The position numbers were made by a program, and so were the translations under genes. Shown piece by piece: positions 1 to 64,000 of a stretch of 64,000 bases of DNA (positions within the stretch are counted from its first letter, which is position 1; the number at the start of each line of letters is the position of its first letter). A model generated the notes under the pieces. That model saw only the letters and a program-made list of their open reading frames with translations, did no database searches and was not told where the DNA came from. The DNA is from a virus (taxonomy: Duplodnaviria; Caudoviricetes), in the IMG/VR virus record IMGVR_UViG_2510065065_000004, positions 32,001 through 96,000 of that record. One strand, given 5' to 3'.

Positions 1-149
1 ATGAAGCCCGCGCCCGGATCGAATTACAGATCACCCACCACCACCGTGTGGTGACCACGCTGGCGGCTGTGGACAGCGCAGACATCCATATTCACACCCG
101 CACCGGTCACATCGCCAGCGTGACCATGACGGCACCGGAGACCCAGTAA
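1..149 (+). CDS. 3' end of phage tail-completion/neck protein (partial)
   Basis: Open frame EARARIELQITHHHRVV...APETQ* ending TAA 147-149, abutting the sheath ATG. Confidence 0.6.
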   Translation, partial: EARARIELQITHHHRVVTTLAAVDSADIHIHTRTGHIASVTMTAPETQ

Positions 150-1646
150 ATGGCGCTACCTCTTTCAAACATTGTCACTGTGCAACTCAATGGACAGCCC
201 CTGTCGGCCTCCCGTCGTGACTTTGGGAGGCTGGCCTTGTTCACCCCCGAAGTGGGCACCGTGTTTGTCGATACCAAAACACGGTTCATGGATGCCAGCA
301 CGCAGCAGCAGGTGGAACACGTCTTTGGCAGCTACTCCAAAACCGCAGCCGCCACCGGCCGCTTCTTTGCACAAAGCCCCCGCCCCAAACAGCTCATGGT
401 GGCGCGTTGGAATCGATTTAAACAACACATTGCCGCCTCCCCAACGACACTCACCTCCGGAGCGATTGCCCAGGCCCAGACGTGGTACAAGGGCGTGGAT
501 GACGGCTGCTTTTCCATCCGCATCTATGGTGTGGATGTCACCTTATCCAAGCTGAATTTCACCACGGCCACCTCCTTCTCCCAGGTGGCCGGTGTGTTGA
601 ATAAAGCACTGGATGAGTTTGGAGTGAATTGCCGATTTTTAAATGGCTGCTTTGAACTCTATGCTGCCGTGGCCGGAGGAAATCACGCCATTGGCTATGC
701 ACAGCAGCGCAGTCCTTCTGGCACCTATGTGGGGCATTGGCTGAAGCTTGAAGCCGATCAGGCCCGCCTGACCATCGGCAACAACGCTGACACCATCGAG
801 GCAGAGACACTGCCGGAGGCCTTTGCGGCCTTGCAGGCACTCACCCCAGGCTGGTATGCCGCTGCGGTGGCCGATGAGACATTGACAGACACGCAGATCC
901 GATCCGCCTCCGCCTGGATCCAGGCGGCAGACAAAAAAATCATGGGATGGACGACCCGCGAGGCGGCGCATTTGGACTTTAAAAAAACCAATGTGTTCAG
1001 ACAACTCAATGCATCGGGGCATGACCGTACCGTGGTGCTGTACGACACCACAGACCCCTACGCGGTGATCTCGTGGTTGGCCCGTGCCTTGTCGGTGAAC
1101 TTCAGCGCCAACAACGCCGCCCTGACCATGAAATTTAAGCACCTGCCCGGCGTTGCGGCAGATCAATTGACACAGACCCAGGTGGCCCAATGCCTGCGTT
1201 TAGGCATCAACTATTACGCCTACGTTGATGATGTGGCGATGGTGGCCGAAGGCACCTGTCTTGGCGGGCGCTTCTTTGATGAAGTCCATCTGCTGGATTG
1301 GCTGGTGGATGCGGTGCAAAAGGAGGTGTTTGCCGTCCTGCATCGCAGCCCGACGAAGGTGCCGCTGACGGATGCAGGCACCCACCTGCTGATCGCGGCC
1401 TGCAAAAAAGTCTGCCAAGAAGGGGTCCGTAACGGTGCCTTTGCCCCTGGCCTCTGGAACGGGGAAGCCTTCGGTGCGCTGGCCACGGGCGATTACCTGG
1501 AGGCTGGTTTTTATGTCTGGGCCGATTCAGTGGACACCTTATCGACCTCCGATCGCCAAGCCCGCCGGGCACCGCCACTTCAGATCGCCGTGAAGCTGGC
1601 CGGGGCCATCCATGCGGTGGACGTGCTCATCCATTTTGACCGATAA
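150..1646 (+). CDS. Tail sheath protein (DUF3383-like)
   Basis: 498 aa; FFAQSPRPK, MKFKHLPGV, LAGAIHAVDV motifs; precedes tube gene. Confidence 0.85.
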   Translation: MALPLSNIVTVQLNGQPLSASRRDFGRLALFTPEVGTVFVDTKTRFMDASTQQQVEHVFGSYSKTAAATGRFFAQSPRPKQLMVARWNRFKQHIAASPTTLTSGAIAQAQTWYKGVDDGCFSIRIYGVDVTLSKLNFTTATSFSQVAGVLNKALDEFGVNCRFLNGCFELYAAVAGGNHAIGYAQQRSPSGTYVGHWLKLEADQARLTIGNNADTIEAETLPEAFAALQALTPGWYAAAVADETLTDTQIRSASAWIQAADKKIMGWTTREAAHLDFKKTNVFRQLNASGHDRTVVLYDTTDPYAVISWLARALSVNFSANNAALTMKFKHLPGVAADQLTQTQVAQCLRLGINYYAYVDDVAMVAEGTCLGGRFFDEVHLLDWLVDAVQKEVFAVLHRSPTKVPLTDAGTHLLIAACKKVCQEGVRNGAFAPGLWNGEAFGALATGDYLEAGFYVWADSVDTLSTSDRQARRAPPLQIAVKLAGAIHAVDVLIHFDR

Positions 1647-1655
1647 AGGAATCCC

Positions 1656-2093
1656 ATGTCCGTCTTCGACCCCAAACAAGTGTCGGTGCTGCTCAATGGA
1701 ACCCAGATCAAAGACTGGGCCGATGGCACGGATGTCATCGACGCCAAACACAATGCTGATGCCGGTGCCTACACCATCGGGGCCAGCGGCACGGGCGTGT
1801 TTGTCGCCAACGCCGATCGTTCCGGCACCTTAACGTTAAAAATCAAACAGCACAGCGCTGACAACACCTTTCTGAGCAGGCGACTGGCCCAACAACGCGG
1901 CGCGATCCAGTCCTTCACCCCCTTCACCCTGGATATCCGTGACCTGTTGAATCAGGACGTGGTGACAGCCACCAACGGGTATTTCACGACGCCCCCCGGA
2001 TTTACCCGGGGCGCCGGACACAATCCGGAAACCTGGACACTGGTGTTTGAGGTCATGGAGATCACCCTAGAAAAAGGCTTTGGCAACACATGA
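1656..2093 (+). CDS. Tail tube protein (DUF3277-like)
   Basis: 145 aa, FDPKQVSV start, RBS AAGGA, position after sheath. Confidence 0.8.
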   Translation: MSVFDPKQVSVLLNGTQIKDWADGTDVIDAKHNADAGAYTIGASGTGVFVANADRSGTLTLKIKQHSADNTFLSRRLAQQRGAIQSFTPFTLDIRDLLNQDVVTATNGYFTTPPGFTRGAGHNPETWTLVFEVMEITLEKGFGNT

Positions 2094-2512
2094 ACAATGA
2101 ACATCGTTTTGAAATAGAGGGCCTCACCTATGTCATGACCCCGGCCAATGCGATGGCGGCGTGGCAATCGCTCAAACGCGCCGGGGTGCTGCTGCGGGGG
2201 ATGGATGCGGACGCCCTGGCTAACGCGCAAGGCGCCGCCTCCGTGGCCCTAGGGACGCTCCTAAGCCACCTGGGCGACCCTGCGGTCACCGAGATAGAAG
2301 CCCTGGTGTTTGAACAGACTGCGATCAAGATCCCCGAGGGCACCACCTACCGGCTCAGCAGCGACCGGCTCAATGAGCACTTCAACACCCGCCGCACCCA
2401 TCTGCTGCGCGTCTTGATGGAAGGAGTCAAGTATCAATACAGCGATTTTTTCGTTGGCGGCATGGCAGCCTTCCAGGACCTGATTCCCATGCCGCCCCCC
2501 ACGCAGGCATAA
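2090..2512 (+). CDS. Tail assembly chaperone
   Basis: 140 aa between tube and TMP; slippery T TTT TTC near the 3' end. Confidence 0.75.
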   Translation: MNNEHRFEIEGLTYVMTPANAMAAWQSLKRAGVLLRGMDADALANAQGAASVALGTLLSHLGDPAVTEIEALVFEQTAIKIPEGTTYRLSSDRLNEHFNTRRTHLLRVLMEGVKYQYSDFFVGGMAAFQDLIPMPPPTQA

Positions 2513-2703
2513 CCGATTGGTTCATCTGGGCACCGATCATGCGCGGCTATTGCGATCTTGAGCAACTGCGTACCGTGTACTCCCTCAGTGACCTGTGCGC
2601 CTTCCACACCGCGATGGTGGAATGGGATGCCCTCCAGCATGACGCGCTAACCCCCTGCGATGATTCTCGACGAATTCCTGATCCGCCTTGGCGCGGTCGC
2701 TGA
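2446..2703 (+). CDS. -1 frameshift extension of tail chaperone (gpGT-like)
   Basis: Heptamer T TTT TTC at 2446-2452; -1 frame open to TGA 2703 (..DWFIWAPIMRGYCDLEQLRTVYSLSDL..). Confidence 0.7.
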   Translation, partial: FFRWRHGSLPGPDSHAAPHAGITDWFIWAPIMRGYCDLEQLRTVYSLSDLCAFHTAMVEWDALQHDALTPCDDSRRIPDPPWRGR

Positions 2704-4549
2704 CACCTCAGGCTTCAGCACCTTTAGCACCGGCCTGACCCGCGTCACGGGCCTTGTGACGGTGGCCGCCGCCGCCATGGGCGGGGCGCTGGCGGGAATG
2801 AATCGCTTTGTCGGCAGTGCCCTGAGCGAACTGAATGCACTCACTAGCGCCAGCCAGCGCACCGGAGCCAGCCTGTCCTTCCTCCAGGAGCTGGGCTATG
2901 CGGCGCGTTTGAATGGCTCCTCTGTGGAGGCCTCGACCCGTTCTATTGAATCCTTGTCCCAAAAAATAGGCGAAGCCGCCAATGGGGTAGGGCGTGGGGC
3001 CATGCTGTTCCAGAAGCTGGGCTTGCAGGCCCGACAGGCCAATGGCTCCGTTAAATCTGTCGGCGACATGCTGGGCGAGGTGCAAGACAAGATCCGAGGC
3101 TTGTCGGCACCACAACAGCACTCCATCCTGGCCACCCTGGGCATGGATGCCACCATGCTGCAAACCTTGCGCCTGAGTCGTGAGGCGTTAAACGGTGTCT
3201 TCCAAGAGGCACAGGATCTAGGCGTCATCACCGCGGATGGTGCCGATACCGCGCTGGAGTATGGCGATGCGATGGAACGCCTGCGCGTGGTGATGGGGGC
3301 CTTACGGACCAATATCGCCATTGGGGTGGCACCGGCCTTCACCCGGCTGATTGAGCACTCCAAACACTGGTTGATTGCCAATAAAGAGCAACTGCGTGAT
3401 GGCATCGGCAAAGTCGTCAAGATCCTCATTGCAGCGGGCACCGCCGTATGGAACGTCACCCGTGCGGTGAACAGCGCGGTGAACCAGACCATTGGTTGGA
3501 AAGCGGCGCTGCTGGCCGTGGGCGCGGTGCTGGCCCGGGCCTTTGCACTGAACCCGGTCACCTGGCTGATTGCGGGGATTGTGGCCCTCGTGGCGTTGGT
3601 CGATGACTTCATGACCTATCTGGACGGCGGAGAGTCCTTGCTCGGTGCCTTCTGGGGTCCGCTGATCGCGGACGCCAAGCGCGCCAAGGCGGTGATTGAA
3701 CACCTTACGCCCGCACTCAAAGCCGTTGGCGTCCTCTTGGTAGGACTGGCCATCGGTCAGGTGGTGAGCAACATCGGCCGCCTCCTGGGTGCAGGCCGCA
3801 CTCTGGCGCTGTGGCTGGCGGGGCCGTTGGTGAAAACAATCCAGGCCGCCGCGCTGGCGTTGCGTGCCGCCTTTCTCTCCAACCCCATTGGACTGGTGAT
3901 TGCAAGCGTGGCCCTGCTGGCGTATGCGATCTATACGCATGTTGACAAAATCAAACACTGGGTGGGCACCGCCTGGCAGTGGTGCGCTCGCAAGGCAGAG
4001 GCCGCGCTAGGGGCCACCCGACAGGCAATGCAAGAGGTTGCCGCCGCCGCCAAGACCACCTGGGCCAGCATCAAGGACGCCTGTGCGCTGGCCTTTAGCC
4101 ACAGCATCGCCACCGCCGATCACGCCGTGAACCGCTTGCGGGCCGTGTTCAGCGCCATGGGCACCCGTATCAGCGCCGCCCTGAGCAGCGCTTTCAACAC
4201 CCTCATGAGGCTATGGGATCGCACCGTCGGGCGTATCGCCCAGGGGGCCGAGCGGATCAAAGGCTTGTTCCGAGCGATTGCTCCAACCCTGAAGCAGGCC
4301 GGTCGTGACACCCAAGACGTGGCGCAGCGCGTCAATGCACAGGTGCAGGCCGCCCAGACGACAGGCCGCCACGCCGCTGCTCAGGCCGCCACGCCCGCCC
4401 GTTCCCAGGCCAACGTCCATTCCCAACAGGATGTCAAGATCGATATCCACACCGCCGACCCGATCCTGGCCGGTCGCCAAGCCGCCGCCGACATCAACAG
4501 ACACCACCAGATGGCACTGCGCAATACCGGCAGTGCTGTGGCGTTTTGA
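2660..4549 (+). CDS. Tape measure protein
   Basis: 629 aa Ala/Leu-rich helical protein with NPVTW/NPIG repeats, after the chaperone. Confidence 0.85.
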   Translation: MILDEFLIRLGAVADTSGFSTFSTGLTRVTGLVTVAAAAMGGALAGMNRFVGSALSELNALTSASQRTGASLSFLQELGYAARLNGSSVEASTRSIESLSQKIGEAANGVGRGAMLFQKLGLQARQANGSVKSVGDMLGEVQDKIRGLSAPQQHSILATLGMDATMLQTLRLSREALNGVFQEAQDLGVITADGADTALEYGDAMERLRVVMGALRTNIAIGVAPAFTRLIEHSKHWLIANKEQLRDGIGKVVKILIAAGTAVWNVTRAVNSAVNQTIGWKAALLAVGAVLARAFALNPVTWLIAGIVALVALVDDFMTYLDGGESLLGAFWGPLIADAKRAKAVIEHLTPALKAVGVLLVGLAIGQVVSNIGRLLGAGRTLALWLAGPLVKTIQAAALALRAAFLSNPIGLVIASVALLAYAIYTHVDKIKHWVGTAWQWCARKAEAALGATRQAMQEVAAAAKTTWASIKDACALAFSHSIATADHAVNRLRAVFSAMGTRISAALSSAFNTLMRLWDRTVGRIAQGAERIKGLFRAIAPTLKQAGRDTQDVAQRVNAQVQAAQTTGRHAAAQAATPARSQANVHSQQDVKIDIHTADPILAGRQAAADINRHHQMALRNTGSAVAF

Positions 4550-4802
4550 GGGGATTGTTTAAGAAAACAGACTAAATAGTCTGCCAAACCAGAGTGCAAC
4601 AGTCGGTACGTGGGGTAGCCAACCTATCCCTATAGATAATGGCAAGCAGGCAGATGATCTCCGAAGAGGAAAGTGGTTATAACTATTTTGATATATGAAT
4701 ATAATGTTAATTAATGCGACTATAATCACAAATATGTGATATCAATAAATCTCCTCTATTTAAAAAATGCGTTTAGTTAATGACTGTAGCATTGGAGGAA
4801 AC

Positions 4803-4871
4803 ATGAATCGTGTGATTGGATATCGCAATCCTCGTATACAGGGATGTTTATCTAAACAGTTTAAGGAGTAA
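4803..4871 (+). CDS. Possible 22-aa leader ORF (MNRVIGYRNPRIQGCLSKQFKE)
   Basis: GGAGGA at 4794-4799; its stop abuts the RBS of the next gene. Confidence 0.3.
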   Translation: MNRVIGYRNPRIQGCLSKQFKE

Positions 4872-4875
4872 AAAG

Positions 4876-5052
4876 ATGAGAGAGTTGACCTTTGAAGAAG
4901 CTTTAAAAGTGGATGGTCAGGGGTGGGTTGGGGCCTTCTTGACTGGTGCTGGAACTGGTGCGTATGCCGGTGGTCTTATTGCTGAAGTACCAGGCGCTGT
5001 TGTGGGTACAGTGGTTGGTGGTGTCATAGGTGTTATTGCAAATCTATTTTGA
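4876..5052 (+). CDS. Class II bacteriocin/microcin-like precursor 1 (double-glycine-type leader)
   Basis: RBS AAGGAG 4863-4868; leader MRELTFEEALKVDG; Gly-rich hydrophobic GxxxG core. Confidence 0.75.
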   Translation: MRELTFEEALKVDGQGWVGAFLTGAGTGAYAGGLIAEVPGAVVGTVVGGVIGVIANLF

Positions 5053-5085
5053 TCCTTCTGTTACCACTTCAAGGAGTTAATTAAT

Positions 5086-5274
5086 ATGCGTGAACTTGAA
5101 ATCCATGAGATCGAATCTATCGGCGGTGCCGACATGCATTTGGTTGAAAATCTTGCCGCTGGTGTTACTGCTGGTGCGACTGCTGGCTACATATTCTTTG
5201 GCCCGGCAGGTGCGGCTCTGGGTACGGTAGGTGGTGTTGTAGTCGGTATGTGGACTTCGATATTAGGCGGTTAA
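5086..5274 (+). CDS. Class II bacteriocin/microcin-like precursor 2
   Basis: RBS AAGGAG 5071-5076; leader MRELEIHEIESIGGA resembles the microcin V leader; GPAGAALGTVGG core. Confidence 0.8.
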   Translation: MRELEIHEIESIGGADMHLVENLAAGVTAGATAGYIFFGPAGAALGTVGGVVVGMWTSILGG

Positions 5275-5278
5275 TGAT

Positions 5279-5449
5279 TTAGTTGGTTGGCCGGGTGATC
5301 GGCTCAATAATGAGCTTGTCCTCCTCACGGTGGATCAGAACACGATCACCCGGCAGCTCGAATTCAACGGGAATTCGTACCGCCTGGCTACGATTATTTC
5401 GGAATAGCTTCGCTTCCTTGGTACGTGATAACGGAGATGAAATTGGCAT
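5279..5449 (-). pseudogene. vapB: Truncated VapB/VagC (AbrB-type) antitoxin, no VapC
   Basis: AKLFRNNRSQAVRIPVEFELPGDRVLIHREEDKLIIEP swapped-hairpin motif; stops at 56 aa. Confidence 0.7.
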
Positions 5450-5464
5450 CGGCACAGTACCCAT

Positions 5465-5488
5465 TGCATATACATATTTGTATATGCA
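5465..5488. promoter_or_regulatory. Inverted-repeat operator upstream of vapB remnant
   Basis: TGCATATACA-TATT-TGTATATGCA, perfect 10-bp arms. Confidence 0.6.
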
Positions 5489-5501
5489 TGAATCTGCATG
5501 C

Positions 5502-5777
5502 CTAGCATTCTCGTCGGTAAATCTCACCCCGGTGACCAACACGCACCACAAGGACGCGCAAAACGCTATCTTGAATGGCGCAGACGACCCGGAAATCACC
5601 AACACGATAACGCCAAAAGCCGCCAAGTGGTCCGGTTAATGCTTTACCACTGCTGCGTGGGTTTTCTAGTCCGGCGATGCGCTCATCCATGAAATCGACA
5701 ATGCGCCGCGCCATGTGCTTGTCGAGCTTGCGTAACTGCTGCTTGGCCGTGTCGGTGTAATCAATCGTCCAGGCCAA
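5502..5777 (-). CDS. relE: RelE/StbE-family toxin
   Basis: KQLRKLDK..GKALTGPLGGFWRYRVGDFRVVC..RVGHRGEIYR. Confidence 0.9.
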   Translation of the reverse strand: MAWTIDYTDTAKQQLRKLDKHMARRIVDFMDERIAGLENPRSSGKALTGPLGGFWRYRVGDFRVVCAIQDSVLRVLVVRVGHRGEIYRREC

Positions 5778-5988
5778 GCGTTTTTCTCACGTCGGCAGCA
5801 GAATGCACCTGTTCTTGTCCATGACGGACACGCTCCAACACATCGGCAGCAAGGTAGTAATCCTCCATTTCCTCAATGCCATGCTCAATGATTTCACGCA
5901 GGTAGTAAGCCTTTGTGCGTCCCGTATGGGAGGCAAGATAGTTCAGCCTTTGCTCCATTTCAGGAGAGAGGCGAATCGAAGTCGCCAT
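5761..5988 (-). CDS. RHH antitoxin (RelB/CopG-like)
   Basis: MATSIRLSPEMEQRLNYLASHTGRTKAYYLRE; overlaps toxin start. Confidence 0.85.
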   Translation of the reverse strand: MATSIRLSPEMEQRLNYLASHTGRTKAYYLREIIEHGIEEMEDYYLAADVLERVRHGQEQVHSAADVRKTLGLDD

Positions 5989-6100
5989 GTCAAAACCCCC
6001 ACTTAGATGCATGTATTCATTGTAGCGCAGATGAGATCGCCCAATTGGCATCTCCAAAGCTGACTCCCTGCTTCACCGAAACAGGTTCCCCCCCCCCCTC

Positions 6101-6871
6101 ATGATCGCCCTGACCCACCGCCACATCGGCACCGTCACCCTGGATGCGGTGCTTGAAGAAACGCACCACGCCGAGCTGCGCATCACTGAAAACCCCGTAG
6201 AGTCTGGCGCGATGATTGGTGATCACGCCGTCCTGATGCCGCAAACCGTCACCATCGCTGGCATTGTGGTGGACTACCAACCTCAGCGCAGCCCAGCCCC
6301 TGCCGCAGAGGAGCACGGGGCCGAGCCATTGCGTGTCCTGACCGATCGCGTGCCTTTCCCCACGGACCTGATGCCCTTCACCGCTCAGGCCCTGCGTGTG
6401 GCCCAACGTGAACTGTCCTCGGTGATCGGCCACGCCACTGCACCGCAGAGCGACGGCCAGCACGCCGTGCGCCCTTTGGCCGACTGGCTTCCTGATGACC
6501 AGCCCATCACTTCTGGTGATGACGCTGCCACCACAGGCCGCATTGCCCAGGTGTACACCGCCCTACGGAAGCTACAACGCAGCGGCCAGACCCTGGAGGT
6601 ACACACCGGCGTCCAGACGTATCAAGACATGTTGATTCTTTCCATTGCGGCCAGACAAACCCAGGATGGTTCCATTGAATTGGTGCTGACCGTGCGAGAA
6701 CTATTCATCGTCAAGACAACATCCATTTCTGGTGTCTCATTGCCTGCCCCCAAACGCGGTAGAGCCTCCGCCCAAGGCGCGGCGCAACGCCACAGCGGCC
6801 AGACCCACCCTAAGCAGGCCGACACCGAGAAAAACCGCTCCCTGCTGCGTCAGATGTCTGGACTGTTCTGA
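6101..6871 (+). CDS. Baseplate/tail-tube initiator (Dit-like)
   Basis: LDAVLEETH..ITENPVESGA..DHA motif; first tail gene after the TMP moron. Confidence 0.7.
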   Translation: MIALTHRHIGTVTLDAVLEETHHAELRITENPVESGAMIGDHAVLMPQTVTIAGIVVDYQPQRSPAPAAEEHGAEPLRVLTDRVPFPTDLMPFTAQALRVAQRELSSVIGHATAPQSDGQHAVRPLADWLPDDQPITSGDDAATTGRIAQVYTALRKLQRSGQTLEVHTGVQTYQDMLILSIAARQTQDGSIELVLTVRELFIVKTTSISGVSLPAPKRGRASAQGAAQRHSGQTHPKQADTEKNRSLLRQMSGLF

Positions 6872-7188
6872 TGCGACAGATTTCCGTGGATAGCAGCCCC
6901 TACCAAACCCAATCCTTTCAGATGGCCGGGGACGCCTTACGCTTGATTCTGCGCTGGAATCCGGTGCCCTGCTGCTGGTCGATGGACCTGTACACCGCGA
7001 CCCTAGATCAGCCCGTGGTGCAAGGCGTCCCCTTGATGGTGGGCGTCCCCCTGCTGTGGCGGCGTCCTGTCGATTACTTCTTTTGGCTGACAGATGAAAG
7101 TGGTTTGGAGATGGACCCGATGCGCCAACAGGACCTAGGCGAACGCTGCTTGCTGTTTGTCGGACTGAAACGCGAGGTTCGCCCATGA
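6871..7188 (+). CDS. Small baseplate (plug-like) protein
   Basis: 105 aa, LRWN..CWSMDL..GVPL, coupled to neighbours. Confidence 0.6.
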   Translation: MRQISVDSSPYQTQSFQMAGDALRLILRWNPVPCCWSMDLYTATLDQPVVQGVPLMVGVPLLWRRPVDYFFWLTDESGLEMDPMRQQDLGERCLLFVGLKREVRP

Positions 7189-8015
7189 AACAGTTTGGCC
7201 GCCAGTATCGCCTGGAGCTGGGGTCCAGCCACGATGGCATTGCCATCGACACCCTGCGCATCGCCTTTGACATCCGCAAGACCAGCGACTCCACCCCCAA
7301 CCCCGCCAAGATCACCGTATGGAACCTCAACCGCGATCACCTGAGCTTGCTCACCAGCCGACAGTACAACCGGGTCCGGCTGCTGGCCGGTTACGCAGAG
7401 CTGCGCCTGTTATTTGTCGGTGACATTATCAAGCCTGCTGTGCGGCGTGATGGGACGGATTACGTCATCGAACTGGAATGCGGCGATGGCGATCACGACT
7501 ACCGCAATGCCCACGTTTCCTTATCGTTGGCCGCAGGGGCGACCGATGCCCAGGTGCTGCGGGCACTGAGTACCTCCATGCCGTCTATCCGGCTGGGACC
7601 TATCCAGATGCAGGGACAACGTGGCCTGACCCGCGGCAAAGTGCTCTCAGGCAATACACGGACCCTGCTGGATGCACTGGCTAAAAATCATGGCGCGGAC
7701 TGGTCCATCCAGGATGGCGCACTGATGTTACTGCCTGCCGATACCGTCCTAGCCGGTGACGCCGTGCTGCTGTCCCAAAGCAGCGGCATGATGGGCTCCC
7801 CCGAAGTGACCGATGATGGATTAAAAATCACCACCTTGCTCAATCCGGCCTTGCGCATCGGCGGCCTGGTGCGCGTGGACTCCCTCATCCCCATCTACAA
7901 CGGCGACTACAAAATCACCTCACTGCATGACATGGGCGATGTGATGGCCGAAGCCTGGTTCAGTACGGTGACCTGTGTCGGCGGTGATTTTCAGAACGTG
8001 AGGCCGTCTGTATGA
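7185..8015 (+). CDS. Baseplate hub protein
   Basis: 276 aa; ITVWNL, LAGY, WSIQDG, LLNP motifs. Confidence 0.75.
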   Translation: MKQFGRQYRLELGSSHDGIAIDTLRIAFDIRKTSDSTPNPAKITVWNLNRDHLSLLTSRQYNRVRLLAGYAELRLLFVGDIIKPAVRRDGTDYVIELECGDGDHDYRNAHVSLSLAAGATDAQVLRALSTSMPSIRLGPIQMQGQRGLTRGKVLSGNTRTLLDALAKNHGADWSIQDGALMLLPADTVLAGDAVLLSQSSGMMGSPEVTDDGLKITTLLNPALRIGGLVRVDSLIPIYNGDYKITSLHDMGDVMAEAWFSTVTCVGGDFQNVRPSV

Positions 8016-8652
8016 GTCTGGATGACTGGAATAACGCCTCCCTCAGTGCCGTACTGCAACGCAGTACCGAAGCGCTGGCCCAGCGCCTGCGTGTGGCCTT
8101 GCCTGGGCAGATCGTCCGCTTTAACCCAGTCACCCAAACGGCGACCGTACAGCCGTTGATCCAGCAGAAGAGGAACGATGGCTCCCTTCAGCCCTTACCG
8201 GTGCTCCAGGATGTGCCGGTGTCCTTCCCGCGTGGCGGTGGCTTTGTGATGACCTTTCCCGTGGCTGCTGGGGATGAATGTGAACTCATCTTCCAAGATC
8301 GCTGCATTGATGCCTGGTTCCAGTCAGGCCGTGCGTCCGAGCCTGTGGACTATCGCCTGCATGACCTGTCGGATGCCGTTGCCTGCGTGGGAATTGCTTC
8401 CTTACCCAATGTCATTCCGACGTTTGAAATGGACGGCGTGGTACTGCGCACCCTGGATGGCCGCGCCTCATTCAAACTGGATACCCAAGGCGTGATCACA
8501 CTGCGTGGAACCAAGCTGGTTCTTGATCTTCCCGTGGAATTCACCCAAGGCATCCGTGGTCATGGCGACGTCGTATCAAACGGTATCCGCCTGGAGACAC
8601 ACACCCACGACAACGTAGAGAACGGCCAGGACAGACAGGCCCGGCCCAATGA
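8012..8652 (+). CDS. Baseplate spike (Gp138-like) with apparent 1-bp deletion near 8626
   Basis: VALPGQIV, FPRGGGF, HTH metal tip; adding one C gives NGPGQTGPAQ* with ATGA overlap at 8649-8652; as sequenced it reads to 8833. Confidence 0.75.
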
Positions 8653-9002
8653 GAGTGCGCCGCGTGGACAGCCAAGGGGATTGGACCTTCGGCAACGGGC
8701 GCGGCAACTATGCGGCCGCCAGCGATTGCGTGGCACAGCGGGTGAAGACACGGCTGCGCTCCTTCCGTGGCAACTGGTTCCTGGATCTGGACCACGGCCT
8801 GCCGTGGCTGGACCTGATGGAGCGGCCTGCTGACCTGGTACACCTGGAGCGCGAGGTCAAGCGCACCATCCTCACCACCGAAGGCGTGCGCCGCCTCACC
8901 GCCTTCTCAATGGCCTTGGACGCGGATACCCGCACCTTCACCATCCACGTCACCTTGCTGGATGCGTACCAACAGGCGATGACCGTTAGTACCACGCTGT
9001 GA
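8649..9002 (+). CDS. Baseplate wedge protein (gp46/gp25-like)
   Basis: GDWTFGNG, GNWFLDLDHGLPW, TEGV motifs. Confidence 0.75.
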   Translation: MRVRRVDSQGDWTFGNGRGNYAAASDCVAQRVKTRLRSFRGNWFLDLDHGLPWLDLMERPADLVHLEREVKRTILTTEGVRRLTAFSMALDADTRTFTIHVTLLDAYQQAMTVSTTL

Positions 9003-9012
9003 GGGGATGCGT

Positions 9013-9318
9013 TTAACGCATAGAGGAAGGAGTGAATGACATCCGTAAACCAAGCGCCTTAGCCACTTTTAAGATGGTTGAGAAGCTTGGGTTGCCGTCG
9101 TTAGAGAGTGCCTTGTCTAGTCCTTGCCTGGACATACCAACGTCACGAGCAAGCTGACTTAAATTACGAGCACGAGCGACAGCACCAAGTGCCCGTGCAA
9201 TAAAAGCAGGATTATCCCTACCACCTTCTTCCATGACGGCTTCCATATAAGCCGCAATATCTTCTTCGGTTTTGAGGTAGTCAGCGGTGTCGTATCGACT
9301 AAACGTCTCATTATTCAT
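9013..9318 (-). CDS. HTH addiction-module antitoxin (HigA-like)
   Basis: DTADYLKTEEDIAAY..ARALGAVARAR..GNPSFSTILKV. Confidence 0.88.
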   Translation of the reverse strand: MNNETFSRYDTADYLKTEEDIAAYMEAVMEEGGRDNPAFIARALGAVARARNLSQLARDVGMSRQGLDKALSNDGNPSFSTILKVAKALGLRMSFTPSSMR

Positions 9319-9617
9319 GGCTCATCCTTCCACAGTGCAGCCAGTGCCTTAGCCTGCTCTATATCTCGTACTTGTGACGATTTATCGCCACCGCAAAGCA
9401 AGAGAATCAGTACTGCACCATGCTTCATAAAATAGATCCGATATCCGGGCCCATGGTCGATCCTCATTTCTGAGATGCCAGCACCCACAGGCTTCACGTC
9501 GCCGGGATTGCCAAGTGCAAGCCGATCAAGACGCGCTTGAATTCTGGCGGCTGCTTTGCGGTCACGTAAGCTGTTTATCCAAGCATCAAAAGTGCTGGTT
9601 TTGATGAGTTCGACCAT
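9315..9617 (-). CDS. RelE/HigB-like addiction-module toxin
   Basis: GNPGDVKPVGAGISEMRIDHGPGYRIYF..LLCGGDKSSQ; toxin-first order. Confidence 0.88.
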   Translation of the reverse strand: MVELIKTSTFDAWINSLRDRKAAARIQARLDRLALGNPGDVKPVGAGISEMRIDHGPGYRIYFMKHGAVLILLLCGGDKSSQVRDIEQAKALAALWKDEP

Positions 9618-9618
9618 G

Positions 9619-9664
9619 TGCAAACTATAGTTTGCATGTCGTTAAGTATCAACCACAGTTGATA
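9619..9664. promoter_or_regulatory. Two palindromic TA autoregulatory operators
   Basis: TGCAAACTATAGTTTGCA (9619-9636) and TATCAAC-CACA-GTTGATA (9647-9664). Confidence 0.6.
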
Positions 9665-9715
9665 ACGGAAATGAAATGAACGACCACACCCGCCACCTTG
9701 GCGATTGAGCAAACC

Positions 9716-10861
9716 ATGGGAAAAGTCACCACCACCGGATACGAAGCCGAGCGGCTGGATACGATTATTGCTCGCTTGCAGGAAGGCTTCCGTTCGATTT
9801 ACGGCAACGATATCAACGTAGACCCAGATAGCCCCGATGGACAGTTGATTGGGCTGATTGCACAGATCAAAGCCGATCTAGAAGAACTGGGCACGGACAT
9901 CCACCGGCAACTGGACCCGGATTACGCCAGCGGCGCGTGGCTAGAACAACGCGTGGCCTATGCGGGCCTCACCCGCAGGCGAGCCAGCTACAGCTACTTA
10001 CGCAATGTCACCTTGAGCGGCACACCCGATGCCCCGATCCCGGCAGGTTATGTTGTTTCCGATCCCAATCGCTGCCGCTGGCAGCTCGTGTCATCGGTGC
10101 GCCTGGATGCCACTGGCCACGCCCATGCAGACTTTCGCAGCGACGCCTTAGGCCGTGTTGACGTCCCCGCACACACGGCCCTGACCATTGAAACCGTGGC
10201 CCTGGGTTGGGACTCGGCCCTCACGACCGAGGACGCCGAAGCAGGGGCAGAAGAAGAGTCCGATGCGGCGCTGCGCGCCCGCTTCTTTAAAAGTCGTGCC
10301 AAGACATCCACCAACAATGCTGACAGCATCCAGGCCACGCTCTGGGGGCTACCCGACGTGCGCCACGTCGTCTGCTTAGAAAACTTCACCGATACCGTGG
10401 ATGCTGCGGGAGTCCCCGCCCACGGCATTAACGTCATTGTGGAGGGGGGCCGGGATGACGCCATTGCTGAAGTGATCTATCACCATAAAACGCTCGGGAC
10501 AAACATGCGTGGCGCGGTGCGGGTACAGATTAAAAACACACACGGCCAACCTAGAGACATCTATTTTGACCGTCCAACGATGGTCCGTTGCGCCGCCCGC
10601 ATCGAAGTAGAGCGCGATAGCAGCACGTCCGGTATTGATACCCATGCGATCAAACAGGCATTGGCCGCGCGCTCCTTTCTGATTGGCGAGCACGTCCACC
10701 GCAGCCGACTGTATACCCAAATTAATAGCGTCCCAGGCTTTTGGGTGACATCGCTGATGATCGGTCAAGCAGGCCAAGCGTTGTCTGAGCAGAATATTCC
10801 TATCGACGTGCGAAGCATGGCGCGCTTTGCAATGAACGATCTCCAGGTCATCGTGCGATGA
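9716..10861 (+). CDS. Baseplate J/gp47-like protein
   Basis: DSPDGQLIG, GAEEESDAALRARF, VIVEGG motifs. Confidence 0.85.
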   Translation: MGKVTTTGYEAERLDTIIARLQEGFRSIYGNDINVDPDSPDGQLIGLIAQIKADLEELGTDIHRQLDPDYASGAWLEQRVAYAGLTRRRASYSYLRNVTLSGTPDAPIPAGYVVSDPNRCRWQLVSSVRLDATGHAHADFRSDALGRVDVPAHTALTIETVALGWDSALTTEDAEAGAEEESDAALRARFFKSRAKTSTNNADSIQATLWGLPDVRHVVCLENFTDTVDAAGVPAHGINVIVEGGRDDAIAEVIYHHKTLGTNMRGAVRVQIKNTHGQPRDIYFDRPTMVRCAARIEVERDSSTSGIDTHAIKQALAARSFLIGEHVHRSRLYTQINSVPGFWVTSLMIGQAGQALSEQNIPIDVRSMARFAMNDLQVIVR

Positions 10862-11418
10862 GCTATGCGGACCTGTTGATCTGGCAATACAAGGGCCAAC
10901 CCAGGGCCACCGCCACCGCTGCATTGATCAGCGATGCCTTCGGCACCACCTGGAACGGCTTAGCCGATCTGCGCCAGACATTGGATATCGAACGCGCCAC
11001 CGGAACACACCTTGACCTCATCGGCCAGCATGTCGGTCAATCCCGTGTCTTATCCAGTGAACGCCCCCCCGTGCGGCACGATCTGAGCTTGGACGATGCA
11101 GCCTACCGCTTTCTCATCAAGTGCCGGATTGCCAAAAATTACATGACCGGCACCGCGCCCAATATGGAGCAAGTGCTTGACTTCATCTTTCCCGGCAGCG
11201 CCGCAGTACTGGACCACTACGACATGAGCTACACCGTGTTTGTCAGTACTGCAATGATTTCAGACGTCATCCGCCATGCCATCACCACGCTGGACATCCT
11301 GCCTCGTCCAGCAGGCGTGCGGGTTCGCTACAACCTTGTGACGCATCTGCCCTTCGGATACGAGCGCAGCAACCGTAACTACACACACGCCGCCTTTGGC
11401 GACCCACCCGAGCGATAA
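10858..11418 (+). CDS. Baseplate wedge protein (DUF2612-like)
   Basis: YADLLIWQYKGQPRA, ATGTHLDLIG, LPRPAGV. Confidence 0.8.
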   Translation: MSYADLLIWQYKGQPRATATAALISDAFGTTWNGLADLRQTLDIERATGTHLDLIGQHVGQSRVLSSERPPVRHDLSLDDAAYRFLIKCRIAKNYMTGTAPNMEQVLDFIFPGSAAVLDHYDMSYTVFVSTAMISDVIRHAITTLDILPRPAGVRVRYNLVTHLPFGYERSNRNYTHAAFGDPPER

Positions 11419-11421
11419 CCC

Positions 11422-12585
11422 ATGACAGAACACTACTTCCGTACCCCCTTTGCCCACCAAGGGGACATGATCCACGTGCCCGAAGCCAAAGACAGTCACG
11501 GCTTTGTGAGCTACACCCAAGGATGGGGGCCGGACTATCAAAAAGATTTAACCAAGGAGCCGACGGCTAAACCCGTAGAACGCACTGTTATGAATGCCGT
11601 GCTGCACGCCATCACCACGGTGCTCAAAGGCTACCAAGAATACGGCAGCCCTGAATTCATCACCGCCGAACAGAATAACGGCACGCCATTTTCATACATG
11701 CGTGGGGTGATCGTCCGATACCGCCCGGATCACGCAAGCCGTTACGGGCTGTATCTGTCCACGGCTGACAACAACACCGATACACCGCTACAGAATGAAC
11801 CCAACCGCTGGACGGCACTCTCCAGGTACGAGCCTGGACAGATTGTCTACACCGCAGGCAAACGCGCCTTACCCGGCACCCTGCTGTGCGATGGCCGCGC
11901 TGTATCGCGGGCCATGTACCCACGCCTATTTGAGGAAATCAACACCAGCTATGGTGCCGGTGATGGTGTCACCACCTTCAACATTCCCAATTTTCTTGAA
12001 GGCACCGTCGGCGTTCACACCGCCGACCCTGCCTTGGTCGGCACCTTCACCAGCGGGCAGGTGATCTCCCATGCGCACACCGCAACCGCCGAGGAGGGCG
12101 GTACGCATCTTCATCCGGTCACCGTCCATCCTGCAGGCCGCCATACACACCCTGCCAGCGCAGCAGCGGCGGGCAATCATCTACACCAGGCATGGACCGA
12201 CGAACAAGGATTACACCAGCATACAGGCAGCACCTCTTGGGACGGTGACCACGCGCATATCTTGGGTTCTTTCAGAGCGATCTATGCCTCTGGAAGAGAC
12301 ATGGGTTTTTATGAGCAAAATCAAGGCAAAGTCACGACCAATGTCACTGGAGGGCATCTACACAGATTCACCACCGATGCAAACGGCAAGCATGCCCACA
12401 ATATCGGTATGCAGGCCGCAGGGCTTCATGTGCATGACATTGCTGTAACAGCAGAGGCAGATCATGCCCACGCCGCCACAGCCGAATCGGCGGGCAGGCA
12501 TGGTCACACCGTGTCCATTGATCGCTTTGGAGAACACCACAACCTGCCCGCAGGCCTGCGCGTCATGGCATGTATCGCGTATTAA
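11422..12585 (+). CDS. Tail fibre with collar domain and His-x-His repeat needle
   Basis: LLCDGRAVSRAMYPRLF..YGAGDGVTTFNIPN collar; 11 HxH motifs. Confidence 0.88.
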   Translation: MTEHYFRTPFAHQGDMIHVPEAKDSHGFVSYTQGWGPDYQKDLTKEPTAKPVERTVMNAVLHAITTVLKGYQEYGSPEFITAEQNNGTPFSYMRGVIVRYRPDHASRYGLYLSTADNNTDTPLQNEPNRWTALSRYEPGQIVYTAGKRALPGTLLCDGRAVSRAMYPRLFEEINTSYGAGDGVTTFNIPNFLEGTVGVHTADPALVGTFTSGQVISHAHTATAEEGGTHLHPVTVHPAGRHTHPASAAAAGNHLHQAWTDEQGLHQHTGSTSWDGDHAHILGSFRAIYASGRDMGFYEQNQGKVTTNVTGGHLHRFTTDANGKHAHNIGMQAAGLHVHDIAVTAEADHAHAATAESAGRHGHTVSIDRFGEHHNLPAGLRVMACIAY

Positions 12586-12813
12586 TCAGCGACGTTGATC
12601 CATCGCATTTTTTTCGATGAGGCTTTGCTCCTCCATCACCTTGTGTATGGCTGACTCCATCTGCTCGCCAACACGCGCGAAATTTTCATAGATACGGGAT
12701 TCGGGGCTTTCCTGCACCAGGTAACGATCAAGCGACTCTGTAGGCCACAGCGAAAACGCCTGCCCGAATCCCGACAGGAAATCGTTCAATCTGTGAGCCA
12801 ATTTACTCATCAT
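12586..12813 (-). CDS. Small hypothetical moron protein
   Basis: FLSGFGQAFSLWP..FARVGEQMESAI; third gene of a leftward AT-rich cassette. Confidence 0.6.
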   Translation of the reverse strand: MMSKLAHRLNDFLSGFGQAFSLWPTESLDRYLVQESPESRIYENFARVGEQMESAIHKVMEEQSLIEKNAMDQRR

Positions 12814-12826
12814 TAAACACACTCAA

Positions 12827-13450
12827 TTATTGTTTCATTGATGTAGCCACACTTTTACAGATGTGTGCCAATGCTTTAATGAGTTCGACTGAAGGTGCCT
12901 TTATTTCTTGTGCCTCATCATCTTTCTTATCGCTGATCATCCTAACAAGTGCAAGACTAAGTGACAGCGGAACCGCAGCTAATAACACAAGAGTTGCTCC
13001 CAAAAATATTAAAATATGCCACTGCCAACCTACACTTGCAGCGCTAATAATGGATGCTAAATACGAGCCGAAGAAAATCTTGAATAAAGCAGCCATTAAA
13101 AGAAGGAAAAAAAATACAATCAGTCCCCCGATCACGCCGAAGGCCATCCAGCGCATCTTCCGGTTTGCTTTCTGGTTGTATCTAAGTTGATCTTCCGGCC
13201 CATCAGGTTCGAGCATAGCGGGCCGTATCTGTGCATTTGAAAGCTCGCCATCAGAAGAAACCTGGGAATGCACGCTTCCTGCGCCTTCTCCTTTCACGGT
13301 ATCTTCAACGATTCCTGTGACAATGGAATGAGAGTCCGCTATGTCCGGTGATTGTTCGTCCCTGAAATTTTTATCTTCGTCGTTAAGCTGGATTTGATCG
13401 ATATTTTTCGTAGAGCTCCCCATGTTTATGGGCTTTGATTTTCTGCTCAT
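12827..13450 (-). CDS. Membrane protein (acidic N-terminus, 2-3 TM), putative PanT toxin
   Basis: Hydrophobic stretches WMAFGVIGGLIVFFFLLL and WHILIFLGATLVLLAAVPL; directly downstream of the Panacea gene; start uncertain. Confidence 0.6.
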   Translation of the reverse strand: MSRKSKPINMGSSTKNIDQIQLNDEDKNFRDEQSPDIADSHSIVTGIVEDTVKGEGAGSVHSQVSSDGELSNAQIRPAMLEPDGPEDQLRYNQKANRKMRWMAFGVIGGLIVFFFLLLMAALFKIFFGSYLASIISAASVGWQWHILIFLGATLVLLAAVPLSLSLALVRMISDKKDDEAQEIKAPSVELIKALAHICKSVATSMKQ

Positions 13451-13940
13451 AGAATTCTTGAATGAGATCGTCGTTTATAGTCAGGTTTATAACACCAGTT
13501 TCCTTTCTTTTAGGCCCATTCCATACCTGCCACCACGGCGAACCTTCCTTGTGAGTCATCTCAGATAACTGAATGCCGCCAAAGTGTCCATAGCCATTCC
13601 AGACACTATCTAAAATCTCTGCCGATTTTTCGTCGATCTTCGAAACAGGGTTGCTCCAAGAGGCAGTGGCCCAAGAAAACGGATTGACAGGCAGTAACTC
13701 AGTAATTCCGCCACTTCCATATTGCTTCATTTTCCTATACAGAGAACTAATAACAGGGCCGTGACGCCATGCTTCGACAACTTCATCAATCAAAGGCTCC
13801 TTCCGGAATCCAAGGTGCCAACCATGAGCAATGTAGACGAGCTTCAGCACCTGCATAGGTGTGAGCGCACGCCCTTCTTTAGAGGCTCTTTGTAAGAAAT
13901 AGTTAGCGATGGTCGCTGGCGAGTACGGCATGTCCGTCAC
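13383..13940 (-). CDS. Panacea-domain (DUF4065/SocA/GepA-like) antitoxin
   Basis: IANYFL..LTPMQVLKLVYIAHGW..EAWRHGPVI..LSEMTHKEGSPW. Confidence 0.85.
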   Translation of the reverse strand: MTDMPYSPATIANYFLQRASKEGRALTPMQVLKLVYIAHGWHLGFRKEPLIDEVVEAWRHGPVISSLYRKMKQYGSGGITELLPVNPFSWATASWSNPVSKIDEKSAEILDSVWNGYGHFGGIQLSEMTHKEGSPWWQVWNGPKRKETGVINLTINDDLIQEFYEQKIKAHKHGELYEKYRSNPA

Positions 13941-14181
13941 TCCGCAATTTATGAATACTAAATGTCAAAGAGTGCTTGATTTAAGAAGCTATTATTAAAC
14001 GCTTAATGCTTAAAAGATAGCATTAAATCCTGAATATGGAAGTTTTCGTTAAGTTGTCGGCATGTCCTAGCAATACTGTCAGGGGTTGCTCGTTGGCCTA
14101 TTTCCAGCAATCCAAGCAGGTTAGATCGTTAGAAATCTCACCATATCCACAAGCCAGATACTGAAACCCCTTACATCGCGT

Positions 14182-14301
14182 TGCGGCATTTTCTGATACC
14201 ACCGTCTCGCTTCATGCGGCATCTTAATCCTTGCCGGACGCGGGGCCATTGAGGCCGCTCCACCCGCGAGGCGCTGGAGCAGCGCCTCTACCGGCACCTT
14301 A
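14182..14301. repeat. 120-bp structured element, copy 1 (candidate ncRNA)
   Basis: 115/120 identical to 57276-57395 by manual alignment; nested stems. Confidence 0.7.
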
Positions 14302-14335
14302 ATTTGACCGCTAAAAAAGGTTTTTCGTACTGAAC

Positions 14336-14668
14336 ATGTACCACTACACCGAATCAGGCCTAGGTAATGTGTGGTTACGCAACGGGTTTACGGTGCACAA
14401 GACACCCTATGGTGACGGCATTGCTATTGATAATTTACCAAGTCTCCATAGAAGCCTTTCCCTAGCGCTGGCGCTAAAACCGGCCACCCTTTCAGGTGCC
14501 GAAATCCGTTTTATGAGAAAGGAACTCGAGCTATCGCAGCCCGAGTTCGCGGCTCGTCTGGGTACGACTACACAGACGCTTGCGGCTTGGGAAGAGGGGA
14601 GGGCGGCGCTTCCAAACGCCGCAGACAAAATGATCCGCGTTTTGATCAACGCGCATTACAAAAGGTGA
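14336..14668 (+). CDS. XRE-family HTH protein (orphan antitoxin-like)
   Basis: MYHYTESGLGNVWL N-terminus; EIRFMRKELELSQPEFAARLG..WEEG HTH. Confidence 0.75.
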   Translation: MYHYTESGLGNVWLRNGFTVHKTPYGDGIAIDNLPSLHRSLSLALALKPATLSGAEIRFMRKELELSQPEFAARLGTTTQTLAAWEEGRAALPNAADKMIRVLINAHYKR

Positions 14669-15986
14669 TGGGTGGATCGGTTAACCTCAAACCCCACGGG
14701 TGGAATCCAAAGGCGTTTCCGCTCCGCAGCATGACTGACCCCAAACTGACCCCACGGCGGCGGTAAGTCTTTGATCGGCAAAGAGCCGTTCTGGTACTTA
14801 TCGAGCGTCTTAGTCCTTGATTTTTATGATCTTCCTTGACCTTGACATGGTAGGGGTCACAGGTTCGAACCCTGTACCGCCCACCAATAGAATCAATAGG
14901 TTGCACAATCTGTGGTTTATTGACTGACACGCAACTAACACGCAAGCGCTCCATGTACGCATCAATGGCCCGAACAGCATCGGCCATATAGTCAGGCCGG
15001 TACTTGGCGTAAACATCCGTAGTTCCACCATAGGCACGGTGCCCCAGCATTCCTTGAATGTCTTGTGCAGCCACGCCTGCCGAGCGTAGCTCGGTAGCCA
15101 TCGTGTGCCGGATCACCTTTGGAACGGTGTCCTTGGGTAAGCCTGCATGTGTCCGTAATGCGCGCCACGCAGTTTTGAAGCTTGCAATAGGTTTGCCGTG
15201 CCAGTGCACCAGCGGGCCGCTGTCTACTGACAGTATCCAAGGAAGGAGAAAATCACAGATGGGAACGACAGGCCGAAACTTTTTCGTTTGCTTGCGCCCT
15301 GGTGGATTCTGCGTCAATAGGCGTCGTTGGATGTCTGCGAACTCACGCCGTAGTCCGAGGATCGCCTCTGGCCTTGCCAGAGTTCCATAAGCAAGCGCAA
15401 GGTACATACGTTCATGAGGGAGGGTCGCGGCCTCCCATAATGCGGCTGACTCCTGAAGCGATAACACCTGGTCCCTGGGCGGGGCGTCTTTTCCTGGGAT
15501 GATGTATGGCACCGAAGTAATTTCCCCTTCCTTGTATGCTCGATTCAATGCGGCTTTCCCTACGGTAAGTATCCTTTTTATATAGCCGTCGCTACGGGGG
15601 GTATCGCTTCCCGTCTGTAGCCACCTAACAAACTCCCGTTGCCGTGACGGTGTGATCTCTGAGACTGTCGCACCCGCAAAAAAGTCTGACCAGTACCCCA
15701 ATGCGACTTTCGCGCTTTCCGCTGATGTGATGTTGCAGGCATGTTGCTGCCAATACCTGGTTAATACTAAGTCCAGGACGACATCCTGGGGCATTTGTTT
15801 GCTGATATCGCCATATTTGGCATACCACTCCCATAACCTTACTTTGGCTTCTTGAATATCCGTTGTGCCAAGAGATGCGCGGTTTGTCTGTCGGGTAGCG
15901 GCGTCAAACCAAGTGCGGCACCAATTTTTGGAACCTGTGCGCTGGCTGAGCCAGTATTTCCCAATTTGTCCTGGACGTTCCTGCAT
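14646..15986 (-). CDS. int: Tyrosine integrase of prophage B (reads through the att core)
   Basis: TLARPEAI, PKVIRHTMAT, MLGH, VYAKY catalytic motifs. Confidence 0.92.
   Translation of the reverse strand: MQERPGQIGKYWLSQRTGSKNWCRTWFDAATRQTNRASLGTTDIQEAKVRLWEWYAKYGDISKQMPQDVVLDLVLTRYWQQHACNITSAESAKVALGYWSDFFAGATVSEITPSRQREFVRWLQTGSDTPRSDGYIKRILTVGKAALNRAYKEGEITSVPYIIPGKDAPPRDQVLSLQESAALWEAATLPHERMYLALAYGTLARPEAILGLRREFADIQRRLLTQNPPGRKQTKKFRPVVPICDFLLPWILSVDSGPLVHWHGKPIASFKTAWRALRTHAGLPKDTVPKVIRHTMATELRSAGVAAQDIQGMLGHRAYGGTTDVYAKYRPDYMADAVRAIDAYMERLRVSCVSVNKPQIVQPIDSIGGRYRVRTCDPYHVKVKEDHKNQGLRRSISTRTALCRSKTYRRRGVSLGSVMLRSGNAFGFHPWGLRLTDPPITFCNAR
14731..14754 (+). promoter_or_regulatory. Integrase arm-type site, type X
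   Basis: ATGACTGACCCCAAACTGACCCCA; near-identical copy at 57675-57698. Confidence 0.65.
14839..14888 (+). repeat. att core = 3' half of tRNA-Val(GAC), copy 1
   Basis: ACCTTGACATGGTAGGGGTCACAGGTTCGAACCCTGTACCGCCCACCAAT: anticodon GAC, T-loop GGTTCGAAC, CCA; no 5' half. Confidence 0.9.
14891..14944 (+). promoter_or_regulatory. IHF site plus integrase arm-type site, type Y
   Basis: AATCAATAGGTTG matches WATCAANNNNTTR; GACTGACACGCAACTAACACGCA at 14922-14944 is identical to 57467-57489. Confidence 0.65.
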
Positions 15987-16165
15987 TGTTGAATGTATTC
16001 CTCAATGATTTGGTTGCTGTACCTGTAAATTCGGGTACTGATACGAATGGGATGTATCCGGCCAGCCATGCGTTCTCGGGTGAGTGTGGCTTTGCTGATG
16101 AGGAGTCGGCGTGCGGCTTCCTCTTCGGTATACAACTCGGGAAGCTTCTCAGCAGTGCTCATCAT
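15839..16165 (-). CDS. Excisionase-like HTH protein
   Basis: LYTEEEAARRLLISKATLTR winged HTH, overlapping int start. Confidence 0.7.
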   Translation of the reverse strand: MMSTAEKLPELYTEEEAARRLLISKATLTRERMAGRIHPIRISTRIYRYSNQIIEEYIQQCRNVQDKLGNTGSASAQVPKIGAALGLTPLPDRQTAHLLAQRIFKKPK

Positions 16166-16385
16166 CCCCGTGCCCTCCTGTAGCACGCTCCTGTAACCTC
16201 CCTAATGCGGCCTCTCGGTGGGTTCCCTCTTTGAGTTTTTCCGCTTTCGCGTCTTTTTCTTTCTCTTTTTCAGCGACCGTATAAGCAGCTAACGCTTTAA
16301 TAAGTTCTGAAAAATTGCTCACACATTCATTGGATAACTCGAGTGGCGGGGTGGTGTGATGCTTTTCATTTGATGGATCGCTCAT
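16149..16385 (-). CDS. Hypothetical protein
   Basis: 78 aa, ATGA-coupled to helicase. Confidence 0.5.
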   Translation of the reverse strand: MSDPSNEKHHTTPPLELSNECVSNFSELIKALAAYTVAEKEKEKDAKAEKLKEGTHREAALGRLQERATGGHGDDEHC

Positions 16386-17800
16386 CGCCTCATGGCTCCT
16401 TGTGGTGTGAGTGGCTTACATGTTTCTCTGCGTTTCACTGCCTCTAGCAGCAAGTCCTGTACTTCGCGTTTGGATTCACGGCGGGCCATCACCAGCTCAT
16501 CCACCGTGCCCGCCGCCACGATGTGGTGAATGAAGACGGGGCGGTTATGTCCGGCTTGCGCCTGACGTGTGGGGCCAATGCGTTCGATGATTTGTTGGTA
16601 CTGCTCCAGGTCCCACCAGTGCCCGAAGAACGCCAGAATGTTCCCGCCGTCTTGCAGATTTAAGCCGTGACCGGCACTGGCTGGATGGGCGAATAACACG
16701 GGAATGTTCCCCGCGTTCCAATCGCGGATCGTGTCGGGGTGTTGGTCCAAGACACGCCCTTTAGGAAAAGCGCGCTGCAACCGTGCGACATCACTTTTAA
16801 AGTGATACGCCACCAACACCGGCATACCGGCGGCCTCTTCGATAATCTCGTGCAGCGCCTCGAGTTTTGCGTCGTGCACGACTTCCCAGGCCTGGCGTGT
16901 GTCATCGGTATACAGCGCACCATTGGCCAGTTGCAGGCATTTAATTGTCTTGCTGGCGGCGTTAAAGGCTTCTACTTCGGCACCGCATTCCAAGGCGATG
17001 AGCATCTCTTGCTCCATCGTTTTGTACAGACGTTGCGCGCGTTCTGGCAACGCAACGCGAATCGTATTGACAATCGGCTGGCGTACATCGAAGTACGCCT
17101 GTGGATCAAGGGATAAACACAGGTCGCGTATTTTGTCTTGTATCTCTTTCGATGCATTGGGCGCGGGCACAAGGCGCACCGCATGCGGATCACTGCCGAT
17201 CTGCACCGCACGGAACCAGCGATCGATAAACGCTTTAAAATGCGTCCCCAGCCGTGCCCCCCGATCCACCATCCACAGCAGCGCCCACAGGTCCTGTAGC
17301 CCATTCGGCGCGGGCGTACCGGTCAACCCAATGTAGCGCTCCACCTTGGTATGCACATACTTGGCCAGTGCGCGGGCGCGCCGTGTGCCTTGCCGCAATC
17401 GGAACCCTTTCAGCTTGGAGCACTCATCAGCGACCACGGTACGGAACGGCCAACGGTCCCCGTAAAACTCCGCCAGCCATTTTAGATTGTCGTAATTAAT
17501 GCAATAGATATCCGCGTCCTGCTCCAAAGCGCGGCGACGTGCCGCTGCGCTCCCCACGACCACGGACACCCGCAGATGGCGCAAATGGGGGAACTTAGCC
17601 ACCTCATCCGGCCATGTCGTGGCCGCAACGCGCAGCGGAGCAATGACCAACATAGGTGCAACGTCTTCCACCACCAGAAGCACATCTAACGCCGTCAGCG
17701 TGGCTACCGTCTTCCCCAACCCCATTGGCACAAACAGATTGCAGCGTGGGTGCGTCAGGATGAAATCAACCATGGTGTGTTGGTAGGGGCGTAGGTTCAT
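16382..17800 (-). CDS. SNF2/DEAD-like helicase
   Basis: MGLGKT, VADECS, LTGTP, HGLNLQ motifs. Confidence 0.92.
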   Translation of the reverse strand: MNLRPYQHTMVDFILTHPRCNLFVPMGLGKTVATLTALDVLLVVEDVAPMLVIAPLRVAATTWPDEVAKFPHLRHLRVSVVVGSAAARRRALEQDADIYCINYDNLKWLAEFYGDRWPFRTVVADECSKLKGFRLRQGTRRARALAKYVHTKVERYIGLTGTPAPNGLQDLWALLWMVDRGARLGTHFKAFIDRWFRAVQIGSDPHAVRLVPAPNASKEIQDKIRDLCLSLDPQAYFDVRQPIVNTIRVALPERAQRLYKTMEQEMLIALECGAEVEAFNAASKTIKCLQLANGALYTDDTRQAWEVVHDAKLEALHEIIEEAAGMPVLVAYHFKSDVARLQRAFPKGRVLDQHPDTIRDWNAGNIPVLFAHPASAGHGLNLQDGGNILAFFGHWWDLEQYQQIIERIGPTRQAQAGHNRPVFIHHIVAAGTVDELVMARRESKREVQDLLLEAVKRRETCKPLTPQGAMRR

Positions 17801-17863
17801 GCCGAAGCTCCGCTAATCATGGTGTTACACTCGCCATCACATGGGGCTAAGACAGGGGCATGT

Positions 17864-18226
17864 GTGACATCCGTAGCGTTCGATACACTTAAATTTGCGA
17901 ACCGGCTGAAAACGGCAGGGGTTCCTGCGGCGCACGCGGAAGCCGAGGCCGAAGCCTTGGCCGAAGTGTTGGAAATAAATTTACAAAGCCTTGCTGAGTC
18001 TGAATCTAAAAACGGCAAGGCCTTAGCGCGCCTTGAAGCTGATATGAAGGAAGGCTTTGCGCAGGTTGACCAGCGCTTTGCGCAGGTGGAAAAGACCATG
18101 GACCAGCGCTTTGCGCAGGTGGATACGCGCTTTGCTGAGATAAAAGGCGAAATGCTCCTGCTCAAGTGGATGCTGGGCGTGCTCGTGGCGGGCGTTGCTG
18201 CACTGATCATCAAAGCGTTTTTCTGA
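17864..18226 (+). CDS. DUF1640-like coiled-coil protein with C-terminal TM
   Basis: AFDTLKFANRLKTAGV..AEA; RFAQVD repeats; LLKWMLGV. Confidence 0.75.
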   Translation: MTSVAFDTLKFANRLKTAGVPAAHAEAEAEALAEVLEINLQSLAESESKNGKALARLEADMKEGFAQVDQRFAQVEKTMDQRFAQVDTRFAEIKGEMLLLKWMLGVLVAGVAALIIKAFF

Positions 18227-18227
18227 G

Positions 18228-18506
18228 TCACGCCAGCACCTCATCCACGCCTTGCAAGGAATCGACCACGACCACGCGCAACCCCATGCCGCGCATACGC
18301 TCCTGCTCACGGACTTGATGCGGTGCGCACTGCTGACCGGGGGCTTTGAGTTCCACCCACAGGGTGCGCCCGTTGGGCAGCATGGCGATACGGTCCGGCG
18401 CACCGTGACGCCCGCTCCATTTCACCTTGCGGATTTCACCGCCCTTGGCCCTGACCTGGGCCACTAAATAACGTTCAATTGTCCGCTCACGGGGGATGGT
18501 CATCAT
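18228..18506 (-). CDS. VRR-NUC nuclease
   Basis: ERTIE..GAPDRI..WVELKAPG..Q motif. Confidence 0.85.
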   Translation of the reverse strand: MMTIPRERTIERYLVAQVRAKGGEIRKVKWSGRHGAPDRIAMLPNGRTLWVELKAPGQQCAPHQVREQERMRGMGLRVVVVDSLQGVDEVLA

Positions 18507-20683
18507 TGCTTCCTATACCGGTAGGTGTCGAAGCCTTCCGCCGCTAAGGGCAACCCCTGGGCCCAGGGGGGCGGTGTCGCCATGAGTGCAGCCAAGTGCG
18601 CGGCGTTGAAAGCGGCGTTGTCATCGGCTTCGGTGATGATTTCGTCATGCACGGTTAAAACGATCTGATACCCCGCTGCTTCAATCGCAGGCATGCAGGC
18701 GGCCAACACGTCGCGGCTCACGGCTTGGGTGATGTTCTCGACCAGCTTGCCGCCGTAGGTGGTGAGGCGCGTCCATTTGCGCGTCACCGGATGTGTACCC
18801 ATGTAGGACAGCGCGCCGTGCTCATCGACGCTGGGAGCGGCGTAGTAAAGCACCCGCCCCGACGGCAGACGCAGCCGCAGCCAAGCACGGCGGTACTGCA
18901 CTGTGATCCCGCAGCAGGTGTGCGTCGTTTCGGGGTGGTGGATCGCATCCGTCACCGCGAACTGCAACGCCTGCCAAAACGCCGCAATGGCCGGATGCGC
19001 ATTGCGCCATGCGCGTTTGAACACATCGCACGCCAGCCATGCGCGATCGGAGAGGCCGAAGGTGGGCCGGTGGTTCGCCTTGGTCCATTCAAGCAGTTCC
19101 GTTGCCTCCTGAAGTAGCAGCGGCGGGAAGACGGCCTGCGCGGCCATCGCCTCCAAATCAATGTGGTACAGCGCTGCAAAGGCAGCAAAGGCCCCGACAC
19201 CGCCGCCATACCCCAAGGCCAATTCCTGCACTTTGCCGATTTGGCGTTGCTCCTTGCTCACGGCCTGGGGCGCGATCCCGAACGAATGGGCATACGCCCG
19301 CTTGTAACTATCCTCCCCTTTGCGGACAGGCGCGTCCTCGGCATTGCGTTGCAAGGGGATCGGCGCACCGCACAGCGCCGCGTGCGTGATGGCCTCGCCG
19401 CTGTGCCATGTACCATCCACCCCTTGGCACGTATCAAACTCACGAAACGCGTGCAGTTTGGGGGTTTCACCGGCCAGCCACGCCAACACCCGGCCTTCAA
19501 TGTTGGACAGATCGGCCACGACCAGCTTTTTATGTGTTGGCGCAATCAGACAACTGCGCAGCGCGCTGCTGGTCAGCGCCATGACATCGTCAAAGACTAA
19601 ATCCACACAACCGGCTTTCATGGCATCGATGCCGACCGCGATCACTTCTTGGCTGAGCGTGGGGCGTGGCAGGTTGTGCGGCTGGAACAGCCGCCCCGCC
19701 CAGCGCCCGGTGCGACTGGCCCCGTTAAATTGCAGTGTGCCGCGCAGGCGACCGTCAGGGCTGGTGCAGTGCAGCAGCGCCTGGTACTTAGCGGTGCTGG
19801 TGCTGCTGGCTTGTCGGCGGATGGACAGCAGTTCGCGCACCGTCTCTGGGAGTGCCGGATCGTCAATGCACCGCGCGACCGTGTGTTGCTGCATGTCCGG
19901 CAACGCCACGCCGTGCGCGGTGTTCAGGTGCTGCAACAGTGCATCGCGCTGCGTCGCGGCCTGCACCGCGCCGCCGGTCAACGCCTCGGTACGCTGGGCT
20001 AACGTTTGCTTGGCGCGTTCCACAGCGCCAATCGCGGCCTGCACCAAGTCCGTATCGATGAGGACCCCGCGATCATTGATGGTTTGGTCCAGAAACCACA
20101 GCGCCAGCTCCGCCCCCGCGTAGTTGTGGGACGGCAACCGCTTCACCACCTCCCGCATCGCGCCCACATCGCGCCTGGCGTACTCCACAAACTGTGCCCA
20201 GTCCGTCGGATGGGTGTCACGTGTGGCGCGGCGCAGCGTGCAATGGGCGGGGCGTGGTTTGCAAAACAATGCAATGAGCCGTTTGCCGTCCTTCTCCTTG
20301 GCTTGCTCCACGGGAACGCGCAGCAGCTCGCATAACGTGCCCAACGCCCCGGGCAGCGCATGGGTCAAAGCCTGGGCCATTGAATCGCGCCAGCGCTCCA
20401 AGGGGATAGTAATGCCGCAATGGCGTAGTACGGTCCGATCAAAATGAGAGTTGTGGAAATACAGCAGCACTGCGGGATCATGCAGCGCGGCGGACAGATC
20501 GTCAGGCATCGTGGCCGTGGCCGTGCAGTCCCACACCTGCACCGGCCCCTCACCCAAGGCGTAAGCAAACAACAACAGCTCGGCGTGCTCGGCATACGCA
20601 TGCACTCCATGGGCCATCGGTACGGGGGAGTACGTCTCGAGGTCCCCCCATAGGATCGGTGCGGGTGGCTGCGTGGTGGCCAT
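18503..20683 (-). CDS. Phage family-A DNA polymerase
   Basis: Exo motifs DLET, HNSHFD, YARRD; pol motifs ADLSNIEGR, RQIGKVQELALGY, VHDE. Confidence 0.92.
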   Translation of the reverse strand: MATTQPPAPILWGDLETYSPVPMAHGVHAYAEHAELLLFAYALGEGPVQVWDCTATATMPDDLSAALHDPAVLLYFHNSHFDRTVLRHCGITIPLERWRDSMAQALTHALPGALGTLCELLRVPVEQAKEKDGKRLIALFCKPRPAHCTLRRATRDTHPTDWAQFVEYARRDVGAMREVVKRLPSHNYAGAELALWFLDQTINDRGVLIDTDLVQAAIGAVERAKQTLAQRTEALTGGAVQAATQRDALLQHLNTAHGVALPDMQQHTVARCIDDPALPETVRELLSIRRQASSTSTAKYQALLHCTSPDGRLRGTLQFNGASRTGRWAGRLFQPHNLPRPTLSQEVIAVGIDAMKAGCVDLVFDDVMALTSSALRSCLIAPTHKKLVVADLSNIEGRVLAWLAGETPKLHAFREFDTCQGVDGTWHSGEAITHAALCGAPIPLQRNAEDAPVRKGEDSYKRAYAHSFGIAPQAVSKEQRQIGKVQELALGYGGGVGAFAAFAALYHIDLEAMAAQAVFPPLLLQEATELLEWTKANHRPTFGLSDRAWLACDVFKRAWRNAHPAIAAFWQALQFAVTDAIHHPETTHTCCGITVQYRRAWLRLRLPSGRVLYYAAPSVDEHGALSYMGTHPVTRKWTRLTTYGGKLVENITQAVSRDVLAACMPAIEAAGYQIVLTVHDEIITEADDNAAFNAAHLAALMATPPPWAQGLPLAAEGFDTYRYRKQ

Positions 20684-20684
20684 C

Positions 20685-21839
20685 TCAGGCGGCGACCTTC
20701 AGCGAGTCAACCACCGTCGGATTCCAAAGAATCTGGTAGCTGCTATGCCCGTTGCGGGAGTACGGAATGGCTTCGCCCCATACGCGACCGGCTTCGGTTA
20801 ATTCCCATTCGTCGCGTTCATTACGGAACTGCAAGCCGCTGGAGGCTAATAAGTGGTTCGCCTCTTTGGCCGAGCAACGGAGCTGTTTGCCTAGTTGCGT
20901 GGCGTTGAGTAGGCAAAGCGGGTCCCGCAGTGCAGGCAATGCACGGCGTATTTCTTCGGTCGTTAGATTCGTATTGCTTTTGATGCAGGCCAAGGTTGCG
21001 GCGGCGGCAATTCCTGGTTTCACGCCCGGCACCGTGGAAATGTATTGGCCGATTAACAGGAGTGCGGCAATGCGATCCTGTGTCGGCCCAGGCAAGGTGG
21101 GCAGCGCCCCAGGGGTGGAGTACGTGCCTGTTTTGCGCAGGGTGGGCAGGACTTCCTCAAACACCCAACGCTCGAACCGTTCTGCGGCAGGGAGTTTGCT
21201 GCTCACAATCAAGCGGAGCATGTCAGGCTCGGAGATGATCCGGACTTCTTGAACTCCGCCTGGTGTCTGAAGGGGTGTGCGTTTCGCACACCCCTTGCAG
21301 TGGGCATCCAACGCTTTATGGGGATTGGCGTAGCCTAATACCGTAGCAACGTCTGTGCCGACAAACCACACTTCACCGTGATCATCGACCACGGTACGCA
21401 CGGCGTGCGATTCGAATTGGAATGGAGTTACTTCATTCATTGTGTGTTCCTCTGTGGGTTGGAAGGGAATTGAGATGAAAGGCGCGTGATGCAGGGGGAC
21501 ACTGTGTTGGCCCGCTTTGAGGGCTGCGGCTGCGGGCAGCGCTTCATCGGTCAGCCACTGTCTAAAGCGTTTAGCCGCCTCTTTGGTGCTGCCGATGAGC
21601 AGGGCGTACATTCCAGACTCATTGAGATAGTTGGCGCGTTGGGGGCCACCTGCCGTAAAGGTGGCGCGTTTCGATACATTCGCTGCATCCACGTGATGAG
21701 CAACTGCGGCGCACGGATTTAACAACGCCAACGCCGTGCAAATGTCATTGGCGTTAAACCACGGTGCACCGGCCTCATCGACCTGGACACGCACGGCTTG
21801 CGACTCGAACCGGAGCGTAAACTCTTGTGTTTTATTCAT
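20685..21839 (-). CDS. Antirepressor with two BRO-N domains and KilA-C-like tail
   Basis: Two PWF/VWF..LIxxS..A..F..W blocks; second RBS and ATG at 21440. Confidence 0.8.
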   Translation of the reverse strand: MNKTQEFTLRFESQAVRVQVDEAGAPWFNANDICTALALLNPCAAVAHHVDAANVSKRATFTAGGPQRANYLNESGMYALLIGSTKEAAKRFRQWLTDEALPAAAALKAGQHSVPLHHAPFISIPFQPTEEHTMNEVTPFQFESHAVRTVVDDHGEVWFVGTDVATVLGYANPHKALDAHCKGCAKRTPLQTPGGVQEVRIISEPDMLRLIVSSKLPAAERFERWVFEEVLPTLRKTGTYSTPGALPTLPGPTQDRIAALLLIGQYISTVPGVKPGIAAAATLACIKSNTNLTTEEIRRALPALRDPLCLLNATQLGKQLRCSAKEANHLLASSGLQFRNERDEWELTEAGRVWGEAIPYSRNGHSSYQILWNPTVVDSLKVAA

Positions 21840-21907
21840 GGTATTGTCCTCGGTGGTATGGCAGGGATTGGGGCGTGGGAGGGCGAAACGCCCTCCCACA
21901 TCGGGGT

Positions 21908-22474
21908 TCACCCCCACGGCATGGCGCCTTCAACATCGGCCAGCTCAGCAATGGCGCTCAGGTCCTCGAAGTCCTCCACGCTGGCCACACCGCCTCCAGC
22001 GAACGCCTCACCATCACCCACGAACTGCACACCACCCAGAGAGGCGTTAATCCGCTTGCCGTAGTTGTTGTCCTGTGCCCAGAGTTCTATGTTGGCGTTG
22101 ACGTAACACCCGGCATACGGCCTGCCGTCCTGCGCGGCGAGCGGGGCCCGATCACGGTCAATCACCAGTGGCCGGGACTTGTTACGCGCAGAGACGTATA
22201 GGTGCCCTGCAAACCCGTCATAACTGGCTTTCAGGTCGCCATCATGCAACGCGACTCTGTCGCCCATACGCATCTGTTTAAGCTGGGCCGCCGCCTTAAC
22301 GCCCCATTTGTCATTGGCCATCTTGTCAATCGCCTGGTTAAGGGCTTTGACTTGCGGATCGGCAGGGTCGATGAGGAAGCAGGCGGAGAACGCGGCTTCG
22401 CCTTCACCATTCACTTTCTTAGGTTCAAACAACACGGGGAAGGCTAAGCGCACGTTTTTTAGGGTGAGTTTCAT
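21908..22474 (-). CDS. DUF2815 ssDNA-binding protein
   Basis: NVRLAFP, LHDGD, YAGCYVNA, LGGVQFVGDGEAF, acidic tail. Confidence 0.88.
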   Translation of the reverse strand: MKLTLKNVRLAFPVLFEPKKVNGEGEAAFSACFLIDPADPQVKALNQAIDKMANDKWGVKAAAQLKQMRMGDRVALHDGDLKASYDGFAGHLYVSARNKSRPLVIDRDRAPLAAQDGRPYAGCYVNANIELWAQDNNYGKRINASLGGVQFVGDGEAFAGGGVASVEDFEDLSAIAELADVEGAMPWG

Positions 22475-23751
22475 TACGGTGTCTCCTGAGATTGAGGTGA
22501 GGGGGCGGTGTCTTTGGGTGGGGGGATGGGCATGTCGCTCAAGTCCTCGAAATCCGTCGCGTCCTGAAGGGCGAGCGGGGGGCGTTGATCCGACGTCGGG
22601 ACAACAACGGGTGCCCCTGTCGCCCTATGAATGAGCGGCTGGAGCTGGGTCCATTGGCTCTCCCCGATGATTCCGGCCTGGTGGAGTTTCTCGGCGCTCG
22701 TGGGGCTGATGAGGGACACGTCATGCAGGTGAGCGACTCCAATGCGCATCTGGATGAGCGCGTCCTCGGCGGCTGTCTCATCTACCCAACGGCGCGGCCC
22801 CTGTCGGCCTTGGACCAGCTTGTATCCAGGTACGGGCTGGCCTGAAAGCAATTCCGCTGCTGCCCTGTCGCGAATAGATTTACACCAGGATTCGATTAAC
22901 GCTGTTGCACCAAACAGGGAGGCCAACGTGGTGTTGTCAAACGTGCGCAGGGCCGCGTGGCTGAGCTGCGGGGCCACGGGCTGGGTGAGATCAACAAAAT
23001 CATCCGCGACCGTGGTCAGTACGTGCGTGGCCAACGCAGGGCAGCTCGCTTTGGCCTTGCAAAACCGGCAGGGCGTTTCTGCGGGGCCGAAATACTCCGA
23101 AGATAATTCGCCTACGTTGGTGTAGTGCCCAATCGCTTCCATACACCGCGTAGCACTGCGCTTGACCCGCTGTTTAAAATCCTCCATCTCGGGGAGGGTG
23201 CGCACCCACTCATCACTATGTCCGAGCCGTGGTTGCACGATCACTAGCCGCACCTGCTGGAAGTCTTCCACCCATCCAAATTCACTCAGCGCTGCCAGCG
23301 CATACAGCTGCAACTGCTCATTACCTTCGGCGAAGACTTTGACGCCTTTGCCGTATTTGAGATCAACGATGGTCAACGCATCCCCCGCCAAAATCACCAC
23401 ATCAGCGGTGCCTTTAGCGCCTTGCTCCCCCGTGATGGAGGCAATGTGTAAGGGCTGCTCGACCAGGCGTACCCCCGCAATGGCGCGCACGTAGTCCACA
23501 TACTCCTGCACGGACGCGGCCATCTCTGCGGTCACTTCCCAAATGCGACCGTTGATCTCATGGCGTTCTCCTACGTACGCGCTGGCATCGGACCCGGTGC
23601 GTAATGCGTTGGCAGCCACCGTATGGGCCACGGTGCCTTCATCGGCAAATGGGCTAGCGTCGTCTTGGCAGGTGCGCGTTAACGGAACGCTTGCCGGACA
23701 GTGCAGCCAGCGATGCGCACTGCTTGGGGATAGCATGGCGTGCTGGCTCAT
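22474..23751 (-). CDS. DUF2800 Cas4/RecB-like nuclease
   Basis: HAMLSPSSAHRWLHCPAS, GTAD..IVDLKYG, CRFCKAKASC. Confidence 0.88.
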   Translation of the reverse strand: MSQHAMLSPSSAHRWLHCPASVPLTRTCQDDASPFADEGTVAHTVAANALRTGSDASAYVGERHEINGRIWEVTAEMAASVQEYVDYVRAIAGVRLVEQPLHIASITGEQGAKGTADVVILAGDALTIVDLKYGKGVKVFAEGNEQLQLYALAALSEFGWVEDFQQVRLVIVQPRLGHSDEWVRTLPEMEDFKQRVKRSATRCMEAIGHYTNVGELSSEYFGPAETPCRFCKAKASCPALATHVLTTVADDFVDLTQPVAPQLSHAALRTFDNTTLASLFGATALIESWCKSIRDRAAAELLSGQPVPGYKLVQGRQGPRRWVDETAAEDALIQMRIGVAHLHDVSLISPTSAEKLHQAGIIGESQWTQLQPLIHRATGAPVVVPTSDQRPPLALQDATDFEDLSDMPIPPPKDTAPSPQSQETP

Positions 23752-24176
23752 GGCTCACCGTCTAGGGGCCAATCGCGGTCGTGGGCGTTGTAGTAGCTTT
23801 CGCAGCGCTCCACCACCTTCGGAAATAACTCCTCCGGTATCTTGGACAACACTTTGACGCCGAATGATTCCAAAACGTCGTAGGCGTACTTTTCGCCAAG
23901 TTCCTTAGACAGGGCTGTTAACGCCTTCGCCACCTCAGCATATCCAGGCGTGCGCATAACGTCCGTTGTGCTCTGAGCAGCAGCCGGTTTGGCAGCGCGC
24001 TGCGTCTTACCCGCAGCGGGAGGCGTTGCCGCCGTTGGTTTTTCAGGGGCGCTATCGCTGCGCGGTGTATCGTCAAACACAGGTTGCGCGGGGCTGCACC
24101 TGCTGGGCGGCTTAAGCACCGCCAAAACAGCGTTTAATTGGGCCTGGTCGGTAATGGTGACGGTCATAGGAAACAT
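23748..24176 (-). CDS. Hypothetical protein of the PolA module
   Basis: Pro/Ala linker plus LESFGVKVLSKIPEE C-terminal domain, typical upstream of DUF2800. Confidence 0.65.
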   Translation of the reverse strand: MFPMTVTITDQAQLNAVLAVLKPPSRCSPAQPVFDDTPRSDSAPEKPTAATPPAAGKTQRAAKPAAAQSTTDVMRTPGYAEVAKALTALSKELGEKYAYDVLESFGVKVLSKIPEELFPKVVERCESYYNAHDRDWPLDGEP

Positions 24177-24227
24177 GGGTTTTTTCTCTCGTGTGTGGGT
24201 TATCTGGTGCTAGTGCGTTGTCCGTTG

Positions 24228-24425
24228 TCACCACAGCGCATCGCCGTCTTGCTCCAGTGCGTCACGCACCTCTTCGTAGTCTTCTAGCAAGCCTTTAAGA
24301 CGCGATAACAACTCGCTTTCTACAGGCGTAAAACGCTCCACGGCTTGCCGGGTGGTTAGGTCATTCACAAGTTCGCTATCACTCATCGAACGCATGAACA
24401 TTTCTGTCGGCATGGGAGGCGACAT
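24228..24425 (-). CDS. Hypothetical early protein
   Basis: 65 aa, RBS AAGGAG upstream. Confidence 0.55.
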   Translation of the reverse strand: MSPPMPTEMFMRSMSDSELVNDLTTRQAVERFTPVESELLSRLKGLLEDYEEVRDALEQDGDALW

Positions 24426-24456
24426 ATAAAAACTCCTTCCCGAAAAACGTTCGGGG

Positions 24457-24648
24457 TTAGTGTTTGATCAGTAGGGATGAAAGCGTTTTGGCGGCGTCGT
24501 AGTGCGCGCGACGCACGCGGTAATTGGCGATGCGTAGTGCGTTGGGCGTTGCTCGGGTATCGCGCAAAATGCAGTGGGCTAACCAAGGGCGCGCGTAGTG
24601 ATTGCAACGTGCAGCGTGTTGTTCTTTCGGTGTGCGATAGCGGTTCAT
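24457..24648 (-). CDS. Hypothetical early protein
   Basis: 63 aa in the leftward operon, RBS AGGA. Confidence 0.45.
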   Translation of the reverse strand: MNRYRTPKEQHAARCNHYARPWLAHCILRDTRATPNALRIANYRVRRAHYDAAKTLSSLLIKH

Positions 24649-24671
24649 GGGTGGGTTTGTCCTGTGTCAGA

Positions 24672-24863
24672 TCACGCCGCACGCGGCGGGGTGGGCTGCG
24701 TGTTGTTTCGCATCGATGTGCGGTGAATGGCTGTAACGGCGATGACGGCGGGGAATCCAAAGCGCCGGTAGGCGTCAGACTTGGCCTCAACAGTTTTTTG
24801 GAACAGGCCGGTGTAGGTGTACACACCCTGCTTGGTGCGTGCAGTGATGGTGCAAGGAATCAT
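24672..24863 (-). CDS. Hypothetical early protein
   Basis: MIPCTITARTKQG..., RBS GGAGG, ATGA overlap with upstream ORF. Confidence 0.55.
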   Translation of the reverse strand: MIPCTITARTKQGVYTYTGLFQKTVEAKSDAYRRFGFPAVIAVTAIHRTSMRNNTQPTPPRAA

Positions 24864-25032
24864 GCGTATTCCTCCTGCATGGCATCGGCGATGCACTGTT
24901 GTTCAATCCATGCTTGCTCGTGAGGTTTAGCGCGTTCTGCTTTGCTGTGGGGACGTTGGCATGTTGGAGGCCAACCCCTTGGGGCGTTTATGATGGAAGT
25001 CCCAACAACCATCAAACCCCAAGGGGCCAGCC

Positions 25033-25155
25033 ATGACTGAGGAACAGATTGCGGATGAACAGGATTTTGAGAAAAGGTCAGGCGTTCCCCTACGCGGACC
25101 AACGCAGCTTCCCCCAGCACCCATGCCCCAGCCACCACCGTCAGAAAAACAGTGA
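25033..25155 (+). CDS. 40-aa proline-rich micro-protein
   Basis: MTEEQIADEQDFEKRSGVPLRGPTQLPPAPMPQPPPSEKQ; purine-rich RBS; stop overlaps RBS of next gene. Confidence 0.55.
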   Translation: MTEEQIADEQDFEKRSGVPLRGPTQLPPAPMPQPPPSEKQ

Positions 25156-25162
25156 GGAACTC

Positions 25163-25645
25163 ATGAATACAACAGCGCCAGAAGCACGTACTAAATATGA
25201 AGCTGAGTTTGATTTGGCGTATCACGTTCGCTTGTGCGAACGGCATATCCGGTTTTATTGCAGGCTGCGCAAGCTGTTTGTTTTTTCCAGTGTCCTTGCT
25301 GGAACGGTTGCAATTGCTAATGTTGTGAGTGGATTGCCTTGGTTGGTTTCGCTGCTGAGTGTGGTTGTTGCGGTGGCTGGATTGGCTGATCTTGTCTTTG
25401 ATTTGAGTAATCAGACTGTTGCGTATGAACACCAACGTCGTAAATGCGTGGAGCTTCAGGTGGAGCAGTCGGCATTGACGTTGGAGGAGCTTGATAGCCA
25501 GATGCGGAAAATTCTTATAGATGCTCCACCAGAAATTGAGGCACTCAGAATGCCTTCTTACAATGATGTTCTTCGCACACTCGGCCATGTTGCACGTGTG
25601 CAACCACTTAAACGTGTTGAACGCTTGTTGGATAAAATTGCCTGA
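25163..25645 (+). CDS. SLATT-like 2-TM membrane protein (antisense moron)
   Basis: Helix, two TMs, then helical C-terminus ending in a PP motif; similar to 27893-28432. Confidence 0.6.
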   Translation: MNTTAPEARTKYEAEFDLAYHVRLCERHIRFYCRLRKLFVFSSVLAGTVAIANVVSGLPWLVSLLSVVVAVAGLADLVFDLSNQTVAYEHQRRKCVELQVEQSALTLEELDSQMRKILIDAPPEIEALRMPSYNDVLRTLGHVARVQPLKRVERLLDKIA

Positions 25646-25704
25646 ATCCTTTTTATGCGGTTGTAAACGCGGATCGCTATAACTGCTATACCCAATGCCA
25701 GCCA

Positions 25705-26094
25705 TTACGCACCTGCCTTTGGTGTAGCGGCGGCTTTGTGTGCCAAATGGGATAGGACGGATTCATTAAAGCTGTATAATTCTTCACACGCATCTTTTAT
25801 CTGCGGATACAGTGGATGTGTTGGTTCTACACGTATATATTCGTACCCCATAGACGTACGCTGTATATCGCCGTCTGGCCTACCTACAAACCATGAGCGC
25901 ACCAAAGGACTGAACTTAACGTAGTGAGCTGCAAAAACTCGTATCGTTCCTTCTGAAGAATTTACACCTGGCTCTTTAAGGTAATCAGTAATGCATTGCC
26001 GCTCAGCACCTACAGCGTCCTGGATGTAAGTGTAGTAGAACAGCGGCGCTTCTTCAGGCGTGTTGGCCTGTACTTCTTTGGCTAAGGCACTCAT
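25705..26094 (-). CDS. Hypothetical early protein (paralog of next)
   Basis: Shares APLFY, IRV.A.HY..FSPLV, THPLYP. Confidence 0.7.
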   Translation of the reverse strand: MSALAKEVQANTPEEAPLFYYTYIQDAVGAERQCITDYLKEPGVNSSEGTIRVFAAHYVKFSPLVRSWFVGRPDGDIQRTSMGYEYIRVEPTHPLYPQIKDACEELYSFNESVLSHLAHKAAATPKAGA

Positions 26095-26648
26095 GCGGCC
26101 ACCTCTTTACTAACGGCAGCTTCAGCGGCTTCGTATGTAGCTAAAGCAGCACGAGCAGCAGCAAAAGCAGCATCACGCGCTTCTTCATCTTTAGCGGCGT
26201 CGTACGCAGCACACGCTTCTTTTTTAGCGGCTTCGAGCGCAGCACGAGCAGCATTGCGCTTTTCTTGTCGCTTTTTATCCGATGCAACGAGCTGCGCCGC
26301 AGATCGATTACGCACCGCCTCAAGGGCAGCTTTAACGTGCGGATACAGTGGATGCGTTGTGGCGACAGTGAACTTATCGTTGTCGAAATAATCCGTCATC
26401 ACGTCGGTGCTGTTGTACACCGTAAAACAGGAATGCACTAAAGGGCTAAAGCGCGTGTAATGCGTGGCGATGACCCTAATTGCCGAGTTATCCCTGTCGT
26501 GCGGCTTTTCGTAGGAGTAATTGGCGCGTTGTAACTCCGCGGCTTTCTCATCCCGAATGCCGTTCCAGTAGAACAACGGCGCTTTTCGAGTCCCTGATAA
26601 GGCCTGGTTAGCCTGAGGCTGGGCTTGCTCGCTAATGCTCAATGTCAT
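26091..26648 (-). CDS. Hypothetical early protein with Ala-rich coiled tail
   Basis: RBS AGGAGA inside a repeated leader; paralogous to 25705-26094. Confidence 0.7.
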   Translation of the reverse strand: MTLSISEQAQPQANQALSGTRKAPLFYWNGIRDEKAAELQRANYSYEKPHDRDNSAIRVIATHYTRFSPLVHSCFTVYNSTDVMTDYFDNDKFTVATTHPLYPHVKAALEAVRNRSAAQLVASDKKRQEKRNAARAALEAAKKEACAAYDAAKDEEARDAAFAAARAALATYEAAEAAVSKEVAA

Positions 26649-26650
26649 TT

Positions 26651-26695
26651 TGATATCTCCTAGCCCCTGCCGCCGTGTGCGGGTGTCGTGGGGCG
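26651..26695 (-). repeat. Duplicated structured leader/RBS, copy 1
   Basis: TGATATCTCCT(A)GCCCCTGCCGCCG..TGCGGGTGTCGTGGGGCG repeated at 27292-27335. Confidence 0.8.
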
Positions 26696-26735
26696 TGTTT
26701 GGGTGTGGGTGTTGAGCGCGGTTATGCTTGGCGCC

Positions 26736-27173
26736 ATGAACTGGACGAATGGGTTAACACTTGCTTTGGCGGTGCTTGGTGCGACGCTTGGCGTTTTTAA
26801 CGCGGTGTGGATGATTCGCCGCGACACTATTCGGCTGAAGGTTACTTGCTGGAACTCGTATCCAGTCGCCGGAGGGGCACCATTGAGGTCTGTGGACGTT
26901 ACAAACCTGAGTTACCTGGCAGTGACAGTGAAAGAGGTTGCCTTTCAAAAAGGGCGCACAGCCGACAGGAGAACACCCATCGTTGGAGACCACCTTGGCC
27001 GGACCAAACTTCCCCGCCGTCTTAAGCCGCGATCCGCATTGACTGTCGTTGCCTCCCCAGAGTATTCCGCCCTCTTCAAGGGTTCCGGCTTCACTCACGT
27101 GCGAGTCGTCACCGCTTGTGGTGTCGAAGTCATCTCCCCAATCCGAAGGGTGCGGCGGTGGTGGGGATCTTAA
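26736..27173 (+). CDS. Single-TM membrane-anchored protein (antisense moron)
   Basis: N-terminal TM LTLALAVLGATLGVFNAVW, then a beta-rich domain. Confidence 0.6.
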   Translation: MNWTNGLTLALAVLGATLGVFNAVWMIRRDTIRLKVTCWNSYPVAGGAPLRSVDVTNLSYLAVTVKEVAFQKGRTADRRTPIVGDHLGRTKLPRRLKPRSALTVVASPEYSALFKGSGFTHVRVVTACGVEVISPIRRVRRWWGS

Positions 27174-27291
27174 TAAGTTTATTTCCTGGTGGAAGGCCCC
27201 TGTACCTAATTTGAATGCAACCCATGCGTTGACTGCGGCACTGAACGCAGCTAAGCAGAGTATGAAAATTTGGGTGCTGTCTAACGACATC

Positions 27292-27335
27292 TGATATCTC
27301 CTGCCCCTGCCGCCGGTTGCGGGTGTCGTGGGGCG
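27292..27335 (-). repeat. Duplicated structured leader/RBS, copy 2
   Basis: Immediately downstream of PL; precedes ATG 27290 (MSLDSTQIFILCLAAF..). Confidence 0.8.
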
Positions 27336-27343
27336 ATGTGGAG

Positions 27344-27387
27344 ATAAGATCACATATCGTGATCTTATTGTCAACACATTTCGTGAT
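27344..27387 (-). promoter_or_regulatory. PL promoter with OL operators
   Basis: TTGACA-N17-GATCTT on the minus strand; palindrome ATAAGATCAC-N5-GTGATCTTAT (27344-27368) plus a weaker ACAC-N5-GTGA. Confidence 0.8.
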
Positions 27388-27434
27388 TTTTGATTAAATT
27401 TTCTGCGTCGCACGAACATCGCTTGTTTAAGGCG

Positions 27435-27459
27435 AAAAAAACCCCCGCGCTGGCGGGGG
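27435..27459 (-). terminator. Rho-independent terminator of the cI operon
   Basis: CCCCCGC-GCTG-GCGGGGG hairpin with A7 on the left (U7 on minus strand). Confidence 0.75.
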
Positions 27460-27504
27460 AGGGGTGTTTTTAAAGGTTATGAGCCGTTTAACGGCAACTG
27501 GTGA

Positions 27505-27900
27505 TTAAGGCTGCTTGGCCGCCTGCGGCGGTGGCTGCAATGCCTGAGCAGGAACCTGGATGATGATTGGGGGGGACTGAGCCGGTAACGCTTGATAGCT
27601 CCCCTTGATGCTGCCGACCACGAAGCCGCCAACACCAAGAATGCCTGCAAAAAGGCCGATGACCGTAGCAAGCATCCATGTGCGGTTTTCTTTTTGAGCC
27701 TTCTCGAAATCAGCACGCAACTCACCCGCCGACTTGTTTAAGTCGGCCCGCAGTTCACCCGCCGACTTGTTTAAATCGGCTCGCAAGCTTTCAACATCGG
27801 CCTTGGTGGCAAGTGTTGGGATGATGGTTTCAAGTTGAACTATACGTGCTTCCATGCTGGCATCATGCGGCATAGTGGTTGCCACTGGCAAGCTACGCAT
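27505..27900 (-). CDS. Coiled-coil/TM protein (DUF1640-like)
   Basis: LATKADV, 33-bp repeat LRADLNKSAGE x2, TWMLATVIGLF TM; start may be MEARIV. Confidence 0.65.
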   Translation of the reverse strand: MRSLPVATTMPHDASMEARIVQLETIIPTLATKADVESLRADLNKSAGELRADLNKSAGELRADFEKAQKENRTWMLATVIGLFAGILGVGGFVVGSIKGSYQALPAQSPPIIIQVPAQALQPPPQAAKQP

Positions 27901-28432
27901 TCCCCCACGTCAACCACTGAGCCGTAACACGCTTGAACCAGGGCAGTTTGCGTGATGGGTGGTCCTTTAAATCGGCATAAGATCGCGTCACCTGGTTTTC
28001 ACATAAAATATCCAAGGCAACAAAGATCGGCGGTTCATCACTTTCTATCCCCAGGCGCTGTGCAGTCCAGGCAGAAATTTGTTCTTGCGTTGTGTCTGGA
28101 TGCTTGACGATGTCGGACTCAAGTTGAGAGAAGCGGCGGCGTAGGTCGCTATGGATACGGGCCATCTGTGCCGTTCCAGTCACCAGGTTAATGCTCGTGG
28201 CGATGGTGACGGTAACTGCTCCGGCAACAGCCATCCACTCTGCTGCGCACTTGCCGAACGAAGCAATGACGGCGGAAGCGCCCAATAGGCCAATAAAAGA
28301 ACTCAGCGTGTTGCAGCGGTCAAAGAACGCCATGCGGGAGGAGTGATAGCGCTGTGACTTTTGCACTCCCCACAGGAGTTCCCATCGCTTGGTATGCAAT
28401 TCAGTGTTGTTGGCGTCCATGTCCAACAGCAT
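27893..28432 (-). CDS. SLATT-like 2-TM protein co-transcribed with cI
   Basis: SQRYH..R..FFD, two TMs, H.DL.RRF..L, EPP. Confidence 0.6.
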   Translation of the reverse strand: MLLDMDANNTELHTKRWELLWGVQKSQRYHSSRMAFFDRCNTLSSFIGLLGASAVIASFGKCAAEWMAVAGAVTVTIATSINLVTGTAQMARIHSDLRRRFSQLESDIVKHPDTTQEQISAWTAQRLGIESDEPPIFVALDILCENQVTRSYADLKDHPSRKLPWFKRVTAQWLTWGNA

Positions 28433-28483
28433 AGCACTACCGTGTTGAAGAGGGTGGCGGCTCCTATATAGGTTTACGTGGAC

Positions 28484-29239
28484 CTACAATCCACCATCAC
28501 CGATCTTCATGATCACACGACCAAGAACACAAACCGTATCCATCTCTTTAGGAGGTACGACCTCGTCTTGGTAAATACGGCGGCCTTCCGAGTCCTTGTC
28601 CTGGTTGTCGCTGACGATACGCAAGCTATTGTCGCGCAAGGTGTAGAGCCGTTTAACCTTCGCCTCACCGCCAATGGCGATGGCGTACATTTTCCCGTCA
28701 CGGATACGGGTGTCATCGAAGTTCACCATCACGTGGTCATTATCGAACAGGGTGCGCTCCATGCTGTCGCCGTGCACTCGCATCAGCTTCACATCTTTTG
28801 GGTTGATATGGGAGCTGCGGAACCAAGGCAGGGGGAAGGGTGTTCGGAACTTTGTTTCAATGAATTCAGGAATTAGAAGACCGTTACCAGCGGAGAGTAT
28901 TACATCTACTTCGTCGATCAGCACATCAGCTTCTATATCCAAATCTCCATCTCCATCAATTGCTTGAACCTCGTACGCATCAAGTTTTACTGGCTTAGAG
29001 ATGGCTTGCACATCTTTAAGTGCATACCCTGGTGGTGTATCTCCTATAAGCTCTGCTTTGGTTACACGCAATGCGCGTGCAAGCATTTCAATGTCATTGA
29101 GCGATGGCTCACGGGCGCTACGGCCTCTTGATTCGTAATTAGCTATGCGACTTTGCCCCCAATCACAAGCGAGAGCTAGTTGTTCTTGGGTAAGTCTGCG
29201 TTCTTTTCGGATGCGGCGGAGGTTTTCAGGGAAGCTCAT
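28484..29239 (-). CDS. cI: CI repressor (XRE HTH plus S24 peptidase)
   Basis: LTQEQLA..QSRIANYES HTH; SAGNG cleavage site, GDSME, VKRL. Confidence 0.92.
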   Translation of the reverse strand: MSFPENLRRIRKERRLTQEQLALACDWGQSRIANYESRGRSAREPSLNDIEMLARALRVTKAELIGDTPPGYALKDVQAISKPVKLDAYEVQAIDGDGDLDIEADVLIDEVDVILSAGNGLLIPEFIETKFRTPFPLPWFRSSHINPKDVKLMRVHGDSMERTLFDNDHVMVNFDDTRIRDGKMYAIAIGGEAKVKRLYTLRDNSLRIVSDNQDKDSEGRRIYQDEVVPPKEMDTVCVLGRVIMKIGDGGL

Positions 29240-29250
29240 AGGGACATTAT

Positions 29251-29314
29251 TCACGATCTGTGATATTTATCTAACACGATTGGTGTTGACTGATAGATCA
29301 CGATATGTGATCTT
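29251..29314 (+). promoter_or_regulatory. OR operators and PR promoter
   Basis: Three CAC-N5-GTG sites (29251, 29273, 29295); TTGACT-N17-GATCTT, same architecture as PL. Confidence 0.8.
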
Positions 29315-29321
29315 ATGAGGC

Positions 29322-29558
29322 ATGAACGCTATTGACATCGCTGTTAAGGAATTCGGGAGTGTTAACGCGCTTGCTGCATCTCTTGGTGTAAGGCAGAGCG
29401 CGATTAGCAATTGGCGTGCTCGTGGCCGGGTGCCAGCGGAGAGATGCATCGTCATTGAACGCGTCACCAACGGCGCTGTTAGCCGCTATCAACTCCGCCC
29501 CGACATCTTCGGCGTTTCCCCCACAGACCACATGCAGGAGGTGTCCGATGCAGCCTAA
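29322..29558 (+). CDS. cro: Cro/YdaS-like regulator
   Basis: GSVNALAASLGVRQSAISNW..VP..LRPDIF; divergent from cI. Confidence 0.88.
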   Translation: MNAIDIAVKEFGSVNALAASLGVRQSAISNWRARGRVPAERCIVIERVTNGAVSRYQLRPDIFGVSPTDHMQEVSDAA

Positions 29559-29860
29559 ACCTGAGTTTTCAACTTCTTTTCTTTCCCGATTACCAAAGGT
29601 AGTGCGTCTCTGGTGGTTTCGATTACACAAACAACCGCACTGTGTGGAATGTGGAAAACGGTTGGCTGGGTTTGAATTTCTCCGGGCGGGGGTTGGCCTT
29701 CTAGAACTACTGAAAGGTAGTGGTTTTCCATGTCCACGTGCGTGCAAATCCAAAACGCGCGGCTGCCAAAACGGCCATCTTGGGGGCGAAATTTCCCGAT
29801 GATAAATTGGCTCAAGGCTACATTCGTATGCAGTACTACAACGAATACTTTTTCTTCCAT
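29555..29860 (-). CDS. Hypothetical antisense moron
   Basis: 101 aa with RBS GGAGA, convergent with cro. Confidence 0.55.
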   Translation of the reverse strand: MEEKVFVVVLHTNVALSQFIIGKFRPQDGRFGSRAFWICTHVDMENHYLSVVLEGQPPPGEIQTQPTVFHIPHSAVVCVIETTRDALPLVIGKEKKLKTQV

Positions 29861-29987
29861 GCCGATCTCCGGTAGTGATTTGGTTGATTGGAAACACCAA
29901 TTCTACCGGCAGGTTGGCTCCAACCCGATTTCGATGCGCTGTCCTCGATCTTTTCAATGACATTGAATAACCCTTGGTAATGAATCC

Positions 29988-30176
29988 ATGTATGCCGATC
30001 CAACCCACATTCGTAGCCACCCAGTGAAGGTGCGTTTTAACGATGCCGAGCGCAAATTGATCTTTGCGTTGGCTCAATACAACGGGATGCAACCGGCGGC
30101 GTTAGTTCGTGAATTGGCGTTATCGGTAGCCACTGCTGCGATAAAGAATGATAAGCGGCAAGCTGACGCGGCTTGA
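29988..30176 (+). CDS. Small RHH-like regulator (CII position)
   Basis: MYADPTHIRSHPVKVRFNDAE..QPAALVRE. Confidence 0.65.
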   Translation: MYADPTHIRSHPVKVRFNDAERKLIFALAQYNGMQPAALVRELALSVATAAIKNDKRQADAA

Positions 30177-30421
30177 AGTGTCTAACCAGGCCCTTTGGAG
30201 GCCCTGTGGAAATTGATCTAAGCCCTGCTGATCGAAAAATATTTGAGCAATACGCACAAATCTATGGACTGGCTTGTGTTGATGAAGCGGTAGAACACGC
30301 AGCAAAACAAGCACTAAAGGACGCTTATCTGTTACGGGCCAAGAATGGGCATTCGCCTCTTGGAGAAGGCGTGGTGCTTTATTTGAAGGGACTTAAAAAG
30401 CCCTCAAGGAATCAAGAATGA
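30173..30421 (+). CDS. Hypothetical protein
   Basis: 82 aa coupled to previous gene; start uncertain. Confidence 0.5.
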   Translation: MKCLTRPFGGPVEIDLSPADRKIFEQYAQIYGLACVDEAVEHAAKQALKDAYLLRAKNGHSPLGEGVVLYLKGLKKPSRNQE

Positions 30422-30490
30422 AAGCAAGCGCTAACACCGTGAGCTTGACCCGTATGAATGACCGTAAGAGGAAAGGTTGTTATGTATATC

Positions 30491-30787
30491 TCAGTGGTTC
30501 CCTTTGATGACCCTGTAGGCAGCCTCGTTGGCGAGGGCAACAAGCGCCTTATTATCGATATTGCGGCCGGTCCTCCGGCACCAGGCAACGAAGTCAGCGG
30601 ATCGTATCTCGGCCTTGACGGTCCTGATGCCCTGGTCATTGAGGCGTTTGAAGTGTTGCTCCGCAGCGGCTTCCCATTCAGCGTACGTCCGATGCCAACG
30701 GCGCTCGGGAAGGATGGGCTTGAATGACTCGTAATCGTCTTCTTTAAACCATGCAAAGCCTGAGACTTGGATTTTCCCTTCTTGCAT
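30491..30787 (-). CDS. Hypothetical antisense moron
   Basis: MQEGKIQVSGFAWFKEDDY..; RBS AGGAGG; flanked by 14-bp direct repeats. Confidence 0.6.
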   Translation of the reverse strand: MQEGKIQVSGFAWFKEDDYESFKPILPERRWHRTYAEWEAAAEQHFKRLNDQGIRTVKAEIRSADFVAWCRRTGRNIDNKALVALANEAAYRVIKGNH

Positions 30788-30957
30788 TGCTGCCCTCCTT
30801 ACGGGCTGTCGTTGTGGTGACAACAGTTTACCGCAGGGCGGGCAGCATCTTTTTTCTATACAGATTTCATCCGCTGGAACAAGGCGCGCAATGCGTACTG
30901 ATTTTGATGAGCAGATGCAGGCGCTTTTTCGCCGACAGTCACGGTGACAGCGTGAGC

Positions 30958-31054
30958 TTGACCCACATTCACCGCTGCGGTACCGTCGCCGGTAAGGAGC
31001 TTAGAAACTCCGAGAAAGCAGCGGTATCCGCACTCGTCAGCTCGCGGATTTTTT
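30958..31054 (+). promoter_or_regulatory. immI-type promoter, a1/b1 targets and attenuator
   Basis: TTGACC-N17-TACCGT; a1 TTAGAAAC 31001, b1 AAAGCAG 31015; hairpin ATCCGC..GCGGAT followed by a T run. Confidence 0.65.
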
Positions 31055-31072
31055 GTGCCTGTACGTTTTTAC

Positions 31073-31151
31073 GTCGGGAGGCAGCAGCTATACAACACCC
31101 GCAAGGGGAAAGCTGCTGGCCGGTCTGCTTTCCGGTTTCTAACCTCCCGAC
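31073..31151 (+). ncRNA. C4-type antisense RNA (P1 c4/P4 CI-like)
   Basis: Closing stem GTCGGGAGG/CCTCCCGAC; unpaired CTGCTTT and GTTTCTAA complementary to targets on both sides. Confidence 0.75.
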
Positions 31152-31215
31152 ATTCTCGGGTCGGCGCTTAGAAACGTCTCCCCGAGATCACCTCTCAAAA
31201 GCAGGAGACATTTTT

Positions 31216-31791
31216 ATGTCGCAGTCCATTATTCCGTTCGATTTTCATTCTCACGCTGTGCGCGTTGTGATGCGCGATGGCAATCCGTGGTTTGTTGCTA
31301 CCGATGTAATGGGGGCTTTGGATTACGCAGCAACCAGCAATCCGGCTCGTGTCACTGAGCACATCCCCAGTGAATGGAAGGGTGTGAATCCGATTCACAC
31401 CCTTGGCGGCGAGCAAAAACTGTTGTGCTTAGCCGAACCTGGTTTGTACTTCTTTCTTGGCCGCAGTGATAAACCAAAGGCCCTGCCATTCCAGAAGTGG
31501 TTAGCTGGCGAAGTCCTGCCCTCAATCCGCAAGACGGGGAGCTACTCAGCTTCGCACTCTCCTGCTGTCACTTTGACAGAAGTAGAGGCATTCCGTTTGT
31601 ACGCACTGCTGAGGATGGTCGCGGGGCATCTGTCACGGGAACGCATTGAACCGATTGAACAAGCCTTGCGCTTGATGCATTCGCCGTTAGCCGGTGCGGT
31701 GAGTGATCTGTGGCGGGAGGTAGGGCCGCGGGCTAAGCGCATGGAGAATCTCGCTGGGCGTTGCCGCAGTGCCTTATACCGGTTGCGCTAA
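31216..31791 (+). CDS. BRO-N antirepressor
   Basis: PFDFHSHAVRVV..PWFVATDV..EPGLY..RSDKPKALPFQKW..EVLPSIRKTG. Confidence 0.85.
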   Translation: MSQSIIPFDFHSHAVRVVMRDGNPWFVATDVMGALDYAATSNPARVTEHIPSEWKGVNPIHTLGGEQKLLCLAEPGLYFFLGRSDKPKALPFQKWLAGEVLPSIRKTGSYSASHSPAVTLTEVEAFRLYALLRMVAGHLSRERIEPIEQALRLMHSPLAGAVSDLWREVGPRAKRMENLAGRCRSALYRLR

Positions 31792-31926
31792 GCCATCCGG
31801 CTGTCTGTCTGGCCGTACTCCTTAATTAGTAAGGAGTGACCCTCGCATTGCTAAACCACCCCCGCAGTTAAAAAAGGGCGGGCTGAGGGGGTGACCTCAA
31901 CTCGCCCTGAATAAAGGAAAATAAGG

Positions 31927-34458
31927 ATGAAGAATGATTCTATCACAATCCTAAAACACCCCGTAAATACCCTCGCCAAAACATGGTGCGCTGATGGCAC
32001 GGTGAAAGCCTACGACAACGCCAAGTTCTTCGAGGTGGAGCAACGACCGCTCAACAATAGCCGCGAGCTGTCTGCCCTGCTCACGGAGCTGGAGCATAAC
32101 CGGCATGCCTGTGTCATCCGTGGCGTGTATGTGGGCGATACCAAAGCCGCTGCGCTTGATACAGAGTTCCAGAAAGGAAAAGCACGGCGCATTGCCGAGC
32201 TGTACGAGGATATCCCGCATCACTGGATGCTCGTTGAGATCGATAACTTCGAGCCACTGCGCCGCGATCCGGTCACCGATCCGGTGGGGAGTATCTACGA
32301 GTTCATCCACGCGCATCTTCCCGATGTCTTCGCAGGTGCGGACTACCATTGGCAGTTATCCAGTAGCGCGGGGCGGCCTGGGAGTGAAGGGAAGCTAAAG
32401 GCTCATGTGTGGTTTTGGCTGCATACGCCGTACACCAGCGCACAGCTCAAAGCCTGGGCCACTGCCTGCGCTCCAGCCCTAGACGCTTCTGTATTTAATA
32501 CGGTGCAAATCCACTACACCGCCGCCCCTGTGTTTGAAGCCGGTGTGGCCGATCCAGTGCCAGTGCGTAGCGGCTTTGTGCAAGGGTTTATTGATGATTG
32601 TGTATTGCTGGAGATTGATGCAGAGATATTGGAAAGCGCCAAGAGTGAAGGCAAACCCAGCCGCCAACACAAGCTCATGGTTGCGGCGGCTAACGACCCT
32701 GTGGCTGTGCGTCTTGAAGAACGCGGGATGATCTTATCGACCGGCAAGGGCGGTGAACTCTTTATCGAATGCCCCTTGGCTAAGCAGCATACGCAAGCCT
32801 CTAACCCCACCGCCACGGTGTACTACCCCGCACATACCGGAGGCTATGCCAATGGCGCGTTTGTATGCCAGCACGCTCACTGCCGAGGGTTGCCACAAAC
32901 GGCGTTTCTACACGAGATAGGAATCTATTCCGATGAGGAAATGCTAGCCATGTTCGAGGACCTCACGGACGAGCCTGCCACGCTAGCCATTGAGCGGCAC
33001 GACGTGCCCGAAGCGCTGTACCTAACCACCGACAAAGCGAACGCAGTGCGGATTGCCAAGCACTACGGCAAACGGATCATGGTGTCTGCTGAGCGCTGGT
33101 TCGTCTGGGAAGGCACCCACTGGGCGCATGATACGGATGCAGCACGCCTGCTAACGTTAAAACTCTCCAAAATCATTCACGGCGAAGTGGAGCAATGGCG
33201 CACCAAACGCGCCGACACAGAGAAGGAGAAAAGCAAAAACGCAAAGATCGCCGCTGCACTGGAGGCATGGGGCAAGAAGTCGGAAATGCGCAGCACTGTT
33301 GAGGCGGCGATGGCGCTGGCCAAAAGTATGTTGGTCGTGAAAGCGGAACGGCTGGACACGGACCCCTGGCTATTGAACTGTGCCAATGGCACCGTGGACC
33401 TGCGCACCGGAACGCTCAAAGCGCATCGCCCAGAGGACTACATTACGCGGGTCGTTCCCGTTAACTACACGCCGGATGCCGCTGCACCTGTGTTTAGAAA
33501 GACACTGGAACGCATCACCTGCGAAGAGGGGCAGGCCCAGCAGCCACTCAGTGACTTCCTGCAACGCTGGTTCGGCTACTGTGCCACCGGCTCGGTGCGT
33601 GAGCACAAGCTCGCCGTGATGTACGGGATGGGTCGCAATGGGAAAAGCACGTTGCTGGACCTAATCTCGGGGATTCTTGGCGCTTACGCAAGCGCGGCAG
33701 CCCCTGGGTTGCTGATGGACGGCGGCCACGACCGGCACCCCGCCGAGATCGCTAAGCTTTTCGGGCAGCGCATGGTGACGGTGAATGAAACCAGCGAAGG
33801 CGGCGTATTGCGTGAAGGCTTCGTCAAGCAGGCTACTGGCGGCGATACGCTCACTGCGCGCTACTTGTACGGCGATTTCTTCGACTTCAAACCCACGCAC
33901 AAGCTGCAACTGCTGACTAACCATAAGCCTGTCATCAAAGGGCAGGACGTGGGCATCTGGAGTCGCATCATGCTCATCCCGTTTAAAGCGCGCTTCGGCA
34001 CCGCTGAAGAGGTAGAGGCGGGGATCGCCCAATACCCCATAGACCATAAGATCACTGAGAAGCTGGCCGCTGAGCGAGAAGGCGTCTTGGCGTGGGTTAT
34101 CGCTGGTGCCGTGGAGTGGTATCGGGACGGGCTGAACCCTCCGGAGATTGTGCGGGACGCTTCCAAGGACTATCAGACGGAGCAGGATCGCATTGCCCAG
34201 TTCATTGCTGAGGAGTGCGTATTAGGGATGGAGCACGAGGAGAAACTAACCGCGCCAATGGGTGGCGGCTTGTACCCCGCCTATACGCAATGGTGTAAAG
34301 AAAGTGGTGTTTACGCGCTATCCAAAGTCCGTTTTCTTGGCGAATTGGAGCGGTGCGTGCCGAAGTTTAGGAATAAACGGGTGGCCAGAACGGTTGACGG
34401 AAAGCGACGCGAGCTAGTGGTCATCCAAGGGATTGGGTTAATAGACGCTGGTATATAA
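31927..34458 (+). CDS. P4/D5-family primase-helicase
   Basis: LNCANGTVDL, YGMGRNGKST Walker A, KQATGGD, TNHKP. Confidence 0.9.
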   Translation: MKNDSITILKHPVNTLAKTWCADGTVKAYDNAKFFEVEQRPLNNSRELSALLTELEHNRHACVIRGVYVGDTKAAALDTEFQKGKARRIAELYEDIPHHWMLVEIDNFEPLRRDPVTDPVGSIYEFIHAHLPDVFAGADYHWQLSSSAGRPGSEGKLKAHVWFWLHTPYTSAQLKAWATACAPALDASVFNTVQIHYTAAPVFEAGVADPVPVRSGFVQGFIDDCVLLEIDAEILESAKSEGKPSRQHKLMVAAANDPVAVRLEERGMILSTGKGGELFIECPLAKQHTQASNPTATVYYPAHTGGYANGAFVCQHAHCRGLPQTAFLHEIGIYSDEEMLAMFEDLTDEPATLAIERHDVPEALYLTTDKANAVRIAKHYGKRIMVSAERWFVWEGTHWAHDTDAARLLTLKLSKIIHGEVEQWRTKRADTEKEKSKNAKIAAALEAWGKKSEMRSTVEAAMALAKSMLVVKAERLDTDPWLLNCANGTVDLRTGTLKAHRPEDYITRVVPVNYTPDAAAPVFRKTLERITCEEGQAQQPLSDFLQRWFGYCATGSVREHKLAVMYGMGRNGKSTLLDLISGILGAYASAAAPGLLMDGGHDRHPAEIAKLFGQRMVTVNETSEGGVLREGFVKQATGGDTLTARYLYGDFFDFKPTHKLQLLTNHKPVIKGQDVGIWSRIMLIPFKARFGTAEEVEAGIAQYPIDHKITEKLAAEREGVLAWVIAGAVEWYRDGLNPPEIVRDASKDYQTEQDRIAQFIAEECVLGMEHEEKLTAPMGGGLYPAYTQWCKESGVYALSKVRFLGELERCVPKFRNKRVARTVDGKRRELVVIQGIGLIDAGI

Positions 34459-34600
34459 CGAAAAGTAGTGCAGCACCCTCTACATCTCGCAAATGGCTGT
34501 TAGCGGGATGCCGAGGGTGTTGTTCGTTTTTGGGGTGGTGAATCTGCAAACGCTGCGGGTTTGATGAAATCTGCAAAATTTTACGCGTTAATTTCGCCCA

Positions 34601-34730
34601 GGGTGTGGGGCGTGTGGGGTTTGTTTAGCCCTTTTTTACTACCTCGTCCCAACTCATTGTATAAAAAATATACAGTGTATATAGGGAGAAAGGGGAAAAC
34701 GATAGAAAACGACCCACACTCCCCACACCC
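34601..34730. other. Candidate replication origin
   Basis: Inverted repeats GGGTGTGGGGCGTGTGGGGT / GACCCACACTCCCCACACCC around an AT-rich core, right after the primase. Confidence 0.5.
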
Positions 34731-35157
34731 CTAATTGGCACCCCATCCCCGCACCGTACATCCAGCCATTGCCACCCCGACGGTAGAAAGCGCCACCGTC
34801 TCGCTTAACAAGCTGACCCCGCTTGCGATCGTGTTTGCCGCTTCGATGGCAACTCCGCGTGCGCCTATGTTGATAGTCCGTTTTCGTTTAGCGAAAATAA
34901 CTTTTAAATCAATAACTTGAGATTTTTATGGGTGAATTGACTGGAATAAATGCTGATTTAGCCCAGCTTGTTCGGCTGGCGCTCGGACGCGGCTCGAAGC
35001 CCCCTCAGACGGAGCAGGATCGTATTATCCCCTCGCGCCCGTACATCTAGCCACTGCCCCCCGACGGAAGAAAGCGTCGCTGCATCACCCAATAATCTTC
35101 TTTACAATCAATGGGTTATACTAGTCCCCATGTTTTTTTGTGATGGGTGAGTGACCA

Positions 35158-35775
35158 ATGCAAACAACATGCTTTCTGCAACGCTCCAATCCGCCTCGCT
35201 TGCTGGCGCGTTTGCCTTTGGGTGGGAAGCCCTCCGTTGCGAGATGTGGGGATGCGGTAGGGGTTGGGGTGAGGCCCGCCGTCGCTACCAGGTTGCCTGC
35301 CAGTGTGCAGGAGTTGGCGGATGTCATCGGACGGGAGCAAGCGTTAACCCTGATTGGTCAGTTGCCGCGTACGTATCCCAAAGGCCGCCGCAGTGGCAAG
35401 GTGATTTTGTATGTCCCTAAGGTTTTGTCACCCCATCACCGATTGGTATCCATTCTGGGATGGGGGGATGCACAAAAGCTGGTGGATGTTTTCGGTGGGG
35501 AGATTTTGCAGCCAGCCAATTGCAATTGCATTGCCCGCCATGCGCGGGATTGTGCTGTTGTGGGGCTTTTGCGTAGTGGTGTGCCCTTGGATGTCATTGC
35601 CGCGATATTTGGGATCAGTGTCAGGCACGTCAGGAATTTCGCTGGGGGTAGTCCCTGGCACCCGTCACGGAAAACCTGTCACAGGACGTGCGCCGAGGAG
35701 ACGCGCAGGATGAGCGGCAATGAATGTCTCCGGGACGTGTCATGCAGACCATTGGTGAAGAAGGCATTGCACTGA
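35158..35775 (+). CDS. Mor/C-family late transcription activator (true start probably further in)
   Basis: [21 protein letters not shown]-terminal [16 protein letters not shown]; precedes lysis genes. Confidence 0.7.
35669..35711 (+). promoter_or_regulatory. Late promoter motif copy 1 (lysis)
   Basis: GGAAAACCTGTCACAGGAC-N18-CAGGAT. Confidence 0.6.
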
Positions 35776-36234
35776 TCAAATTTTTGAGGTTGCAAGTTGA
35801 ACCCGTACACCTGTCCTGGTGGAGTGTTGACGATTGGCTACGGCGAGACGGGCAAGCACGTTGTGCCTGATATGTGTCTTGCCAATGAGCAGGAAGCGGA
35901 TGCGATGTTACGTGCACGCTTAGCCAAAGAGTTTGAACCGGCGGTGCGGCGTGATGTGCGTGTGCCACTGAAGCAACAGCAGTTTGATGCGTTGGTGTCG
36001 TTGAGCTTCAACATTGGTACGGGTGCGTTCCACAGCTCGACGCTGTTACGCAAGCTCAATGCCGGTGATGTGGCTGGTGCGGCGGAGCAGTTTCATGTGT
36101 GGAAATGGGCGGGGGGCAGTATCCAGTCGGGTTTAATCATCAGACGTGCCGCCGAACGTGCATTGTTTGAAGGCAGTGACTGGCGTGCTGAAGAGAAGCA
36201 ACGGCGTGCTGCTTTAAAGGGTCGCCGTGATTGA
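35742..36234 (+). pseudogene. GH24 lysozyme, frameshifted at ~35781-35790 as sequenced
   Basis: [14 protein letters not shown] continues as CKLNPYTCPGGVLTIGYG only if two bases are added; QQFDALVSLSFNIG. Confidence 0.75.
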
Positions 36235-36556
36235 TCCCTCGAGCATGATGTCCTGGTGGAAAGAAGCGTTTTACACGTGCCTTGCGATGGTGGCAGGGAT
36301 ACTTGGCTACCTGATGCGTTCTCTAGACAACGGTGAGAAACCAACCTGGGCGCGTGTGCTGATCGAAGCCAGTGCGGCGGGGCTGGTGGGGCTGTTTGCG
36401 ATGTGGGTGTGTGAGTCTCTGGAGTTAAGCCAGCAACTGACAGCCGTCACTGTGGGGGTGTTTGGTTGGCTTGGAGCCTCTGCCAGTTTAGACCTAATTC
36501 AAAGCTTCATAGTCCCCAAAGTGGGGGGTGGGAGAAGGAGTTCGGATGATCGTTAA
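36227..36556 (+). CDS. Holin (3 TM)
   Basis: Three hydrophobic segments, GVFGWLGA, charged tail, within the lysis cassette. Confidence 0.8.
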   Translation: MIDPSSMMSWWKEAFYTCLAMVAGILGYLMRSLDNGEKPTWARVLIEASAAGLVGLFAMWVCESLELSQQLTAVTVGVFGWLGASASLDLIQSFIVPKVGGGRRSSDDR

Positions 36557-37007
36557 TACACTGCGTCGCGTCGCAACACGTTTGCCCAGTGTGCGGCTGT
36601 TGATTGAGTACATGATGATTGGTGCGTTGGTGGCGTTGGTCGCGCATGCGGTGCTGGCGTGGTCCGAGCGCAGTCAATTAGCGCAGCGGGCGGCGCAGCT
36701 GGAAGGCCAGTTAGCGGCGGTGGAAAGCACGTTGGATGCGCAGGTCGCGATCAACATGGAGCAAGACGCTGCAATTGGACGGTTACGCACTTTACGGGAG
36801 ATTGACAGCCGCGCGATGTCGGGTTTGCAGTCTGATCTGAATCGGATCACGTTGCGCGACCGGGCATTGCGGCAGCGCATCACACATTTGGAGCAACACA
36901 GCGATGAGGCGAAAGCTTTTTTGGATATGGATGTGCCTGATGTGCTTGGGTGCTTGCTCGACGGCGGTTCCTGTCAAGCCAGTCACCCTCACGCAAAGCC
37001 GCGTTGA
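36546..37007 (+). CDS. i-spanin (Rz-like)
   Basis: N-terminal TM plus coiled coil, after the holin. Confidence 0.75.
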   Translation: MIVNTLRRVATRLPSVRLLIEYMMIGALVALVAHAVLAWSERSQLAQRAAQLEGQLAAVESTLDAQVAINMEQDAAIGRLRTLREIDSRAMSGLQSDLNRITLRDRALRQRITHLEQHSDEAKAFLDMDVPDVLGCLLDGGSCQASHPHAKPR

Positions 37008-37233
37008 AGTCATCGCACCGCCGCAGGTGTTGTTGCAGCCGTGTGAGGCGCCGGAGTTGCCGCGTGTAGAGACCGTCCGCGATGTGTTGAACCAGACATT
37101 GGGATGGCGTTTTGCCTATGAACAGTGTGCGGCGCAAGTGCGCTGTGTTGCGGCATGGGTGCAGGCGGCACGGAGGGGGCAGCCGTGGTTCTCAGATGGC
37201 TGCGGAATGGAAGACAGCGATACCTCACCGTGA
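36904..37233 (+). CDS. o-spanin lipoprotein (Rz1-like)
   Basis: Lipobox LGAC, PPQVLLQPC, overlaps Rz. Confidence 0.78.
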   Translation: MRRKLFWIWMCLMCLGACSTAVPVKPVTLTQSRVEVIAPPQVLLQPCEAPELPRVETVRDVLNQTLGWRFAYEQCAAQVRCVAAWVQAARRGQPWFSDGCGMEDSDTSP

Positions 37234-37308
37234 CCATGGTGTAGTGGCATCTGGTGGATGTGGAAGCGTCAAATGAGCGAATTTAGCTGCAATTTGACAG
37301 ATTTTCAT

Positions 37309-37352
37309 GGGTCCTTCCTGATGGGGGAGGCCTGCGGGGTCGAAACTCCGCG
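37309..37352 (+). other. Candidate lambda-like cos site
   Basis: cosQ-like GGGTCCT (37309-37315), then GCG-GGGTCGAAACTC-CGCG resembling lambda cosN, just upstream of terS. Confidence 0.6.
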
Positions 37353-37405
37353 AAGCTTCCATTGTGCGTGGCATTTTAATTCTCACTTGTTGTTTATATC
37401 GACCG

Positions 37406-37945
37406 ATGGTTTTACAAAAGCAACAAGGAAAACAGGTTAATCGTGCAGGCCTTTCGGAGATATTCGGTGTAGCGTTGCCGACGATCGATCAATGGGCACG
37501 TAACGGCTGCCCGGTCGTGAAACGCGGTGGGCGTGGGCGGGAATGGGCGTTTGACACGGCTGTAGTTGCCCGCTGGTTACGTGACAAAGCCGCAGAAGAA
37601 GCGGCGGGTGAAGCGGTGGCCGATATTGAAGAATGGAAGCGCCGTAAGATCGCCGCTGAAGCGCAACGTGAAGAGTTGCACTTGGCCGATGCAAAAAAGC
37701 AGGTTGCTCCTTTGGAGCAGGTGGAAAAGACATTGGCCCGCGTCTTTGCAGAAGTGCGTGCCAACCTGCGCACTATTCCAGGGCGGACCGTCGCCCTCCT
37801 ACTGGGTGAAACCGACGAGCGCCGCTACAAACGCGTGCTGCTGCAAGAAATTGATCAGACCTTAGAAAATCTCGCGTCCTTGGACCTGACCCAAGAAGAC
37901 ACGGACGCCGACGAAGACGAGGACGAGGAAACAGGCGATGTCTGA
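37406..37945 (+). CDS. Terminase small subunit (Nu1-like)
   Basis: VNRAGLSEIFGVALPTIDQWARNGCPV..FDTAVVARW. Confidence 0.9.
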   Translation: MVLQKQQGKQVNRAGLSEIFGVALPTIDQWARNGCPVVKRGGRGREWAFDTAVVARWLRDKAAEEAAGEAVADIEEWKRRKIAAEAQREELHLADAKKQVAPLEQVEKTLARVFAEVRANLRTIPGRTVALLLGETDERRYKRVLLQEIDQTLENLASLDLTQEDTDADEDEDEETGDV

Positions 37946-39890
37946 AACCTTTGGTTTAACCGCCCTAGAAAACCAAGAAGGCGTCGATCAGATGATCAGC
38001 AACGCCTTACAGATGCTGCGACCACCCCCAGCAATGAAGCCTTCCGAATGGGCACAGACACGCATCCGCATTCCTGAAGGCAACGCCATTCCTGGCCCCT
38101 TGCGCCTCGACAACGCCCCCTACCAACGCGAACCGATGGATATGCTGGTGGACCCGGACTGCTACCGCGTCACCCTGAAATGGGGCGCACAAGTCGGTAA
38201 AACCATGCTGGCCTTATGCGTACAAGGCTACTGCATCGAAATGGCCCCCCGCAGCCAAATGATGCTGCAACCCTCCCAAGGCGATTTACAAGCCTGGCTA
38301 GAAACCAAATTCTCCCCGCTGATTGCAGCCAACCAAGGATTGCAACACCTCATTGCAAAACCACGTGGTCGCGATGGCGTCAACAACCAGCGGATGAAAT
38401 CCTACCCTGGAGGATTTCTGATGTTTGCCTGGTCAGGCTCCCCAAAGACCATGCGCGGGCGCTCAGCTCCACTGATTGTGTGCGACGAAATCGACGGCTA
38501 CGAACGCACGGACGAAGGCCACCCGGTGAGCTTGTTGTGGCAGCGCGCCGCGACCTTTGGCGATGAACGGTTTCTTCTGGAGATCAGCACACCCACCATT
38601 GAAGGTGCCAGCTATATCGATGACGCCTACCGGGCCGGAGACCAGAGGCGATTTTATGTACGCTGCCCCGCCTGCGGATACGAACAAACCCTAGAATGGG
38701 AACACGTCAGCTGGGTTGGACGCCAAAGCGACCCCGACGCCGATTTGGCCGCTATCGACGCCCATCAACCGCACACTGCACGCTACGTCTGCCAAGGGTG
38801 CGGCGTATGCTGGGATGACGGCCAACGCATTGCAGCCGTTCGCCAAGCCCGCTGGCAGGCCAGCAAACCCTTTAACGGCCATGCCTCCTACGAACTGAAC
38901 GAACTCTACTCCACCTTCCGCCGCCAAAGCGCCATCGTTCAAGACTACCTGGACAAACTCAAACACCAGGACCTACAAACATTCACCAACGTCAGCCTGG
39001 CCCGCGTATGGAGCGAGACCGCCGAACAGGCCGACATTGACGACCTACTGCGCCGCCTTGAAACCTACCTTGCCGATGTTCCTATGGGCGGCGTCTTTCT
39101 CACTGCGGGCATCGACATGCAAACCGACCGCCTTGAAGTGGAAATTGTCGCATGGGGCATTGACGAAGAATCCTGGTCCATCCATACCGCCGTTCTCTAC
39201 GGCGATCCCCTCTTAGGCGACGTCTGGGACGCACTGGACCGCTACCTCTCTACCACCTGGCAGCATGAAAGCGGCCTACGTCTATCCATCCAGGCTGCCT
39301 GCTTAGATACCGGAGGCACCTCCGGCTACACCCAAGCCGCTTACCAATACCTGCGTACCAGGACAGGCAGACGCCTCTTTGGCATTAAAGGCGTTGGCGG
39401 CTGGGGCCGTCCCATCGTAGATAAAGCACAACGCAAACATTCCGGACGCAACGCACCCAGAATCAACCTCTTTACCGTTGGCGTGGACGAAGCAAAATTA
39501 ATTGTGATGCGCCGCCTTGCCATCACCCAGCCTGGTCCAGGCTACTCCCATTTCCCCGCAGACCGTTCCCCTGACTGGTTTGCCCAACTGACCGCTGAGA
39601 AATTGCGTACCCGCTACCTCAAAGGCCAGCCCATACGCCAATGGACCAAACCCGACAAAACCCCCAACGAAGCATTGGATTGCCGCGTCTACGCCTACGC
39701 CGCCCTCAAAATCATCAACCCGCATCTACCCCATGAGGCCAAGCGTATTAAGGACGCCGCCGCCTTATTGCCCGAGGAAAAACCGCCACAGGACCCCACC
39801 CCAGAAGTGCAACACCATACCCCTCAATTCCGCCCCCAACGCCCCCGGTACCCCTTAAAAAGCCGGAGAACATGGGCTAACGACTGGTGA
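37938..39890 (+). CDS. Terminase large subunit (GpA family)
   Basis: AQVGKT, DEIDGY, ISTPT, AGIDMQ, NEALDC. Confidence 0.93.
   Translation: MSETFGLTALENQEGVDQMISNALQMLRPPPAMKPSEWAQTRIRIPEGNAIPGPLRLDNAPYQREPMDMLVDPDCYRVTLKWGAQVGKTMLALCVQGYCIEMAPRSQMMLQPSQGDLQAWLETKFSPLIAANQGLQHLIAKPRGRDGVNNQRMKSYPGGFLMFAWSGSPKTMRGRSAPLIVCDEIDGYERTDEGHPVSLLWQRAATFGDERFLLEISTPTIEGASYIDDAYRAGDQRRFYVRCPACGYEQTLEWEHVSWVGRQSDPDADLAAIDAHQPHTARYVCQGCGVCWDDGQRIAAVRQARWQASKPFNGHASYELNELYSTFRRQSAIVQDYLDKLKHQDLQTFTNVSLARVWSETAEQADIDDLLRRLETYLADVPMGGVFLTAGIDMQTDRLEVEIVAWGIDEESWSIHTAVLYGDPLLGDVWDALDRYLSTTWQHESGLRLSIQAACLDTGGTSGYTQAAYQYLRTRTGRRLFGIKGVGGWGRPIVDKAQRKHSGRNAPRINLFTVGVDEAKLIVMRRLAITQPGPGYSHFPADRSPDWFAQLTAEKLRTRYLKGQPIRQWTKPDKTPNEALDCRVYAYAALKIINPHLPHEAKRIKDAAALLPEEKPPQDPTPEVQHHTPQFRPQRPRYPLKSRRTWANDW
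39776..39818 (+). promoter_or_regulatory. Late promoter motif copy 2 (head genes)
   Basis: GGAAAAACCGCCACAGGAC-N18-CACCAT. Confidence 0.6.
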
Positions 39891-39893
39891 CCC

Positions 39894-40445
39894 ATGACAT
39901 TCCGGCACACCTGCCCAACATTCCCTGCCAAAATCAACGCTGGATGCTCATTACAGATCGCCTTTACACTCAAAGACTACCCCTGGCCCGACTGGACACT
40001 CCATTGCCTGCTGCGTGGTCCGGCATCACTGGACCTCATCGCCCAGGGTGAAAACACCACCCACCGCTTCGACATCCCCGCTGCGGACACTGCACAGTGG
40101 ACACCCGGCGATTACCTCTACCAACTGCGTGCAGCACACAGCCCCCACACCATCGAACTAAAACGTGGCACATTCCGTGTGGAACCGGACTTCGCATCGC
40201 TGCCCCAAGGCTATGACGGACGCAGCGACAACCAACGCGCCTTAGATGCCATCAACGCCGTCCTGCAAAAACGCGCCACCCAGGACCAACAGCGCTACCG
40301 CATCAACAACCGCGAACTGTGGCGCACCCCCATCGCCGAATTACTGAAACTACGCACCTTTTACGCCGTTGCCGTACAGCGCGAAACACCCACCGACACC
40401 CCCCGCAGCTGGGGGAACATCGTCCCTGTGAGGTTTGCAGGATGA
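39894..40445 (+). CDS. Head-tail joining (gpW-like) protein with N-terminal extension
   Basis: LDAINAVL..YRINNRELWR..ELLKLR, between terL and portal. Confidence 0.65.
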   Translation: MTFRHTCPTFPAKINAGCSLQIAFTLKDYPWPDWTLHCLLRGPASLDLIAQGENTTHRFDIPAADTAQWTPGDYLYQLRAAHSPHTIELKRGTFRVEPDFASLPQGYDGRSDNQRALDAINAVLQKRATQDQQRYRINNRELWRTPIAELLKLRTFYAVAVQRETPTDTPRSWGNIVPVRFAG

Positions 40446-42040
40446 ACCTCTGGACATGGTGGGCACAGCGCACAGCCCATCCAGATCATCCCACCCCAGA
40501 CACGGCAACACCCCAGCCAAACCACCCCCCGCGGCGCTGGTATCAGCGCCTGCTGCCCCTAGGCGGCATGTTCAAAGCCGGACAAGTGGATGCCAATGAC
40601 CTGTGGAGCAGCATCCCCGTCTCCCCGGACGAATACATCACCCAACGTCTTCCCATCCTGGTCGCGCGCATGCGCGAACAATGGTCCAACAACGACCATG
40701 TCAAACGGTACATTGACCTATGCCGCCGTAACATTGTGGGTCCTCGCGGCATCGTCATGCAGGCCCAAAGCAGAAAATCGCGCAGCGGTGCCCTGGACAC
40801 CGCCATCAACGACGCCATTGAAACCTGGTGGCAAGACTGGGGCCGCAAAGGCCATTGTGACGTCACCGGAAAATTATCATGGCGTGAAATCCAGACTCTC
40901 TGCGTCGAGACCTGCGCCCGTGATGGAGAGTGTATTGCCCGAAAAATTTATGGCACACACGCCGGACCGCATGGCTTTTGCTTACAACTGATTGACCCCT
41001 TGCGCCTGCCGGTGCGCTACCAAATGCTGAAAACAGACCAGACCGGCGGATTTGTCCGGCAAGGCATCGAATTTAACCGATTCGGAAAACCACTGGCCTA
41101 TCACTTCAGCTCCATTGACGAACGTGACGCCTACTACTACAGCATCAATGGACGAGGCTACGTCCGCGTGCCCGCTGAGGAAGTCATCCACATTTTCAAA
41201 CCCGTGATGGTGGGGCAACGCCGCGGCCTGCCTTGGGCCGCCACCTCCCTACTGCGTCTGCACCATTTACAAGGCTTTGAAGAAGCCGCCGTACAAAATG
41301 CACGCGCCGCCGCCAGCAAAATGGGCTTTGTCCACTACCCTGAGGGCTATGGACCGCGCGCCGACGAACAGGAAAACGTTGCTCAAACCATCCAGATGAA
41401 CGCCGGACCCTTAGCCATCCACGAACTCCCCCACGGCGCAGCATTTCAAGACTGGAACCCCCAATACCCCTCAGGGGAATTTGGCTTATTCACCAAAGCC
41501 GCCAAACAAAGCTTGGCCGCGGGCATGGATGTCTCCTACCACGCCCTCTCCGGCGATCTGGCGGACGTCAACTACTCCAGCATCCGCCAAGGCACATTGG
41601 ATGAACGCGAACGCTGGAAAGAAGACCAGCAATTTTTTATCGAATCCCTCCACACCCCTGTTTTTGAAGCGGCCTTGAAAGTGGCATTGCTGAGCGGACA
41701 GATTCGCGTCCATGGCAAACCACTGCCTGCCGAGCACTACGACCGATACCGCCGCGTTTCATGGCAAGGCCGCCGCTGGGCCTGGGTTGATCCCCGCGCC
41801 GACGTTGAAAGCGCACTGACCTGCATCCGTGGCGGCCTGACCTCCACCAGCCAAGTGATCCTGGAACAAGGCCGCGACCCCCAGGACGTCTTTCGCGAAA
41901 TCGCCCAGGACCTGAAAGAAATGCAAGCCTCCGGCATCCCCAACGACTACCTCAAGTACCTGCTGTATGGCGCAGACCTCACTGTCGCCAACGCCACACC
42001 GACCGAGAAGGAACCCACCCCCCATGAACACAGCCACTGA
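40442..42040 (+). CDS. Lambda-family portal protein
   Basis: GIEFNRFGKP, VIHIF..GQRRGLP, LSGDLADVNYSSIR, WVDP. Confidence 0.92.
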   Translation: MNLWTWWAQRTAHPDHPTPDTATPQPNHPPRRWYQRLLPLGGMFKAGQVDANDLWSSIPVSPDEYITQRLPILVARMREQWSNNDHVKRYIDLCRRNIVGPRGIVMQAQSRKSRSGALDTAINDAIETWWQDWGRKGHCDVTGKLSWREIQTLCVETCARDGECIARKIYGTHAGPHGFCLQLIDPLRLPVRYQMLKTDQTGGFVRQGIEFNRFGKPLAYHFSSIDERDAYYYSINGRGYVRVPAEEVIHIFKPVMVGQRRGLPWAATSLLRLHHLQGFEEAAVQNARAAASKMGFVHYPEGYGPRADEQENVAQTIQMNAGPLAIHELPHGAAFQDWNPQYPSGEFGLFTKAAKQSLAAGMDVSYHALSGDLADVNYSSIRQGTLDERERWKEDQQFFIESLHTPVFEAALKVALLSGQIRVHGKPLPAEHYDRYRRVSWQGRRWAWVDPRADVESALTCIRGGLTSTSQVILEQGRDPQDVFREIAQDLKEMQASGIPNDYLKYLLYGADLTVANATPTEKEPTPHEHSH

Positions 42041-43904
42041 GGTAGTACGGGACCTTCGCAAAGGCGGCACCCAGTACCGCCATGCCGACGTCCTGTCGAT
42101 AGACGCACCCGCCCGAACCCTTGAACTTGCATTTAGCAGCGAATCAGCAGAAGTAAAGACATGGTCAGGCGTGGAGATTCTCGGCCACCGCCCCGGCGAA
42201 GTGCGCCTGCACCGTCTTGACAACGGTGCCGCCTTACTCCTGGACCACAACCCGCGCGATCAGATTGGCGTTGTCGAATCGGCCTCTATTGACAGCGACC
42301 AACGCGGACGCGCCATCGTGCGCTTCGGGCGCAGTCCACGTGCTGAAGAAATCTTACGAGATGTCCTGGACGGCATCCGTAAACACGTCTCAGTGGGCTA
42401 TTTGGTGCATCAAGTCGAAGTGATCGGTCAACGCGACACAGGCCCCCTATACCGCGCCACGGACTGGGAGCCCATTGAAATCTCCATTGTCAGCATCCCT
42501 GCCGACCCTTCCGTCGGCATCGGGCGCGCCTTGGAAAATCCGCCACAGGACACCCCAGCCGCCGCACCACACACTCCATGCACCCCTGAGGATCAACCCA
42601 TGACGGAACCATCACCCCCCACCCATGCCGACACCACCAGCACGCCCCCGCCGACATCCAACGATACCGGCACCCTCAACGGCGTCGATGCCGAGCGGAC
42701 CCGTGTCAGACACATTGCGGACCTTGGCAAAACCTACGGGCACTTGGAACTAGCGCATGACTACATTACCCAAGGCCACTCACCGGAAGCATTCCAGCGC
42801 GCTTTATTGACAAAACTGACGGACAAAGCATCCATGCCCCAATCCGAACCACAGACCGACACTGACACCGGCATCGGCCTGTCCACACAAGAAATACGGC
42901 ACTACAGCATCGTCCGCGCGGTTCGCGCGTTATTACCTAATGCCAGCCAGACCGACCGTAACGCTGCGGCCTTTGAGATTGCCTGCTCCGCTGCCGCAGA
43001 AAAAACCTACGGCAAACAGGCGCGCGGCCTACTGATCCCCTCGGACGTCCTGAACCGCGCCTTCTCCACCACCACCCCGGCGGACGGCCCCGGCGGCAAC
43101 ATCATTGCCACCGAACTGCACGCCTCCTCCTTTATCGAAATCCTGCGTAATAAAACCTGGGTCATGCAGCGCGCTACCGTGATGGGCGGCCTGGTGGGCA
43201 ACGTCGATATTCCTAGGCAGAAAGGCACCACCCAAGCCTACTGGGTGGGGGAAGGCGACTCACCGGAAAAAAGCAAACCGGCCCTGGACCAAATCCACTT
43301 CACCCCCAAATCCCTGGCCGCCTATACCGACATCACCCGGCGTCTGCTCTTGCAATCCACCCCGGATGCCGAACAAATTGTCCGCAGCGACCTCCTGAAC
43401 GTCATGGCCCTGGAAGTGGACCGTGCCGCCATCTACGGCAGCGGCTCGGATATGCAACCCACAGGTGTTAAACATCACAGCGGCATTAACGCCGTGTCCT
43501 TTGCACAAAAAGGGCAACCCACATTTGCTGAACTTGTCCAGATGGAAACGCAAATTGCACTGAACAACGCAGATGTGAACGCCATGTCCTACGCCTTCAA
43601 TGCGGGCATACGTGGCTACGCCAAAACGGCCTTGAAGTTTCCCCAGACCGCCGCCAGCGGCACGATTTGGGAATCCGGCAACACCGTCAACGGCTACCCG
43701 GCCAGCGTGTCCAACCAGATTAAGGCCGGTGATGTGTTCTTTGGAAACTGGGCCGATCTCATCATTGCCATGTGGGGAGGCTTAGATATCACCGTCGACC
43801 CCTACAGCCTCAGCACCAGCGGCGGCACCCGGATTGTCGTGTTCCAAGACGTCGACTTTAACATCCGTCGTACCGAAAGCTTCTGCTACGGCGCAGCCGC
43901 CTGA
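42024..43904 (+). CDS. Prohead protease-major capsid fusion (HK97 fold)
   Basis: LLLDHN, VSVGY, EISIVSIPAD protease; AYWVGEG, FFGNW capsid. Confidence 0.9.
   Translation: MNTATEVVRDLRKGGTQYRHADVLSIDAPARTLELAFSSESAEVKTWSGVEILGHRPGEVRLHRLDNGAALLLDHNPRDQIGVVESASIDSDQRGRAIVRFGRSPRAEEILRDVLDGIRKHVSVGYLVHQVEVIGQRDTGPLYRATDWEPIEISIVSIPADPSVGIGRALENPPQDTPAAAPHTPCTPEDQPMTEPSPPTHADTTSTPPPTSNDTGTLNGVDAERTRVRHIADLGKTYGHLELAHDYITQGHSPEAFQRALLTKLTDKASMPQSEPQTDTDTGIGLSTQEIRHYSIVRAVRALLPNASQTDRNAAAFEIACSAAAEKTYGKQARGLLIPSDVLNRAFSTTTPADGPGGNIIATELHASSFIEILRNKTWVMQRATVMGGLVGNVDIPRQKGTTQAYWVGEGDSPEKSKPALDQIHFTPKSLAAYTDITRRLLLQSTPDAEQIVRSDLLNVMALEVDRAAIYGSGSDMQPTGVKHHSGINAVSFAQKGQPTFAELVQMETQIALNNADVNAMSYAFNAGIRGYAKTALKFPQTAASGTIWESGNTVNGYPASVSNQIKAGDVFFGNWADLIIAMWGGLDITVDPYSLSTSGGTRIVVFQDVDFNIRRTESFCYGAAA
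42533..42602 (+). promoter_or_regulatory. Late promoter motif copy 3 plus internal RBS/ATG for capsid
   Basis: GGAAAATCCGCCACAGGAC-N18-CACACT; GAGGA at 42588; in-frame ATG at 42600. Confidence 0.6.
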
Positions 43905-43921
43905 CCCTTAAGGAACACACC

Positions 43922-44182
43922 ATGTCGACGACGACAAACACCCTCAAAATCAGCGCTGCGGTGGTGATCCAAGGCCTGATTTACCGCCCTGGCACAATCG
44001 TCCAGGTCCCTACGGCACTGGCGCACGATTTAATGCGCCGTGGCCGTGCTGAGCTTGCCGGTGATGCCGATGGCCCCGTGGGGGTGATCATCGACCCACC
44101 CAGCGGCGAAACGCCCACGCCCAACACGTTGACCCGTACAGAAACCAATGAGAAGCCATCCCAACGCGGCGGTCGCCGTTGA
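43922..44182 (+). CDS. Small head-associated protein
   Basis: 86 aa after capsid, RBS AAGGA. Confidence 0.6.
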   Translation: MSTTTNTLKISAAVVIQGLIYRPGTIVQVPTALAHDLMRRGRAELAGDADGPVGVIIDPPSGETPTPNTLTRTETNEKPSQRGGRR

Positions 44183-44505
44183 TGCACCACCCCTGCTGGG
44201 ACGATCTAGACGCCTTCCTAGAAACCGATGATTTTGCCGTGACAGCCCAGTTGCACTCGGAGAAAACGGGGCGCGTCCATGAATGCACCATTGTGTTTGA
44301 CGCGACCTACATTGATGCGGACATCGGCGACTACAGAATGAACGCCCCGGAACCCTCCTTTACCTGCAAAGAGACCGATGTTATGGGCTTCAAAAAACAT
44401 GACGACGCCCGCATTGAAGATCGCCACTACCGCCTCACCCACGACCCACAACCGGATGGAACCGGCATGGCCCTCGTGCGGCTGGCCCCGATGGTGCCCC
44501 CATGA
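44179..44505 (+). CDS. Head-tail joining protein
   Basis: DDFAVTA, PDGTGMALVRL C-terminus. Confidence 0.7.
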   Translation: MMHHPCWDDLDAFLETDDFAVTAQLHSEKTGRVHECTIVFDATYIDADIGDYRMNAPEPSFTCKETDVMGFKKHDDARIEDRHYRLTHDPQPDGTGMALVRLAPMVPP

Positions 44506-45023
44506 TTGGCGTCCACATCCACACCCACAGCCTCACTGCCATCGCCCAGGCACTCAATGCCACGGAAACCCAGATGCAACAGGCCCTACGTTCGGCCAGC
44601 ATCAAAATGGCGGCCTGGCTGCGTACCCGCTCCGTGCGTGGGCTGAGCGATGCATTGCAACTCCAACAAAAGATCGTGCGCCGCCGCCTGCGCACCTATC
44701 GACAACGCGACCAGATGAAAGTGTGGTACGGCCTGAACCCCGTCCCCCTCCTATGGCTGAACCCCAAAGCCACCGCTAGCGGCGTCAGCGCCCTTGGCGG
44801 GCGTCAGATCAAAGGCGCATTCATCGCCACAGTGCGCGGCAAACGGCAGGTACTCAAACGCCTGGGCCGCGCCCGCTACCCCGTGGCCGTTCAAACAGCC
44901 GACATTTACGCCCCCTCCATCACCTATATTGAAAACGGCCTTCTTGACACAGCCTCCTTTGAAGCACGCTTTTACACCCTGTTTGAGCACGAACTGCAAT
45001 GGCGGACACGCACACCGACATAA
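44502..45023 (+). CDS. Minor tail protein Z-like
   Basis: KGAFIA..KRLGRARYPV..FEHEL. Confidence 0.65.
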   Translation: MIGVHIHTHSLTAIAQALNATETQMQQALRSASIKMAAWLRTRSVRGLSDALQLQQKIVRRRLRTYRQRDQMKVWYGLNPVPLLWLNPKATASGVSALGGRQIKGAFIATVRGKRQVLKRLGRARYPVAVQTADIYAPSITYIENGLLDTASFEARFYTLFEHELQWRTRTPT

Positions 45024-45541
45024 GCCTAGACGCCCTGCATACCGCCATCCGCGACCAAATTGCAGCGCAATTCCCAGACCTGGCCACCGTGACCTTTTAC
45101 CAGGACGATGAAGACCACCAATTGCCCATGCCCGCCTGTTTACTGACCCTGAGCGAGATCGAACCCGCCCCAGAAAACGATGCAGGCACCGGACAATTCC
45201 CCGCCCTGCTGCGTTTTCAGGCACGGCTTGTCCTAGGGCACCGCGGCCCCACCACCCACCTACAAGCACGTCTGGCCGCCGCCGCCCTTGGCACCTGGCT
45301 GTACCAGCGCCGCTGGCGTGGCGTACCGACCGATCCGTGCCGCGTGATTGCCATCTACCCAGACGAATTTAACGCCGAATTAGATCGATACGTCGTCTGG
45401 ACCGTGGAATGGCAGCAGCCCGTCTTTCTTGGTAACAGCGCCTGGACCCATGCAGGCACCCTACCCACCCACCTATGGCTGTCCTTCACACCGCAGACCG
45501 GCCCCTCCTTCCAAGACAACTACAACCAGATCGCCCCGTGA
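44999..45541 (+). CDS. Tail terminator/completion protein
   Basis: LHTAIRDQI, PACLL, WTVEWQQ. Confidence 0.65.
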   Translation: MADTHTDISLDALHTAIRDQIAAQFPDLATVTFYQDDEDHQLPMPACLLTLSEIEPAPENDAGTGQFPALLRFQARLVLGHRGPTTHLQARLAAAALGTWLYQRRWRGVPTDPCRVIAIYPDEFNAELDRYVVWTVEWQQPVFLGNSAWTHAGTLPTHLWLSFTPQTGPSFQDNYNQIAP

Positions 45542-46125
45542 GACAGACACTCAACGAACACACCCGCCAATTAGCGCACCTGATCCTTCAAGGGACCGTC
45601 GCCGAACTGGACCCTGCGACCGCCTGCGTGCGGATTGAAGCCGGAGAACTGCTCACCGGCTGGCTGCCGGTGATGGCCTCACGTGCCGGAGCCGACCGCT
45701 CCTGGTGGCTGCCGCACCTGGGCGAACAAGTCATTGCACTGTGCCCCAATGGGGATTCAGCACTGGGCATCGTCTTGCCTGGCAGCCTCTACCAAGAAAC
45801 CTTCCCCGCGCCCAGCAGCACCGCCCACCAGCCCTGCCTGTTGTTTGGCGACGGAACCCGCATCACCTACGACCGCCAAGCCCACGCCCTGACCGTGGAT
45901 GCCTCCGCCGCATCCGGCACCGTCACCCTGATCTGCGCCACCGCCACCCTCACCGCTAGCGACCGCCTCACCTTGGACACGCCTAGCCTCCACCTCACCG
46001 GCAACCTCACCGTAGACGGCACCATTCACGCACAAGGCGACATCACCGCCGCAGGCATTGGCCTACAACGTCACCACCATACGGCCCAAGGACCCAATGC
46101 ACCCACCACCCCAGCGCAGGGGTAG
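45538..46125 (+). CDS. Baseplate spike (P2 gpV)
   Basis: LTGWLP..RAG..P.LGEQV; HHH metal tip. Confidence 0.88.
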   Translation: MRQTLNEHTRQLAHLILQGTVAELDPATACVRIEAGELLTGWLPVMASRAGADRSWWLPHLGEQVIALCPNGDSALGIVLPGSLYQETFPAPSSTAHQPCLLFGDGTRITYDRQAHALTVDASAASGTVTLICATATLTASDRLTLDTPSLHLTGNLTVDGTIHAQGDITAAGIGLQRHHHTAQGPNAPTTPAQG

Positions 46126-46193
46126 GCGTTCGAACAAAAGCGAACGTGAGGCGATCACGACCATTGACTGTTCAAGCCAGTACCTTTTAACGG

Positions 46194-46601
46194 TTAGAAA
46201 CTCTTCACTTCGTTGAGCAAATCGGGGTGGCGATCCAGAAGCTTGAATAACTTAACCAAAGACAGCGGCGGCTTGGTTTTACCGTTCTCGTAACGTGAGA
46301 AAGCATTAACACCACCACCGAACAGTTCGGCAGCTTGCCGCTGGTCGAGATCAAGCTTCCGGCGTACCTTGGTAATGTAACCAGGATCGACGTAGGCCGA
46401 ATTCACCTGACGTTGGAACAAGCCGACCAATTCGCTGTAACGATCACCATGTTCACGGTCCAAGACGACTTCGCCACACGCCGGGCAGAAGTCGCCGGTC
46501 ACCGTTGGGATACTAGTAGTTTCGCTCTTATAGGTGTAAAGCATGTCGCGCGTGTCGTGGATCAGTTCTGCCGCGCCGCAGCATGGACATCTCATGGTCA
46601 T
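46194..46601 (-). CDS. mqsA: MqsA antitoxin (Zn finger plus HTH)
   Basis: CPCC..CPACGE; FGGGVNAFSRYENGK. Confidence 0.92.
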   Translation of the reverse strand: MTMRCPCCGAAELIHDTRDMLYTYKSETTSIPTVTGDFCPACGEVVLDREHGDRYSELVGLFQRQVNSAYVDPGYITKVRRKLDLDQRQAAELFGGGVNAFSRYENGKTKPPLSLVKLFKLLDRHPDLLNEVKSF

Positions 46602-46900
46602 AACTCCTTGAAGGAAACAATCAACACGTCATCAATGACAGTTAACTTCAGGTACACCTCATCACCGCTTGCCGTCTTGGCGTGGTACACATCCTGGAAT
46701 ACTGTGTGATCCGCGTAGGTCGTCATGCTCTTGTAGAAGTCGGCAGACGTGAGCGCCAAGACAACGGTGCACATTCCAGTTAAATCTTTGATGCCAAGCT
46801 CACGTGCTCCTTGGTAGGCGGTCGCTGTAGCCCTGACCTTGCCAGCTTTTACCAAGGCTTTGACGACTGGTAGCTTGTAGTGGGGTGTGCCTTTCTCCAT
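46598..46900 (-). CDS. mqsR: MqsR mRNA interferase toxin
   Basis: MEKGTPHY..FYKSMTTYADH..QDVY..YLKL..IVSFKEL. Confidence 0.93.
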   Translation of the reverse strand: MEKGTPHYKLPVVKALVKAGKVRATATAYQGARELGIKDLTGMCTVVLALTSADFYKSMTTYADHTVFQDVYHAKTASGDEVYLKLTVIDDVLIVSFKEL

Positions 46901-46909
46901 GCACCATTT

Positions 46910-46924
46910 TAACTTATTAGGTTA
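46910..46924. promoter_or_regulatory. MqsA operator
   Basis: TAACTT-ATT-AGGTTA, one mismatch to the E. coli TAACCT-N3-AGGTTA box. Confidence 0.65.
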
Positions 46925-47021
46925 ATTTATCTAGTGGGTTAATTTTAAGATTTTCAGCAATTCCTGCTTAACGTGCGACTAAACATGAAGACGTGTGATC
47001 TTTTGGAGTGTGCGGGATTGT

Positions 47022-47303
47022 TCACAAACCTAGTTCGCTGTGTGAGCCAATGCGCACGAGCTGCAATGTCTCGTCGTCTGGCTTCCGGTATATCAGTACC
47101 AAGTCGGGTTTGATGTGGCAATCACGGTGATCTTTCCAGCTGCCAGTCAGTGCGTGATCGTGGTGGCGTGGCTCCAACGGATGATCACAGGCTAAGGCAT
47201 GCACGACGTGTATGAGTTCCTCATCAAGCGTGGCGCGATGCTGGCCCTTAGCTTCGCGCTTGTAGTCGCGCTTGAACTGGCCAGTCTGGCTAATCCTCCG
47301 CAT
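47022..47303 (-). CDS. yafQ: YafQ-family toxin
   Basis: FKRDYK..DHALTGSWKDHRDCHIKPDLVLIY..RIGSHSEL. Confidence 0.92.
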   Translation of the reverse strand: MRRISQTGQFKRDYKREAKGQHRATLDEELIHVVHALACDHPLEPRHHDHALTGSWKDHRDCHIKPDLVLIYRKPDDETLQLVRIGSHSELGL

Positions 47304-47553
47304 GCAAGTCCGCCATGAGCGCCTCAATGCTGTCAAAGCTCTTGAGGTGACCAGCGCGGGCTTCGCGCATGGCTGCGATGGTAGTTGCGTTCGGCACCAG
47401 CGGCTCGAACGGTAGTGCCTTCTCGCGAGCAATGCGGGTCAGCATCATGCGGAACGCATCAGACACGCTTAGGCCCATCGTCGCCAGTACGGTTGATGCT
47501 TCTTCTTTGATGTGCGCGTCAACGCGGGCACGGACAACTGCGTTTGCAGACAT
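47290..47553 (-). CDS. dinJ: DinJ/RelB antitoxin
   Basis: VRARVD..KEEA..GLSVSDAFR..LPFE..PNATT. Confidence 0.92.
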   Translation of the reverse strand: MSANAVVRARVDAHIKEEASTVLATMGLSVSDAFRMMLTRIAREKALPFEPLVPNATTIAAMREARAGHLKSFDSIEALMADLHAED

Positions 47554-47583
47554 AGTGCAATCCTTCGATACCCAATGAGAGGC

Positions 47584-47600
47584 GAGCTACATTGTAGCTC
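47584..47600. promoter_or_regulatory. dinJ operator palindrome
   Basis: GAGCTACA-T-TGTAGCTC. Confidence 0.6.
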
Positions 47601-47651
47601 AATAATTCCAAGACACTCACTCTGCGTCATTGCCAAGTGCATTGCGCCTTC

Positions 47652-47694
47652 GGAAAACCCGCCACAGGACACCGCCCGGTGAGTCCCCCCAAGC
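47652..47694 (+). promoter_or_regulatory. Late promoter motif copy 4 (baseplate)
   Basis: GGAAAACCCGCCACAGGAC-N18-CAAGCT. Confidence 0.6.
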
Positions 47695-47702
47695 TGCTGA
47701 CC

Positions 47703-48041
47703 ATGCGCGGAATGAACATGCACACCGGAAAGCCGCTTGATGGCATCGACCACCTGCGCCAATCGGTGCAGAACATCTTGAGCACCCCCTTGGGGAGCCG
47801 GATCATGCGCCGTGATTACGGCAGCAGGCTACCGCACCTGCTTGATGCCCCGATCACCCGCGCCCTAGAAATGGAACTGTACGCGGCCACCGCACAAGCC
47901 CTTGCCGCCCACGAACCACGGATCAGACTGCGCCAAGTGACGGCCCGCGCCACCGCATCGGGCACGGTCATCCTGGACCTGATCGCCCAGTACCTGCCTG
48001 CGGGCAAAACCGTCACCCTGGACGGCATCCAGGTGCGCTGA
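47703..48041 (+). CDS. Baseplate wedge gpW/gp25
   Basis: HLRQSVQNILSTPLGSRIMRRDYGS, EPRI. Confidence 0.9.
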   Translation: MRGMNMHTGKPLDGIDHLRQSVQNILSTPLGSRIMRRDYGSRLPHLLDAPITRALEMELYAATAQALAAHEPRIRLRQVTARATASGTVILDLIAQYLPAGKTVTLDGIQVR

Positions 48042-48934
48042 TGGATAACACCCTGACGGCGATTGATATCTCCAAGCTGCCCATGCCGGATGTTATCCGG
48101 CAAGTGGCCGCAGACGTGATTTTGCAAGAAATGCTGGCTGATCTGGCGGCCCGTGATCCGACCCTGAAAGACCTCCTGCCCTCAGACCCCATCTACACCC
48201 TGCTGGAAGTGGCCGCCTACCGCGAAGCCGTGCGCCGCTACCAAAGCAACGAAGATGCCAAAGCCGTGATGGTGGCCTTGGCCAGCGATGCCGACCTGGA
48301 CAATTTAGCCGCATTATTCCGCGTCAAGCGCCTGGTGCTGGATGCAGGTGACCCCTCTAAGGGCATTGCCCCGACGATGGAGAGTGATGCCGCCTTTCGG
48401 CGGCGTATCGTCCTTGCACCGGAAGGCTACAGCGTCGCCGGTCCAGAAGGCGCTTACATCTACCATGCCATCAGCGCCCATCCCGACGTGCGTGACGTCA
48501 GTGCCACCAGCCCAACCCCTGGGGACGTCATCATCACCGTGCTATCACGCAGCGCCAACGGACAGCCCTCACAAGACGTACTTGACGCCGTGATGGCGGC
48601 GGTTAACCAAGAATCAGTACGCCCCATGACCGATCACGTGACCGTACAACCGGCACAGATCACTGACTACCAAGTCCACGCACGATTGCACACCTACGCC
48701 GGACCGGATGCAGCGGTCGTCCTGTCCGAAGCACACCGCCGCATCACCGCCTACACCACAGACACATTCCGCTTAGGCCGTGATATTGCCATCAGTGGCC
48801 TGTATGCCGGACTGCATGTGGAAGGCATTCAACGCGTGGAATTGCTCACACCACAACAGGGACTGACGATGGACCGTACCCAGGCGGCCCGCTGCACCGA
48901 CATCACCATCGTGCATGGGGGTGTGGATGAATGA
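48041..48934 (+). CDS. Baseplate gpJ
   Basis: IDISKLPMP, ESDAAFRRRI..SVAGPEGAY, VRPMTD. Confidence 0.9.
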   Translation: MDNTLTAIDISKLPMPDVIRQVAADVILQEMLADLAARDPTLKDLLPSDPIYTLLEVAAYREAVRRYQSNEDAKAVMVALASDADLDNLAALFRVKRLVLDAGDPSKGIAPTMESDAAFRRRIVLAPEGYSVAGPEGAYIYHAISAHPDVRDVSATSPTPGDVIITVLSRSANGQPSQDVLDAVMAAVNQESVRPMTDHVTVQPAQITDYQVHARLHTYAGPDAAVVLSEAHRRITAYTTDTFRLGRDIAISGLYAGLHVEGIQRVELLTPQQGLTMDRTQAARCTDITIVHGGVDE

Positions 48935-49484
48935 CCCCCTGCACAGCCTGCTGCCCCCCACGGCCACGCCACTCATGCGCACCCTGGAGCAGGTGATGGC
49001 GCGCCTGGCCGACATCCCGATCCCATTCAAACAACTATGGGACCCGCAGACCTGCCCTGAACCATTGCTCCCCTGGCTGGCCTGGTCATTGTCCGTGGAC
49101 ACCTGGCGCAGCACGTGGCCCGTGCATATCAAACGCGCGCGTATTGCGGCGGCCATCGAGATTCAGCGTTGTAAAGGCAGCGTCAAAAGTGTGCGCGATG
49201 TGGTGCGCAGCTTTGGCGGAGACGTCCTCATCACCGAGTGGTGGCAACAAAACCCACCCGCTGCGCCGCACACCTTCACACTGCTGCTCACCTTATCGGG
49301 GCAGGGCGGTAGCGAGACAACTGCCGAATTTGTTGCAGATGTCATTACAGAAGTGATCCGCACCAAACCCGTTCGCAGCCATTTCACCTTTACCCAAGGC
49401 GTGCACACCATCGGACAGATTGGCCTGCTGGGTGGCGCACAGATCACCGCGTACCGACGCGTACAACTCACCCAGGCCGCATGA
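48927..49484 (+). CDS. Tail protein gpI
   Basis: LLPP, LWDPQTCP..LLPWLAWSLSVD, KPVRSH. Confidence 0.9.
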   Translation: MNDPLHSLLPPTATPLMRTLEQVMARLADIPIPFKQLWDPQTCPEPLLPWLAWSLSVDTWRSTWPVHIKRARIAAAIEIQRCKGSVKSVRDVVRSFGGDVLITEWWQQNPPAAPHTFTLLLTLSGQGGSETTAEFVADVITEVIRTKPVRSHFTFTQGVHTIGQIGLLGGAQITAYRRVQLTQAA

Positions 49485-49491
49485 GGATGGT

Positions 49492-51083
49492 ATGACCCCA
49501 CTCCAGATCACCATCACCCCACAGGGCCGCGCCGCCCTAGTGAACGCCGAACATCATGGCACCGTCCCGGTGCGGCTGGCTTCTGTCGGCCTGACCGCGC
49601 AACACTTTGACCCCGCCGCAGCAACGATGCCTGATGAATCCAAACGCCTAACCACCTTCTCCGGTGGCGTGGTGGCCGCAGACACTATTCACATCACCAT
49701 CCGCGATGCAACCGCCGACCAGTACGACATCCGCGGCTTTGGTGTCTACCTGGAGGATGGCACCTTATTTGCCACCTACTCCCAACAGGACATCATTCTC
49801 AGTAAATCCGCATCGGCCATGCTCCTGCTGGCGATTGATGTTCGGTTTGTGGATACCGATGCGACTCAACTCTCCTTCGGTGACACCTCCTGGAACAACC
49901 CTCCGGCGACACAGACAGTGGCAGGCGTCCTTACCTTGTCCAGCAACGCCCAAGCCATCGCGGCCTGGAGGATCGCAGCGCCGTAGCGCCTGCCACATTG
50001 AAAGCCACCCTGGATCACCGCCTAGGCGAAGCCGCCCCTTCCGACTACGCTAAAACACTGATGGCCAGCGCCGATGCGCCCGCCCTCCGTCACCTTCTAG
50101 GCCTGGGCGATGCTGCCGTGATGGACACCGGATCAGAAAAAGGATTGGATGCAGATTTACTCGACGGCTATCACGGCACCTACTACCTGCAATGGAGAAA
50201 CCTCCAGAACACCCCACAGACCTATCCGCCCAGCCCCCACCAGCACGCCAGCAGCGACCTCCCTGAGCTGGCCTCACACCTAGATACTCTGGTGAAAAAA
50301 ACGGGCAGCCTCATGACCGGCTCGCTCCAGTCCCAAGGCACCTTGATTGGAGACGCACTGGGTAACGGACGCATTCCGGCACTGAAAATCGGTAACGATT
50401 GTGAATTCTGGGACAACAATATCCCCTACGCGGCCACCTTCCGCAGCGGCACCTCCCCAGCCATCGCACAACTGTTCTTTGGCACCAGCAACCATTGCTA
50501 TTTCGGCACCAGCACCAAAAACACCAGCACAGTGATTGGTGCCAAAACGGGCTTACTGTGGATTGAAACGGCAGGCAATTACTTCTATCAACAACACGAC
50601 ACGACCCACGTTGCCTTTTACAAAAAGAACGGAGGTCACGCCTTTTTCTGGAGACGCAGCGACAGCGGCGGCAGCGGCGGTACCAATGAAGCGCAACTGA
50701 TGGCACTGGAAGACAATGGCAATCTATCCGTGAAAGGCACTATCGTCTCGGCAGGCGGCTACGCCCAAGGCTCCTCCCGAAAACTCAAAGACATTGAAGG
50801 CCCCCTGCCGTATGGCCTGGCAGAGATTGAACAACTCACCCCCCTGATCGGACGCTACAAACCGGCCTACACCCCCGACGGACGCCGCCGCCTATTTTTA
50901 GAGGCAGAACAACTACTCGACCTAATGCCGGAAACGGTCAATCCCGAAGGCATCCCCTTCCAAGGCGCTTACGTCCCCTCGGTCAACCTGGACCAACTCC
51001 TGCCCGTACTGGTGAATGCCATTGCACAGCTCTCAGCCAAAGTAAACGCACTGACCGGCGCGCCACGCCACGCGGAAAAATAG
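49492..51083 (+). pseudogene. Tail fibre with C-terminal S74 chaperone, split by a 1-bp deletion near 49961
   Basis: Adding one base joins QAIA to GLEDRSAVAPATLKA; GLDADLLDG; SSRKLKDIE..AEQL..PETV..VNAIAQL. Confidence 0.75.
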
Positions 51084-51117
51084 CCACAGGACAGCAAACA
51101 GCTGTCGCACCGATCAT
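51074..51117 (+). promoter_or_regulatory. Late promoter motif copy 5 (sheath)
   Basis: GGAAAAATAGCCACAGGAC-N19-GATCAT. Confidence 0.55.
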
Positions 51118-51147
51118 CTCCCCGTCTTACAGCAGATGAGGGGCCTG

Positions 51148-52326
51148 ATGGCGGAACACTATCTACATGGCGTTGAAGTGCTGGAGATCGACGATGGCGC
51201 ACGCGTCATCCAAACGGCCTCCAGCAGCGTCATTGGCCTGGTGGGCACTGCGCCTCTGGCCGACGCTACCACCTATCCCCTCAACACCCCCGTGCTGATC
51301 CCAGGATCAACCGCGATGGCGGCCACACTAGGGACAGCAGGCACCTTGCCCCAGGCCATGGACAGCATTTTTGATCAGATTGGCGCAGCCGTGATTGTGG
51401 TGCGTATTGAAGATAGTGTTAACGAAACCGAGCGGCTGTCTCATGCCGTCGGTGGCATCAACGCCGCCAACGGCACCTATGAAGGCGTCCATGCGTTGCT
51501 AGCTGCCGAAAACATCACCGGCTATAAACCGCGCCTGCTGATTGCTCCAGGCTTGACCCACCAACGCCCAGAACAGACACAGGCCAACCCCGTTGTGTCC
51601 GAATTGATCGGCATTGCCGAGCGACTGCGTGCCATCATCATTGCTGACGGCCCGGGCACCACTGATGCACAGGCCATTGCTTATGCCGGGGACTTTGGCA
51701 GCAAACGCGTGTTTCTGGTCGATCCGCGGATCACCACACTAGGACCCGATGGCACCACCATCACCGCCTACAGCAGCGCTGCGGTGGCCGGACTCATCGC
51801 CAAGATAGATAACCGCAATGGCTGGTGGTGGTCCCCCTCCAATCACCCCATCAACGGCATTCTTGGCACCTCACGCCCCATTGATTTCGCATTGGGCGAT
51901 GCCACCAGCCGCGCCAATCTGCTCAATGAAAAAAAGATTGCCACCATCATTCGTCATGACGGCTACCGATTATGGGGAAACCGCACCTTATCCAGCGATC
52001 CCAAGTGGACCTACCTCTGCGTGGTCCGCATCGCCGATATCATCGCCGATAGCTTACAAGCGGCCCATCTGTGGGCGGTGGATCGCTCCATTACCAAGAC
52101 CTACGCCAGTGATGTTGAGGAAGGCGTCAATGCCTATCTGCGCCGACTGAAAAGCCTGGGCGCGATTATTAATGGCCGATGCTGGGCCGATCCGGAACTC
52201 AATACGAAAGACGCCATCACCGCCGGGCACGTCTATTTTAATTTCGACTTCACCCCGGCCTATCCCGCCGAACACATCACCTTCCGTAGTCGGCTCACCA
52301 GTGATTATCTGGTGGAGGTGTTCTAA
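51148..52326 (+). CDS. Tail sheath (P2 FI)
   Basis: YLHGVEV, GWWWSPSN, GYRLWGNRT, PAEHITF. Confidence 0.92.
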   Translation: MAEHYLHGVEVLEIDDGARVIQTASSSVIGLVGTAPLADATTYPLNTPVLIPGSTAMAATLGTAGTLPQAMDSIFDQIGAAVIVVRIEDSVNETERLSHAVGGINAANGTYEGVHALLAAENITGYKPRLLIAPGLTHQRPEQTQANPVVSELIGIAERLRAIIIADGPGTTDAQAIAYAGDFGSKRVFLVDPRITTLGPDGTTITAYSSAAVAGLIAKIDNRNGWWWSPSNHPINGILGTSRPIDFALGDATSRANLLNEKKIATIIRHDGYRLWGNRTLSSDPKWTYLCVVRIADIIADSLQAAHLWAVDRSITKTYASDVEEGVNAYLRRLKSLGAIINGRCWADPELNTKDAITAGHVYFNFDFTPAYPAEHITFRSRLTSDYLVEVF

Positions 52327-52835
52327 TGTCCGCACCGCGTCATCTGCTCAAACACCTGAACCTGTTCATTGATGGCAAAGGCTATGCAGGGCAGGTCGAA
52401 GACATCAACCTGCCAAAATTGACCTTAAAAACCGAAGAGTTCCGGGGTGGCGGCATGCTGGCCCCTGTGGAACTCACGATGGGCATGGAGAAGCTCGAAA
52501 CCGATGTCAGCTTGATCTGCTACAGCAGCGACGCACTCCTGCTGTTCGGCGTCACCGAAGGAAAGCATGTGAACTGCACCGTGCGTGGCTTTCTGGAATC
52601 CTTCGATGGGACGACGACAACCCTTGCGATCCATCTGCGCGGCAAAGTCAAAGAAATCGACCGCGGCACCTGGAAACCGGCTGACAAATCCACCCTAAAA
52701 CTGGCCTTGGCACTGAGCTACTACAAAGAAGTACACAACGCCACCGTCATTCATGAAATCGACGTAGAAAACATGATCTTCCAGCAAAACGGCATTGATC
52801 TGCTCGCCCCCGCTCGCAACGCACTAGGACTCTAA
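52326..52835 (+). CDS. Tail tube (P2 FII)
   Basis: NLFIDG, LPKL..EEFRGGGM, EIDVEN. Confidence 0.92.
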   Translation: MSAPRHLLKHLNLFIDGKGYAGQVEDINLPKLTLKTEEFRGGGMLAPVELTMGMEKLETDVSLICYSSDALLLFGVTEGKHVNCTVRGFLESFDGTTTTLAIHLRGKVKEIDRGTWKPADKSTLKLALALSYYKEVHNATVIHEIDVENMIFQQNGIDLLAPARNALGL

Positions 52836-52837
52836 CC

Positions 52838-53125
52838 ATGACCGGACCGACCACTGATAAACCGTACCTCCGCGAAGCAGAAGGCGGCGTACGCATCACC
52901 TTCGCCTCACCCGTCAGCATCAATGGCACCACCGTCAATGAACTATGGATGCGCGAACCGACCGCAGGGGATATGAAACGCTCCTTTGCACTCCCAGGCA
53001 ACGAAGGCGAACGCGAATTGCGTATCTTCTCCAACCTTCTGGAAGTGGCCCCCGAAGCCTTAGAAACCTTCAGCCTGCGTAACTACAAACGGCTACAGGA
53101 GGCCTTCCTGATTTTTATCGAGTGA
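52838..53125 (+). CDS. Tail assembly chaperone (gpE)
   Basis: MREPTAGD; ATTTTT run before the stop. Confidence 0.8.
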   Translation: MTGPTTDKPYLREAEGGVRITFASPVSINGTTVNELWMREPTAGDMKRSFALPGNEGERELRIFSNLLEVAPEALETFSLRNYKRLQEAFLIFIE

Positions 53126-53262
53126 GGCTAACGCTGGAGGAACTCCGCCAAGGCGTTCTGGCCCTAGCCTCACATACAGGATGGTCGCTCGTGGACATTC
53201 TCGCGCTCCCGATGCGTGAATTCCTATTCTGGATCGACGGATTACCGCGCGATGGCGAGTAA
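53111..53262 (+). CDS. gpE'-like -1 frameshift extension
   Basis: -1 frame ..LALASHTGWSLVDILALPMREFLFWIDGLPRDGE* resembles P2 gpE'. Confidence 0.65.
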
Positions 53263-55471
53263 AAAACAATTCCACGCAAGCCTGATCATTGCTGGGCACC
53301 TGTCCAGCACATTGAAAAGCGCCTTCGGGTCCACACAGCGCAACGTACAACGTATTGGCGCGGCGGTCACCACACTCTCGCGACAGCAACGCCTGCTTGG
53401 ACAAGGCATCCACACCTTCGGACGCATGGGGCGCAATGTCGATGGACTGCGCACCCGGTATGCGGCATTAACCAGACAATTAGAACGCACCCGCGCCGCA
53501 CAACAGCGGCTCAACCAAGCACAATCGGCCCTTGAAGGACACCGCGCCCACCTTTCGCAGACGCGCGGACAGCTCGGGGGTGCCGTAGGGACCTTGGGGG
53601 CCGTCTCGGCTGCCGCGTTTTTTCCCATCAAGGCGGCGGTTGAGTTTGAAACCGCCATGCTTGGCATTGTCAAGCAAGTCGATGGCGCACGCGACCCTAC
53701 CGGCAAGTTGACCTGCGTGTATGAGGACATGGGCAACGCCATCCAGCAGCTCGCGCGTACGATCCCCATAGCCACCAATCAACTGGCCGACATGGTGACC
53801 GCCGGTGCCCGTATGGGCATTGCCGAAGGCATGAACCCGGAACAGGCAAGAAAAACACTGATCGAATTTACGCGCGTCTCGGCCATGGCGGCGACCGCCT
53901 TTGAGATGCCTGCTGATGAACTTGCCGACAACATGGGAAAAATCGCTGGCATTTTTAAAATCCCGATCAGCGACATTGAGCGTTTGGGCGACGCCATCAA
54001 CTACCTCGATGACAACGCCATCTCTAAAGGTGGCGACATCATCAAAGTGATGCAGGGTGACCTGGCCGGAGCGGCCTCCACCATGGGCTTATCCGCCAAA
54101 AATGCGGCGGCGCTGGCGTCTACCTTCCTCACCCTGGGCGAATCCGCCGAACGCGCTGACACCGCCGCCTCTGGACTGCTACGGCAATTACAAATTGCCA
54201 AAATGAACCCCAAACGCTTCCAGATCGGCGTGGATATGTTGGGCATGACCGCTGACCAACTCCAAAAAGGCATGGTCACCGATCCCCAGTCCATGATTCT
54301 CGACGTTCTCACACGCATTAAGAAACTTCCTGTTGAACAGCAAATGGAGGCCGTCACACGCCTGTTCGGCAAAGACTGGGGCGGCGCGATTGCTAAGCTT
54401 GCCAACGGTGTCGATGAATACCGCCGCCAACTGGCGCTTGCCAATGGCGAAGCCGCCAAAGGCAGCATGTCGCGGGAATTCCAAGCCAGACAGCGCACCA
54501 CAGCCGCGCAGTGGCAGATCACTAAAAATCGCCTCACCGAGCTTTCCGTAGCCATTGGTAACGCCTTACTGCCTGCTATCAACGACCTGTTAGCGTCCTC
54601 GGCTCCGGTCATTGAGCGATTTGCAGCATGGACACAACAACATCCCGGCGTAGTGAAAGCAGTGCTGGGAACCGCCCTGGCCCTGACCGGTTTTAGAGTC
54701 GCCGTCATCGCCCTGCGCTTTGCCTTTGCCGCCCTGCGCTACCCCCTGTTGCTCGGACTACGCCTGATCGCCTCATGGCGGGCGGTGGGCACCTTGGCGT
54801 CTATGGCCCAAGTACGCACCGCAGCGCTGGCCGTGGGGCGCGTGCTAGGCCGCCTGTTACCTGTAGCGTTTATGGTCGCTGGCCGTGCGGCACTGTGGAT
54901 GGGCCGGGCATTGCTCATGAATCCGGTGGGACTGGCCGTCACCGCGATTGCTTCAGGTGCGTTGCTGATCATCCAACACTGGAACACCATCAAACCGTTC
55001 ATGACCACCCTATGGGAAGAGGTCAAAACGATCTTCAGCGGTGCCTGGAATGGGATTACAGGCCTTTTTACCGGCAACTTCGACCGTGTGAAAAACGGAT
55101 TCAAAACCATGTTTGATGGCGTCGGCACCATCGCTACCGCCTTCTTCGACAAACTCAAATCGCTATGGGATTGGGCCACCGAAAAGTTCACCACAATGAA
55201 GCAATGGTTAGGCATCGGCGACAGCCTAACCCAACACACCATTGCTACCGCAGGTGCAGGCGCAGCCCCCACAGCAACGGTGCGCATGCCGCCATTGGCG
55301 CAACAGCATAGGACAAACAATGCGGATTACCGTAGCTACGCCACCTACAACATCACCCAACAACCGGGCGAACGTGGCGAAACCCTAGCACGCCGCATCG
55401 CCGCACACTCCAACCCATCACAGAGGCCACCACGCAGCGCCCTGTACGACGATGCCAGAGGCCGAGAATGA
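53252..55471 (+). CDS. Tape measure protein
   Basis: AVEFETAM, DAINYLDDN, NPVG repeats. Confidence 0.9.
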   Translation: MASKKQFHASLIIAGHLSSTLKSAFGSTQRNVQRIGAAVTTLSRQQRLLGQGIHTFGRMGRNVDGLRTRYAALTRQLERTRAAQQRLNQAQSALEGHRAHLSQTRGQLGGAVGTLGAVSAAAFFPIKAAVEFETAMLGIVKQVDGARDPTGKLTCVYEDMGNAIQQLARTIPIATNQLADMVTAGARMGIAEGMNPEQARKTLIEFTRVSAMAATAFEMPADELADNMGKIAGIFKIPISDIERLGDAINYLDDNAISKGGDIIKVMQGDLAGAASTMGLSAKNAAALASTFLTLGESAERADTAASGLLRQLQIAKMNPKRFQIGVDMLGMTADQLQKGMVTDPQSMILDVLTRIKKLPVEQQMEAVTRLFGKDWGGAIAKLANGVDEYRRQLALANGEAAKGSMSREFQARQRTTAAQWQITKNRLTELSVAIGNALLPAINDLLASSAPVIERFAAWTQQHPGVVKAVLGTALALTGFRVAVIALRFAFAALRYPLLLGLRLIASWRAVGTLASMAQVRTAALAVGRVLGRLLPVAFMVAGRAALWMGRALLMNPVGLAVTAIASGALLIIQHWNTIKPFMTTLWEEVKTIFSGAWNGITGLFTGNFDRVKNGFKTMFDGVGTIATAFFDKLKSLWDWATEKFTTMKQWLGIGDSLTQHTIATAGAGAAPTATVRMPPLAQQHRTNNADYRSYATYNITQQPGERGETLARRIAAHSNPSQRPPRSALYDDARGRE

Positions 55472-55950
55472 TCCGTCACACCCTGTGGAACACTGTCGCC
55501 GCCCCCCTGCAAAACGCATTCCAAACCAACACCAGCGGCAACCGGCCTGTCCTGATGATGCTAGGCGGCTACACCTTCTCACTGACTAGCCTCGTCTACC
55601 AAGAACTCGCCCGCGTGAACGAATACCGCTGGGCCGCCATCGAACGCTATGGGCAGCGCGATGCGCGCCAATACACCGGCCCAGGGGAGGAAAGTATCGA
55701 ACTGCCCGGTATCGCCTACCCAGATTGGCAAGGCCAACGTGCCTCATTGGACGAATTACGCGCCTTGGCCGCCCAAGGCAACCCCTTACAGCTCATTGAT
55801 AGTAATGGCGTCATCCATGGCTGGTATGTCATCGAACGCATTGAAGAACGCCAAAGCAACCATCACCCCAACGGCACACCACGGCGTATTGAATTTACAC
55901 TCGCCTTACAACGCGTCAACGACGACCAGGCCGGAGAGGCCACCCCATGA
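55468..55950 (+). CDS. Tail protein gpU
   Basis: MMLGGYTF, QYTGPGEESIEL, RIEFTL. Confidence 0.88.
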   Translation: MIRHTLWNTVAAPLQNAFQTNTSGNRPVLMMLGGYTFSLTSLVYQELARVNEYRWAAIERYGQRDARQYTGPGEESIELPGIAYPDWQGQRASLDELRALAAQGNPLQLIDSNGVIHGWYVIERIEERQSNHHPNGTPRRIEFTLALQRVNDDQAGEATP

Positions 55951-56165
55951 GCCTGCACATCTATCGCACACGCCACGGTGACACCGTCGACTGGCTCGCA
56001 TGGAAGTATTACGCACGCACCGATGCGGCCATCATCTCGGCGATCTATGAAGCAAACCACGGCTTAGCCGCCTGGGGGCCCGTGCTGCCGGAAGCCATCG
56101 CGATCACCTTGCCAGATCCTGCGGCCACACCGCACACCCTTCCAGGAGTCGCATTGTGGGAGTGA
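55947..56165 (+). CDS. Tail protein gpX (LysM-like)
   Basis: GDTVDWLAWKYY, ANHGLA..GPVLP, LWE. Confidence 0.88.
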   Translation: MSLHIYRTRHGDTVDWLAWKYYARTDAAIISAIYEANHGLAAWGPVLPEAIAITLPDPAATPHTLPGVALWE

Positions 56166-57238
56166 CGCCCTCCTACCGGCTCATCGCCAACGACAACGAT
56201 ATTACCGCCCTCATCACCGCACGCATGGCAAGCCTACAGCTGTCTGATGAGTCCGGAAGCCATGCCGACACCTTGGAAGTGGTCCTGGCTGACCATCTGC
56301 CTAACGCCCCGCTCAAACTGCCACCGATGGGGGCGGAACTGGAACTGGCATTAGGCTACGACGGCCAATTACGCCCGATGGGCGTTTTTGTGTGTAGCGA
56401 AATCCAATTGTCCGGATGGCCCGCCACAATGACCCTGCGCGCCCACGCAGCCCCCTGGGAAGGCACCCCTAAAGGCAAAAGTGACCTGCAAACCCAAAAA
56501 ACCCGCTCCTGGCCTGCCGGAACCACACTCGGTGCCATGCTGTCCACAATGGCTGCCGAACACGGCATGACCTCCGCGATTTCCCCCTCGCTCACAGACG
56601 TCGCGTTACCACACATTGATCAGACAGAAGAATCAGATATCAACGTCCTGCTACGGCTAGCACAGCGGTACGATGCGATTGCTAAACCTGCCGGAGGCCG
56701 ACTGATCTTTGCCAAACGCGGTGAGTCTAAAAGCGTCACAGGCATTGATATGCCACGCGTCACCTTGACACCTGATGAGATCGCCTCCTGGCAAATGACC
56801 TACGCAACGCGGGATAGCCCCGGCACAGTGGTTGCCTTCTACCGTCTGGCACGCCGCGCTGAACTGCATCAAGTCAGCGTCGGCGACGGGCATCCCGTTC
56901 ACCGCATCAAACAATACCTGCCTGATGCTGCTGCCGCCATCGCCGCCGCTCGGGGTGAACTGTCACGCCGTGCCCGCGCTGAAACCAAACTCACTCTAGA
57001 GATGGCAGGGCGTGCGGAGCTGTCGGCAGAAGCCGTCTTGACACTCAACGGCTGGCGGGAAGGAGTTAACGGCGATTGGCTCGTCACCCGTGTGCAACAT
57101 TGCCTAGACAAAAACGGCTACCGATGTAGCGTCGAAGCCGAGCGGCCCAACAGCCATCCCGATGTTGCTGCCGCCATCAACACGCAAGAACGCGATCAAG
57201 TCGTACGCCCCTCCAGCACCCATCATCAGAAAACATAG
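56156..57238 (+). CDS. Baseplate hub gpD
   Basis: ALGY, HIDQTEESD..LRLA, VNGDW. Confidence 0.88.
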   Translation: MGVTPSYRLIANDNDITALITARMASLQLSDESGSHADTLEVVLADHLPNAPLKLPPMGAELELALGYDGQLRPMGVFVCSEIQLSGWPATMTLRAHAAPWEGTPKGKSDLQTQKTRSWPAGTTLGAMLSTMAAEHGMTSAISPSLTDVALPHIDQTEESDINVLLRLAQRYDAIAKPAGGRLIFAKRGESKSVTGIDMPRVTLTPDEIASWQMTYATRDSPGTVVAFYRLARRAELHQVSVGDGHPVHRIKQYLPDAAAAIAAARGELSRRARAETKLTLEMAGRAELSAEAVLTLNGWREGVNGDWLVTRVQHCLDKNGYRCSVEAERPNSHPDVAAAINTQERDQVVRPSSTHHQKT

Positions 57239-57275
57239 GGACCTACTATCAGTTTCGCATTTTCTGATACCTCAA

Positions 57276-57395
57276 TGCGGCATTCTCTGATACCACCGTC
57301 CCGCTTCATGAGGCATCTTAATCCTTGCCGGACGCGGGGCCATTGAGGCCGCTCAACCCGCGTGGCGCTGGAGCAGCGCCTCTACCGGCACCTTA
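57276..57395. repeat. 120-bp structured element, copy 2
   Basis: 115/120 identical to 14182-14301. Confidence 0.7.
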
Positions 57396-57466
57396 TCCAC
57401 TTGGCAGAGGGGTTACCACAAGACGCCTTATCCATGTTCACTCCTCAGGTATGTGCAGACCGCAGA

Positions 57467-57489
57467 GACTGACACGCAACTAACACGCA
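57467..57489 (+). promoter_or_regulatory. Integrase arm-type site, type Y
   Basis: Identical to 14922-14944. Confidence 0.65.
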
Positions 57490-57568
57490 CTGCGGCTGAA
57501 AGCCGCATTTTTGTGAGGCTCAAAGTAGTTTGTATTACGTCTATGTTGTTGATTCTGCTAATCTTCAT

Positions 57569-58762
57569 CTACCTTGACATGGTAGGGGTCACAGGTTCGA
57601 ACCCTGTACCGCCCACCAATTTAACGTATTGATTATTATATGTTTTCTCTGTTTCTGAGGAGCAGCTAAAGCTTATGACTGACCCCAAATTGACCCCAAG
57701 AAGGGCGCGCAGTTTTGGGACGTCAGTAGCTAATTCCTCAACGATTGCCGTTAGCGCTGTGCGTGCTGCGCCCATATAGCTCGGGTCAAACTTGGCGTAG
57801 GCGTCGGTGGTTCCCCCAGCGTGGTGACCCAATAATCCTGATACATCCCACGCGGGAACACCGCGTTGGCGTAGCCACGTAGCAAGAGTGTGGCGAATAG
57901 TCTTAGGCACAAACCAGACTGGCAGCCCAGCTCGTTTGCGCAGTTTGCGCCAAGTAGTCTTAATAGATTTGATGGGCTTCCCATGCCAGTGCACCAAGTA
58001 GGACTCCGGTTTGACAGTCGCAATGTAGGCATTCAGTGCAGGCAGCAGCGGTACAGTGGGCCGGAATTTCTTTGTCTGCTGTCGTCCGGCTGGGTTGAGC
58101 TGTACTAGTTTGGCGTCTGTGTCGATCTGAAAGCGCTGTAAGCCGCGTGCTGCATCGCCACGGCATGCGGTGCACAAACGGATCAGGAAGTAGGCCCAGA
58201 TGTGCTCGGGCATGTCTGTATTGAGCAAACATACGATTTGCTCCCGGCTCGCGTAGTGTGGGTAAGGCTCACCGATGCGTGGCAACTCAACGAACGGAAC
58301 TTGCGTGATCTCGCCTCGCTTCCATGAGCGGTTTAGCGCGGACTTTCCTATCCCCAGAATACGGCGGCAGTAACCTTCAGTGTATCCATGCTCTGCTAGC
58401 CATTTGATGAAATCTTCTTGCCGCGTAATCGTTATGTCGGCTACGGATGCAGACTTGCCGAAAAACTCATTCCACATATCCACACCACGTTGTGCCGTGT
58501 CTTTGCTTGCAAGCTTGTTTCCGTGTTGCGTCATGTACCGTGTAAGTACTGTAGAAAGCAGGACATTGGTTGGGGGCTGATTTTGTAGCGTTGTGTGCTG
58601 TACAAACCATTGCGCTAAAGCTACCTTGGCTTCGCTAAAATCTCTTGTGCCAAGCGAAGCGCGCTGCTTGCATCCCGTAACGTCGCGCCATGCCTTATAC
58701 CAAACGGTTGACCCTTTTCGCTGTTCGAGCCAGTATTCTCCAATGCGGAAGCGGGCAGGCAT
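57569..58762 (-). CDS. int: Tyrosine integrase of prophage C
   Basis: TACRGDA, PKTIRHTLAT, LLGH, YAKF; ends GGTGFEPVTPTMSR inside the att core. Confidence 0.92.
   Translation of the reverse strand: MPARFRIGEYWLEQRKGSTVWYKAWRDVTGCKQRASLGTRDFSEAKVALAQWFVQHTTLQNQPPTNVLLSTVLTRYMTQHGNKLASKDTAQRGVDMWNEFFGKSASVADITITRQEDFIKWLAEHGYTEGYCRRILGIGKSALNRSWKRGEITQVPFVELPRIGEPYPHYASREQIVCLLNTDMPEHIWAYFLIRLCTACRGDAARGLQRFQIDTDAKLVQLNPAGRQQTKKFRPTVPLLPALNAYIATVKPESYLVHWHGKPIKSIKTTWRKLRKRAGLPVWFVPKTIRHTLATWLRQRGVPAWDVSGLLGHHAGGTTDAYAKFDPSYMGAARTALTAIVEELATDVPKLRALLGVNLGSVISFSCSSETEKTYNNQYVKLVGGTGFEPVTPTMSR
57571..57620 (+). repeat. att core = 3' half of tRNA-Val(GAC), copy 2
   Basis: Identical 50 bp to 14839-14888; IHF consensus on the minus strand at 57622-57634. 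Confidence 0.9.
57675..57698 (+). promoter_or_regulatory. Integrase arm-type site, type X
   Basis: ATGACTGACCCCAAATTGACCCCA, one mismatch to 14731-14754. Confidence 0.65.
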
Positions 58763-58941
58763 GTGTGTTGTTCCAGGTATTTAAGTAAGTGGTATTCGGT
58801 ATATTTCGGAGTTTTTGCGATTCGGATGTAACCAATTCTTTTTTGTTTCCGGAAGCGTCGCAGCGTGACTTCCGAAACTCCTAGGTAGCGTGCGGCTTCC
58901 TCTTCGGTATACAACTCTGGAAGTTTCTCAGCAGCGCCCAT
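58621..58941 (-). CDS. Excisionase-like HTH protein
   Basis: AEKLPELYTEEEAARYLGVSEVTLRR; N-terminus shared with the Xis of B. Confidence 0.72.
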   Translation of the reverse strand: MGAAEKLPELYTEEEAARYLGVSEVTLRRFRKQKRIGYIRIAKTPKYTEYHLLKYLEQHTCLPASALENTGSNSEKGQPFGIRHGATLRDASSALRLAQEILAKPR

Positions 58942-58998
58942 GTGTGGGTTCCTCCTGTGCCAATACTGAGCTAAATGGAATCGTCGCCATGTTCCACC

Positions 58999-59451
58999 TC
59001 AGAACGGGTCGTCATCGTGGAAGTCGTCGCCTGCATACGCATAGGCTTTAGAGGCTTTATCGTTGTTACGGACCTTTGCCGGTCGCCGCTGTGGCGTGAT
59101 GCCGCTGGAACCTTCATTACGGCTGCCAAGCATGTGCATTTGGTCAGCAATAATCTCAGTGACATAACGCTCCTGCCCATCATTGCCGGTGAACTTGTCG
59201 TAGCGAATGGCACCCTCTATGTAGCACTGCGATCCCTTATGCAGATATTCGGCAGCGATCTCGCCCAGTTTTCCGAAAAACTTGACGCGGTGCCATTCGG
59301 TCCGCTCCTGGGTATCGCCCTCCCTGTCCTTGCGTTTGCTGCTGGTTGCTAGGCTAATGCTGGTGATCGTCATGCCGCTTTGGGTGTATTTGATATCCGG
59401 CTCGTTCCCCAGGTTGCCGACAAGGATCACCTTGTTAATTCCGCGTGCCAT
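58999..59451 (-). CDS. ssb: Single-stranded DNA-binding protein
   Basis: GINKVILVGNLG, TEWHRV, DDDPF tail. Confidence 0.93.
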   Translation of the reverse strand: MARGINKVILVGNLGNEPDIKYTQSGMTITSISLATSSKRKDREGDTQERTEWHRVKFFGKLGEIAAEYLHKGSQCYIEGAIRYDKFTGNDGQERYVTEIIADQMHMLGSRNEGSSGITPQRRPAKVRNNDKASKAYAYAGDDFHDDDPF

Positions 59452-59520
59452 TGTGAGTGCTCCTAGAGGGCAGTGGATGGGGAGGGGGCAGGTAGATGCT
59501 GTTATTGCTGATGTCGTTCA

Positions 59521-60138
59521 TTAGAGATGCCTGCTTGCATTGCCCATGACCTTTTGGGCGGCCTGCTCCAGGTGGGGGCCGAGGGCTTTTTCTATTGGGC
59601 CAACGCCACCATGCAGGCCATCAAGCAAACGATCATAAAGTTCACCACTGATCTGCTTAGCTCCAAGCCATGCCAGTGCTTGCGGAACCTTATTGACGTG
59701 GGACATCTCGTGCAGCTTCTTGAAGTGGAAGCACAGAAACCAGATGGCGTAGAGCACATTCTCATTCACCAGCGTTCCCGTGGCGGAATAGCTCCCCGTC
59801 TTGCGGATTGAGGGAAGGACTTCCAACACATCCAGCACCCAACGGCGAAACGCGGCGGCAACTGAAGTGCGGGCGAACATCGCTACCAGGTGGCAGCCGC
59901 GAGGGCTGAAGATACGGATATCACGGGCCTGCTCACCCTGAGGGGTCAATTTGACCACGCAGGTCATTTGATCGGTGAACTCATCCGTGCGACGTGCATA
60001 GATGCGCAATACGGATCGTTCATCGGCATAGCCCAAAGCATGGGCTAACTCGCGTGCGCTCAGGTACGGCGTACCGTCACGATCAATGATGGAAAGGGAT
60101 TGGCCGGAAAAACACACGGCAGCAGGTAACTGCGTCAT
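59521..60138 (-). CDS. BRO-N-type antirepressor
   Basis: ELAHALGY, RIFSPRGCHLVAMFART..AFRRWVLD, EVLPSIRKTG; RBS AGGAGA. Confidence 0.8.
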   Translation of the reverse strand: MTQLPAAVCFSGQSLSIIDRDGTPYLSARELAHALGYADERSVLRIYARRTDEFTDQMTCVVKLTPQGEQARDIRIFSPRGCHLVAMFARTSVAAAFRRWVLDVLEVLPSIRKTGSYSATGTLVNENVLYAIWFLCFHFKKLHEMSHVNKVPQALAWLGAKQISGELYDRLLDGLHGGVGPIEKALGPHLEQAAQKVMGNASRHL

Positions 60139-60202
60139 GAGAACGTCTCCTGTTTCGTGAGATGACCACGGGGAGACGTTTTTGCGCGCCGCACCCGTAG
60201 GT

Positions 60203-60279
60203 GTCGGGAGGTCAAAAACCGGAAACAGACGGCGGGCAGCTTTCCCCAAAGGGTCTTGTATCGCTGCCGCCCTCCCGAC
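60203..60279 (-). ncRNA. Second C4-type antisense RNA
   Basis: Same closing stem as 31073-31151; unpaired CTGTTTC and GTTTTTGA; same promoter TTGACC-N17-TACCGT at 60393. Confidence 0.75.
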
Positions 60280-60485
60280 GTAAAAACGTACAGGCGTAAA
60301 AAAACCGCATGAGTTTCGGGTGCGGTGACCGCTGTTTCCGGAGTTTTTGATCTCCTTACCGGCGACGGTACCGCAGCGGCGAATGTGGGTCAAGCTCAGG
60401 CCGTATCTGGAATCGAGATTGCCGAGAACGCGATCATCACACGTGCCGTTCATGGCATGGCTCCTGATATTGGTTGCCCCTGTCA

Positions 60486-62129
60486 TTACGCGGCCTGCTT
60501 GATGGCGATGCGGGATGCAGCGTCGGACAACACCTGTTTCAAGGTATGACAGATCGCAGGAAATTCAGCAGCGGCGTACCACTTGGTGGCGCGTTCGGTG
60601 CTAACAGGAACAAACCCCAGTGCTGCTAATCCATCGGCATTGATGGATAGCGGGGCAATCAGTGCGTTGATCTCTCCCAGCTTGAGTGTGGTGTGTATGG
60701 ATGCAGGTGTGGGAGCAGTGGTTACACTGGATTCGGTGGAGCAGTGGGTTGTTGGCGAGGTGGGTAATGGCGTTGCTTCGACGGTGTTCTGGCGCTCGCG
60801 TTCGGCTTGGATGCGTGCCTGTTCCTGCTGCTGATGATCGGCAATGCGGGCAAGGATCAGATTGCGCAGGTCATCGGGTGTTTTGCTGAGGCATAGACTC
60901 ACCCTGTCTGGAAACAGGGAGCGGTAAGCTGCGTCACATGCTTCCAGCACGGTGATATTGGCGCGCACCCGTTCCACGTTGGCAGTGATGTTGATTTTCT
61001 CGTGAGCGACGGCGGCGCTCACAGCCTCCTGCATGCTGATCAGGGACTTCTTACCTTTGATGGTGTCACCGATCTTTGCAGGCAAATCAGCCGGAATCGG
61101 TAGGGCATACTCGCCTAACGTGGCGTTGCTGCTGGCGTAGTAGTCCCGCAGGGTCTTCAGGCCGGTGTGGACAATCTCAGTACGGCGGTGATCTTTCTCG
61201 GTTTTCACCAGGCGATCCAATTCCAGACGGACGCGGCGGGTTTCTTCGGCGATCTCGTCCAGGGTGCGGAAGACAGCATCAATGTCGGCGGTTTGTCCTA
61301 ATACCTGTTGCTTGGTGGCGTCTAGGCGCGTCTCGACGCCTTTGCACCATTTCACGGTTTGTTCTGCGTTGGCAAAATCCTCATCGGTGCGCAGGTCACG
61401 GTTGATGCTGTGCAATACGGCCAGTGCGCAGGCTTTGAAGTGCGGCAGGTTGGAGGTGGTCACCGTTCCTGTGACTGCAATATGCAATGCCGGTAGTTGC
61501 TCTGGTGAACGGCCCAAGGCCGCAGGCGGTGGTGGTGGCTCAGGCTGGTAGGCGGCGATGTCCGCTTGCAGTTGTTGCCATCCGTTGATGATGCGGTTAC
61601 GTAATTCGGGGTTTGAGGTGTACCAGCAATGACGTTCTTCTATGAGCTGTTCCCCGTTCCAGGCCGAGGCCATGAACAGGACACGTTGAGCACCGGACAC
61701 CATGCACTGGTGTTCCATCTGTAGTTGATAATGGAATGGCAGGTCTTGGCCGGTGCAGTCGTCCGTCATGGCGGCGCGAATCGTGTCATTGAGTTGCTTG
61801 TGTTCCCAGACGGTGTCTCCAAGCATGGTCAAGCCGTCGAAGCTGGCCGAATACATGCCATCGACACCCACACAGGGATACAGGTCATCACCGATGATGC
61901 GTTCTGCCAAGGGGCGTGCCAGTTCCTCAGCGCGATGTCCTTCTGCAAAGCGTTGTAACGTGGCTGGGTCATAGTCGGGGGTGATCCCCGTAGCGCGCTC
62001 CCGTATCAGTTCGGCACGGCTTTTATAGGGGCTGCATCCCATCATGGCCGGTGCGTCGCTGGCATTGAGATGCTGGGCGCGGTGGGTGTGCCATTGCGGG
62101 GTGCCTTGGGTCAGTTCAATGATCTTCAT
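60486..62129 (-). CDS. YqaJ/lambda-Exo family exonuclease with long C-terminal region
   Basis: QGTPQW..R..ASDA, SASFDG..WEHK, YQLQMEHQ. Confidence 0.88.
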   Translation of the reverse strand: MKIIELTQGTPQWHTHRAQHLNASDAPAMMGCSPYKSRAELIRERATGITPDYDPATLQRFAEGHRAEELARPLAERIIGDDLYPCVGVDGMYSASFDGLTMLGDTVWEHKQLNDTIRAAMTDDCTGQDLPFHYQLQMEHQCMVSGAQRVLFMASAWNGEQLIEERHCWYTSNPELRNRIINGWQQLQADIAAYQPEPPPPPAALGRSPEQLPALHIAVTGTVTTSNLPHFKACALAVLHSINRDLRTDEDFANAEQTVKWCKGVETRLDATKQQVLGQTADIDAVFRTLDEIAEETRRVRLELDRLVKTEKDHRRTEIVHTGLKTLRDYYASSNATLGEYALPIPADLPAKIGDTIKGKKSLISMQEAVSAAVAHEKINITANVERVRANITVLEACDAAYRSLFPDRVSLCLSKTPDDLRNLILARIADHQQQEQARIQAERERQNTVEATPLPTSPTTHCSTESSVTTAPTPASIHTTLKLGEINALIAPLSINADGLAALGFVPVSTERATKWYAAAEFPAICHTLKQVLSDAASRIAIKQAA

Positions 62130-63052
62130 GTGTTTTCTTCCGTGTGAGTGGTGTTGCTTTCCAGAGGGATGCTGTCTGTAGGCACAGGCTCAGCACTGGT
62201 GTCTTCGGCGCAGGCGCGAATGGCGGTGAGCTGCTCTAGGCTTAATTGGCCTTTGCCTTTGCTATGCAGCATCGTGATGATGCGATCTGCCGTGGTTTTT
62301 CCTGATTCAATCAGGTCACACCATTTTGGAAAATTCTTTTCAAATTCTTCGTGTGGGTAAGGGCCGCTGATGTCTCTGACGTCTTGGTTAACGGGGATGG
62401 GGGCAACATGGAGCGTTTCGCCCTCAATCGTGTGTCGTCCGGCATCCATTTCTTCAGCCGTCGGTTGAGCGCCCACGGCTTCTGGGAATGCCTTACGTAA
62501 TGCCAAGGCTTCAGTGCATTTCTCCAACTGTCCAAAGGGGCGTTTTTGCCACATGCTGTTAGGGGCGGGGCTGTCTTTTCTTGCGGTGGCATAGGCTTCC
62601 AGCCAATACACGGTTGCCGCGAACCGAACACGTTGACCGGCCACCATGCGATACACCGCAACGCGACACCATGACGGATAGCGGATCTGCACGCCGCCCA
62701 GTGTTTCGCAGAGGGTGTCTCCAAACACGGCTTCATCTTGTCCGGCGTATTCGCCGGTGCGGTGTGCCTTGGTTCGATACAGTTCGATCCCGGGCATGAT
62801 CACATCGCGCATGCCTGCCGATGACACAACGCGCCCATCGACTTTCTTTTCTGGAATCCACATCGGTACGATGTGAACGGGTTTTGTCATCGGGTCTAAA
62901 TCAGCCGCCTGACAATAGGCCAACACCATATCTACGGATTCATTGGTCGCCCCTGGATACAGGCTGGTTTTCAATGCGGTACGGATCGACTGCCGGTATT
63001 CGGCTGTCATTGGTATGACATTGCTTGGTTTGATGACAGACAGGGAGTTCAT
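62126..63052 (-). CDS. bet: Bet/RecT-family single-strand annealing protein
   Basis: LDPMTKPVHIV, YRTKAHRTGEYAG, MWQKRP..QLEKCTEALALRKAFP. Confidence 0.9.
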   Translation of the reverse strand: MNSLSVIKPSNVIPMTAEYRQSIRTALKTSLYPGATNESVDMVLAYCQAADLDPMTKPVHIVPMWIPEKKVDGRVVSSAGMRDVIMPGIELYRTKAHRTGEYAGQDEAVFGDTLCETLGGVQIRYPSWCRVAVYRMVAGQRVRFAATVYWLEAYATARKDSPAPNSMWQKRPFGQLEKCTEALALRKAFPEAVGAQPTAEEMDAGRHTIEGETLHVAPIPVNQDVRDISGPYPHEEFEKNFPKWCDLIESGKTTADRIITMLHSKGKGQLSLEQLTAIRACAEDTSAEPVPTDSIPLESNTTHTEENT

Positions 63053-63067
63053 GACAGCTTCGCTCTG

Positions 63068-63889
63068 TTAAAGGGATGGGGAGAATGTGCCAATGGTCAG
63101 CGTGGCGTGCCCTTCAAGCTCACGAAACAACACGCTTTTAAAATCCTGGGCGATCATTTCCTGCTGTGCTTCACGCTGTATGAGGCGCAGTGTGATGAGT
63201 GGCTTTTCTTTTTCTTCGTCGGTGAATACGGACAGCCGTAGCAGGAATCTGCGTTCCGGTAATCCAAGATAGGGCTTGGTCGTTAAGGTGAAACCAATCG
63301 GTAAGCCAAGAGATGATTTGGCTTGGATATCATCGAACTTGGAACGTGATGTATTGAATTCGCCCTGAGTCGATTCTGACTCTGAGGTTTTCTTGATGGT
63401 TAATTTGCGAATGGCATTAATCGCGGTTGTCAGCGGTAGTTCATCAAGGCTTTCTTGTGATGTGGCCGACAGCAGCGGTGCCCAATCTTCCAGGAAATCA
63501 ATCAACTTCCGCTGATTGAGTGTTTTACCGTCAATATCCAGCAGTGCTTTGTAAGCTGCTGTGGGGTTAAGTGTGAGCGTGGCTGTCCAGTCGCCATGAC
63601 CGGGTGATTCTGTTGTACCGAGATTGAAAAATATCTTGGCACTGAGATTTTCTGCATTAATAAAGCCTTCGCCATTTCCTTTCGTCTTGATGTACTGCAC
63701 GAAGTCGACGATGGATTGCGTTTGCATTGCTCCACGAAAGCGGGAGCGCAACTGGAAGAGAGATTCAAGATCTTTGATTCCATAATCAAGAGGAAGCGCT
63801 ACCGCTCTATCTTGTAATGCAGCAGGCAAACGGAAGCCATTGGCATCAATGGCGGTTTGTTGAATATGTTCTATCGCTGTTTTGTCCAT
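63068..63889 (-). CDS. DUF2303/YfdQ-family protein
   Basis: DLES..RSRFRG, FNLG..PGH, DFLEDW, PYLGL. Confidence 0.82.
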   Translation of the reverse strand: MDKTAIEHIQQTAIDANGFRLPAALQDRAVALPLDYGIKDLESLFQLRSRFRGAMQTQSIVDFVQYIKTKGNGEGFINAENLSAKIFFNLGTTESPGHGDWTATLTLNPTAAYKALLDIDGKTLNQRKLIDFLEDWAPLLSATSQESLDELPLTTAINAIRKLTIKKTSESESTQGEFNTSRSKFDDIQAKSSLGLPIGFTLTTKPYLGLPERRFLLRLSVFTDEEKEKPLITLRLIQREAQQEMIAQDFKSVLFRELEGHATLTIGTFSPSL

Positions 63890-63928
63890 GAATCAGCTCC
63901 TTTTTTCAGTTTATTTAATGGGTGATGA

Positions 63929-64000
63929 CTAGTTTTTTTCAGCGAACAATTGCTGTTGTGTATCGGGGATGAGCGTTAATTTGCCGCGTGCCCCGACATA
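63929..64000 (-). CDS. 3' end of YfdP-like protein (partial)
   Basis: YVGARGKLTLIPDTQQQLFAEKN*, usual upstream partner of YfdQ. Confidence 0.55.
   Translation of the reverse strand, partial: YVGARGKLTLIPDTQQQLFAEKN

Follow-up and report, generated by a model that had tools for sequence, protein, structure and literature searches.

The locus and its setting

The DNA analysed here, a stretch of 64,000 nucleotides referred to below as the window, forms part of a 129-kb provirus record whose host is Xylella fastidiosa; a protein 100% identical to the first of the two peptides described below clusters with XF_1693. No paper naming XF1693 turned up in the literature searched. The region of interest lies between two tail genes of the prophage and contains the following features, in which the two peptide genes are called alpha and beta.

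2660-4549, plus strand: tail tape-measure gene, with its stop codon at 4547-4549 and the island beginning right behind it
4550-4632, no strand: left junction segment of the X. fastidiosa prophage allele, with 100% identity in the related loci L101/L102 and 95% in L107
4633-4875, plus strand: conserved AT-rich upstream region, likely promoter and 5' leader (about 140 nt) of the alpha-beta transcript
4721-4726, plus strand: TATAAT, likely -10 box, which aligns near a CATAAT of Xylella taiwanensis and lies 12-40 nt upstream of a jump in RNA depth
4863-4868, plus strand: alpha ribosome-binding site AAGGAG, 7 nt ahead of the ATG; kept in X. taiwanensis
4876-5052, plus strand: alpha peptide gene, 58 aa, ATG at 4876 and stop codon at 5050-5052
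5071-5076, plus strand: beta ribosome-binding site AAGGAG, 9 nt ahead of the ATG; kept in X. taiwanensis
5086-5274, plus strand: beta peptide gene, 62 aa, ATG at 5086 and stop codon at 5272-5274
5279-5452, minus strand: truncated vapB antitoxin remnant, which lacks its C-terminal part (57 of 90 aa) and has no vapC
5502-5777, minus strand: RelE/ParE-family toxin gene (ParE_toxin E 2.9e-17; RelE_StbE E 1.7e-9)
5761-6057, minus strand: RelB-family antitoxin gene (NF048017 E 1.4e-29)
6101-6871, plus strand: Dit-like tail/baseplate gene, the right border of the cargo site (Pfam Dit_like E 1.4e-25; phrog_817 E 1.6e-46)

The tape-measure gene matches phrog_9388 (E 5.5e-283) and the tape-measure family phrog_8125 (E 6.6e-95), and it also matches annotated tape-measure proteins of Aaphi23-like phages in tblastn; the Dit-like gene has 90-96% identity across 20 IMG/VR loci. 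The GC content of the tape-measure gene is 0.633; over 4633-5274 it drops to 0.424, with 0.321 in the upstream stretch 4633-4875, and in the Dit-like gene it is back at 0.617. The low-GC island that had been predicted to follow directly on the tape-measure gene is therefore present. The accompanying claim that this island is the peptide cassette holds only in part, since the cassette is there but the island also houses the vapB remnant and an intact relBE pair (5502-6057, minus strand). The remnant matches MazE_antitoxin (E 2.7e-9) and covers positions 1-42 of the 73 in the VapB model, while the true start of the RelB-family gene is probably internal, because the model matches residues 29-98 of the open reading frame. 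The relBE pair is a neighbouring moron and lies outside the peptide cassette. An Rfam scan of 4400-6200 returned no match.

Two further open reading frames were considered as genes and rejected: one at 4767-4871 (plus strand, 34 aa), whose frame is disrupted by indels in X. taiwanensis, and one at 4559-4729 (minus strand, 56 aa), which is not among the open reading frames of L107.

Leaders and cores of the two peptides

The beta gene starts 33 nt downstream of alpha in the same orientation, and each gene encodes its own leader. The elements named in the original prediction, namely two short open reading frames, an AAGGAG ribosome-binding site for each, and a leader followed by a Gly-rich core, are all in the sequence. 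The alpha frame is also open further upstream, from a TTG at 4816.

Double-glycine leaders conform to a consensus of some 15-18 residues with hydrophobic residues at positions -12, -7 and -4, Gly at -2 and an ending of G-G, G-A or G-S. The beta leader, MRELEIHEIESIGGA, is 15 aa long and agrees with this consensus at L4, I9, I12, G14 and A15, its G-A ending being canonical. The alpha leader, MRELTFEEALKVDGQ, also 15 aa and of the double-glycine type, ends in ..V-D-G-Q; it fits the consensus at L4, A9, V12 and G14, but carries Gln at -1 instead of Gly, Ala or Ser. Among the relatives of the two peptides, all 26 alpha-type sequences have G14, which hardly varies in the 30 beta-type sequences either, and Gln or Glu occupies position -1 in 10 of the 26 alpha-type sequences, some of which lie beside an exporter of their own. 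The assignment of both leaders to the double-glycine type is upheld.

The alpha core (after residue 15) comprises 43 aa, of which 12 are Gly, 7 are Ala and 1 is charged, and small residues recur at every fourth position from 16 to 48 in the small-xxx-small spacing of a glycine zipper. Counted likewise after residue 15, the beta core has 47 aa, among them 11 Gly and 8 Ala, and its small-xxx-small positions run from 26 to 58. These runs bear out the earlier claim of GxxxG-type motifs in both cores, and G28, G32, G40 and G44 are invariant in both alpha-type and beta-type peptides. Cys is absent from both peptides, which rules out a disulfide. In sets of relatives that were chosen by eye, a His found in 26 of the 30 beta-type sequences is absent from Xylella beta, and a Tyr found in 17 of the 26 alpha-type sequences is absent from Xylella alpha.

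Upstream region and expression

The upstream region 4633-4875 has 65-68% column identity to X. taiwanensis and lies within a 621-bp BLAST match of 76.5% identity, while for the adjoining segment 4550-4632 the column identity is only 37%. A consensus scan gave no full plus-strand sigma-70 site, and its sole terminator call is implausible and lies inside alpha.

In the RNA-seq contigs of run X1 the k-mer depth is about 990-5340 over 4683-5204; the tape-measure gene has 0-117, and relBE and the Dit-like gene have 22-64. Depth over the cassette thus exceeds that of the flanking tail genes some 10-100-fold, a rough level that comes from the contigs of one run, which carry neither strand nor start information; three further runs, used as raw reads, yielded 0 reads here and bear neither way on expression. 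Contig depth climbs from 46 to 5341 between 4738 and 4767, and one RNA contig spans 5001-5141 and so joins the end of alpha to the start of beta. Alpha and beta are transcribed far above the adjacent tail genes.

Family membership and distribution

Both peptides have Pfam MccV as their best match, beginning at residue 1 in each, with E 0.0014 and 19.6 bits for alpha and E 3.6e-4 and 21.5 bits for beta; alpha also matches Bacteriocin_IIc (E 0.0061, 17 bits) and beta the NCBIfam model E492_microcin (E 0.017, 15.7 bits). All of these scores fall below the curated cut-offs, which are 27 bits for MccV (PF17508), 27.1 for Bacteriocin_IIc (PF10439) and 50 for E492_microcin. At E<=0.01, MccV is matched by 17 of the 26 alpha-type and 25 of the 30 beta-type relatives, and Bacteriocin_IIc by 14 of 26 and 22 of 30, respectively. 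The predicted kinship with class II microcins therefore emerges from the model search with sub-threshold scores for the peptides of the window and with matches among their relatives. NCBI names the alpha homologues “Blp family class II bacteriocin”, and the neighbours of beta in the feature atlas are the Bacteriocin_IIc, Blp and microcin H47 clusters (score 0.92-0.93). The siderophore-microcins (class IIb: E492, H47, M) have a Ser-rich C-terminal tail for siderophore attachment; no such tail is seen in alpha, which ends in ..IANLF, or in beta, which ends in ..TSILGG. Profiles of either peptide type found no relative among solved structures.

Adjacent alpha and beta genes, in that order, occur in 6 of 400 scored Xanthomonadaceae genomes, the window not counted (G014, G213, G368, G001, G287 and G095). 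Five of these genomes are from outside Xylella and the sixth is X. taiwanensis. This recurrent adjacency sustains the view of the two peptides as a conserved unit. It also bears on the most sceptical explanation of the locus, that alpha and beta are chance open frames in AT-rich non-coding filler, which could appeal to their shortness (58 and 62 aa) and to the mechanical way in which open reading frames are listed. That explanation is refuted by the conservation of the homologues, and its probability is negligible: length, order, start and stop are the same in X. taiwanensis and the five other genomes, and a family profile is matched by 395 library proteins at E<=1e-3, with short peptides making up 89 of the best 150.

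Within X. fastidiosa a beta homologue has 98% identity, and near-identical copies of the cassette occur in several genomes. Beyond the family, a class-level sample of 400 further genomes contained no full-length match; its two matches at E<=1e-5 both lie within long Gly-rich open reading frames. Nucleotide searches of 4550-5290 against phage and plasmid collections and a tblastn search of beta against 50,697 phage records gave no match. Searches for related loci (beta as query for viral contigs, the first alignment as query for genome contigs) yielded none that was confirmed, probably because the peptides are too short and too low in complexity for the tblastn check. A degenerate leader pattern applied to genome contigs was set aside, since its 64 loci were mostly unrelated proteins starting with MRELTFEE or MSELTFEE; no Xylella record was among them. 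As for published surveys, a search of a 2025 Nature Communications microcin survey (PMC12219008) gave nothing on Xylella, prophage, orphan or two-peptide, and a search of a screen of plant-associated microcins (PMC13174018) gave nothing on Xylella or prophage.

Exporter and candidate immunity gene

In all five non-Xylella cases a PF03412 ABC exporter and an HlyD gene lie within 3 kb of the pair. The order of the locus in these other Xanthomonadaceae is HlyD adaptor, alpha, beta, small membrane open reading frame and C39-peptidase ABC exporter, and the small open reading frame between beta and the exporter, which has two membrane segments, is found in four of the five exporter-linked loci. We regard it as a candidate immunity gene.

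The Xylella versions lack these partners. The prediction that the prophage carries no exporter agrees with the absence of any match to the C39 exporter family (PF03412) in the 129-kb provirus record, and no significant HlyD or exporter remnant was found in the window or around the X. taiwanensis pair. The candidate immunity gene is matched neither in the window (best E 3.4) nor in the provirus record or the whole X. taiwanensis genome (best E 0.376). The original prediction had attributed the missing immunity gene to the truncated vapB against which the cassette abuts, and this attribution fails. The X. taiwanensis cassette is found at another, non-phage site of the chromosome, where no vapB adjoins it, and its homology to the window likewise stops at the stop codon of beta. 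Because X. taiwanensis has neither the vapB nor a match to the small open reading frame, the absence of the gene is a property of the Xylella cassette and not of the vapB junction.

An exporter is nevertheless encoded by the host species, as had been anticipated. In X. taiwanensis, an HlyD gene, three double-glycine peptides and an exporter are found about 1 Mb from the alpha-beta pair, with the peptides, whose leaders follow M[RH]EL..QE[IV].NV.GG, lying between HlyD and the exporter. The X. taiwanensis exporter is 68.6% identical to the pair-adjacent exporter of Luteimonas, and the HlyD proteins are 51-60% identical. The exporter orthologues in X. fastidiosa are 707 aa long, carry PF03412 and share 93% identity with the X. 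taiwanensis protein. Elsewhere on its chromosome the host species thus encodes what is, judged by sequence, an intact exporter of the same clade; XF1220 is annotated cvaB in the available part of PMC3036931.

Because no homologue of the candidate immunity gene turned up in the provirus record or in X. taiwanensis, one would expect the toxin, if fully active, to damage the cells that make it. The peptides might therefore act on the producer itself, in autolysis, DNA release, biofilm behaviour or phage release, and not in the killing of competitors. The absence of an immunity homologue from both the record and X. taiwanensis is consistent with such a role, as are the very high transcript abundance (in the contigs and in the available text of PMC11885251), the loss from the Xylella peptides of residues conserved in exporter-linked relatives, and the precedent of Neisseria gonorrhoeae, in which island peptides drive autolysis without antibacterial activity according to the available part of PMC11798529. 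We nevertheless consider this role unlikely. The leaders are the best conserved part of the peptides and remain unchanged where cores are swapped (see below), which argues that export and processing still matter; the host has a transporter that appears export-competent from its sequence; and the Neisseria peptides are cationic, whereas alpha and beta are nearly uncharged glycine zippers.

Double-glycine leaders are also used by signalling peptides, which raises the alternative of an exported, pheromone-like pair of signals in place of a toxin. The available text of PMC11885251 mentions signalling for the colicin V-like peptides of X. fastidiosa, and a signal would agree with the lack of an immunity gene. 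The 43-47-aa cores, however, are almost uncharged, membrane-seeking glycine zippers that resemble pore-forming bacteriocin families, and the annotated loci have neither a sensor kinase nor a response regulator next to the pair, so that signalling appears very unlikely.

Selection on the pair

The homologues in X. taiwanensis, both with intact open reading frames, share 79% (alpha) and 61-63% (beta) amino acid identity with the peptides of the window. The comparison between the two species gives dN/dS values of 0.41 for alpha and 0.80 for beta at a dS of about 0.33-0.36. The leaders are the most constrained part, with dN of 0.057-0.059 against dS of 0.25-0.28 (dN/dS about 0.2), while in the beta tail (residues 47-62) dN is 0.90 against a dS of 0.35. 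An excess of dN over dS in the tail would fit diversification and decay alike.

If decay were the explanation, the pair would be a functionless leftover of an operon, with a strong promoter still switched on, hitch-hiking in a recombination hot spot of the prophage. The loss of the exporter, the adaptor and the candidate immunity gene points in this direction, together with the dN/dS of beta and its tail, the disappearance of the conserved His and Tyr, and the nature of the junction, which is a patchwork of cargo remnants that includes the truncated vapB. Such a leftover seems improbable to us, since open reading frames, ribosome-binding sites and leaders are intact in two species at this level of synonymous divergence, constraint is evident in alpha and above all in the leaders, near-identical copies persist in several X. 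fastidiosa genomes, and useless hydrophobic peptides expressed at such a level would be costly.

Sister prophages and the cargo junction

The junction between the tape-measure and Dit-like genes carries at least five alternative cargos among 20 related loci. In L101, L102 and L107, the same promoter and leader are followed by a different core in peptides of 84-85 aa, the divergence setting in after residue 17, and L107 shares the left junction, promoter and leader of the window at 95% identity. Such modularity is typical of bacteriocin loci of this kind. L105 and L106 have an intact 90-aa VapB with a PIN-domain VapC at the same site, and in L103, L104, L110 and L115 the junction is filled by relBE alone. 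The RNA contigs contain at least one further alpha variant. The cassette displays the characteristics of a prophage moron, namely foreign GC (0.42 against 0.62-0.63), conserved flanks, variable cargo and expression, the last from a likely promoter.

According to the available part of PMC11885251, no mRNA is more abundant in vitro than that of a “Blp family” gene which lies in a prophage region devoid of ABC and immunity genes; the genes named are B9J09_RS06345 and RS06930 of X. fastidiosa subsp. pauca De Donno. This gene is probably one of the sister alleles that share promoter and leader with the window, the match being one of length (258 bp, 85 aa).

A tentative extension, which we regard as possible but rather doubtful, is that the junction serves as a plug-in weapon slot, in which a constant promoter and leader are combined with interchangeable cores that use the single exporter of the host and bring no immunity gene of their own. 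If this were so, lysogens of different alleles would carry different phage-delivered, strain-specific peptides, and self-protection would be non-classical, for example through receptor loss or cross-protection by the host.

An exported two-peptide weapon as the best reading

The cassette is best read, with somewhat more than even confidence, as encoding a two-peptide weapon of microcin-like type that leaves the cell through the exporter of the host. The cassette (about 4633-5274) would be a stripped-down two-peptide bacteriocin locus of the double-glycine-leader, class II microcin-like kind. In X. fastidiosa nothing but the likely promoter and the two peptide genes is left of it, and these occupy, as a moron, a cargo hot spot of a myovirus-type prophage. 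In the lysogen, the chromosomal C39 exporter, its HlyD partner and an outer-membrane channel would recognize the pre-peptides by their leaders; cleavage behind residue 15, at G-Q in alpha and at G-A in beta, would release glycine-zipper peptides of 43 and 47 aa; and these may insert jointly into the membranes of competitors, to the advantage of the lysogen. Counted against the weapon are the sub-cut-off model scores, the lack of an exporter or immunity homologue in cis, the Gln at -1 in alpha, the loss of His and Tyr, and the dN of the beta tail.

Among known systems, the closest comparison is with the class IIa microcins, of which microcin V (colicin V, CvaC), with CvaA/CvaB/TolC and Cvi, of Escherichia coli is an example. 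The cassette resembles microcin V in its 15-residue double-glycine-type leader pattern, in its small, Gly-rich, unmodified-looking hydrophobic peptides, in having Pfam MccV as best match, and in relatives flanked by an HlyD-type adaptor and a C39 ABC exporter. It differs in having two peptides without Cys and with sub-cut-off scores, and in its lack of a cvi-like immunity gene or exporter in cis and its location in a prophage instead of a plasmid or island. The two-peptide (class IIb) bacteriocins of Gram-positive bacteria, such as lactococcin G and plantaricins EF and JK, offer a second parallel, since there too an adjacent gene pair in conserved order encodes peptides with their own double-glycine leaders and GxxxG-type helical cores. 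Here, however, the hosts are Gram-negative, the exporter is of the three-part HlyD type, the Xylella pair has no shared immunity gene, and alpha and beta have no detectable sequence relation to solved structures.

Within X. fastidiosa itself, the chromosomal colicin V-like genes cvaC-1/2/3 sit with cvi and have very high transcript levels, according to the available text of PMC11885251. Their leaders, judged by the X. taiwanensis counterpart, share the M-R/H-E-L..E/Q..V.GG pattern, and they presumably use the same exporter in the same host, but the cvaC cores show no relationship to those of alpha and beta and match no Pfam family, while alpha and beta are phage cargo without such partners. 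The De Donno “Blp family” gene, as far as the available description goes, is alike in its prophage location and lack of ABC and immunity genes, its 258 bp equalling the length of the L107 allele; it differs in that it probably encodes, by that length match, a single 85-aa core and not an alpha-beta pair. The Neisseria Nap island (PMC11798529), which was acquired horizontally, also holds bacteriocin-like island peptides whose role may not be the killing of competitors, but the Nap peptides are cationic and are not located at a prophage tail-gene junction.

Implications

The analysis documents a conserved two-peptide, exporter-linked bacteriocin family in the Xanthomonadaceae, and it illustrates one route by which such loci may break up, with the structural genes travelling alone and the exporter used in trans. 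No new principle is involved: orphan double-glycine peptides have been described before, as have exporters that work in trans, alpha already bears the name of a class II bacteriocin at NCBI, and an allele embedded in a prophage was noted in a 2025 paper.

What the cassette adds concerns the biology of its host. As a crop pathogen, X. fastidiosa is confined to the xylem; its strains and subspecies compete with one another in plants and in insect vectors, and prophages are a main source of differences between its strains. A phage cassette that ranks among the most transcribed genes, that depends on the exporter of the host and whose core can be swapped behind a fixed leader could help to explain how strains exclude one another and why particular prophages spread.

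Layout of the island

A myovirus-type tail module comprising sheath, tube, chaperone, tape measure, Dit-like protein, baseplate and tail collar genes spans 150-12585 of the window (bases 32001-96000 of the 129-kb IMG/VR provirus record). The GC content falls from 0.63 to 0.42 directly past the tape-measure stop codon (4549) and recovers to 0.62 by the start of the Dit-like gene (6101), and the original prediction was accurate in describing a low-GC stretch after the tape measure with two short ORFs preceded by AAGGAG.

Features of the island
4876-5052, plus strand: alpha ORF, 58 aa, AAGGAG 7 nt ahead of the ATG
5086-5274, plus strand: beta ORF, 62 aa, AAGGAG 9 nt ahead of the ATG
5279-5452, minus strand: vapB remnant
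5502-5777, minus strand: RelE/ParE toxin gene
5761-6057, minus strand: RelB antitoxin gene

The reported truncation of vapB is real, since 57 of 90 aa are left and vapC is absent relative to the sister prophage locus L105. A second low-GC (0.47-0.50) moron lies among the baseplate genes on the minus strand at 9013-9623; its toxin gene matches phrog_3445 (E 1.4e-35) and its transcriptional repressor gene phrog_4268 (E 2.9e-30), and the pair is probably HigBA-like.

Family membership of the two peptides

Close relatives of alpha and beta are confined to Xylella, with identities of 98-100% plus an 82% variant in the host species X. fastidiosa, a crop pathogen under regulation, and of 79% (alpha) and 63% (beta) in X. 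taiwanensis. XF_1693 of X. fastidiosa 9a5c, whose annotated start lies upstream, falls in alpha's 90% cluster. Alpha homologues are named "Blp family class II bacteriocin" by NCBI, where the X. taiwanensis beta is a "hypothetical protein", and both peptides are named "Bacteriocin" in UniRef.

At E<=1e-3, a profile of both peptide types matched 395 library proteins, and we counted 89 of 110 aa or less among the best 150; the rest of the 150 are long Gly-rich proteins, probably matched by composition. The proposed assignment to the bacteriocin families is supported at family level: Pfam MccV matches the window's own peptides from residue 1 at sub-threshold E-values of 1.4e-3 and 3.6e-4, while among sequences picked by eye out of the profile matches it detects 17 of 26 alpha-type and 25 of 30 beta-type peptides (Bacteriocin_IIc, 14 and 22 respectively). 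A degenerate leader search also retrieved short double-glycine peptides starting MRELTFEE in Lysobacter, Luteimonas, Pseudohongiella, Robiginitomaculum and others. Three Robiginitomaculum records (L011, L035, L045) carry an odd cargo, in which tandem copies of short PIDIEV/PIDIEL-type repeats come after the leader MRELTFEEI.TV.GG.

An exporter-linked pair in relatives

When 400 genomes sampled from the GTDB family that includes the Luteimonas genome were scored, matches at E<=0.01 occurred in 25, and two adjoining matches in six. The translated pairs have a constant arrangement. Alpha-type peptides lead (58-68 aa, with a leader ..V-x-G-[Q/E/G] and a tail that is mostly ..LYxL) and beta-type peptides follow (62-64 aa, leader ..V-D-G-[A/S/G], motif GGPxGAxAGAxSGGxHG). 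A C39-peptidase ABC exporter and an HlyD adaptor lie within 3 kb of the pair in all five non-Xylella genomes, three of which share the order HlyD, alpha, beta, a small ORF with two hydrophobic segments, exporter. This small ORF, conserved in four of the five, is by its position and form likely to be the immunity gene; it is absent from one Xanthomonadaceae genome (G095; whole-genome search, best E 0.76), in which the pair has canonical G-G leaders and is divergent from its exporter. In another such genome (G213, L092:5404-7505) the exporter beside the pair is broken into two ORFs (465 and 275 aa) that overlap, which may reflect a frameshift.

Plausible export in trans and predicted leader processing

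No exporter is encoded anywhere in the 129-kb record, as had been claimed for the prophage, and the host exporter that it was said to borrow is present: 707-aa PF03412 proteins in several X. fastidiosa subspecies share 93% identity with the X. taiwanensis exporter across 100% of the query. The available part of one study lists XF1220 as cvaB, with expression detected (PMC3036931). The X. taiwanensis-like genome G014 has one canonical exporter locus about 1 Mb from its alpha-beta pair (L097:4765-10418), in the order HlyD, three double-glycine-leader peptides (77-96 aa, none with a Pfam match) and a 703-aa C39 ABC exporter with an N-terminal SECG motif. A second ABC gene with a degenerate C39-like domain and an accompanying HlyD gene (L098:5978-9579) look like an RTX-type secretion pair. 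Because the host exporter is intact, is related to the one adjoining the Luteimonas pair (68.6% identity; adaptors 51-60%) and serves a locus whose own peptides have leaders (M[RH]EL..QE[IV].NV.GG) similar to those of alpha and beta, export of the two peptides in trans is plausible.

Since G14 is invariant and V/I12 occupies position -4, we place the predicted cut after residue 15, which would give G-A in beta and an unusual G-Q in alpha. Ordinary double-glycine leaders have Gly, Ala or Ser at leader position 15. Gln or Glu is found there in 10 of the 26 aligned alpha-type peptides, including some encoded beside their own C39 exporter, so that either G-Q/E would be accepted by this exporter clade or the cut site differs.

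Limits of the cassette and the candidate immunity gene

Proteins named X. taiwanensis match the G014 peptides and exporter letter for letter, and the G014 pair lies outside any prophage amid housekeeping genes (ThiF-family, Crp/Clp-like, SpeD, COQ7 and one read as rplM). At the DNA level, G014 is homologous to window positions 4633-5233, with 76.5% identity (upstream region 65-68%, alpha 82%, beta 77%, outside 31-37%), and the two beta stop codons coincide in the alignment. As homology is confined to the upstream region, alpha and beta, the mobile unit consists of these three, about 640 bp. No exporter remnant was found in the window or around the G014 pair.

The candidate immunity ORF has no match in the window (best E 3.4), or in the provirus record or G014 (best E 0.376). 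Since all three are alike in this, the vapB junction invoked by the original prediction does not explain the missing gene. The best-supported reading of these sequences is that alpha and beta would make up a class II microcin-like bacteriocin of two peptides with double-glycine leaders, which the prophage carries as a moron and which relies on the chromosomal exporter of the host. The lack of an immunity gene is the main difficulty for this reading and the strongest argument for its rivals, in which the products are self-directed membrane peptides, for which the available part of a study of the Neisseria Nap island offers a precedent (PMC11798529), or a signal, or in which the cassette is a decaying remnant.

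A cargo hot spot and exchange of cores behind a fixed leader

The Dit-like gene is 90-96% identical in 20 sister prophage loci of IMG/VR (L101-L120), three of which lack the tape-measure side.

Cargo at the tape-measure/Dit-like junction of the other loci
relBE only: five loci (L103, L104, L110, L115 and, partial, L113)
Intact vapBC: two loci (L105, L106)
HI1420-type antidote gene: three loci (L112, L114, L116)
Gp49/HTH_37 pair: four loci (L108, L109 seen; L117, L119 inferred from the BLAST pattern)
The window's left junction, promoter and leader, then a different 84-85-aa core: three loci (L101, L102, L107)

The window's island is pieced together from three cargos, namely the peptide cassette, the vapB remnant and relBE. 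The alternative-core gene (L101:4397-4651, the same in L102, and L107:4336-4593) has the leader MRELTFEEALKVDGQGW in common with the window and switches core after residue 17; the new core is an unrelated one, has no Pfam match and is not accompanied by a beta gene. An exact search of the viral collection with the leader DNA returned these three loci only.

Between X. fastidiosa and X. taiwanensis, a single species pair with few codons, constraint is strongest on the leaders.

Divergence between the two species
Alpha, whole: dN/dS 0.41
Beta, whole: dN/dS 0.80
Leaders, 15 codons each: dN 0.057-0.059, dS 0.25-0.28, dN/dS about 0.2
Beta residues 16-46: dN 0.16, dS 0.35
Beta residues 47-62: dN 0.90, dS 0.35

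Xylella beta lacks a His found in 26 of the 30 beta-type sequences, and Xylella alpha a Tyr found in 17 of the 26 alpha-type sequences; the cores would be either diversifying or partly relaxed.

Expression

Expression was read from assembled contigs of the RNA run X1, which carry no strand or transcript ends. Contigs have a depth of 0-117 in the tape-measure gene, 2011-5342 at 4683-4943, 990 at 4944-5030, 2995-3671 at 5031-5204 and 22-64 in relBE and the Dit-like gene; over the shared leader, depth probably sums several alleles. A contig at 4523-4767 (depth 46) joins the tape-measure end to the island, and the next (4738-4919) has a depth of 5341. TATAAT at 4721-4726 is likely to be the -10 box; a consensus promoter scan called no promoter. 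The contigs track the window up to 4919 and then diverge in letters, while others rejoin at 5001; the X1 strain apparently also expresses another version of alpha, with differences immediately past the leader. A contig of depth 1230 at 5280-5577 covers the vapB remnant with 12 mismatches and has different flanks on both sides; its probable source is a vapB paralogue at another locus of that strain, and its depth is therefore not assignable to the window's remnant.

In the available part of PMC11885251, a "Blp family class II bacteriocin" without ABC or immunity genes is described from a prophage region of strain De Donno; it is present in two copies, and its mRNA is the most abundant in vitro after rnpB and ssrA. 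Compared by length alone, the 258-bp gene given there fits the alternative 85-aa allele and not alpha.

Significance

The family annotation of alpha and, in the available part of PMC11885251, a remark on the prophage-embedded allele are already public. A literature search returned no publication that names XF1693, and no mention of Xylella or prophages was found in the recent microcin surveys PMC12219008 and PMC13174018. What this analysis adds is beta as the partner of alpha, an ancestral operon linked to an exporter in related bacteria, precise boundaries for the cassette, the finding that neither the X. taiwanensis-like genome nor the provirus record contains the candidate immunity gene, and the swapping of cores after a constant leader at a cargo site of the prophage.
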